A program made the translations under genes and the position numbers. Positions 1-6,953 of a DNA stretch of 6,953 nucleotides are shown here, in pieces. Below the pieces are notes generated by a model that was given only the letters and a program-made list of their open reading frames with translations, did no database searches and was not told the DNA's origin. Each line of letters begins with the position of its first letter. Within the stretch, counting starts at the first letter, position 1. Source of the DNA: Candidatus Vampirococcus lugosii (GTDB lineage: Bacteria > Patescibacteriota > Gracilibacteria > Absconditabacterales > Absconditicoccaceae); assembly GCF_018420025.1 (NCBI RefSeq), contig NZ_JAEDAM010000052.1, positions 1 through 6,953 of the forward strand, in the 5' to 3' direction.

Positions 1-525
1 TAGGTTCAAATATTCTATTTATAGACATTAACATAATCTCATTTTTATATTTTTTGATTTTGGAGGTAATTCAGAAAGATTAGCTATATTTCTATGTTTT
101 ACTTTTTTTGTATCTTTATCTCTAAAAGATACAACAATATTAATAATTGATATAAGTTTTTCAATTATATTTATGAGTACTTTTTTTAATAAACATATTA
201 TGATTATTACACTTAAAATAATAAAAGATAAGAAATAATATATTTTATTATAATTAAAAAAGTTATAATTTCAAGAGAAGCCATAATAATAATCGCCACT
301 ACAAAACGCATTTTTAAATTCTTTTTCTTTAGTTCTTAACTTGTTTTTGCTATTTTTTATTTACAAAGATGAGATTAATATCAAGAAATAGGTATAAAAA
401 TTTATCGTTAGATAATTTATATACCTCAGTAAAAAATAGTTTATCAATTCTATTTTTAATTTCTGTTAAATCTCAGATTATATATCAGTTATATAATAGT
501 GGTTTATCCATAATAGTTTTATATA

Positions 526-2676
526 TTAGTTACAAGAACAACTTTCGTTAAGTTTTTTATTCCTTTCTTCAATCAAATTATTCATACTATCAACTTTTGC
601 ATTATATCTATTAACTGAATTATCACTATATTGGTTAACATACATATTATCAATTTCTAATTGTAAACTATTTATTTGTTTATCTAAAGAAGATGTATCT
701 AAGGATATTGGACAAGTGTAATCTCATGAAGTACACCAACAGTAATTATCTTTTTCATGATATCAAATGTCACACTTCCAAGCATTATAGTTATCTTCAG
801 GAACACAATACGCATGTTCAGGCTTAGTATATTCTATTCAATTTAATATACATTTATTAGAGTTACTATCTGTACTATTATTTGAAAATAAAGTATTTAT
901 ATCATCATTAGTGTAATCAGTATCATTTGTATAAGTATTACTTGATGAGTAATTATTAGAAGAAGAACTATAATTTGAATTATTAGATGCATCATCAGAA
1001 AAAACTGAAATAAGAATAAATATTCAAGTTAAAATAAGACATATCAATCACACCCATCATGACCATCAATTATTATTTTTTTTATTTATAATGAATCTAC
1101 TTAATGCTCAATATGTAATAGAATCAACATAAAAAATAAAAAAATAACCATCTTCTTCAGATAATTTTTCTAAAGCATCTGCTCTAATTGTATCTATATG
1201 ATCAAAGACTTCTTTTGCATTTAGCTTTCATGTTTCTACTTTAGAAAGATATGCCCTTATATTATTTAATATATTATCTAATCATTCTGGATTAATTCAT
1301 TCAAATAATTCGATATTATTTTTAGCTAATTCTTCTACTTTATTAAAATATTTTATAGCTTTGGGGTAATTTTCTGATTCAAATTCTTCTTTTCAATTTA
1401 AAAATATTTTTCATAATAGTCAAAAAACTGCTCTTTTTTTTAAATTTTTTAAATATATTTGATCCTCTTTATTAAATTTTTTATTTTCTAGTTCCTCAAT
1501 TTTTTTTGAAGCTCATATAAAGTCTTCATCATCTAATAATTGAATAATTGGTTTTAACTTTATATTTGCTGTAATAGTCTTATAATCTTCATTTATCTTA
1601 TGTTTTAATCAATCAGTACCTACTATATCAATTGCATAATTTAAAACTTTCAAAGCTTCATCTTCTTCATTTAACTCATTGTTTAAATCAAGCATAATAG
1701 TCCTAAAAGCTTCTGCTACTGTATCTCTGATTATTAAAGTTTTACTATCATCATATAATCATAAATCTTCTAATTTTCTTAGTAATTGAGTTATGTCATA
1801 ATGTATTTTTTTTACCTTTGCTTTTTCATCATCATCAAATACTCAATCCTCACTAATATTCATTTCTTCTAATTCTCTTGAAAGTTTACCTAAATCTAGA
1901 TAAATTTTTTCAACTTGTTCATTAGTCTTATTTCATTTAGTATTTTTGAAATATTTATGAAATTTTTTCAAAATCGAATCATCTCATAATTTTGTAGATA
2001 TATCATAAAAAATATTTGATAAATGCTTACCTAAATCTTTTCTAAATTCAGAAATTAAGTCTTTGTTAGTTGATATATCATCAAATAATAAATACTTTTT
2101 TTCAAACATTTTCCAAAACTTATCATCATCTTGTATCTCTTTAAATAGAGTTAAAGAATTTTCAACATATTCAGAATAATCAGAATTAATACTAGGATCT
2201 AACAATAATAAAGTGTATAATATTGCTAAATTCTTTTTATTATTAGATTTTTTAAATAAATCTATAGCATTATTATAATTTTTAGTATTATAAATTGAGA
2301 AAATATTTTTATCATCATCATTTTCAATATCAAACCAGAAAAAGGTATTTAATATTTTTTCTTTAGGATTAGTTAAACTATCTAATGCAGATTTTACATA
2401 TATTTCATTTCTATACTCATGTGTAAAATATAAATCATTTTCATAATCAGGCACTTCTCATATAGCTAAATATTTTAATACATCTTTAGCTCTTTTTGAT
2501 ATTTGTTTTTGATTAGAAGAAGTATCTAGTCATAAAATATTATAACTATTATTAATTAATGGATTATTTACAATAACATAATCTTTTTTAATTGATTCAG
2601 CACAATATTCACACCTAACTGAATCTCTATCAATTTCCTCATCACAGTAAGGGCATTTAATTAAATTATCATTCAT
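526..2676 (-). CDS. Zinc-ribbon + degenerate J-like domain + helical (TPR-like) region + single TM helix + Ser/Asn-rich stalk + Cys-rich domain + coiled coil (716 aa)
   Basis: ATG at 2676..2674 is preceded by an in-frame TAA three codons upstream and overlaps the previous gene's end by 11 nt (ATGAATGATAA). The stop TAA is at 526..528. The supplied ORF 1984..2454 is just the TGA-free, Gly-poor internal stretch (residues 75-230) of this CDS. The N-terminus is MNDNLIKCPYCDEEIDRDSVRCEYC. The J-like segment is SYNILGLDTSSNQKQISKRAKDVLKYLAIGEVPDYEN...IYVKSALDSLTNPKEKILNTFFWF. The TM helix is GWSGWVGLICLILTGIFILISVF. The Cys-rich part is KCILNGIEYTKPEHAYCVPEDNYNAWKCDIGYHEKDNYCWCTSGDYTCP. Confidence 0.85.
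1000..1068 (-). other. Single predicted transmembrane helix of the 716-aa protein
   Basis: GWSGWVGLICLILTGIFILISVF is the only long hydrophobic run in the protein. It is preceded by the basic IINKKNNN and followed by the acidic, polar SDDASNNSNYSSS. Confidence 0.7.
2332..2547 (-). other. J-like domain lacking the catalytic His (VPD instead of HPD)
   Basis: Residues 44-115 align by eye to the J-domain helices I-III. SYNILGLDTSSNQKQISKRAKDVLKYLA corresponds to YYEILGV..A...EIKKAYRKLAMKY. The loop GEVPDYE corresponds to HPD, with V75-P76-D77 at 2446..2454. IYVKSALDSLTNPKEK corresponds to I.EAYEVLSDP.KR. Confidence 0.5.
2602..2655 (-). other. N-terminal CxxC-x10-CxxC zinc ribbon of the 716-aa protein (paralogous to 3728..3781)
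   Basis: CPYCDEEIDRDSVRCEYC (residues 8-25). It has the same Cys spacing and the same KCPYCxEE start as the neighbouring gene. Confidence 0.7.
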
Positions 2677-3790
2677 AGTTATTTATTATAAAATTATTTA
2701 TTATAAAATCTCAATCACTTTTAACATTTTGTTTATTTTCTCACCAAATATATATATTTTCAAAATCTAAACCTTTTCCTCAGAATATTGCATAATAATA
2801 ATATATATCTCCATCAATATCAACTTCATATGAAAATTTATAAAAAGTATATCAATCGATTTTTCTAATATCACTTTCTATATTCTCTCATCAAATTGAT
2901 AGAATATATGATTTTAATCATAATCTAATTTGTTCATTATTTATATCATCAGAGTATATTTTAGCTGTTTCCTCATCTACTTTCTCAGGAATAAATAAAG
3001 TATAATTTCATTTATTAGTTAAAAATCATTTATTTGCATCTTCATTAATCTGAGACAAGGTTTTACTATCTAATTCTTCATTAATTAATAGACTAGAATT
3101 ATTAATAATTAGCCATTTATTAATAAAATATTGCGCATTTATTTCTTTAACTTTTTCAGCTTCATCTGAATAACCTTGAAATGCAATAAATGCTATAGTT
3201 CATAATATTGTAAAAAGGTAAATACTAACTAACCAAATTAATATATTATTTTTTTCTGCTTTACTTTTCTTTACAAAAATTAATAGAAGTAATAAATATA
3301 AGTCATAAAAAGGCACTAATAGTCATAATGAATACCATCAACTTCTTCATAGATTTTTAAATCTAAAAATTGAGAGTATAATTAATCATAAAGTATATAT
3401 TAATCATCAAGATCATTCTTCTCAAATTTCAAGTATTATTCATACTATAAATAATAATATAAATCATAAATTAAACCATAATCTTTTTAGTCATCCATCT
3501 TTTTCTTCTTCTATGTTTTGTTTATTCATGCCAATATTTTTTTCTTTATCTTCCAATTTCTCATTATTTTCTTTAATCTCTTCTTTTTTTTCTATTTTTT
3601 GTACTTCTGTAGATTTAACTTCTTCTTGTTTGTTATTAATATTAGTTTTCTCTTGCTTTTTATGTTTAAGTTCAGTTTTTTCTTCTTTTATCTCTTCCTT
3701 TTTTTCAACTCAAGTAAACCATTCTCAACAATATCTACATTTTTTGGCTTTATCTTGAACTTCTTCTTTACAATAAGGACATTTTTTCAT
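2666..3790 (-). CDS. Zinc-ribbon / Lys-Glu-rich linker / DUF805-like multi-pass membrane protein with a C-terminal domain of unknown function (374 aa)
   Basis: ATG at 3790..3788 lies 12 nt after the Hsp70 stop, in the same frame, and the stop TAA is at 2666..2668. The N-terminus is [25 protein letters not shown] (CxxC-x10-CxxC). A ~75-aa K/E-rich tract follows. Then come about four hydrophobic segments (LWFNLGFILLFIVGIILEI, LIYTLGLIILSIF, YSLGLLVPFYDLYLLLLLIFV, ILIWLVSIYLFTILGTIAFIAF). They contain RFKNLGRSGWYSLGLLVP, which resembles the DUF805 motif (R.hD.GrSGWW.LL.liP). The remaining ~170 aa have no recognisable domain. Confidence 0.85.
2679..2708. repeat. Perfect 15-bp tandem duplication (TTATTTATTATAAAA x2)
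   Basis: 2679..2693 and 2694..2708 are identical. The duplication is in frame in the 374-aa CDS (FIINN-FIINN near its C-terminus). It ends 3 nt upstream of the ATG of the next gene (2676). Confidence 0.95.
3488..3709 (-). repeat. Low-complexity Lys/Glu-rich coding tract with an internal 24-nt duplication (EKKEEIKE twice)
   Basis: Residues ~28-101 of the 374-aa protein. The octapeptide EKKEEIKE occurs at residues 29-36 (3683..3706) and 67-74 (3569..3592), and 22 of 24 nt are identical. The plus-strand ORFs 3513..3758 and 3518..3802 in the supplied track are antisense shadows of this tract. Confidence 0.85.
3728..3781 (-). other. N-terminal CxxC-x10-CxxC zinc ribbon of the 374-aa protein
   Basis: [18 protein letters not shown] (residues 4-21). 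Confidence 0.7.
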
Positions 3791-3802
3791 ATTTATATTT
3801 GA

Positions 3803-6307
3803 TTAATAAAGAGTAATTCCAGAAAGATTACCTCCTTCTATTCTTCATAATTCATCTTTAGGTAATAGTTTAAACAATTCTCTAACAACTGTAGCTAATT
3901 CATCTTTATTATTATTTTTCAAAGCATTTTCTCATTTTTTGAAATAATAATCAGCATCATCTTCGCTATTAAAGTTATATCAACCAAATTTTAAATCATT
4001 ATACATTCTTTCCCACCATTCTATAGTTTCCATTAATATAGATGTTCTTAATCCATCTAATTGTTCATTTATTGATGAAAGTAAAATTTTATCTTGAGTA
4101 TCTATTGCTTTTTTTCATCAGTTTTTTACTGTTTTATATCTAACAACTAATTCTTGAGCTTTATAATCATTAGTTTTTTCCATCTCATCAATGACTCAAT
4201 CTAATATTTCTGTTAATTCATTAAATAATTTTTCTTGAATATCAAACTCAGTATTTTTTTCTAAATTATCTATTTTAACTTTGAAATCTTTTAATTTTTT
4301 ATTAGCTTTTCTTTTTTCATCCTCATCATTATTAGCATTATTAACAGTTCATTCTAAATATGAAATTTCCTCATCAATTTCTTCTTTTTGAGTAGGTGTA
4401 AAACTAGCTCTAATTTTAGCATATCTTTCTTGTTCTCAATCTAAGTCTTTTTTTAATAGTCATAAATCAATTTCTTCATTTAATGTTGTAGTACGAACAT
4501 TTAAAGATAAATCAATTGAAGATATATATGCTTTTACTGATAATTGCCTTGAAGTATCAACCTCAATAGTTACTTCAACAGGAGTTCATGCTTCTAAATC
4601 ATAAGGGATTTTTTCTCATGAAATACCTAAATCACATATAAATTGATTTCTATCAGGATTTTCTGATTCTCATTCATACACTTTTATTGGTAGAGCATTA
4701 GTAGACTCTCCTTTTATTAAACTTTTACTAGTTTTAAATTCAATTGTTTTAGATAAAGGTAGTTTTGAATTTTTTTCAAAAAACCAATACATTTCATCTT
4801 TCCAAGATAAACCATTATTTTGTTTAGCAATTGATACTCAAATATTATATGGTATAGGAATACTTCAAACAGATAATCATTGTGAAATAGTAAAGCTATC
4901 ATTATTTAATTCTAAAGTGTTTCATTTAGAATCAATAAGATAAATCATATAATTATTGGTTTTTCATGCTTCTAATTTTATATTAGCTATAAACTTACCA
5001 TTTTTTATTAGGATTTTATTACTAGAATAATATCAACTTTCACTCTGTATTTGTATAAAAAATTCTTCATCTTCATTTAATCACTCAATGATTCAACTTA
5101 CCATTTCTTCATTTTCAGATGAGACAGCTTCATAGTTTAATTTAATATTATATGAATCTAGACATACTTTATTATTTTCTTTGAATTCATCTTTAATAAT
5201 TTGATTTGATGCATAAATAGCTCCTCCTTTAGAAACTACTGTTAAAGGATCTACACTAGAGTCCACTTCTATTCAAAATTCTTTTTCAAGTCTATCCTTA
5301 ATTATAGGAGATTGAGTACTTCATCATACTAATACTATTTTTTCAATAGAGTTTTTATCTACTCATGATTCATTTATAGTTTCTTTTACTAAAACTAAAG
5401 ATTTTTTCACAAAAGGTTCAACTAATTTTTCAAAATCTTTTTTAGTTATAGTTATATTTAAATAAATTTCATTTCCATTATCATCTTCTCATACTTTATC
5501 AATTTCAACATTAACCTCATTATCATAAGTCAACATTTTCTTTGTATTTTCAGCTAATCATTTAAGTATATTAAATACATTTTTATACTTTTCATTTCAT
5601 CTAGAAAAATTTAATAAAGAGAATTTTTCTGTTATTTTAGGTATAAAGATATTATCTACAATTGCCCAATCAAAATCTTTTCATCATAAAAAATTATCTC
5701 ATTTACTAGATAAGATATTTAACAATCAATCTTTTGATTGAATTAATGCTGTATCAAATGTTCATCCTCATAAGTCATAAACTAACCAATTAGTATTTTG
5801 TTCTTTTCAAAATCAATATGCTATAGCTGCAGCGATAGGTTCTTGCAACAAGACTACTTGTTTAAATCATGCCAATTCTCAAGACCTTTTAGTAGCTTCT
5901 GACTCTAAAGTTGAAAAATGTGCAGGAATTGTTATAACAGCTCCTATAGTATTAACTTCAGGATATTTTTTTAATACAGTACTTTTAAGATACTTTAATA
6001 ACTCAGCTGAAATTTCCTCAGCTTTCATATTTTTATCTACTCTAGGAAAAAATGTTATTTCAGGAGTTCACATTAACCTTTTTACTTCTGCTTTAAAATT
6101 TTGTATATCTCATTTATCAGCATATTTGAAGAGTTTTTCATAAGCTCTTTTTCACACCAGAGGATTATTTGCTTTATCATATCAAAAAACAGATGGTGTG
6201 AATTCATCCATTTCAAAATTTTTAATAATTTCTATATTTCAACAATTATTATATGCTATTGCTGAATTTGTAGTTCAAAGATCAATTCATATTTGAATAG
6301 TAGACAT
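3803..6307 (-). CDS. Divergent Hsp70-family ATPase (834 aa), not a canonical DnaK
   Basis: ATG at 6307..6305 is preceded by an in-frame TAA at 6311..6313, and the stop TAA is at 3803..3805. By my hand count there are 44 in-frame TGA codons. Hsp70 signatures appear only if TGA = Gly: MSTIQIGIDLGTTNSAIAY (phosphate-1), ITIPAHFS, LLQEPIAAAIAYG, WLVYDLGGGTFD (phosphate-2), GDNFLGGKDFD and KIVLVGGSTQSPII (adenosine motif). A substrate-binding beta-domain-like segment follows: NIGVSIAKQ...LPIKVYEGESENPDRNQFICDLGISGEKIPYDLEAGTPVEVTIEVDTSRQLSVKAY. After that comes a ~230-aa helical tail ending ...ELATVVRELFKLLPKDELGRIEGGNLSGITLY. Confidence 0.93.
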
Positions 6308-6318
6308 ATTTTATATGG

Positions 6319-6672
6319 TTAAGGTGTAAATTTATAAACAATGATTTTTGCTTGTTTTATTATATTTCAGTTATTTATCACAGCAGGTTCTATAGTATCT
6401 TTTATTATTCAATCTAATTCAGGAAAATTAGTATCTTCAGTAGCTTTTAATTCATAAAAATTTATTTCTTCTGAATATTTTTCTCATGAAAATCACTTTA
6501 GTTCAATATCCAAATCTTTTATAAATTTCTTTAATCTATCTAAACTTACAGAAATTTTTTCGTTATCTTGATCTTTTAAATAAACAATCTTAGAGATTTT
6601 TTCTCCTAATCTCCATATATCAACTGATAAATTAATCAATTTATTGATATCTATATTTTTATTATCTTTCAT
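6319..6672 (-). CDS. Small GrpE-like protein, candidate nucleotide exchange factor for the downstream Hsp70 (117 aa)
   Basis: ATG at 6672..6670 is the first start after an in-frame TAA. The frame stays open with 4 TGA read as Gly and ends in TAA at 6319..6321. Translation: MKDNKNIDINKLINLSVDIWRLGEKISKIVYLKDQDNEKISVSLDRLKKFIKDLDIELKGFSGEKYSEEINFYELKATEDTNFPELDGIIKDTIEPAVINNGNIIKQAKIIVYKFTP. The C-terminal half follows the GrpE beta-domain pattern (L..l.k.gvE.i...G..fd...h.a....d..p..v..v...GY.lnGr.iR.A.V.V.K). It sits 11 nt upstream of an Hsp70 gene, as grpE does relative to dnaK. Confidence 0.7.
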
Positions 6673-6851
6673 AAATTTTATTAATTTTTAAATATATTAT
6701 ATATAATTATTTTAATCAAAAATTCCAAAGACTTTTTACCTTATTTTTTTATCCCCCCCATTTTTTCGAGCGATAGCGAGATTTATATAAATATTATACC
6801 TTATTAAAAGACCTATAAAGCAATATCGCACAACTAATTTTTAAATATTTA
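6673..6851 (-). promoter_or_regulatory. Intergenic region upstream of the four-gene cluster; probable promoter region
   Basis: This is the only sizeable non-coding gap between minus-strand genes. There are two sigma70-like candidates on the minus strand. One is TTGCTT (6823..6818), a 19-nt spacer, then TATAAT (6798..6793). The other is TTGATT (6719..6714), a 17-nt spacer, then TATATT (6696..6691), which lies 18 nt before the ATG at 6672. Such hexamers arise easily by chance in DNA this AT-rich, so neither is secure. Confidence 0.35.
6753..6780. repeat. GC island: C7 homopolymer (6753..6759), A, T6 (6761..6766), then the 13-nt mirror repeat GAGCGATAGCGAG (6768..6780; AGCGA twice with a 6-nt period)
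   Basis: Read directly from the sequence: atcccccccattttttcgagcgatagcgag. It is the most G+C-dense non-coding stretch in the window. Confidence 0.9.
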
Positions 6852-6953
6852 TTATTTAATAGTAAATGATCTAATAGTATTATAAATATTTTCTTGTACT
6901 ACAGATTTAAAATCTATTGTTGATAATTCTCATTTTTTAAAAAGTTTGGATAA
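6852..6953 (-). CDS. 3' end of an unidentified upstream gene (partial; continues past the window edge)
   Basis: This is the only minus frame open from the window edge. It has 33 sense codons, LSKLFKKGELSTIDFKSVVQENIYNTIRSFTIK (one TGA read as Gly), then TAA at 6852..6854. The other two minus frames hit TAA/TAG within a few codons. No recognisable domain. Confidence 0.35.

What the first reader, a model, noticed from the sequence alone, without database searches (positions are those of the whole stretch)
1..6953. TGA is read as glycine: a translation-table-25 (SR1/Absconditabacteria-Gracilibacteria type) genome fragment
Under the standard code the window has almost no ORFs, yet the minus strand is continuously open if only TAA and TAG are stops. 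The identity of the TGA-encoded residue can be read from invariant Hsp70 motifs. GIDLGTTNS has both Gly positions as TGA (6287..6289, 6275..6277). DLGGGTFD is TGA-GGA-TGA (5768..5770, 5765..5767, 5762..5764). LVGGST is TGA-TGA (5324..5326, 5321..5323). Trp is separately encoded by TGG, for example in EWWERMY and DFDWAIV. If TGA were Trp (table 4), the Hsp70 would be about 6% Trp and would lack its catalytic glycines. Table 25 is known only from the SR1/Absconditabacteria and Gracilibacteria lineages, so the code itself assigns the source taxon. It also means any table-11 or table-4 annotation of this locus is wrong.
Basis: partly seen in the sequence, partly recalled or inferred. Interest (0 to 1): 0.75.

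Follow-up and report, generated by a model that had tools for sequence, protein, structure and literature searches.

The report
Known UGA-to-glycine code, Vampirococcus contig

Summary
The observation and the interpretation both hold. With TGA as a stop, the minus strand has only 237 aa in ORFs of at least 80 aa. With only TAA and TAG as stops it has 2163 aa in five back-to-back ORFs, the longest 835 codons. Random sequences of the same composition never exceeded 177 codons.

The four full genes hold 94 in-frame TGA codons, no in-frame TAA or TAG, and all end in TAA. In the Hsp70 gene, the PF00012 score is 241 bits with TGA read as Gly, 172 with X and 154 with Trp. At its 44 TGA codons, 100 standard-code homologues carry Gly in 68% of cells and Trp in none of 4398. 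Recoded relatives swap TGA with GGN 37 times and with TGG twice.

The Gly translations are exact matches to GenBank proteins MBS8122195-98 of Ca. Vampirococcus lugosii (Absconditibacteriota), on a 6953-bp contig. Its 2021 genome paper reports UGA=Gly and used table 25. So the finding is true but already known.

Seen in passing: the genes form a widely conserved and, as far as I could find, undescribed module. It comprises a GrpE-like factor, an 834-aa atypical Hsp70, a J-like membrane protein without the HPD motif, and an AAA ATPase that is truncated here.

The parts
6862..6953 (-). Last 30 codons of an upstream gene cut by the contig end. It has one in-frame TGA (6930-6932) and ends in TAA TAA.
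   Evidence: frame-0 translation reads LSKLFKKgELSTIDFKSVVQENIYNTIRSFTIK**.
6673..6861 (-). Intergenic region upstream of the operon. It holds the only G+C-rich patch of the window (about 6745-6790). It is not conserved in relatives.
   Evidence: The promoter scan is not above chance.
6319..6672 (-). GrpE-like nucleotide exchange factor of 117 aa (GenBank 'hypothetical protein' MBS8122198.1). It has 4 TGA codons and stops at TAA.
   Evidence: Exact NCBI match. AF2 model with pLDDT 85. The top 11 Foldseek PDB hits are all GrpE; 1dkg_A has E=5e-4 and TMq 0.61. An orthologue hits Pfam GrpE at E=9e-4, below the gathering score.
3803..6307 (-). Atypical 834-aa Hsp70 family protein (MBS8122197.1). 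It has 44 TGA, 14 GGN and 6 TGG codons and stops at TAA.
   Evidence: PF00012 E=7e-73, covering the nucleotide-binding domain only. Far below the DnaK/HscA equivalog cut-offs. The TGA columns are Gly in homologues.
2666..3790 (-). Zinc-ribbon plus transmembrane protein of 374 aa (MBS8122196.1). It has 24 TGA codons and stops at TAA. It is inserted between the Hsp70 and its partner in this species only.
   Evidence: Zn_ribbon_3 E=8.5e-6, just below the gathering score. Absent at this position in L001, L002, L004, L006 and L007.
526..2676 (-). 716-aa partner protein (MBS8122195.1). It has an N-terminal zinc ribbon, a J-like domain without HPD, helical/TPR-like repeats, a transmembrane helix and a Cys-rich tail. 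It has 22 TGA codons and stops at TAA.
   Evidence: Orthologous to the gene after the Hsp70 in all relatives, at 53-63% identity. J-domain similarity: hhalign E=1.3e-4, probability 54%; 9 of 11 weak PDB hits are DnaJ. At its TGA positions, two standard-code orthologues have Gly in 14 of 36 aligned cells and never Trp.
350..511 (-). Remnant of the operon's AAA ATPase gene. The first 45 codons are 87% identical to the relatives' 364-aa AAA. Homology then stops at about 376, and a stop codon follows at 350-352.
   Evidence: The independent Logan contig L049 equals window 349-6861 and ends at this point. No full-length V. lugosii AAA appears among the close hits.
1..349 (.). Unassigned sequence beyond the break. 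It has no homology to relatives' loci. An ORF at 28-360 (-) has no ATG near its 5' end.

Best explanation
The window is a chromosomal contig of Candidatus Vampirococcus lugosii (Absconditabacteria/SR1). This organism uses NCBI translation table 25: UGA is decoded as glycine, UGG remains the Trp codon, and only UAA and UAG terminate. In this 22% G+C genome, TGA has become the main Gly codon, accounting for 94 of 119 Gly codons in the four genes. Shown here: TGA is a sense codon, it stands for Gly, TGG stands for Trp, and every gene ends in TAA. Inferred from what is known of the lineage: decoding relies on a tRNA-Gly with anticodon UCA and on loss of release factor 2. The genes themselves form a dedicated Hsp70 module.
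For: ORF structure: (835-codon ORF against a maximum of 177 in 300 randomisations; 94 in-frame TGA, 0 in-frame TAA/TAG, 4 of 4 genes stop at TAA). Residue identity: (PF00012 scores Gly 241.2, Ser 185, Ala 177.8, Cys 177, X 172.1, Trp 154.0 bits); at the 44 TGA codons, 100 standard-code homologues show 67.8% Gly, and 29 positions are at least 83% Gly; TGG codons align to Trp columns; log2-odds Gly +108, next best -126, Trp -193; Trp in 0 of 4398 cells. A second gene agrees. Codon-level exchange in three recoded relatives: TGA aligns with TGA 126 times, GGN 37, TGG 2. Composition: homologues average about 0.5% Trp and about 6% Gly, whereas table-4-translated relatives show 3.5-6.8% Trp and 0.5-4.6% Gly. 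Identity and taxon. Publication: PMC8080830 states UGA=Gly and used Prodigal table 25. Lineage mechanism: PMC8629427 describes the expected tRNA-UCA-Gly and the link to RF2. My pattern scan recovered a 77-nt tRNA(UCA) with a Gly-type acceptor stem (GCGGGAG...CTCCCGC-U) in a Gracilibacteria MAG.
Against: No tRNA gene lies in the window, and prfB absence cannot be checked from one contig, so the decoding machinery of this genome was not seen directly. Fifteen of the 44 TGA positions fall in variable columns where homologues carry Glu, Lys, Asn, Ser or Tyr. This is expected for non-conserved sites and equally true of GGN codons, which align to 52% Gly. There is no protein-level (mass spectrometry) evidence.
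Confidence: 0.97

Rival explanations
1. TGA encodes tryptophan (table 4), as in Mycoplasmatales and several insect endosymbionts.
For: The window has low G+C (22%) and TGA is clearly a sense codon. Public gene callers (Logan, ENA, JGI) did translate this locus and its relatives that way.
Against: Trp gives the lowest Pfam score of all residues tried, 154 bits, which is below the neutral X at 172. Trp occurs in 0 of 4398 homologue cells at TGA columns, with log2-odds of -193. The protein would be 6% Trp against about 0.5% in homologues. TGA exchanges with GGN 37 times but with TGG only twice.
Confidence: 0.01
2. The organism uses the standard code and the genes are decayed pseudogenes, or the sequence is riddled with errors, so the TGA codons are real stops.
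For: Under table 11 there are almost no ORFs. The template was whole-genome amplified.
Against: The four ORFs hold 94 in-frame TGA but no in-frame TAA or TAG, in a genome where TAA is the commonest out-of-frame triplet. The same TGA positions are conserved in relatives from other samples. An independent assembly is 99.97% identical.
Confidence: 0.005
3. TGA encodes selenocysteine or cysteine.
For: UGA is the Sec codon, and ARAGORN labels any tRNA(UCA) as SeC.
Against: The density is 4.6% of codons. Cys scores 177 bits against 241 for Gly, with log2-odds of -181. No SECIS-like or other RNA family was found. The tRNA(UCA) genes found in relatives are 74-77 nt without the long extra arm of tRNA-Sec.
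Confidence: 0.002
4. The contig comes from a phage or mobile element of a code-25 host rather than from the bacterial chromosome. In that case the code would identify the host range, not the organism.
For: Standard-code copies of the same gene cluster sit next to mobile or defence-type genes: AbiEii, SLFN_AlbA_2, VapE and ArdC.
Against: The contig was binned and published as V. lugosii. The cluster lies in long chromosomal contigs of 0.58-1.8 Mb elsewhere. In relatives it is flanked by housekeeping genes such as HrcA, EPSP synthase, GatC and tRNA-Cys. No phage hallmark gene lies in the window.
Confidence: 0.02

Closest known systems
[quoted passage not shown] 2013, Rinke et al. 2013, as cited in PMC8629427 and PMC8080830)
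   Same: UGA is a Gly codon, UGG is Trp, UAA/UAG are stops, the genome is low in G+C, and the lineage is Absconditabacteria. This contig is itself deposited and annotated under that code.
   Different: Nothing differs for the codons present. Codetta additionally predicts CGA/CGG->Trp in Absconditabacteria (PMC8629427). The four ORFs contain no CGA or CGG codon, so that extension can be neither supported nor refuted here.
Translation table 4 (UGA=Trp; Mycoplasmatales, Entomoplasmatales, insect endosymbionts)
   Same: A stop-to-sense reassignment of UGA in an AT-rich reduced genome. Gene structure is recovered equally well, which is why gene callers use it as a proxy.
   Different: The residue is Gly, not Trp. 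Table-4 products of this locus carry 4, 24 and 22 wrong residues in the three genes compared, and by inference 44 in the Hsp70.
Canonical bacterial DnaK-GrpE-DnaJ chaperone system
   Same: An Hsp70 ATPase domain with all signature Gly motifs. The upstream gene has a GrpE fold. The downstream partner has a J-domain-like N-terminus.
   Different: The Hsp70 is 834 aa and fails the DnaK/HscA equivalog cut-offs, scoring 256 against 648 bits. The GrpE-like protein is only 117 aa and is not recognised by Pfam. The J-like domain lacks HPD, showing E/D-x-D instead, and is fused to TPR-like repeats and a membrane anchor. A classical AAA ATPase is the conserved fourth gene.

Membership tests
Genetic code 25 (UGA=Gly) | UGA occurs in frame inside conserved protein-coding genes, while UAA/UAG do not | tested here: met
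   94 in-frame TGA and 0 in-frame TAA/TAG in four genes.
Genetic code 25 (UGA=Gly) | UGA positions align with glycine in standard-code homologues | tested here: met
   67.8% Gly pooled; 29 of 44 positions at least 83% Gly; log2-odds +108. Pfam gains 69 bits over X. A second gene agrees.
Genetic code 25 (UGA=Gly) | UGG remains the Trp codon, and UAA/UAG terminate genes | tested here: met
   The three conserved Trp columns matched by a window Trp are all TGG. All four genes and all orthologues end in TAA or TAG.
Genetic code 25 (UGA=Gly) | The genome encodes a tRNA-Gly with anticodon UCA | not testable with these tools
   No tRNA in the window or near the operon in relatives. Only lineage-level support: a Gly-type-acceptor tRNA(UCA) in a Gracilibacteria MAG (L022) and in two other MAGs, and the literature.
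Genetic code 25 (UGA=Gly) | Release factor 2 (prfB) is absent | not testable with these tools
   Only one 6953-bp contig of the genome is accessible. The genome paper does not mention release factors.
Genetic code 25 (UGA=Gly) | The organism belongs to Absconditabacteria or Gracilibacteria | tested here: met
   Exact protein matches to Ca. Vampirococcus lugosii, phylum Ca. Absconditibacteriota.
Genetic code 4 (UGA=Trp) | UGA positions align with tryptophan | tested here: not met
   Trp in 0 of 4398 cells; log2-odds -193; Pfam 154 bits, below X at 172.
Hsp70 family (PF00012) | Actin-like ATPase domain with the phosphate-binding Gly motifs | tested here: met
   PF00012 E=7e-73 over profile positions 2-393. 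GIDLGTTNS, DLGGGTFD and LVGGST are all present.
Canonical DnaK / HscA (NCBIfam equivalogs) | Full-length score above the curated cut-off | tested here: not met
   DnaK scores 255.6 against a cut-off of 648; HscA scores 242.6 against 708. The C-terminal half defines its own subfamily of 883 cluster representatives.
GrpE (small protein, 6319-6672) | GrpE fold: paired helices followed by a small beta-domain | tested here: met
   The top 11 Foldseek PDB hits are all GrpE, with probability up to 1.00 and TMq 0.61. Sequence-level membership is not met: no Pfam hit for the window protein, and an orthologue scores 19.4 against a gathering score of 25.8.
J-domain protein (partner, 526-2676) | HPD tripeptide between helices II and III | tested here: not met
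   All six orthologues have E/D-x-D where HPD aligns.
J-domain protein (partner, 526-2676) | Four-helix J-domain similarity | tested here: inconclusive
   hhalign probability 54%, E=1.3e-4 over 60 columns. PDB profile hits are mostly DnaJ but at E=0.14-1.5. PF00226 E=0.098 for an orthologue.

The most novel reading that the evidence does not exclude
The code is not new, but the gene content may be. The contig carries a four-gene module: a GrpE-like exchange factor, an approximately 830-aa atypical Hsp70, a membrane-anchored TPR protein with a J-like domain lacking HPD, and a classical AAA ATPase. The module is conserved at about 50% identity across CPR/Patescibacteria, Omnitrophota and Elusimicrobia. 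I found no family model, defence-system model or paper describing it. It could be an undescribed membrane-associated Hsp70-AAA machine, acting in protein extraction, quality control or a conflict system. In V. lugosii it has been remodelled by a zinc-ribbon gene insertion and AAA truncation.
Probability: 0.4. Interest if true: 0.45.

Novelty: already known. Interest (0 to 1): 0.12.

Why it matters
For the finding as stated, the value is practical rather than new. It shows that the code and the source lineage can be read correctly from a single 7-kb fragment. It also shows that large public protein collections (Logan, ENA, JGI gene calls) hold this locus and most of its close relatives translated with Trp in place of Gly at up to 7% of residues. 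That degrades homology searches, alignments and structure predictions for Absconditabacteria and Gracilibacteria. The conserved Hsp70 module is a separate lead that may deserve its own study.

Tried and rejected
- tRNA scan of the window found none. Scans of relatives' loci found only tRNA-Cys.
- The Rfam scan found only two sub-threshold snoRNA chance hits.
- The promoter and terminator scans were not above shuffles.
- A genome-wide pattern for a Gly-type acceptor plus UCA anticodon gave 41 hits, mostly chance. Of the eight loci then scanned with ARAGORN, three held real tRNA(UCA) genes. None was from V. lugosii, so the pattern was too strict or too noisy to survey the lineage.
- Campbell et al. 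2013 is not held in the library. Hanke et al. 2014 has no text on tRNA or release factors.
- PADLOC gave no credible defence-system match.
- A sequence-profile search of the PDB with the small protein did not find GrpE. Only the fold search did.
- Upstream intergenic DNA is not conserved in relatives.
- The left 349 bp has no homologue in related loci.
- A search for a full-length V. lugosii AAA orthologue found none. The closest unnamed candidate, P0302, is from another sample.
- Two literature searches for the Hsp70-GrpE-AAA module found only a different GTPase-centred system in PMC7159879.
- CGA/CGG->Trp could not be tested, because the window's ORFs hold no such codon. The two such codons in relatives' Hsp70 genes were uninformative or aligned with Arg.
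Full report
**Observation**

The window is 6953 bp with 22% G+C. Under the bacterial standard code it is almost empty. There are thirteen ORFs of at least 40 aa, the longest 156 aa, and only 237 aa in ORFs of at least 80 aa on the minus strand.

If only TAA and TAG are treated as stops, the minus strand resolves into five adjacent ORFs totalling 2163 aa. They lie at 28-360, 526-2682, 2666-3802, 3803-6310 and 6319-6687. Releasing TAG instead changes nothing. Releasing TAA opens spurious ORFs on both strands.

In 300 first-order Markov randomisations, the longest TAA/TAG-free ORF never exceeded 177 codons, against 835 observed. The four complete genes contain 94 in-frame TGA codons and no in-frame TAA or TAG. 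All four start with ATG and stop with TAA.

**Which amino acid does TGA encode?**

- **Pfam scores.** I translated the first 400 codons of the 834-codon ORF six ways and scored them against Pfam. PF00012 gives 241.2 bits with TGA=Gly, 185 with Ser, 177.8 with Ala, 177 with Cys, 172.1 with the neutral X and 154.0 with Trp. Gly therefore adds 69 bits over an uninformative residue, and Trp subtracts 18.
- **Homologue columns.** I aligned the ORF, with X at each TGA so the alignment was unbiased, to 100 full-length homologues from standard-code organisms. These are about 50% identical, with 0.4-0.7% Trp and 5.3-6.8% Gly. At the 44 TGA codons they carry Gly in 67.8% of cells. Twenty-nine positions are at least 83% Gly. 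Trp occurs in 0 of 4398 cells.
- **Log-odds.** The summed log2-odds are +108 for Gly, -126 for the next residue (Asn), -181 for Cys and -193 for Trp.
- **Controls.** The window's TGG codons sit on the conserved Trp columns. Its 14 GGN codons behave like the TGA codons, aligning to 52% Gly.
- **A second gene.** In the 716-aa partner, two standard-code orthologues have Gly in 14 of 36 aligned cells at TGA positions, and never Trp.
- **Codon exchange.** In three recoded relatives from other samples, the window's TGA codons align with TGA 126 times, GGN 37 times and TGG twice. This is the pattern expected of synonymous exchange between TGA and GGN.
- **Codon usage.** TGA is the majority Gly codon here, 94 against 25 GGN. 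That fits the AT bias.

**Source**

The Gly translation of the Hsp70 ORF is 100% identical over 834 aa to 'Hsp70 family protein [Candidatus Vampirococcus lugosii]', carried on a contig of exactly 6953 bp. All four Gly translations are exact matches to consecutive GenBank proteins MBS8122195-MBS8122198. NCBI places the species in the phylum Candidatus Absconditibacteriota.

The genome paper (Moreira et al. 2021, PMC8080830) states that UGA is reassigned to glycine in Vampirococcus, as in other Absconditabacteria/SR1. It also states that CDSs were predicted with Prodigal translation table 25. Both were already published and deposited for this very sequence.

**Mechanism: shown and inferred**

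Shown here:
- UGA is a sense codon.
- It stands for Gly.
- UGG stands for Trp.
- UAA terminates all four genes.

Inferred from knowledge of the lineage:
- a tRNA-Gly with anticodon UCA reads UGA;
- release factor 2 has been lost.

The paper mentions 38 tRNA genes but no release factors. Shulgina and Eddy (PMC8629427) use 'the expected UGA-decoding tRNA-UCA-Gly gene' and the presence or absence of RF2 as the markers that separate recoded from non-recoded Gracilibacteria.

I made a partial check of my own by scanning the species-representative genome collection. The pattern demanded a bacterial Gly-type acceptor stem (G1-C72, C2-G71, G3-C70, U73), a UCA anticodon and T-loop invariants. Most of the 41 hits were chance. 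Of the eight loci then scanned with ARAGORN, three held real 74-77-nt tRNA(UCA) genes, one of them in a Candidatus Gracilibacteria MAG.

**A caveat on 'table 25'**

The same Codetta study predicts that Absconditabacteria also read CGA and CGG as Trp. The four ORFs of the window contain no CGA or CGG codon. Arg is encoded 32 times by AGA, 7 times by AGG and once by CGT. The window is therefore silent on this point, and translations under table 25 and under the extended code would be identical.

**Mis-translations in public data**

Seventeen of the nineteen closest Hsp70 clusters, from Logan, ENA and JGI gene calls, carry 3.5-6.8% Trp and only 0.5-4.6% Gly. This means TGA was read as Trp.

A Logan assembly of run SRR13241708 (L049) is 99.97% identical to window 349-6861. 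Its called proteins differ from the NCBI ones by G->W at every TGA codon, numbering 4, 24 and 22 in the three genes compared, plus one further substitution (E74K) in the small protein.

**What the genes are**

The 834-aa protein has a complete Hsp70 ATPase domain (PF00012 E=7e-73). It scores far below the DnaK and HscA equivalog cut-offs. Its C-terminal 459 residues identify a distinct subfamily: 883 representatives of 50%-identity clusters at E<=1e-3, most of them 815-850 aa long.

The gene order is conserved in recoded relatives (L001-L004) and in standard-code contigs of 0.58 and 1.8 Mb (L006, L007). The order is small protein, then Hsp70, then a 530-705-aa helical protein with a C-terminal membrane anchor, then a roughly 360-aa classical AAA ATPase (PF00004 plus AAA_lid_3).

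- **The small protein has a GrpE fold.** GenBank calls it 'hypothetical'. An AlphaFold2 model built from 22 sequences has pLDDT 85 in the best model, though the other four models were much lower. Its first eleven Foldseek matches in the PDB are all GrpE; 1dkg_A has E=5e-4, TMq 0.61 and probability 1.00.
- **The partner starts with a J-domain-like segment.** Nine of eleven weak PDB profile hits are DnaJ. All six orthologues have E/D-x-D where HPD should be, so it is not a canonical J domain.

I found no PADLOC model and no paper describing this module. The Hsp70/GrpE/DnaJ-TPR association in Kaur et al. 2020 is centred on GTPases and lacks the AAA.

**How V. lugosii departs from the conserved layout**

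- A 374-aa zinc-ribbon and transmembrane gene (2666-3790) is inserted after the Hsp70.
- The partner has gained an N-terminal zinc ribbon.
- Only the first 45 codons of the AAA gene remain (376-511). They are followed by unrelated sequence and a stop at 350-352.

The independent Logan contig ends at exactly that point, window position 349. The genome was assembled from MDA/MALBAC-amplified DNA. The truncation could therefore be a real deletion or an amplification chimera. No full-length V. lugosii AAA orthologue appears among the 23 close (63-100% identical) hits of a database search. That leans toward real loss or a gap in the assembly.

**Verdict**

Novelty is nil: the code, the lineage and this contig's annotation are all in the literature and in GenBank. 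Interest is low. The only leads worth keeping are the uncharacterised Hsp70-GrpE-like-J-like-AAA module and the systematic Trp-for-Gly mis-translation of this lineage in large protein collections.

Noticed in passing
window 350-6672 (-); also L001 9647-15733, L002 9506-15689, L004 4287-10295, L006 about 5500-11716, L007 5474-12518: A four-gene module is conserved from code-25 bacteria to standard-code Patescibacteria, Omnitrophota and Elusimicrobia. Its order is small protein, about 830-aa Hsp70, 530-705-aa helical/TPR membrane-anchored protein, and about 360-aa classical AAA ATPase. I found no family model, PADLOC model or paper for it. The Hsp70 C-terminal half has 883 50%-cluster representatives.
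   Followed up: partly
window 6319-6672 (-): The 117-aa 'hypothetical protein' upstream of the Hsp70 has a predicted GrpE fold. The top 11 PDB fold hits are all GrpE, although Pfam does not recognise it. Some orthologues (L002, L007) add an N-terminal transmembrane helix.
   Followed up: yes
window 526-2676 (-), residues about 45-115: The partner protein begins with a J-domain-like segment in which HPD is replaced by E/D-x-D in all six orthologues examined. The V. lugosii copy also has an extra N-terminal zinc ribbon and a Cys-rich extracytoplasmic tail. That tail is homologous to a separate gene in L007 (10827-11435).
   Followed up: partly
window 350-511 (-) and 1-349: Only the first 45 codons of the module's AAA ATPase are present. 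Homology stops at about 376, and an independent Logan contig (L049) ends at 349. The cause is either a real deletion or an MDA chimera/assembly break. The remaining 349 bp match nothing in related loci.
   Followed up: partly
window 2666-3790 (-): A 374-aa zinc-ribbon plus multi-transmembrane gene is inserted between the Hsp70 and its partner, in V. lugosii only. Its end overlaps the partner's start by 11 nt. UniRef labels it 'FAS1 domain-containing', which no Pfam hit supported.
   Followed up: no
L049 (Logan SRR13241708) = window 349-6861; proteins P0002, P0004-P0020: Public gene calls (Logan, ENA, JGI) for this locus and 17 of its 19 closest Hsp70 clusters translate TGA as Trp. The resulting proteins have 3.5-6.8% Trp. 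For the same DNA, the Logan and NCBI products differ by G->W at every TGA, plus one other substitution.
   Followed up: yes
L022 4485-4561, L039 507-580, L036 2420-2493: Normal-length tRNAs with anticodon UCA and a bacterial Gly-type acceptor stem (GCG...CGC-U73) occur in a Gracilibacteria MAG, a Patescibacteria-group MAG and an unclassified MAG. ARAGORN labels them tRNA-SeC. I did not establish whether the last two genomes are recoded.
   Followed up: partly
window, four ORFs; L001 Hsp70 codon 605; L002 Hsp70 codon 765: The window's genes contain no CGA or CGG codon, so Codetta's proposed CGA/CGG->Trp reassignment in Absconditabacteria cannot be tested here. In relatives, the single CGA aligns with a conserved Arg column and the single CGG with a variable column.
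   Followed up: partly
window about 6745-6790: This is the only G+C-rich patch in a 22% G+C window. On the minus strand it reads AAATCTCGCTATCGCTCGAAAAAATGGGGGGGAT. It lies in the intergenic region upstream of the operon, is not conserved in relatives, and matches no Rfam family or hairpin.
   Followed up: no
window 6862-6953 (-): The 3' end (30 codons, one TGA) of another gene is cut by the contig end.
   Followed up: no

What the first reader, a model, noticed from the sequence alone, without database searches (positions are those of the whole stretch)
526..6672. Self-contained, membrane-tethered, non-canonical Hsp70 machine: GrpE-like NEF, 834-aa Hsp70, zinc-ribbon membrane protein and zinc-ribbon J-like transmembrane protein
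Four co-directional genes are packed with 11-nt and 12-nt gaps and one 11-nt overlap, behind a single 179-nt upstream region, which is a likely operon. The order NEF, Hsp70, J-like echoes the classical grpE-dnaK-dnaJ arrangement, but each component is aberrant. The NEF is only 117 aa. The Hsp70 is 834 aa, with an insert and a long tail. The J-like protein lacks the HPD His, has no G/F region and has none of DnaJ's CxxCxGxG zinc-finger repeats. It is also a single-pass membrane protein with a Cys-rich domain on the far side of the TM helix. An extra membrane protein sharing the same N-terminal zinc ribbon is inserted between the Hsp70 and J-like genes. About 6 kb is a large investment if, as is typical of these lineages, the genome is small. 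Hypothesis (inference only): the ATPase cycle of a dedicated Hsp70 is coupled through two zinc-ribbon membrane adaptors to events at or outside the membrane. This could serve surface or attachment-complex assembly in an episymbiotic lifestyle. It could also be an NTPase-gated conflict/defence module with the multi-pass membrane protein as effector. I recall that comparative-genomic surveys have noted non-housekeeping Hsp70 + NEF modules in predicted conflict systems, but I cannot verify from here whether this locus belongs to any described family.
Basis: partly seen in the sequence, partly recalled or inferred. Interest (0 to 1): 0.88.

Follow-up and report, generated by a model that had tools for sequence, protein, structure and literature searches.

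The report
Mobile membrane-anchored Hsp70 cassette, AAA partner truncated

Summary
The component calls also hold. A has a GrpE fold (top Foldseek hits are GrpE structures) but no detectable sequence similarity. B has an intact Hsp70 ATPase domain, a ~115-aa insert, a weakly matching SBD-beta-like domain and a helical tail. D has a divergent J-like domain (V-P-D instead of H-P-D), a TPR-like solenoid, one TM helix and a Cys-rich ectodomain. C is a zinc ribbon plus a DUF805-like membrane block. The operon is not self-contained and not unique. In 92 related loci the conserved unit is GrpE-like, Hsp70, J-like/TM protein, then a Cdc48-D2-like AAA ATPase (77 loci). That unit has at least 581 matches among 185,579 species-representative genomes, in bacteria, archaea and viral contigs, often beside recombinases, integrases and restriction-modification genes. 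In the window the AAA gene is truncated after codon 45 (350-511). Gene C and D's zinc ribbon occur only in a tiny subclade. The likely mechanism is a membrane-docked Hsp70 cycle that feeds an unfoldase. The biological role is unproven, and the genomic context leans towards conflict. I found no published description.

The parts
6852..6953 (-). 3' end (34 codons) of an upstream gene that runs off the window
   Evidence: Direct reading of the minus strand in code 25. The only match is the re-assembly L009.
6673..6851 (-). 179-nt leader upstream of gene A; presumed promoter region
   Evidence: The promoter scan is not above chance, so the promoter is inferred and not shown.
6319..6672 (-). Gene A: 117-aa mini-GrpE-like protein (helical hairpin plus six-strand beta domain), predicted nucleotide-exchange factor. 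It lacks GrpE's long N-terminal helix and the TM anchor that most homologs carry.
   Evidence: AF2 model, pLDDT 83.7. Foldseek top hits are GrpE structures 1dkg, 9a81, 3a6m, 4ani, 9bls and 8gb3. No Pfam, NCBIfam, PDB-profile or HHalign signal. Found directly upstream of the Hsp70 in 85 of 92 loci. 64 of 85 homologs have an N-terminal TM helix.
5141..6307 (-). Gene B, residues 1-389: Hsp70 nucleotide-binding domain with intact catalytic motifs. The DnaK R167 equivalent is Val.
   Evidence: Pfam HSP70 E 7e-73. Family profile against DnaK NBD structures, E 1.8e-78. Motif census over 83 family members.
4796..5140 (-). Gene B, residues 390-504: family-specific insert between the NBD and the SBD-like region
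   Evidence: No counterpart in the DnaK alignment. Conserved across the family.
4481..4795 (-). Gene B, residues 505-609: region resembling the Hsp70 substrate-binding beta domain
   Evidence: Weak profile match to Geobacillus DnaK 375-493 (domain i-E 15), with the characteristic pattern ILPLxKT..FKT..LPIKVYEGE..N..L..G..VEVTIEV. The single sequence finds nothing.
3803..4480 (-). Gene B, residues 610-834 plus stop: long helical C-terminal tail, conserved in the family
   Evidence: No PDB sequence match.
2666..3790 (-). Gene C: 374-aa protein with an N-terminal zinc ribbon (1-25), K/E-rich linker (26-99), DUF805-like 3-4 TM block (100-206) and a clade-specific C-terminal domain (207-374). It is a lineage-restricted insertion, not a core part of the cassette.
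   Evidence: Pfam Zn_ribbon_3 E 8.5e-6 and a weak DUF805 match. Hydropathy. Exhaustive search found one full-length homolog among 1.84e9 representatives. Relatives are ZnR+DUF805, and one is DnaJ plus the same membrane block. Present only in WIN, L009, L010 and L011.
2587..2676 (-). Gene D, residues 1-30: zinc ribbon of the same type as C's. Absent from D homologs outside the C-containing subclade.
   Evidence: BLASTP of C against D: 11 of 21 identical. N-termini of 79 D homologs.
2332..2559 (-). Gene D, residues 40-115: divergent J-like domain with V-P-D in place of H-P-D
   Evidence: Profile A5 against the PDB: 17 of 18 hits are J domains, best E 0.014. Pfam DnaJ is hit by 18 of 35 members, best E 1.2e-3. 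HHalign against the E. coli DnaJ J domain: E 7.4e-5, probability 62%. Triplet census: x-P-x, with His in 5 of 52. The AF2 model is unreliable here, pLDDT below 50.
1075..2331 (-). Gene D, residues 116-534: all-helical TPR-like solenoid, cytoplasmic
   Evidence: AF2 pLDDT 70-92. Foldseek finds only generic TPR proteins (LGN, OGT, CTPR) with low TM scores. Weak Pfam TPR_2 match.
985..1071 (-). Gene D, residues 536-564: single transmembrane helix
   Evidence: Hydropathy. AF2 helix 541-559.
526..984 (-). Gene D, residues 565-716 plus stop: extracytoplasmic tail made of an S/N-rich linker, a small 8-Cys beta domain and a coiled-coil hairpin. This tail is variable among relatives.
   Evidence: Different tail types in L001/L007, L002, L004 and L010.
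350..511 (-). 53-codon stub of the cassette's AAA ATPase gene. Residues 1-45 match the N-terminus of the intact 364-aa AAA of relatives, then 8 unrelated codons and a stop.
   Evidence: tblastn: 87% identity over 45 aa to the L005 AAA. Reading frame. The breakpoint is also present in the Logan assembly L009. Nucleotide identity is 86%, not lower than the intact genes. NCBI annotates it as hypothetical protein VAMP_165n10.
1..349 (.). Tail of unknown origin beyond the AAA breakpoint. It holds an open frame without a start codon (28-360, minus strand).
   Evidence: No homolog in 91 loci and no repeat within the window. The Logan contig stops about 28 nt into it.

Best explanation
The locus is a lineage-specific copy of a widespread, horizontally mobile cassette. 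Its conserved core has four members: (1) a small GrpE-fold protein, usually anchored by an N-terminal TM helix; (2) an ~835-aa Hsp70 with a catalytically intact ATPase domain, an insert, an SBD-beta-like domain and a long helical tail; (3) a protein with an N-terminal J-like domain, a ~430-aa TPR-like solenoid, a TM helix and a variable extracytoplasmic tail; (4) a ~360-aa single-ring AAA ATPase most similar to the D2 module of Cdc48/VCP. Proposed mechanism (inferred). D sits in the membrane and uses its solenoid and variable ectodomain to bind or sense a client or signal. Its J-like domain docks the dedicated Hsp70 through a rewired interface: His of HPD is lost in D and the DnaK R167 equivalent is Val in the Hsp70. 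The Hsp70 clamps the client, the mini-GrpE resets it by nucleotide exchange, and the client is passed to the AAA ring for unfolding or extraction. This would be a membrane-docked Hsp70/AAA bi-chaperone analogous to DnaK-ClpB or Hsp70-Cdc48. In the Vampirococcus subclade an extra ZnR-DUF805 membrane protein (C) was inserted, D gained the same type of zinc ribbon, and A lost its anchor. In this assembly the AAA gene is cut after codon 45, so the window encodes at most an Hsp70-only version. The biological role is most likely that of accessory or conflict-related cargo of integrative elements, not housekeeping proteostasis. Shown: gene structure, folds and domains, conservation, synteny, distribution and context. 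Inferred: all protein-protein contacts, the client, the hand-over to the AAA and the biological role.
For: Component identities. AAA partner: E 3e-80 to VCP/Cdc48 D2, with Walker A and B conserved. Synteny in 92 loci: A in 85, D in 85, AAA in 77. Architectures: A-H-D-AAA in 44, A-H-D-D-AAA in 23, A-H-C-D-AAA in 3. Median gaps are 5, 3 and 8 nt. Distribution: 581 matches among 185,579 species-representative genomes, in CPR phyla, DPANN archaea, Nitrosopumilaceae, Omnitrophota, Elusimicrobia, Bdellovibrionales, Bacteroidota, Akkermansia, Pseudomonadota and Coriobacteriia including the isolate Enorma phocaeensis. This patchy, cross-domain spread means HGT and an accessory role. A permuted D-A-H-AAA variant occurs on IMG/VR contigs next to integrases. 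Flanks: large serine recombinases (6 upstream, 6 downstream among about 55 loci), methylases, restriction enzymes, Fic/SoFic, TraG, terminase and an OLD-nuclease/UvrD pair. Membrane association: TM helix in 64 of 85 A homologs, TM in D, variable D tails, and frequent extra small membrane proteins (DUF6804 in 15 loci downstream, DUF2569, C). Concerted change at the J/Hsp70 interface. AAA stub.
Against: No experiment or structure of any complex supports the contacts or the hand-over to the AAA. The J-like assignment rests on marginal E-values (0.014 against the PDB, 1.2e-3 against Pfam, below the gathering score), and the AF2 model of that region is unreliable. The SBD-like match is very weak. 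No PADLOC model matches any component meaningfully, and no copy was found in the plasmid or cultured-phage collections. Many loci are flanked by ordinary housekeeping genes, so the conflict role is only a lean. AAA-less versions (Coriobacteriia L085, L088, L090; L067) show the AAA is dispensable in some lineages, which weakens an obligatory hand-over model. The truncation here could be an artefact of whole-genome amplification.
Confidence: 0.6

Rival explanations
1. Anti-phage or abortive-infection defence system. D's variable ectodomain or solenoid senses infection at the envelope, the Hsp70/AAA pair acts as an NTP-gated switch, and the associated small membrane proteins (C here; DUF6804 or DUF2569 elsewhere) act as membrane-disrupting effectors.
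For: Patchy cross-domain distribution. Neighbours include serine recombinases, integrases, RM enzymes, SoFic and an OLD-nuclease plus UvrD pair. D tails and appended membrane proteins are variable. There is precedent for Hsp70/GrpE/DnaJ parts in predicted conflict systems (Kaur et al. 2020, PMC7159879; CoCoNuT CnuD, PMC11090510).
Against: There is no recognisable toxin, nuclease or pore-former in the core. No PADLOC match. Only a minority of loci sit next to known defence genes. The appended membrane proteins are not universal. No phage-challenge data exist.
Confidence: 0.3
2. Envelope or surface-structure assembly and quality-control machine. A dedicated membrane-docked chaperone inserts, extracts or assembles particular membrane or cell-surface proteins, useful to episymbionts.
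For: Both cofactors are usually membrane-anchored. D has an extracytoplasmic Cys-rich or coiled-coil tail. CPR and DPANN lineages are strongly represented among hits. Prepilin peptidase (5 loci) and S49/NfeD (4 loci) are recurrent neighbours. The Hsp70 plus Cdc48-like pairing recalls ERAD-type extraction.
Against: The cassette also occurs in non-episymbiotic lineages and on viral contigs. It is present in only about 0.3% of species, and its linkage to recombinases argues against a lineage-defining lifestyle function. CPR enrichment in the top 80 hits is biased by the CPR query.
Confidence: 0.2
3. Simply the organism's divergent housekeeping grpE-dnaK-dnaJ operon.
For: The gene order NEF-Hsp70-J echoes grpE-dnaK-dnaJ. 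An hrcA gene lies about 2.3 kb upstream in the related MAG L005/L006. I could not check whether V. lugosii has a canonical dnaK.
Against: NCBIfam DnaK and HscA equivalog scores are far below cut-off (256 against 648 bits). The family is an orthologous ~835-aa clade, about 50% identical across phyla and domains, and is found in organisms that certainly have canonical DnaK (Enorma, Akkermansia, Bacteroidota, Pseudomonadota; established knowledge). Only about 581 of 185,579 species carry it. The cofactors are TM-anchored, lack HPD and are linked to an AAA ATPase and recombinases.
Confidence: 0.05
4. A decaying, non-functional remnant: with the AAA gene destroyed, the rest of the operon is on its way to pseudogenisation.
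For: The AAA gene is truncated to 53 codons. L081 shows an AAA broken into three fragments, so decay of this gene does happen.
Against: A, B, C and D are intact, with no frameshifts and all Hsp70 catalytic motifs. The stub is 86% identical at nucleotide level to the intact orthologs, no more diverged than Hsp70 (84%) or A (81%), so the break is recent or artefactual. AAA-less A-H-D cassettes persist in Coriobacteriia.
Confidence: 0.15

Closest known systems
Canonical DnaK-DnaJ-GrpE (KJE) chaperone system
   Same: An Hsp70 ATPase with intact catalytic residues, a GrpE-fold partner encoded immediately upstream, and a partner with a J-type N-terminal domain downstream. The order is NEF-Hsp70-J.
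   Different: The Hsp70 is 834 aa, with a ~115-aa insert and a 225-aa tail. The R167 equivalent is Val. The NEF is half-size (no long dimerising helix), unrecognisable by sequence, and TM-anchored in most members. The J-like domain has no HPD His, no G/F region, no zinc-finger domain and no CTDs, and instead carries a TPR-like solenoid, a TM helix and an ectodomain. A dedicated AAA ATPase is a core member. The distribution is patchy and mobile.
Hsp70-AAA+ bi-chaperones (DnaK-ClpB/Hsp104 disaggregase; Hsp70 with Cdc48/p97 in ERAD) (established knowledge)
   Same: An Hsp70 cycle paired with a substrate-threading AAA ring. The cassette AAA is most similar to Cdc48/VCP D2 (E 3e-80).
   Different: Here the two are encoded in one operon. 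The AAA is a single-module ~360-aa protein with a novel ~90-aa N-domain, not a double-ring ClpB or Cdc48. No M-domain or other known Hsp70-docking element is present. Coupling is inferred from synteny only, and the AAA is truncated in this window.
Membrane-anchored and degenerate J proteins: E. coli DjlA and DjlC (the partner of the atypical Hsp70 HscC), Sec63, and Pam18/Pam16, where Pam16 is a J-like protein lacking HPD (recalled from established literature, not tested here)
   Same: A J or J-like domain tethered to a membrane recruits a dedicated Hsp70 to a site of action. Pam16 shows that J-like domains without HPD can be functional regulators.
   Different: There is no sequence relationship beyond the J fold. 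D has an N-terminal J-like domain followed by a large solenoid and a C-terminal anchor. Its Hsp70 partner is a distinct 835-aa clade.
GAP1-N2 GTPase-centred conflict systems with HSP70, GrpE and DnaJ/TPR-FNIII proteins (Kaur, Burroughs, Iyer, Aravind 2020, PMC7159879)
   Same: A non-housekeeping Hsp70 plus GrpE plus a J- or TPR-containing partner in a predicted conflict context.
   Different: Those systems are defined by a GAP1-N2 GTPase and FNIII-repeat proteins and are mainly in Actinobacteria and Firmicutes. No GTPase or FNIII protein occurs in the window or recurs in about 55 surveyed neighbourhoods. They have no AAA partner.
CoCoNuT CnuD Hsp70-like proteins (Bell et al. 2024, PMC11090510)
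   Same: [quoted passage not shown]
   Different: CnuD is linked or fused to McrB/McrC homologs, has degenerate Walker-like motifs and is predicted to bind RNA. Here the catalytic motifs are intact and there is no McrBC.

Membership tests
Hsp70 (PF00012) | Actin-fold nucleotide-binding domain with the phosphate-1/2, adenosine and catalytic residues (DnaK D8, K70, E171, D194, T199, D201) | tested here: met
   Pfam E 7e-73 over residues 6-389. Profile against DnaK structures E 1.8e-78. GIDLGTTNS, AEVKRLMG, QEPIAAA and YDLGGGTFD are conserved family-wide.
Hsp70 (PF00012) | Substrate-binding beta-sandwich domain followed by a helical lid, directly after a short hydrophobic linker | tested here: inconclusive
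   Only a weak profile match of residues ~505-609 to DnaK 375-493 (domain i-E 15). It is separated from the NBD by a 115-aa insert. The C-terminal half alone has no PDB sequence hit.
DnaK / HscA equivalogs (NCBIfam) | Full-length score above the curated cut-off | tested here: not met
   256 bits against a cut-off of 648 (DnaK NF001413). 243 bits against 709 (HscA TIGR01991).
GrpE (PF01025) | Sequence-profile membership | tested here: not met
   No Pfam or NCBIfam hit at E<=1. The family profile against the PDB finds no GrpE at E<=10. HHalign against E. coli GrpE is not significant.
GrpE (PF01025) | Fold: helical hairpin (four-helix-bundle half) plus a C-terminal compact beta domain | tested here: met
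   AF2 pLDDT 83.7. Foldseek finds 1dkg_A at E 1.2e-4, TMq 0.64, probability 1.00. 11 of the top 13 PDB hits are GrpE from five organisms.
GrpE (PF01025) | Long N-terminal alpha-helix forming the dimeric coiled-coil stalk | tested here: not met
   The model starts with the hairpin at residue 9. Homologs have a TM helix and short linker instead.
GrpE (PF01025) | Nucleotide-exchange activity on its Hsp70 | not testable with these tools
   Needs biochemistry or at least a multimer model.
J-domain proteins (PF00226) | About 70-aa four-helix J domain | tested here: inconclusive
   Profile against the PDB: 17 of 18 hits are J domains but the best E is 0.014. 18 of 35 members hit Pfam DnaJ, best E 1.2e-3, below the gathering score. 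HHalign E 7.4e-5, probability 62%. The AF2 region has pLDDT below 50, although its helix pattern fits helices I-IV. The window protein alone gets no Pfam DnaJ hit.
J-domain proteins (PF00226) | Invariant His-Pro-Asp tripeptide between helices II and III | tested here: not met
   The window has V-P-D. The family has x-P-x with His in 5 of 52 and HPD in 1 of 52. The Hsp70 residue that pairs with the HPD Asp (DnaK R167) is Val throughout the family.
Type I DnaJ | G/F-rich region and four CxxCxGxG zinc-finger repeats | tested here: not met
   Absent from the sequence. The Cys residues are in an N-terminal CxxC...CxxC ribbon and an extracytoplasmic 8-Cys domain.
GAP1-N2 GTPase / HSP70 / GrpE conflict systems (Kaur et al. 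2020) | A GAP1-N2-type TRAFAC GTPase and an FNIII-repeat protein in the same neighbourhood | tested here: not met
   None in the window. No GTPase or FNIII family appears among the recurrent Pfam families in 150 upstream and 150 downstream neighbours.
GrpE-like / 835-aa Hsp70 / J-like-TPR-TM / AAA cassette (defined here) | GrpE-fold gene, then ~835-aa Hsp70, then J-like/TPR/TM gene, co-directional with gaps of a few nt | tested here: met
   Window architecture against 92 loci.
GrpE-like / 835-aa Hsp70 / J-like-TPR-TM / AAA cassette (defined here) | Intact ~360-aa Cdc48-D2-like AAA ATPase as the last core gene | tested here: not met
   Only codons 1-45 remain, followed by 8 unrelated codons and a stop. 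The AAA is intact in 70 or more relatives.
Known anti-phage defence systems (PADLOC-DB 2.0) | Significant match of any component to a defence-system model | tested here: not met
   Hsp70 and D: no hits. A: E 0.009-0.014 to PDC candidates. C: low-complexity match to LmuB.

The most novel reading that the evidence does not exclude
The window is a member of a previously undescribed, cross-domain family (bacteria, archaea, viral contigs) of four-component Hsp70 machines. In these, the canonical J-domain/Hsp70 contact (HPD with R167) has been rewired on both partners, the GrpE-type exchange factor and the J-like adaptor are both membrane-anchored, and the Hsp70 is hard-wired by operon structure to a single-ring Cdc48-like unfoldase. 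This would be a prokaryotic, mobile, membrane-docked counterpart of Hsp70/Cdc48 extraction systems, or a new class of chaperone-based conflict system.
Probability: 0.4. Interest if true: 0.8.

Novelty: new variant of a known kind. Interest (0 to 1): 0.66.

Why it matters
Hsp70 biology rests on a nearly invariant rule: a J domain's HPD motif triggers ATP hydrolysis and GrpE resets the cycle. This cassette keeps the three-part logic. It drops the HPD His and the matching Hsp70 arginine, shrinks GrpE and anchors it to the membrane, and adds a dedicated Cdc48-like unfoldase in the same operon. It spreads horizontally across bacteria, archaea and viral contigs. If the parts work together as the synteny implies, this would be a compact natural example of Hsp70-to-AAA substrate hand-over at a membrane and an alternative solution to J/Hsp70 coupling, testable with four small proteins. 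It could also be an unrecognised chaperone-based conflict system. For this organism, it means a 6-kb 'orphan' locus in a reduced predatory CPR genome is acquired accessory cargo, currently without its AAA partner.

Full report
OBSERVATION. Under the standard bacterial code the 526-6672 region is broken into short ORFs. Reading UGA as sense gives four long minus-strand ORFs. UGA falls on the glycines of the Hsp70 signatures IGIDLGTTNS, DLGGGTFD and LVGGST, so the code is 25 (UGA=Gly), not 4. The genes are A 6319-6672 (117 aa), B 3803-6307 (834 aa), C 2666-3790 (374 aa) and D 526-2676 (716 aa). The gaps are 11 and 12 nt, C and D overlap by 11 nt, and a 179-nt leader follows the stop of an upstream gene at 6852. 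The window is the entire 6953-bp contig of Candidatus Vampirococcus lugosii. A separate Logan assembly, L009, is 99.97% identical. GC is about 22% throughout. Promoter-like sites are no more frequent than in shuffles, and no terminator-like site on the coding strand interrupts the block. Co-transcription is therefore plausible but not shown.

WHAT THE FOUR PROTEINS ARE.

An AlphaFold2 model built on 23 homologs (pLDDT 83.7) shows two helices followed by a six-strand beta domain. Foldseek against the PDB then returns GrpE almost exclusively. E. coli 1DKG scores E 1.2e-4, TM 0.64-0.67 and probability 1.00, followed by Thermus, Geobacillus, human GrpEL1 and M. tuberculosis GrpE, for 11 of the top 13 hits. 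A is therefore a mini-GrpE by fold, without the long N-terminal stalk helix.

Protein B has an Hsp70 nucleotide-binding domain (Pfam E 7e-73; family profile against DnaK structures E 1.8e-78) with all catalytic motifs conserved across 83 family members. A ~115-aa insert follows. Then comes a stretch (about 505-609) that aligns weakly (domain i-E 15) but recognisably to DnaK's SBD-beta, and then a 225-aa helical tail with no PDB sequence match. NCBIfam DnaK and HscA equivalog scores are far below cut-off.

Protein D: the full-length AF2 model (pLDDT 66) resolves a 430-aa helical solenoid, a TM helix, a disordered S/N-rich linker, a small Cys-rich beta unit and a coiled-coil hairpin. It leaves residues 23-93 unreliable. 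I therefore built a 35-sequence alignment of the conserved N-terminal ~88 residues from diverse loci. Against the PDB, 17 of 18 hits are J domains (best E 0.014). Pfam DnaJ is the only recurrent family, hit by 18 of 35 members with a best E of 1.2e-3. HHalign against the E. coli DnaJ J domain gives E 7.4e-5 and 62% probability over helices I-IV, putting the window's V-P-D opposite H-P-D. Across the family this triplet is x-P-x, with His in 5 of 52 and HPD in 1 of 52. On the Hsp70 side, the position of DnaK R167, which pairs with the HPD Asp (established knowledge), is an invariant Val (VVLLQEP against RIINEP). Both sides of the canonical contact have changed. The solenoid matches only generic TPR proteins.

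Protein C has a zinc ribbon (Pfam E 8.5e-6), a K/E-rich linker, a 3-4-helix membrane block and a C-terminal domain. An exhaustive search of 1.84 billion representatives finds one full-length homolog. Everything else matches the ribbon alone or the ribbon plus membrane block. Those relatives are ZnR+DUF805 proteins. One, P0172, has a canonical DnaJ domain in place of the ribbon.

THE SURROUNDINGS CHANGE THE PICTURE. The 834-aa Hsp70 is not a local oddity. Full-length relatives of about 835 aa at about 50% identity occur in many phyla. Neighbourhoods of six homologs showed the same unit: small protein, Hsp70, ~530-705-aa protein, then a PF00004 AAA ATPase of ~360 aa. A scan of species-representative genomes found 581 relatives. 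They lie in CPR phyla, DPANN archaea, Nitrosopumilaceae, Omnitrophota, Elusimicrobia, Bdellovibrionales, Bacteroidota, Akkermansia, Pseudomonadota and Coriobacteriia, including the cultured Enorma phocaeensis. Profile searches over 92 loci find A-like proteins in 85, D-like in 85 and the AAA in 77. The architectures are A-H-D-AAA (44), A-H-D-D-AAA (23, with D split) and A-H-C-D-AAA (3). Most absences are at contig ends, and median intergenic distances are 5, 3 and 8 nt. The AAA is most similar to the D2 module of VCP/Cdc48 (E 3e-80) and keeps Walker A and B. Of the A homologs, 64 of 85 carry an N-terminal TM helix. D tails differ sharply even among close relatives.

WHAT IS SPECIAL ABOUT THE WINDOW.
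(i) Fourteen nt after D's stop there is an ATG at 511. The first 45 codons are 87% identical to the N-terminus of the intact AAA of L005, then come eight unrelated codons and a stop at 350. The break is also present in the Logan assembly. That assembly crosses the break without a branch and ends about 28 nt beyond it, roughly k-1 for its k=31 graph. This suggests the downstream sequence has a second context in the reads, such as a repeat, a mobile-element end or a chimera. The stub is 86% identical at nucleotide level to orthologs, no more diverged than Hsp70 (84%) or A (81%), so the break is recent or artefactual. The genome came from MDA/MALBAC-amplified consortia (PMC8080830), so a chimera cannot be excluded. 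The tail 1-349 matches nothing. Genuine AAA loss or decay does occur elsewhere (L081 fragmented; Coriobacteriia L085, L088 and L090 and also L067 lack it).
(ii) Gene C and the zinc ribbon on D occur only in the window, L009 and L010/L011. L010 has them together with an intact AAA. L005, the closest other relative, has neither.
(iii) A here lacks the TM anchor.

CONTEXT AND ROLE. Pfam surveys of 150 downstream and 150 upstream neighbours from about 55 code-11 loci show several recurrent families. DUF6804, a small membrane protein often directly after the AAA, appears 15 times downstream and 4 upstream. Large serine recombinases appear 6 times on each side. Others are DNA methylases, restriction endonucleases, Fic/SoFic, TraG, terminase, Cro/C1 regulators, prepilin peptidase (5) and S49/NfeD (4). 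These are mixed with housekeeping genes, and no GTPase recurs. In IMG/VR, one close copy (L092) lies next to an OLD-family nuclease and a UvrD-type helicase. Seventeen contigs carry a distant, permuted D-A-H-AAA variant with a longer AAA, and integrases are its commonest neighbours. Curated plasmid and phage collections hold no copy. PADLOC has no matching model.

MECHANISM. Shown: four or five tightly linked genes, the domain identities above, membrane anchoring of two cofactors, intact ATPase motifs in both NTPases, and concerted change at the J/Hsp70 interface. Inferred: D is the membrane-resident adaptor or sensor; its J-like domain recruits the dedicated Hsp70 by a rewired contact; A acts as the exchange factor; and the client is passed to the Cdc48-like ring for unfolding or extraction. 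The patchy cross-domain distribution and linkage to recombinases, integrases and RM genes make an accessory, probably conflict-related role more likely than housekeeping or a lifestyle-specific assembly function. None of this is tested. In this window the machine lacks its AAA partner, at least in the assembly.

COMPARISON WITH KNOWN SYSTEMS. It works like a KJE chaperone triad joined to an AAA unfoldase (DnaK-ClpB, Hsp70-Cdc48). It fails the membership tests for DnaK/HscA equivalogs, for GrpE at sequence level, for bona fide J-domain proteins (no HPD) and for type I DnaJ. The Kaur et al. 2020 systems with HSP70, GrpE and DnaJ-FNIII are defined by a GAP1-N2 GTPase, which is absent here. CoCoNuT CnuD proteins are McrBC-linked and have degenerate motifs. 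Eight full-text searches found no description of this cassette or of DUF6804. Subscription-only literature was not searchable.

VERDICT. The component calls are right. 'Self-contained' and the central role of the zinc ribbons are wrong, and the truncated AAA was missed. The locus is a new variant of a known kind, an Hsp70 co-chaperone system in a novel, widespread four-component architecture. Interest is 0.66. It would be higher if the cassette proves undescribed and the Hsp70-to-AAA coupling or a defence function is demonstrated.

Noticed in passing
window 350-511 (minus strand): A 53-codon stub of a Cdc48-D2-like AAA ATPase gene directly after gene D. It is annotated in NCBI only as hypothetical protein VAMP_165n10. 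The intact gene (~360 aa) follows D in 77 of 92 related loci.
   Followed up: yes
window 1-349; L009 end: The sequence beyond the AAA breakpoint has no homolog anywhere and holds a 111-codon open frame without a start (28-360, minus strand). The independent Logan contig stops about 28 nt (about k-1) into it, hinting at a repeat, a mobile-element end or a WGA chimera.
   Followed up: partly
P0172 (relative of C found): A 379-aa protein has a canonical DnaJ domain (Pfam E 2e-13) in front of the same linker and DUF805-like membrane block that C carries behind its zinc ribbon. This is an independent domain-swap link between this membrane module and Hsp70 recruitment.
   Followed up: partly
L002 13936-14313, L016, L017, L018, L022, L031 and others: DUF6804, a small multi-pass membrane protein of unknown function, is the gene directly after the AAA in 15 of about 55 loci (plus 4 upstream), often followed by DUF2569. 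It is a possible fifth, variable member of the cassette. No paper mentions DUF6804.
   Followed up: partly
L093-L109 (IMG/VR contigs): A distant (25-32% identity) sister family has the same four components in permuted order (D-A-Hsp70-AAA) and a longer AAA (470-598 aa), next to tyrosine integrases and excisionase-type HTH genes.
   Followed up: partly
L092 114-4294: An OLD-family nuclease (AAA_15 + OLD-TOPRIM) and, probably, the next gene as a UvrD-type helicase lie immediately upstream of a close copy of the cassette. This pair resembles Gabija. The helicase assignment to that particular gene was not individually checked.
   Followed up: no
L085, L088, L090 (Coriobacteriia) and L067: These are A-Hsp70-D cassettes with no AAA gene despite 4-8 kb of downstream sequence. 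In L085 (Enorma phocaeensis) D has a ~240-aa N-terminal extension rich in G-[YF]-D/N repeats. L081 has the AAA in three fragments.
   Followed up: no
L005/L006 1244-1942 and 4594-5292: An hrcA homolog (the heat-shock repressor that usually precedes grpE-dnaK-dnaJ) lies about 2.3 kb upstream of the cassette in the closest Gracilibacteria MAG, separated from it by an EPSP synthase gene. This may be coincidence or a trace of the canonical operon's position.
   Followed up: no
database homologs P0125, P0132, P0133 etc.: Many public translations of Gracilibacteria/Absconditabacteria homologs carry Trp where the window has Gly, because they were translated with code 4 instead of code 25. This degrades alignments and structure predictions built from them.
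   Followed up: no
window 6735-6760 (minus strand leader): The leader contains an unusual G7 run (AAAAAATGGGGGGGATAAAAAAATAAGG) in otherwise 18-20% GC DNA, about 60-80 nt upstream of gene A's start.
   Followed up: no

What the first reader, a model, noticed from the sequence alone, without database searches (positions are those of the whole stretch)
2332..2547. J-like domain in which HPD is VPD
Residues 44-115 of the 716-aa protein follow the J-domain helix I-II / loop / helix III layout, with correct spacing. The Y.ILG motif is 30 residues before the loop tripeptide, and the A.. L.dP.k motif is about 20 residues after it. The catalytic His-Pro-Asp, however, reads Val-Pro-Asp (2446..2454). 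In canonical J-proteins the His is required to stimulate Hsp70 ATPase. This is therefore either a J-like tether that binds without stimulating, or it co-evolved with the aberrant Hsp70 next door. The GTG (Val) codon was mis-called as the start of the supplied ORF 1984..2454.
Basis: partly seen in the sequence, partly recalled or inferred. Interest (0 to 1): 0.68.

Follow-up and report, generated by a model that had tools for sequence, protein, structure and literature searches.

The report
HPD-less J domain, CPR Hsp70 operon
The flagged stretch encodes a real but very divergent J domain that has no His-Pro-Asp motif. It heads a membrane-anchored protein encoded beside an unusual Hsp70, a GrpE-like factor and a Cdc48-like ATPase, in an unannotated gene cluster conserved across the Candidate Phyla Radiation (CPR) bacteria.

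Summary
With TGA read as glycine (code 25), residues 43-115 of a 716-aa minus-strand protein (window 2332-2550) form a four-helix J-like domain.

- **Homology:** profile-profile comparison with canonical J domains gives 95% probability, E 2.7e-8. All 27 PDB sequence hits of the family profile are J-domain proteins. The gene sits in an Hsp70 operon.
- **Register:** The best alignments and the AlphaFold model place HPD on A71-I72-G73 (family consensus K-I-D). V75-P76-D77 lies four residues further along a longer, acidic loop.
- **No conserved His** in either register. In the 130 family representatives tabulated, the Val position is V/I/T/L/Y, Pro is 84% conserved, and HPD occurs twice.
- **Family size:** at least 1,210 sequence clusters, with no Pfam or NCBIfam model. 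The 40 genome loci found are labelled almost entirely as CPR/Patescibacteria.
- **Gene context:** the order is GrpE-like, then an ~835-aa Hsp70-like ATPase, then this gene, then a Cdc48-like AAA ATPase.
- **Partner Hsp70:** catalytic residues are kept, but DnaK R167, which pairs with Asp35 of HPD, is V/I in 40/40 orthologues. The acidic J-docking patch is also gone.

Best reading: a co-evolved, rewired J-Hsp70 pair in which the J-like protein anchors the chaperone at the membrane. Whether it stimulates ATPase is untested.

The parts
526..2676 (-). 716-aa gene (code 25). Domain order: N-terminal zinc ribbon, J-like domain, TPR-like alpha-solenoid, one TM helix, extracytoplasmic Cys-containing module. 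Stop TAA at 526-528.
   Evidence: ORF and coordinates. AlphaFold model with a 150-sequence alignment: mean pLDDT 86, >95 for residues 41-530. Homologues.
2593..2661 (-). Zinc ribbon, residues 6-28 (CPYC...CEYC). Present only in a Gracilibacteria sub-clade of the family.
   Evidence: Sub-threshold Pfam Zn_ribbon hits. Present or absent among close homologues. Two short strands in the model.
2332..2550 (-). J-like domain, residues 43-115. Helix I 44-48, helix II 56-71, long loop 72-90, helix III 91-102, helix IV 104-112, then the FFWF motif 112-115.
   Evidence: hhalign against canonical J domains: 95.2%, E 2.7e-8. Family profile against PDB: 27/27 hits are J proteins. Foldseek: top 17 hits are J domains but not significant, E>=1.1. 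DSSP of the model. Most conserved region of the protein.
2458..2466 (-). A71-I72-G73 (GCT ATA TGA). This is the positional equivalent of DnaJ H33-P34-D35 in the best-supported register. Family consensus is K-I-D.
   Evidence: Ungapped alignments. Helix II ends at A71. Column counts: pos 71 K77/Q16/A10/R7/H5; pos 72 I123; pos 73 D73/G31/E18.
2446..2454 (-). It lies in the extended helix II-III loop. Family pattern is x-P-[E/S/D]-Y-[D/E]-x-D.
   Evidence: P is 84% conserved, Y78 is 95% aromatic, D81 96%. His occupies the first position in 6 of 130 representatives.
1075..2319 (-). All-helical alpha-solenoid, TPR-like, residues 120-534.
   Evidence: AlphaFold pLDDT >90. Foldseek best matches are TPR proteins, none significant (E 0.004-0.1). 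Sub-threshold TPR_2 hit at 428-454.
991..1053 (-). Predicted transmembrane helix, about residues 538-562.
   Evidence: Hydrophobic stretch GWVGLICLILTGIFILISVF; helix 542-562 in the model.
529..990 (-). Extracytoplasmic part: a low-complexity Ser/Asn linker, a small Cys-rich beta module (608-648) and a helical hairpin (662-712). In many CPR genomes the same module is encoded as a separate ~210-aa TM protein just downstream.
2666..3790 (-). 374-aa zinc-ribbon plus multi-TM protein gene, inserted between the Hsp70 gene and the J-like gene. Its 3' end overlaps the start of the J-like gene.
   Evidence: In relative L043 a different membrane protein (DUF2569) occupies this slot. The gene is absent at this position in other CPR loci.
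3803..6307 (-). 834-aa Hsp70-like ATPase. NBD 1-375, an inserted beta-rich segment of about 80-110 aa, a divergent SBD-beta, a long helical C-terminal region, and a conserved C-terminal ...SGIT-x tail.
   Evidence: PF00012 E 7e-73. Far below the DnaK/HscA equivalog cut-offs. PDB alignment. Residue analysis. C-terminal motif.
6319..6672 (-). 117-aa GrpE-like putative nucleotide-exchange factor. The window copy lacks the N-terminal TM helix that most CPR orthologues have.
   Evidence: Orthologues found upstream of the Hsp70 gene in 38 of the 40 genome loci plus L001. PF01025 GrpE in 10 of 15 family members scanned, best E 1.3e-7; the window copy, one of the 15, has no direct hit. Alignment.
350..511 (-). 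Remnant of the cluster's Cdc48-like AAA ATPase gene. About 45 N-terminal codons match orthologues, then the frame diverges and stops after codon 53 (TAG).
   Evidence: Intact AAA gene in relatives L042, L043 and L001 and in about 37 of 40 CPR loci. Cdc48/VCP D2-like, E 1e-82.

Best explanation
Window 2332-2550 (minus strand, code 25) encodes a genuine but highly diverged J domain that has no HPD motif.

**What it belongs to.** It is the N-terminal, cytoplasmic head of a single-pass membrane protein. The rest of that protein is a TPR-like alpha-solenoid, a TM helix and an ectodomain. The gene belongs to a cluster found in all 40 retrieved CPR genome loci. The order is GrpE-like factor, then an ~835-aa Hsp70-like ATPase, then this protein, then a Cdc48-like AAA ATPase.

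**Proposed mechanism (inferred).** The J-like domain is the docking module that couples the membrane-anchored scaffold to its dedicated Hsp70-like ATPase. It does so through a rewired interface.
- Canonical polar contacts are lost on both partners. H33 to the L391 carbonyl has no His. D35 to R167/Q378 has no Arg or Gln. Basic helix II to the acidic patch E206/D211/E217 has no acidic patch.
- They appear to be replaced by largely hydrophobic, family-invariant residues. On the J-like side these are I72, a hydrophobic residue at 75, P76 and Y78, plus the near-invariant D81 and R89. On the Hsp70 side they are V/I167, I173 and F/Y378.
- A second likely contact is the Hsp70's invariant C-terminal [M/L]SGIT-x tail binding the solenoid. 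This would resemble the EEVD-TPR interaction of eukaryotic Hsp70.
- The net effect is to hold an ATP-driven Hsp70-like motor, and probably the AAA unfoldase, at the cytoplasmic face of the membrane.

**Shown:** homology, absence of HPD, family-wide conservation, gene linkage, reciprocal residue changes.
**Inferred:** physical binding, the interface residues, any ATPase stimulation, and the clients.
For: - **Homology to J domains.** hhalign gives 95.2%, E 2.7e-8 over 61 columns. The family profile hits only J-domain proteins in PDB, 27/27, best E 0.0027. PF00226 is the top Pfam family for 4/12 members, sub-threshold. The Foldseek top 17 are J domains. The four-helix layout is modelled at pLDDT >95.
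- **HPD absent family-wide.**
- **Selection.** The J-like region is the most conserved part of the protein: 2.02 bits entropy against 2.62 and 3.21 for the solenoid. It holds 15 of the 26 positions that are >=80% conserved, including exposed charged residues R62, D81 and R89.
- **Strict linkage.** The Hsp70-like gene lies immediately upstream in every locus with enough flank. GrpE-like lies upstream of that, and AAA lies downstream in about 37/40 loci.
- **Partner Hsp70.** It keeps D8, K70, E171, D194, T199 and D201. At the J-contact sites named in PMC8215388 it has V/I167, Q170, I173, F/Y378 and S481, with S/A206, S211 and S/T/N217. Each is near-invariant within the family.
- **C-terminal tail.** A conserved [M/L]SGIT-x-COOH is present across the orthologues, with a few conservative variants (AGIT, VGIT, SGIS, SGIM).
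- **GrpE-like identity** of the first gene.
Against: - The window protein itself gives no PF00226 hit at E<=1. Pfam hits in relatives are well below the 27.8-bit cut-off. Foldseek E-values are not significant.
- The acidic patch on the Hsp70 that normally attracts helix II is gone, yet helix II of the J-like domain stays basic (K57, K61, R62, K64). The canonical docking geometry may therefore not apply at all.
- In the model the J-like domain continues rigidly into the solenoid through the FFWF motif, unlike the flexibly tethered J domains of DnaJ. This would also fit a purely structural cap.
- No complex model, co-variation analysis or experiment supports a direct contact.
- The interdomain linker of the Hsp70 could not be identified with confidence.
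Confidence: 0.6

Rival explanations
1. Tether or relic. The J-like domain is a degenerate J fold that no longer regulates the ATPase. It serves as a structural cap of the solenoid or as a passive binding site. The Hsp70-like protein is recruited mainly through its conserved C-terminal SGIT-x tail docking into the TPR-like solenoid, and its ATPase is controlled by substrate, the GrpE-like factor or the AAA partner.
For: Both HPD and R167 are absent. In all systems tested, replacing the His or the Asp abolishes stimulation (PMC8215388). The Hsp70 acidic docking patch is lost. The J-like domain is rigidly packed onto the solenoid in the model. The C-terminal tail is conserved.
Against: The J-like domain is the most conserved region of the protein, including surface-exposed charged residues. 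A mere cap would not be expected to hold R62, D81 and R89 at 92-99%. The residues on the Hsp70's J-face are themselves invariant within the family, which suggests a maintained interface.
Confidence: 0.25
2. V75-P76-D77 is the HPD motif with a single His-to-Val change, so a V75H revertant would restore canonical stimulation.
For: A Gracilibacteria-only profile aligned P76-D77 with P34-D35 by opening a 4-residue gap. Pro76 is 84% conserved.
Against: Better-scoring alignments are ungapped and put HPD on A71-I72-G73. Helix II ends at A71. Position 75 varies freely and position 77 is mostly E or S. The Hsp70 lacks R167 and Q378, so there is nothing for a restored HPD to contact.
Confidence: 0.08
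3. Chance resemblance. This is a generic helical hairpin with a YxILG-like start and is not homologous to J domains.
For: No Pfam hit for the window protein. Foldseek E-values are about 1.
Against: hhalign E 2.7e-8. Hits are exclusively J domains among 177,635 PDB sequences. The match spans helices I to IV in order. The gene is obligately linked to Hsp70 and GrpE homologues.
Confidence: 0.04

Closest known systems
Canonical J domain (Pfam PF00226; E. coli DnaJ residues 1-70, PDB 1XBL/5NRO)
   Same: Four-helix layout. Y-x-[IV]-L-G-[LV] in helix I. Basic helix II. [VI]-K-[ED]-A-x-x-x-L-[ST]-x-P-x-K-R across helices III-IV. Encoded beside an Hsp70 and a GrpE homologue.
   Different: No HPD in either register. 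The II-III loop is longer and acidic, with P-x-Y-x-x-D. Helix IV runs into an FFWF motif packed on a solenoid instead of a flexible G/F linker. Scores are below Pfam's gathering threshold.
J-like domains without HPD, such as mitochondrial Pam16/Tim16 and DNAJB13 (own knowledge; DNAJB13 is noted in PMC10410713)
   Same: J fold retained and HPD lost. Membrane-associated, Hsp70-linked context, as Pam16 is at the TIM23 import motor.
   Different: Pam16 acts by pairing with a true J protein (Pam18) and works with a canonical Hsp70 that keeps the Arg equivalent to R167. Here no second J protein is encoded in the cluster, and the Hsp70 partner itself has lost the HPD-contact residues.
E. coli HscC with DjlB/DjlC (PMC8215388; HPE variant noted in PMC10410713)
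   Same: A specialised, divergent Hsp70 paralogue with its own dedicated J protein. One of these (DjlC) is membrane-anchored. The J-contact loop around D211 is shortened in the Hsp70.
   Different: DjlB/DjlC keep His-Pro-(Glu). HscC is short (550-580 aa) and thought to be GrpE-independent. The CPR protein is ~835 aa with an inserted domain and comes with a GrpE-like gene and an AAA ATPase gene.
TPR-containing class C J proteins (DNAJC3/p58IPK, DNAJC7) and EEVD-TPR co-chaperones (own knowledge)
   Same: A J-type module and a TPR-like solenoid in one polypeptide. A conserved extreme C-terminal peptide on the Hsp70 that could dock into the repeats.
   Different: Domain order is reversed (J-like first). 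The protein is membrane-anchored. The tail motif is [M/L]SGIT-x rather than EEVD. The interaction is untested.
Cyanobacterial DnaK1-DnaJ3 system acting at type IV pilus motors (PMC9239167)
   Same: Precedent for a bacterial Hsp70 paralogue and cognate J protein dedicated to a membrane-associated machine rather than general folding.
   Different: That system uses DnaK and DnaJ homologues annotated as such. No sequence or operon relationship to the CPR cluster was tested or seen.

Membership tests
J domain (PF00226 / JDP family) | About 65-residue four-helix fold with an antiparallel helix II-III hairpin | tested here: met
   AlphaFold DSSP: H44-48, H56-71, H91-102, H104-112 at pLDDT >95. hhalign 95.2%. 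Foldseek top 17 hits are J domains, though E>=1.1.
J domain (PF00226 / JDP family) | Scores above Pfam's gathering threshold (27.8 bits) | tested here: not met
   No hit at E<=1 for the window protein. Best member E is 0.022. 14.2 bits in P0071.
J domain (PF00226 / JDP family) | His-Pro-Asp tripeptide between helices II and III (about 99% of J domains; PMC13580251, PMC10410713) | tested here: not met
   The window has A-I-G (aligned register) or V-P-D (Pro-anchored register). In the family, His is 5/137 at position 71, and HPD is 2/130 at positions 75-77.
J domain (PF00226 / JDP family) | Basic residues on helix II | tested here: met
   K57 (K/R 115/137), K61 (K/R 123), R62 (126) and K64 (K/R 116).
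J domain (PF00226 / JDP family) | Functional partnership with an Hsp70 (stimulation of ATP hydrolysis) | not testable with these tools
   Only genomic linkage is shown. The Hsp70-like gene is adjacent in all loci with enough flank.
Pam16-type J-like regulators | HPD-less J fold that heterodimerises with an HPD-bearing J protein | tested here: inconclusive
   No other J-domain gene lies in the window or in the conserved cluster. Genes elsewhere in the genomes could not be examined.
HscC-DjlB/DjlC system | HscC-type Hsp70 (550-580 aa, no GrpE partner) with an HPE/HPD J protein | tested here: not met
   The Hsp70-like protein is 834 aa with an insertion. A GrpE-like gene is present. No His-Pro-Glu/Asp. 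No HscC model appeared among the NCBIfam hits.
Canonical DnaK (NCBIfam TIGR02350 / NF001413) | Full-length equivalog score; R167, N170, T173, acidic J-docking patch, VLLLD linker | tested here: not met
   250-256 bits against cut-offs of 648-822, and only the NBD matches. R167 is V/I, N170 is Q, T173 is I, E206/D211/E217 are S/A, S and S/T/N. The linker is not identifiable.
GrpE (PF01025), for the first gene of the cluster | Profile match to the GrpE C-terminal region | tested here: met
   10/15 family members scanned hit PF01025, best E 1.3e-7. The window copy has no direct hit but matches the orthologues at E 1e-10 to 1e-18.

The most novel reading that the evidence does not exclude
The CPR cluster encodes a previously undescribed membrane-bound Hsp70 machine: a GrpE-like factor, an ~835-aa Hsp70-like ATPase, a J-like solenoid anchor with an ectodomain, and a Cdc48-like AAA ATPase. 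In it, a J domain drives or gates Hsp70 ATP hydrolysis without His-Pro-Asp, through a hydrophobic interface that co-evolved with loss of R167 and Q378. If so, this would be the first natural J-Hsp70 pair that works outside the HPD rule. It would be lineage-defining for episymbiotic ultrasmall bacteria, and might couple an extracellular signal or structure to cytoplasmic protein remodelling or extraction.
Probability: 0.3. Interest if true: 0.85.

Novelty: new variant of a known kind. Interest (0 to 1): 0.66.

Why it matters
**For the chaperone field.** HPD is treated as the defining and indispensable feature of J domains, and large surveys discard sequences that lack it (PMC10410713). Here a family of at least 1,210 clusters has lost HPD. 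It still keeps its J-like domain under the strongest constraint in the protein. Its dedicated Hsp70 has lost exactly the residues that HPD contacts. This offers a natural experiment on how J-Hsp70 coupling can be rewired.

**For CPR biology.** It gives a first functional handle on an unannotated five-gene cluster that appears conserved across CPR/Patescibacteria, bacteria whose biology is largely unknown.

**For annotation.** These genes are invisible or fragmented when code 25 contigs are translated with table 11 or table 4.

Tried and rejected
- **Direct domain scans gave nothing.** Pfam, NCBIfam and PADLOC scans of the 716-aa protein gave no J domain and no defence-system match.
- **Diverse family members have no curated family.** Scans found only sub-threshold TPR hits; one member carries an unrelated C-terminal CFI-box domain. 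All source names are 'hypothetical protein'.
Uncorrected rows were used instead.
- **First AlphaFold run was only moderate.** Residues 36-135 with 13 sequences gave pLDDT 69, and its Foldseek E-values were non-significant.
- **Foldseek on the full-length model** returned only generic TPR proteins.
- **The 50-sequence alignment was too diverse** for the genome scan. A 7-sequence alignment worked.
- **The GrpE-like profile found nothing in PDB** by sequence. Pfam on the orthologues did find GrpE.
- **The Hsp70 linker stayed unresolved.** MAFFT aligned DnaK's VLLLD linker to a conserved IYLFD strand, while HMMER aligned it to a non-conserved segment.
- **Literature searches found no description** of this CPR system. 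CoCoNuT Hsp70-like proteins (PMC11090510) are a different context and were rejected as a match.
- **Rejected readings.** TGA = Trp (code 4) is contradicted. A defence-system reading is disfavoured: there is no PADLOC hit for the J-like or Hsp70-like protein and only weak chance-level hits for the two small neighbouring proteins, and the gene cluster is conserved across the CPR loci examined.
Full report
**1. Genetic code and gene map.** The window is 22% G+C. Under table 11 it contains only fragments. With TGA read as sense, the minus strand carries four tightly packed genes:
- a 117-aa ORF (6319..6672);
- an 834-aa Hsp70 homologue (3803..6307);
- a 374-aa zinc-ribbon membrane protein (2666..3790);
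- the 716-aa protein in question (526..2676).

TGA means Gly, not Trp. The Hsp70 N-terminus reads IGIDLGTTNS only with Gly. Of its 44 TGA codons, 30 fall in columns where standard-code orthologues have Gly as the majority residue (1,103 of about 1,670 cells are G), and none falls in a Trp-majority column. This is code 25, that of Gracilibacteria and Absconditabacteria, and the nearest named homologue is from a Candidatus Gracilibacteria bacterium. G49 of the 'ILG' motif and G73 are both TGA codons.

**2. Is the J-like domain real?** Direct scans do not see it. There is no PF00226 hit at E<=1, nothing in NCBIfam and nothing in PADLOC. Family profiles do see it.
- A profile of 12 close relatives finds J domains as its six best PDB hits, 11 of 13 in all, but weakly (E 0.065-1).
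- A profile of 70 diverse family members finds 27 PDB sequences at E<=10. All 27 are J-domain proteins, best E 0.0027.
- PF00226 is the most frequent Pfam hit among members, but sub-threshold.
- A first AlphaFold model of residues 36-135 (pLDDT 69) had J domains as its 17 best Foldseek matches, none significant.
- The full-length model built on 150 sequences has pLDDT >95 across residues 41-530. It shows helix I at 44-48, helix II at 56-71, a long loop at 72-90 containing a one-turn helix, helix III at 91-102 and helix IV at 104-112.

The domain is therefore a true, remote J-domain homologue.

**3. It is not. Y45 to V75 is 30 residues, against 26 in DnaJ.
- HMMER with the broad profile and hhalign both run ungapped through helix II. 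They put H-P-D on A71-I72-G73.
- The model ends helix II at A71.
- Only the narrow profile opened a 4-residue gap to align P-D with P-D, and it scored worse.

Across 150 representatives:
- position 71 is K77/Q16/A10/R7/H5;
- position 72 is Ile in 123;
- position 73 is D73/G31/E18;
- position 75 is V26/I26/T15/L9/Y8 and others;
- position 76 is Pro in 114 of 136;
- position 77 is E54/S22/D13.

HPD occurs in 2 of 130 sequences at the Pro-anchored register. His is not selected in either register. The family signature is K-I-[D/G]-[E/D]-x-P-[E/S/D]-Y-[D/E]-x-D, with D81 (96%) and R89 (99%) nearly invariant. Even among the 18 close relatives the 'Val' is V/T/I/S/N.

**4. The family.** A three-sequence profile of the cytoplasmic part found 1,210 representative clusters at E<=1e-3 and 182 at E<=1e-30.
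- No Pfam or NCBIfam family covers them, and sources call them hypothetical.
- A scan of one genome per species returned 40 loci. Nearly all are labelled Saccharibacteria, Parcubacteria/Paceibacterota, Uhr-, Doudna-, Yanofsky-, Peregrini-, Moranii- or Komeilibacteria, or 'Patescibacteria group'. A few MAGs carry other labels, which may be binning errors.
- The J-like region is the best-conserved part of the protein. Mean column entropy is 2.02 bits, against 2.62 and 3.21 for the two halves of the solenoid. It holds 15 of the 26 positions that are >=80% conserved.

This argues against a decaying relic.

**5. Architecture.** The parts in order are:
- a zinc ribbon (residues 6-28, in a sub-clade only);
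- the J-like domain (43-115);
- an all-helical TPR-like solenoid (120-534), with generic and non-significant TPR matches in Foldseek and a sub-threshold TPR_2 hit;
- one TM helix (about 538-562);
- a disordered Ser/Asn linker;
- a small Cys-rich beta module and a helical hairpin (608-712).

In many CPR genomes that last module is instead encoded as a separate ~210-aa TM protein just downstream.

**6. Gene context.** In 38 of the 40 genome loci an ~835-840-aa Hsp70-like gene (E 1e-208 to 1e-259 against the window's copy) ends immediately before the J-like gene and is preceded by a homologue of the small ORF. Of the other two, L023 keeps the Hsp70-like gene but is cut off upstream of it, and L033 lacks any upstream flank. 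L001, the contig of the divergent homologue P0018, has the same order.
- The small protein is GrpE-like. PF01025 hits 10 of the 15 family members scanned, best E 1.3e-7, and most orthologues carry an N-terminal TM helix that the window copy lacks.
- Downstream, a ~360-aa single-domain AAA ATPase is present in about 37 of 40 loci. It resembles the D2 domain of Cdc48/VCP (E 1e-82).
- Gracilibacteria relatives show the same order.
- In the window the AAA gene is only a stub: 45 matching codons, then a frame that diverges and stops (350..511).
- The 374-aa gene between Hsp70 and the J-like gene is specific to this lineage. A close relative has a DUF2569 membrane protein there.

**7. The partner Hsp70.** Its NBD aligns with DnaK (E 1.5e-58 to 2V7Y) but scores far below the DnaK and HscA equivalog cut-offs.
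- Catalytic and phosphate-binding residues are invariant: D8, G10-N13, K70, R71, P143, E171, D194-T199 and D201.
- According to PMC8215388, DnaJ H33 bonds the L391 backbone carbonyl, P34 contacts P419, and D35 bonds R167 and Q378. Helix II and III lysines and arginines meet E206, D211, E217 and D477.
- In all 40 CPR orthologues, R167 is V (36) or I (4), N170 is Q, T173 is I, Q378 is F/Y and D481 is S. E206 is S/A/Q, D211 is S and E217 is S/T/N. The allosteric residues R151 and D148 are also replaced.
- These substitutions are themselves invariant within the family, which points to a maintained but different surface.
- An ~80-110-aa beta-rich insertion separates the NBD from a divergent SBD-beta. 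The canonical VLLLD linker cannot be placed with confidence.
- Nearly every orthologue ends in [M/L]SGIT-x-COOH, with a few conservative variants such as AGIT, VGIT, SGIS and SGIM.

**8. Mechanism.**
- Shown: a J-domain homologue without HPD, under strong constraint, is obligately linked to an Hsp70 homologue that has lost the HPD-contact residues, and to a GrpE homologue and an AAA ATPase.
- Inferred: the J-like domain is the docking module between the membrane scaffold and the Hsp70-like ATPase, through a co-evolved and more hydrophobic interface. The residues proposed are I72, the hydrophobic residue at 75, P76 and Y78 on one side, and V167, I173 and F378 on the other. The C-terminal SGIT-x tail may dock into the solenoid in the manner of EEVD-TPR contacts. 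The complex would hold an ATP-driven remodelling machine at the membrane.
- Not decidable here: whether the J-like domain stimulates hydrolysis or only tethers.
  - For the tether-only rival: the loss of the Hsp70 acidic patch while helix II stays basic, and the rigid packing of helix IV onto the solenoid through FFWF.
  - For an active interface: the extreme conservation of exposed loop residues.

**9. Comparison with known systems.** It works like a class C J protein paired with a specialised Hsp70, as in HscC-DjlB/DjlC (PMC8215388). It resembles HPD-less J-like proteins such as Pam16 (own knowledge). It fails the defining HPD feature and the Pfam threshold, so it should be called J-like rather than a J-domain protein in the strict sense. 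Its Hsp70 is neither DnaK, HscA nor HscC by score and features. Surveys of J proteins rely on Pfam/InterPro annotation and remove non-HPD sequences (PMC10410713), so they would miss this family. Four literature searches found no description of it.

**10. Verdict.** Novelty: a new variant of a known kind, set in an undescribed gene cluster conserved across the retrieved CPR loci.

Noticed in passing
whole window; e.g. 3803..6307 (-): The contig uses genetic code 25 (TGA = Gly). There are 44 TGA against 14 GGN codons in the Hsp70 gene, and 30 of the 44 TGA sites align to Gly-majority columns in standard-code orthologues. Many database homologues were translated with code 4 and carry W where G belongs.
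   Followed up: yes
6319..6672 (-): The small first gene is a divergent GrpE-like protein (PF01025 in 10/15 family members scanned). Most CPR orthologues have an N-terminal TM helix, meaning a membrane-anchored exchange factor. The window copy lacks it.
   Followed up: yes
3803..3830 (-) and orthologues in L001-L041: The Hsp70-like protein ends in a near-invariant [M/L]SGIT-x-COOH tail across CPR. This recalls the EEVD tail that TPR co-chaperones bind in eukaryotes.
   Followed up: partly
about 4700..5180 (-), Hsp70-like residues about 375-510: An ~80-110-aa beta-rich insertion lies between the NBD and SBD-beta. The segment just before SBD-beta (DSF[S/T]ITHGLS) resembles the Hsp110 linker EFSITD quoted in PMC13580251. 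The overall length (~835 aa) is also Hsp110-like. This may be coincidence.
   Followed up: no
350..511 (-): A truncated remnant of the cluster's Cdc48/VCP-like AAA ATPase gene: 45 matching codons, then divergence and a stop. The gene is intact in close relatives (L042, L043). Window 1..350 has no recognisable relation to it, which could reflect a rearrangement, a pseudogene or an assembly artefact at the contig end.
   Followed up: partly
2666..3790 (-): A lineage-specific 374-aa zinc-ribbon plus multi-TM gene lies between the Hsp70 and J-like genes, and its end overlaps the J-like start codon region. Its CPYC...CRYC ribbon resembles the ribbon at the N-terminus of the 716-aa protein. A close relative has a DUF2569 membrane protein in the same slot.
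   Followed up: partly
529..870 (-); L001 6540..7193: The extracytoplasmic Cys-containing module (TYV[D/N]xYSxxSVxxYN...NC) is either fused to the C-terminus of the J-like protein or encoded as a separate ~210-aa TM protein immediately downstream. This is gene fusion or fission within the cluster.
   Followed up: partly
31..360 (-) and + strand ORFs 3309..3847, 4167..4940: These are long low-complexity ORFs, antisense to or outside the real genes. They are probably artefacts of the 22% G+C composition. The 110-aa ORF at 31..360 has a hydrophobic stretch but was not identified.
   Followed up: no
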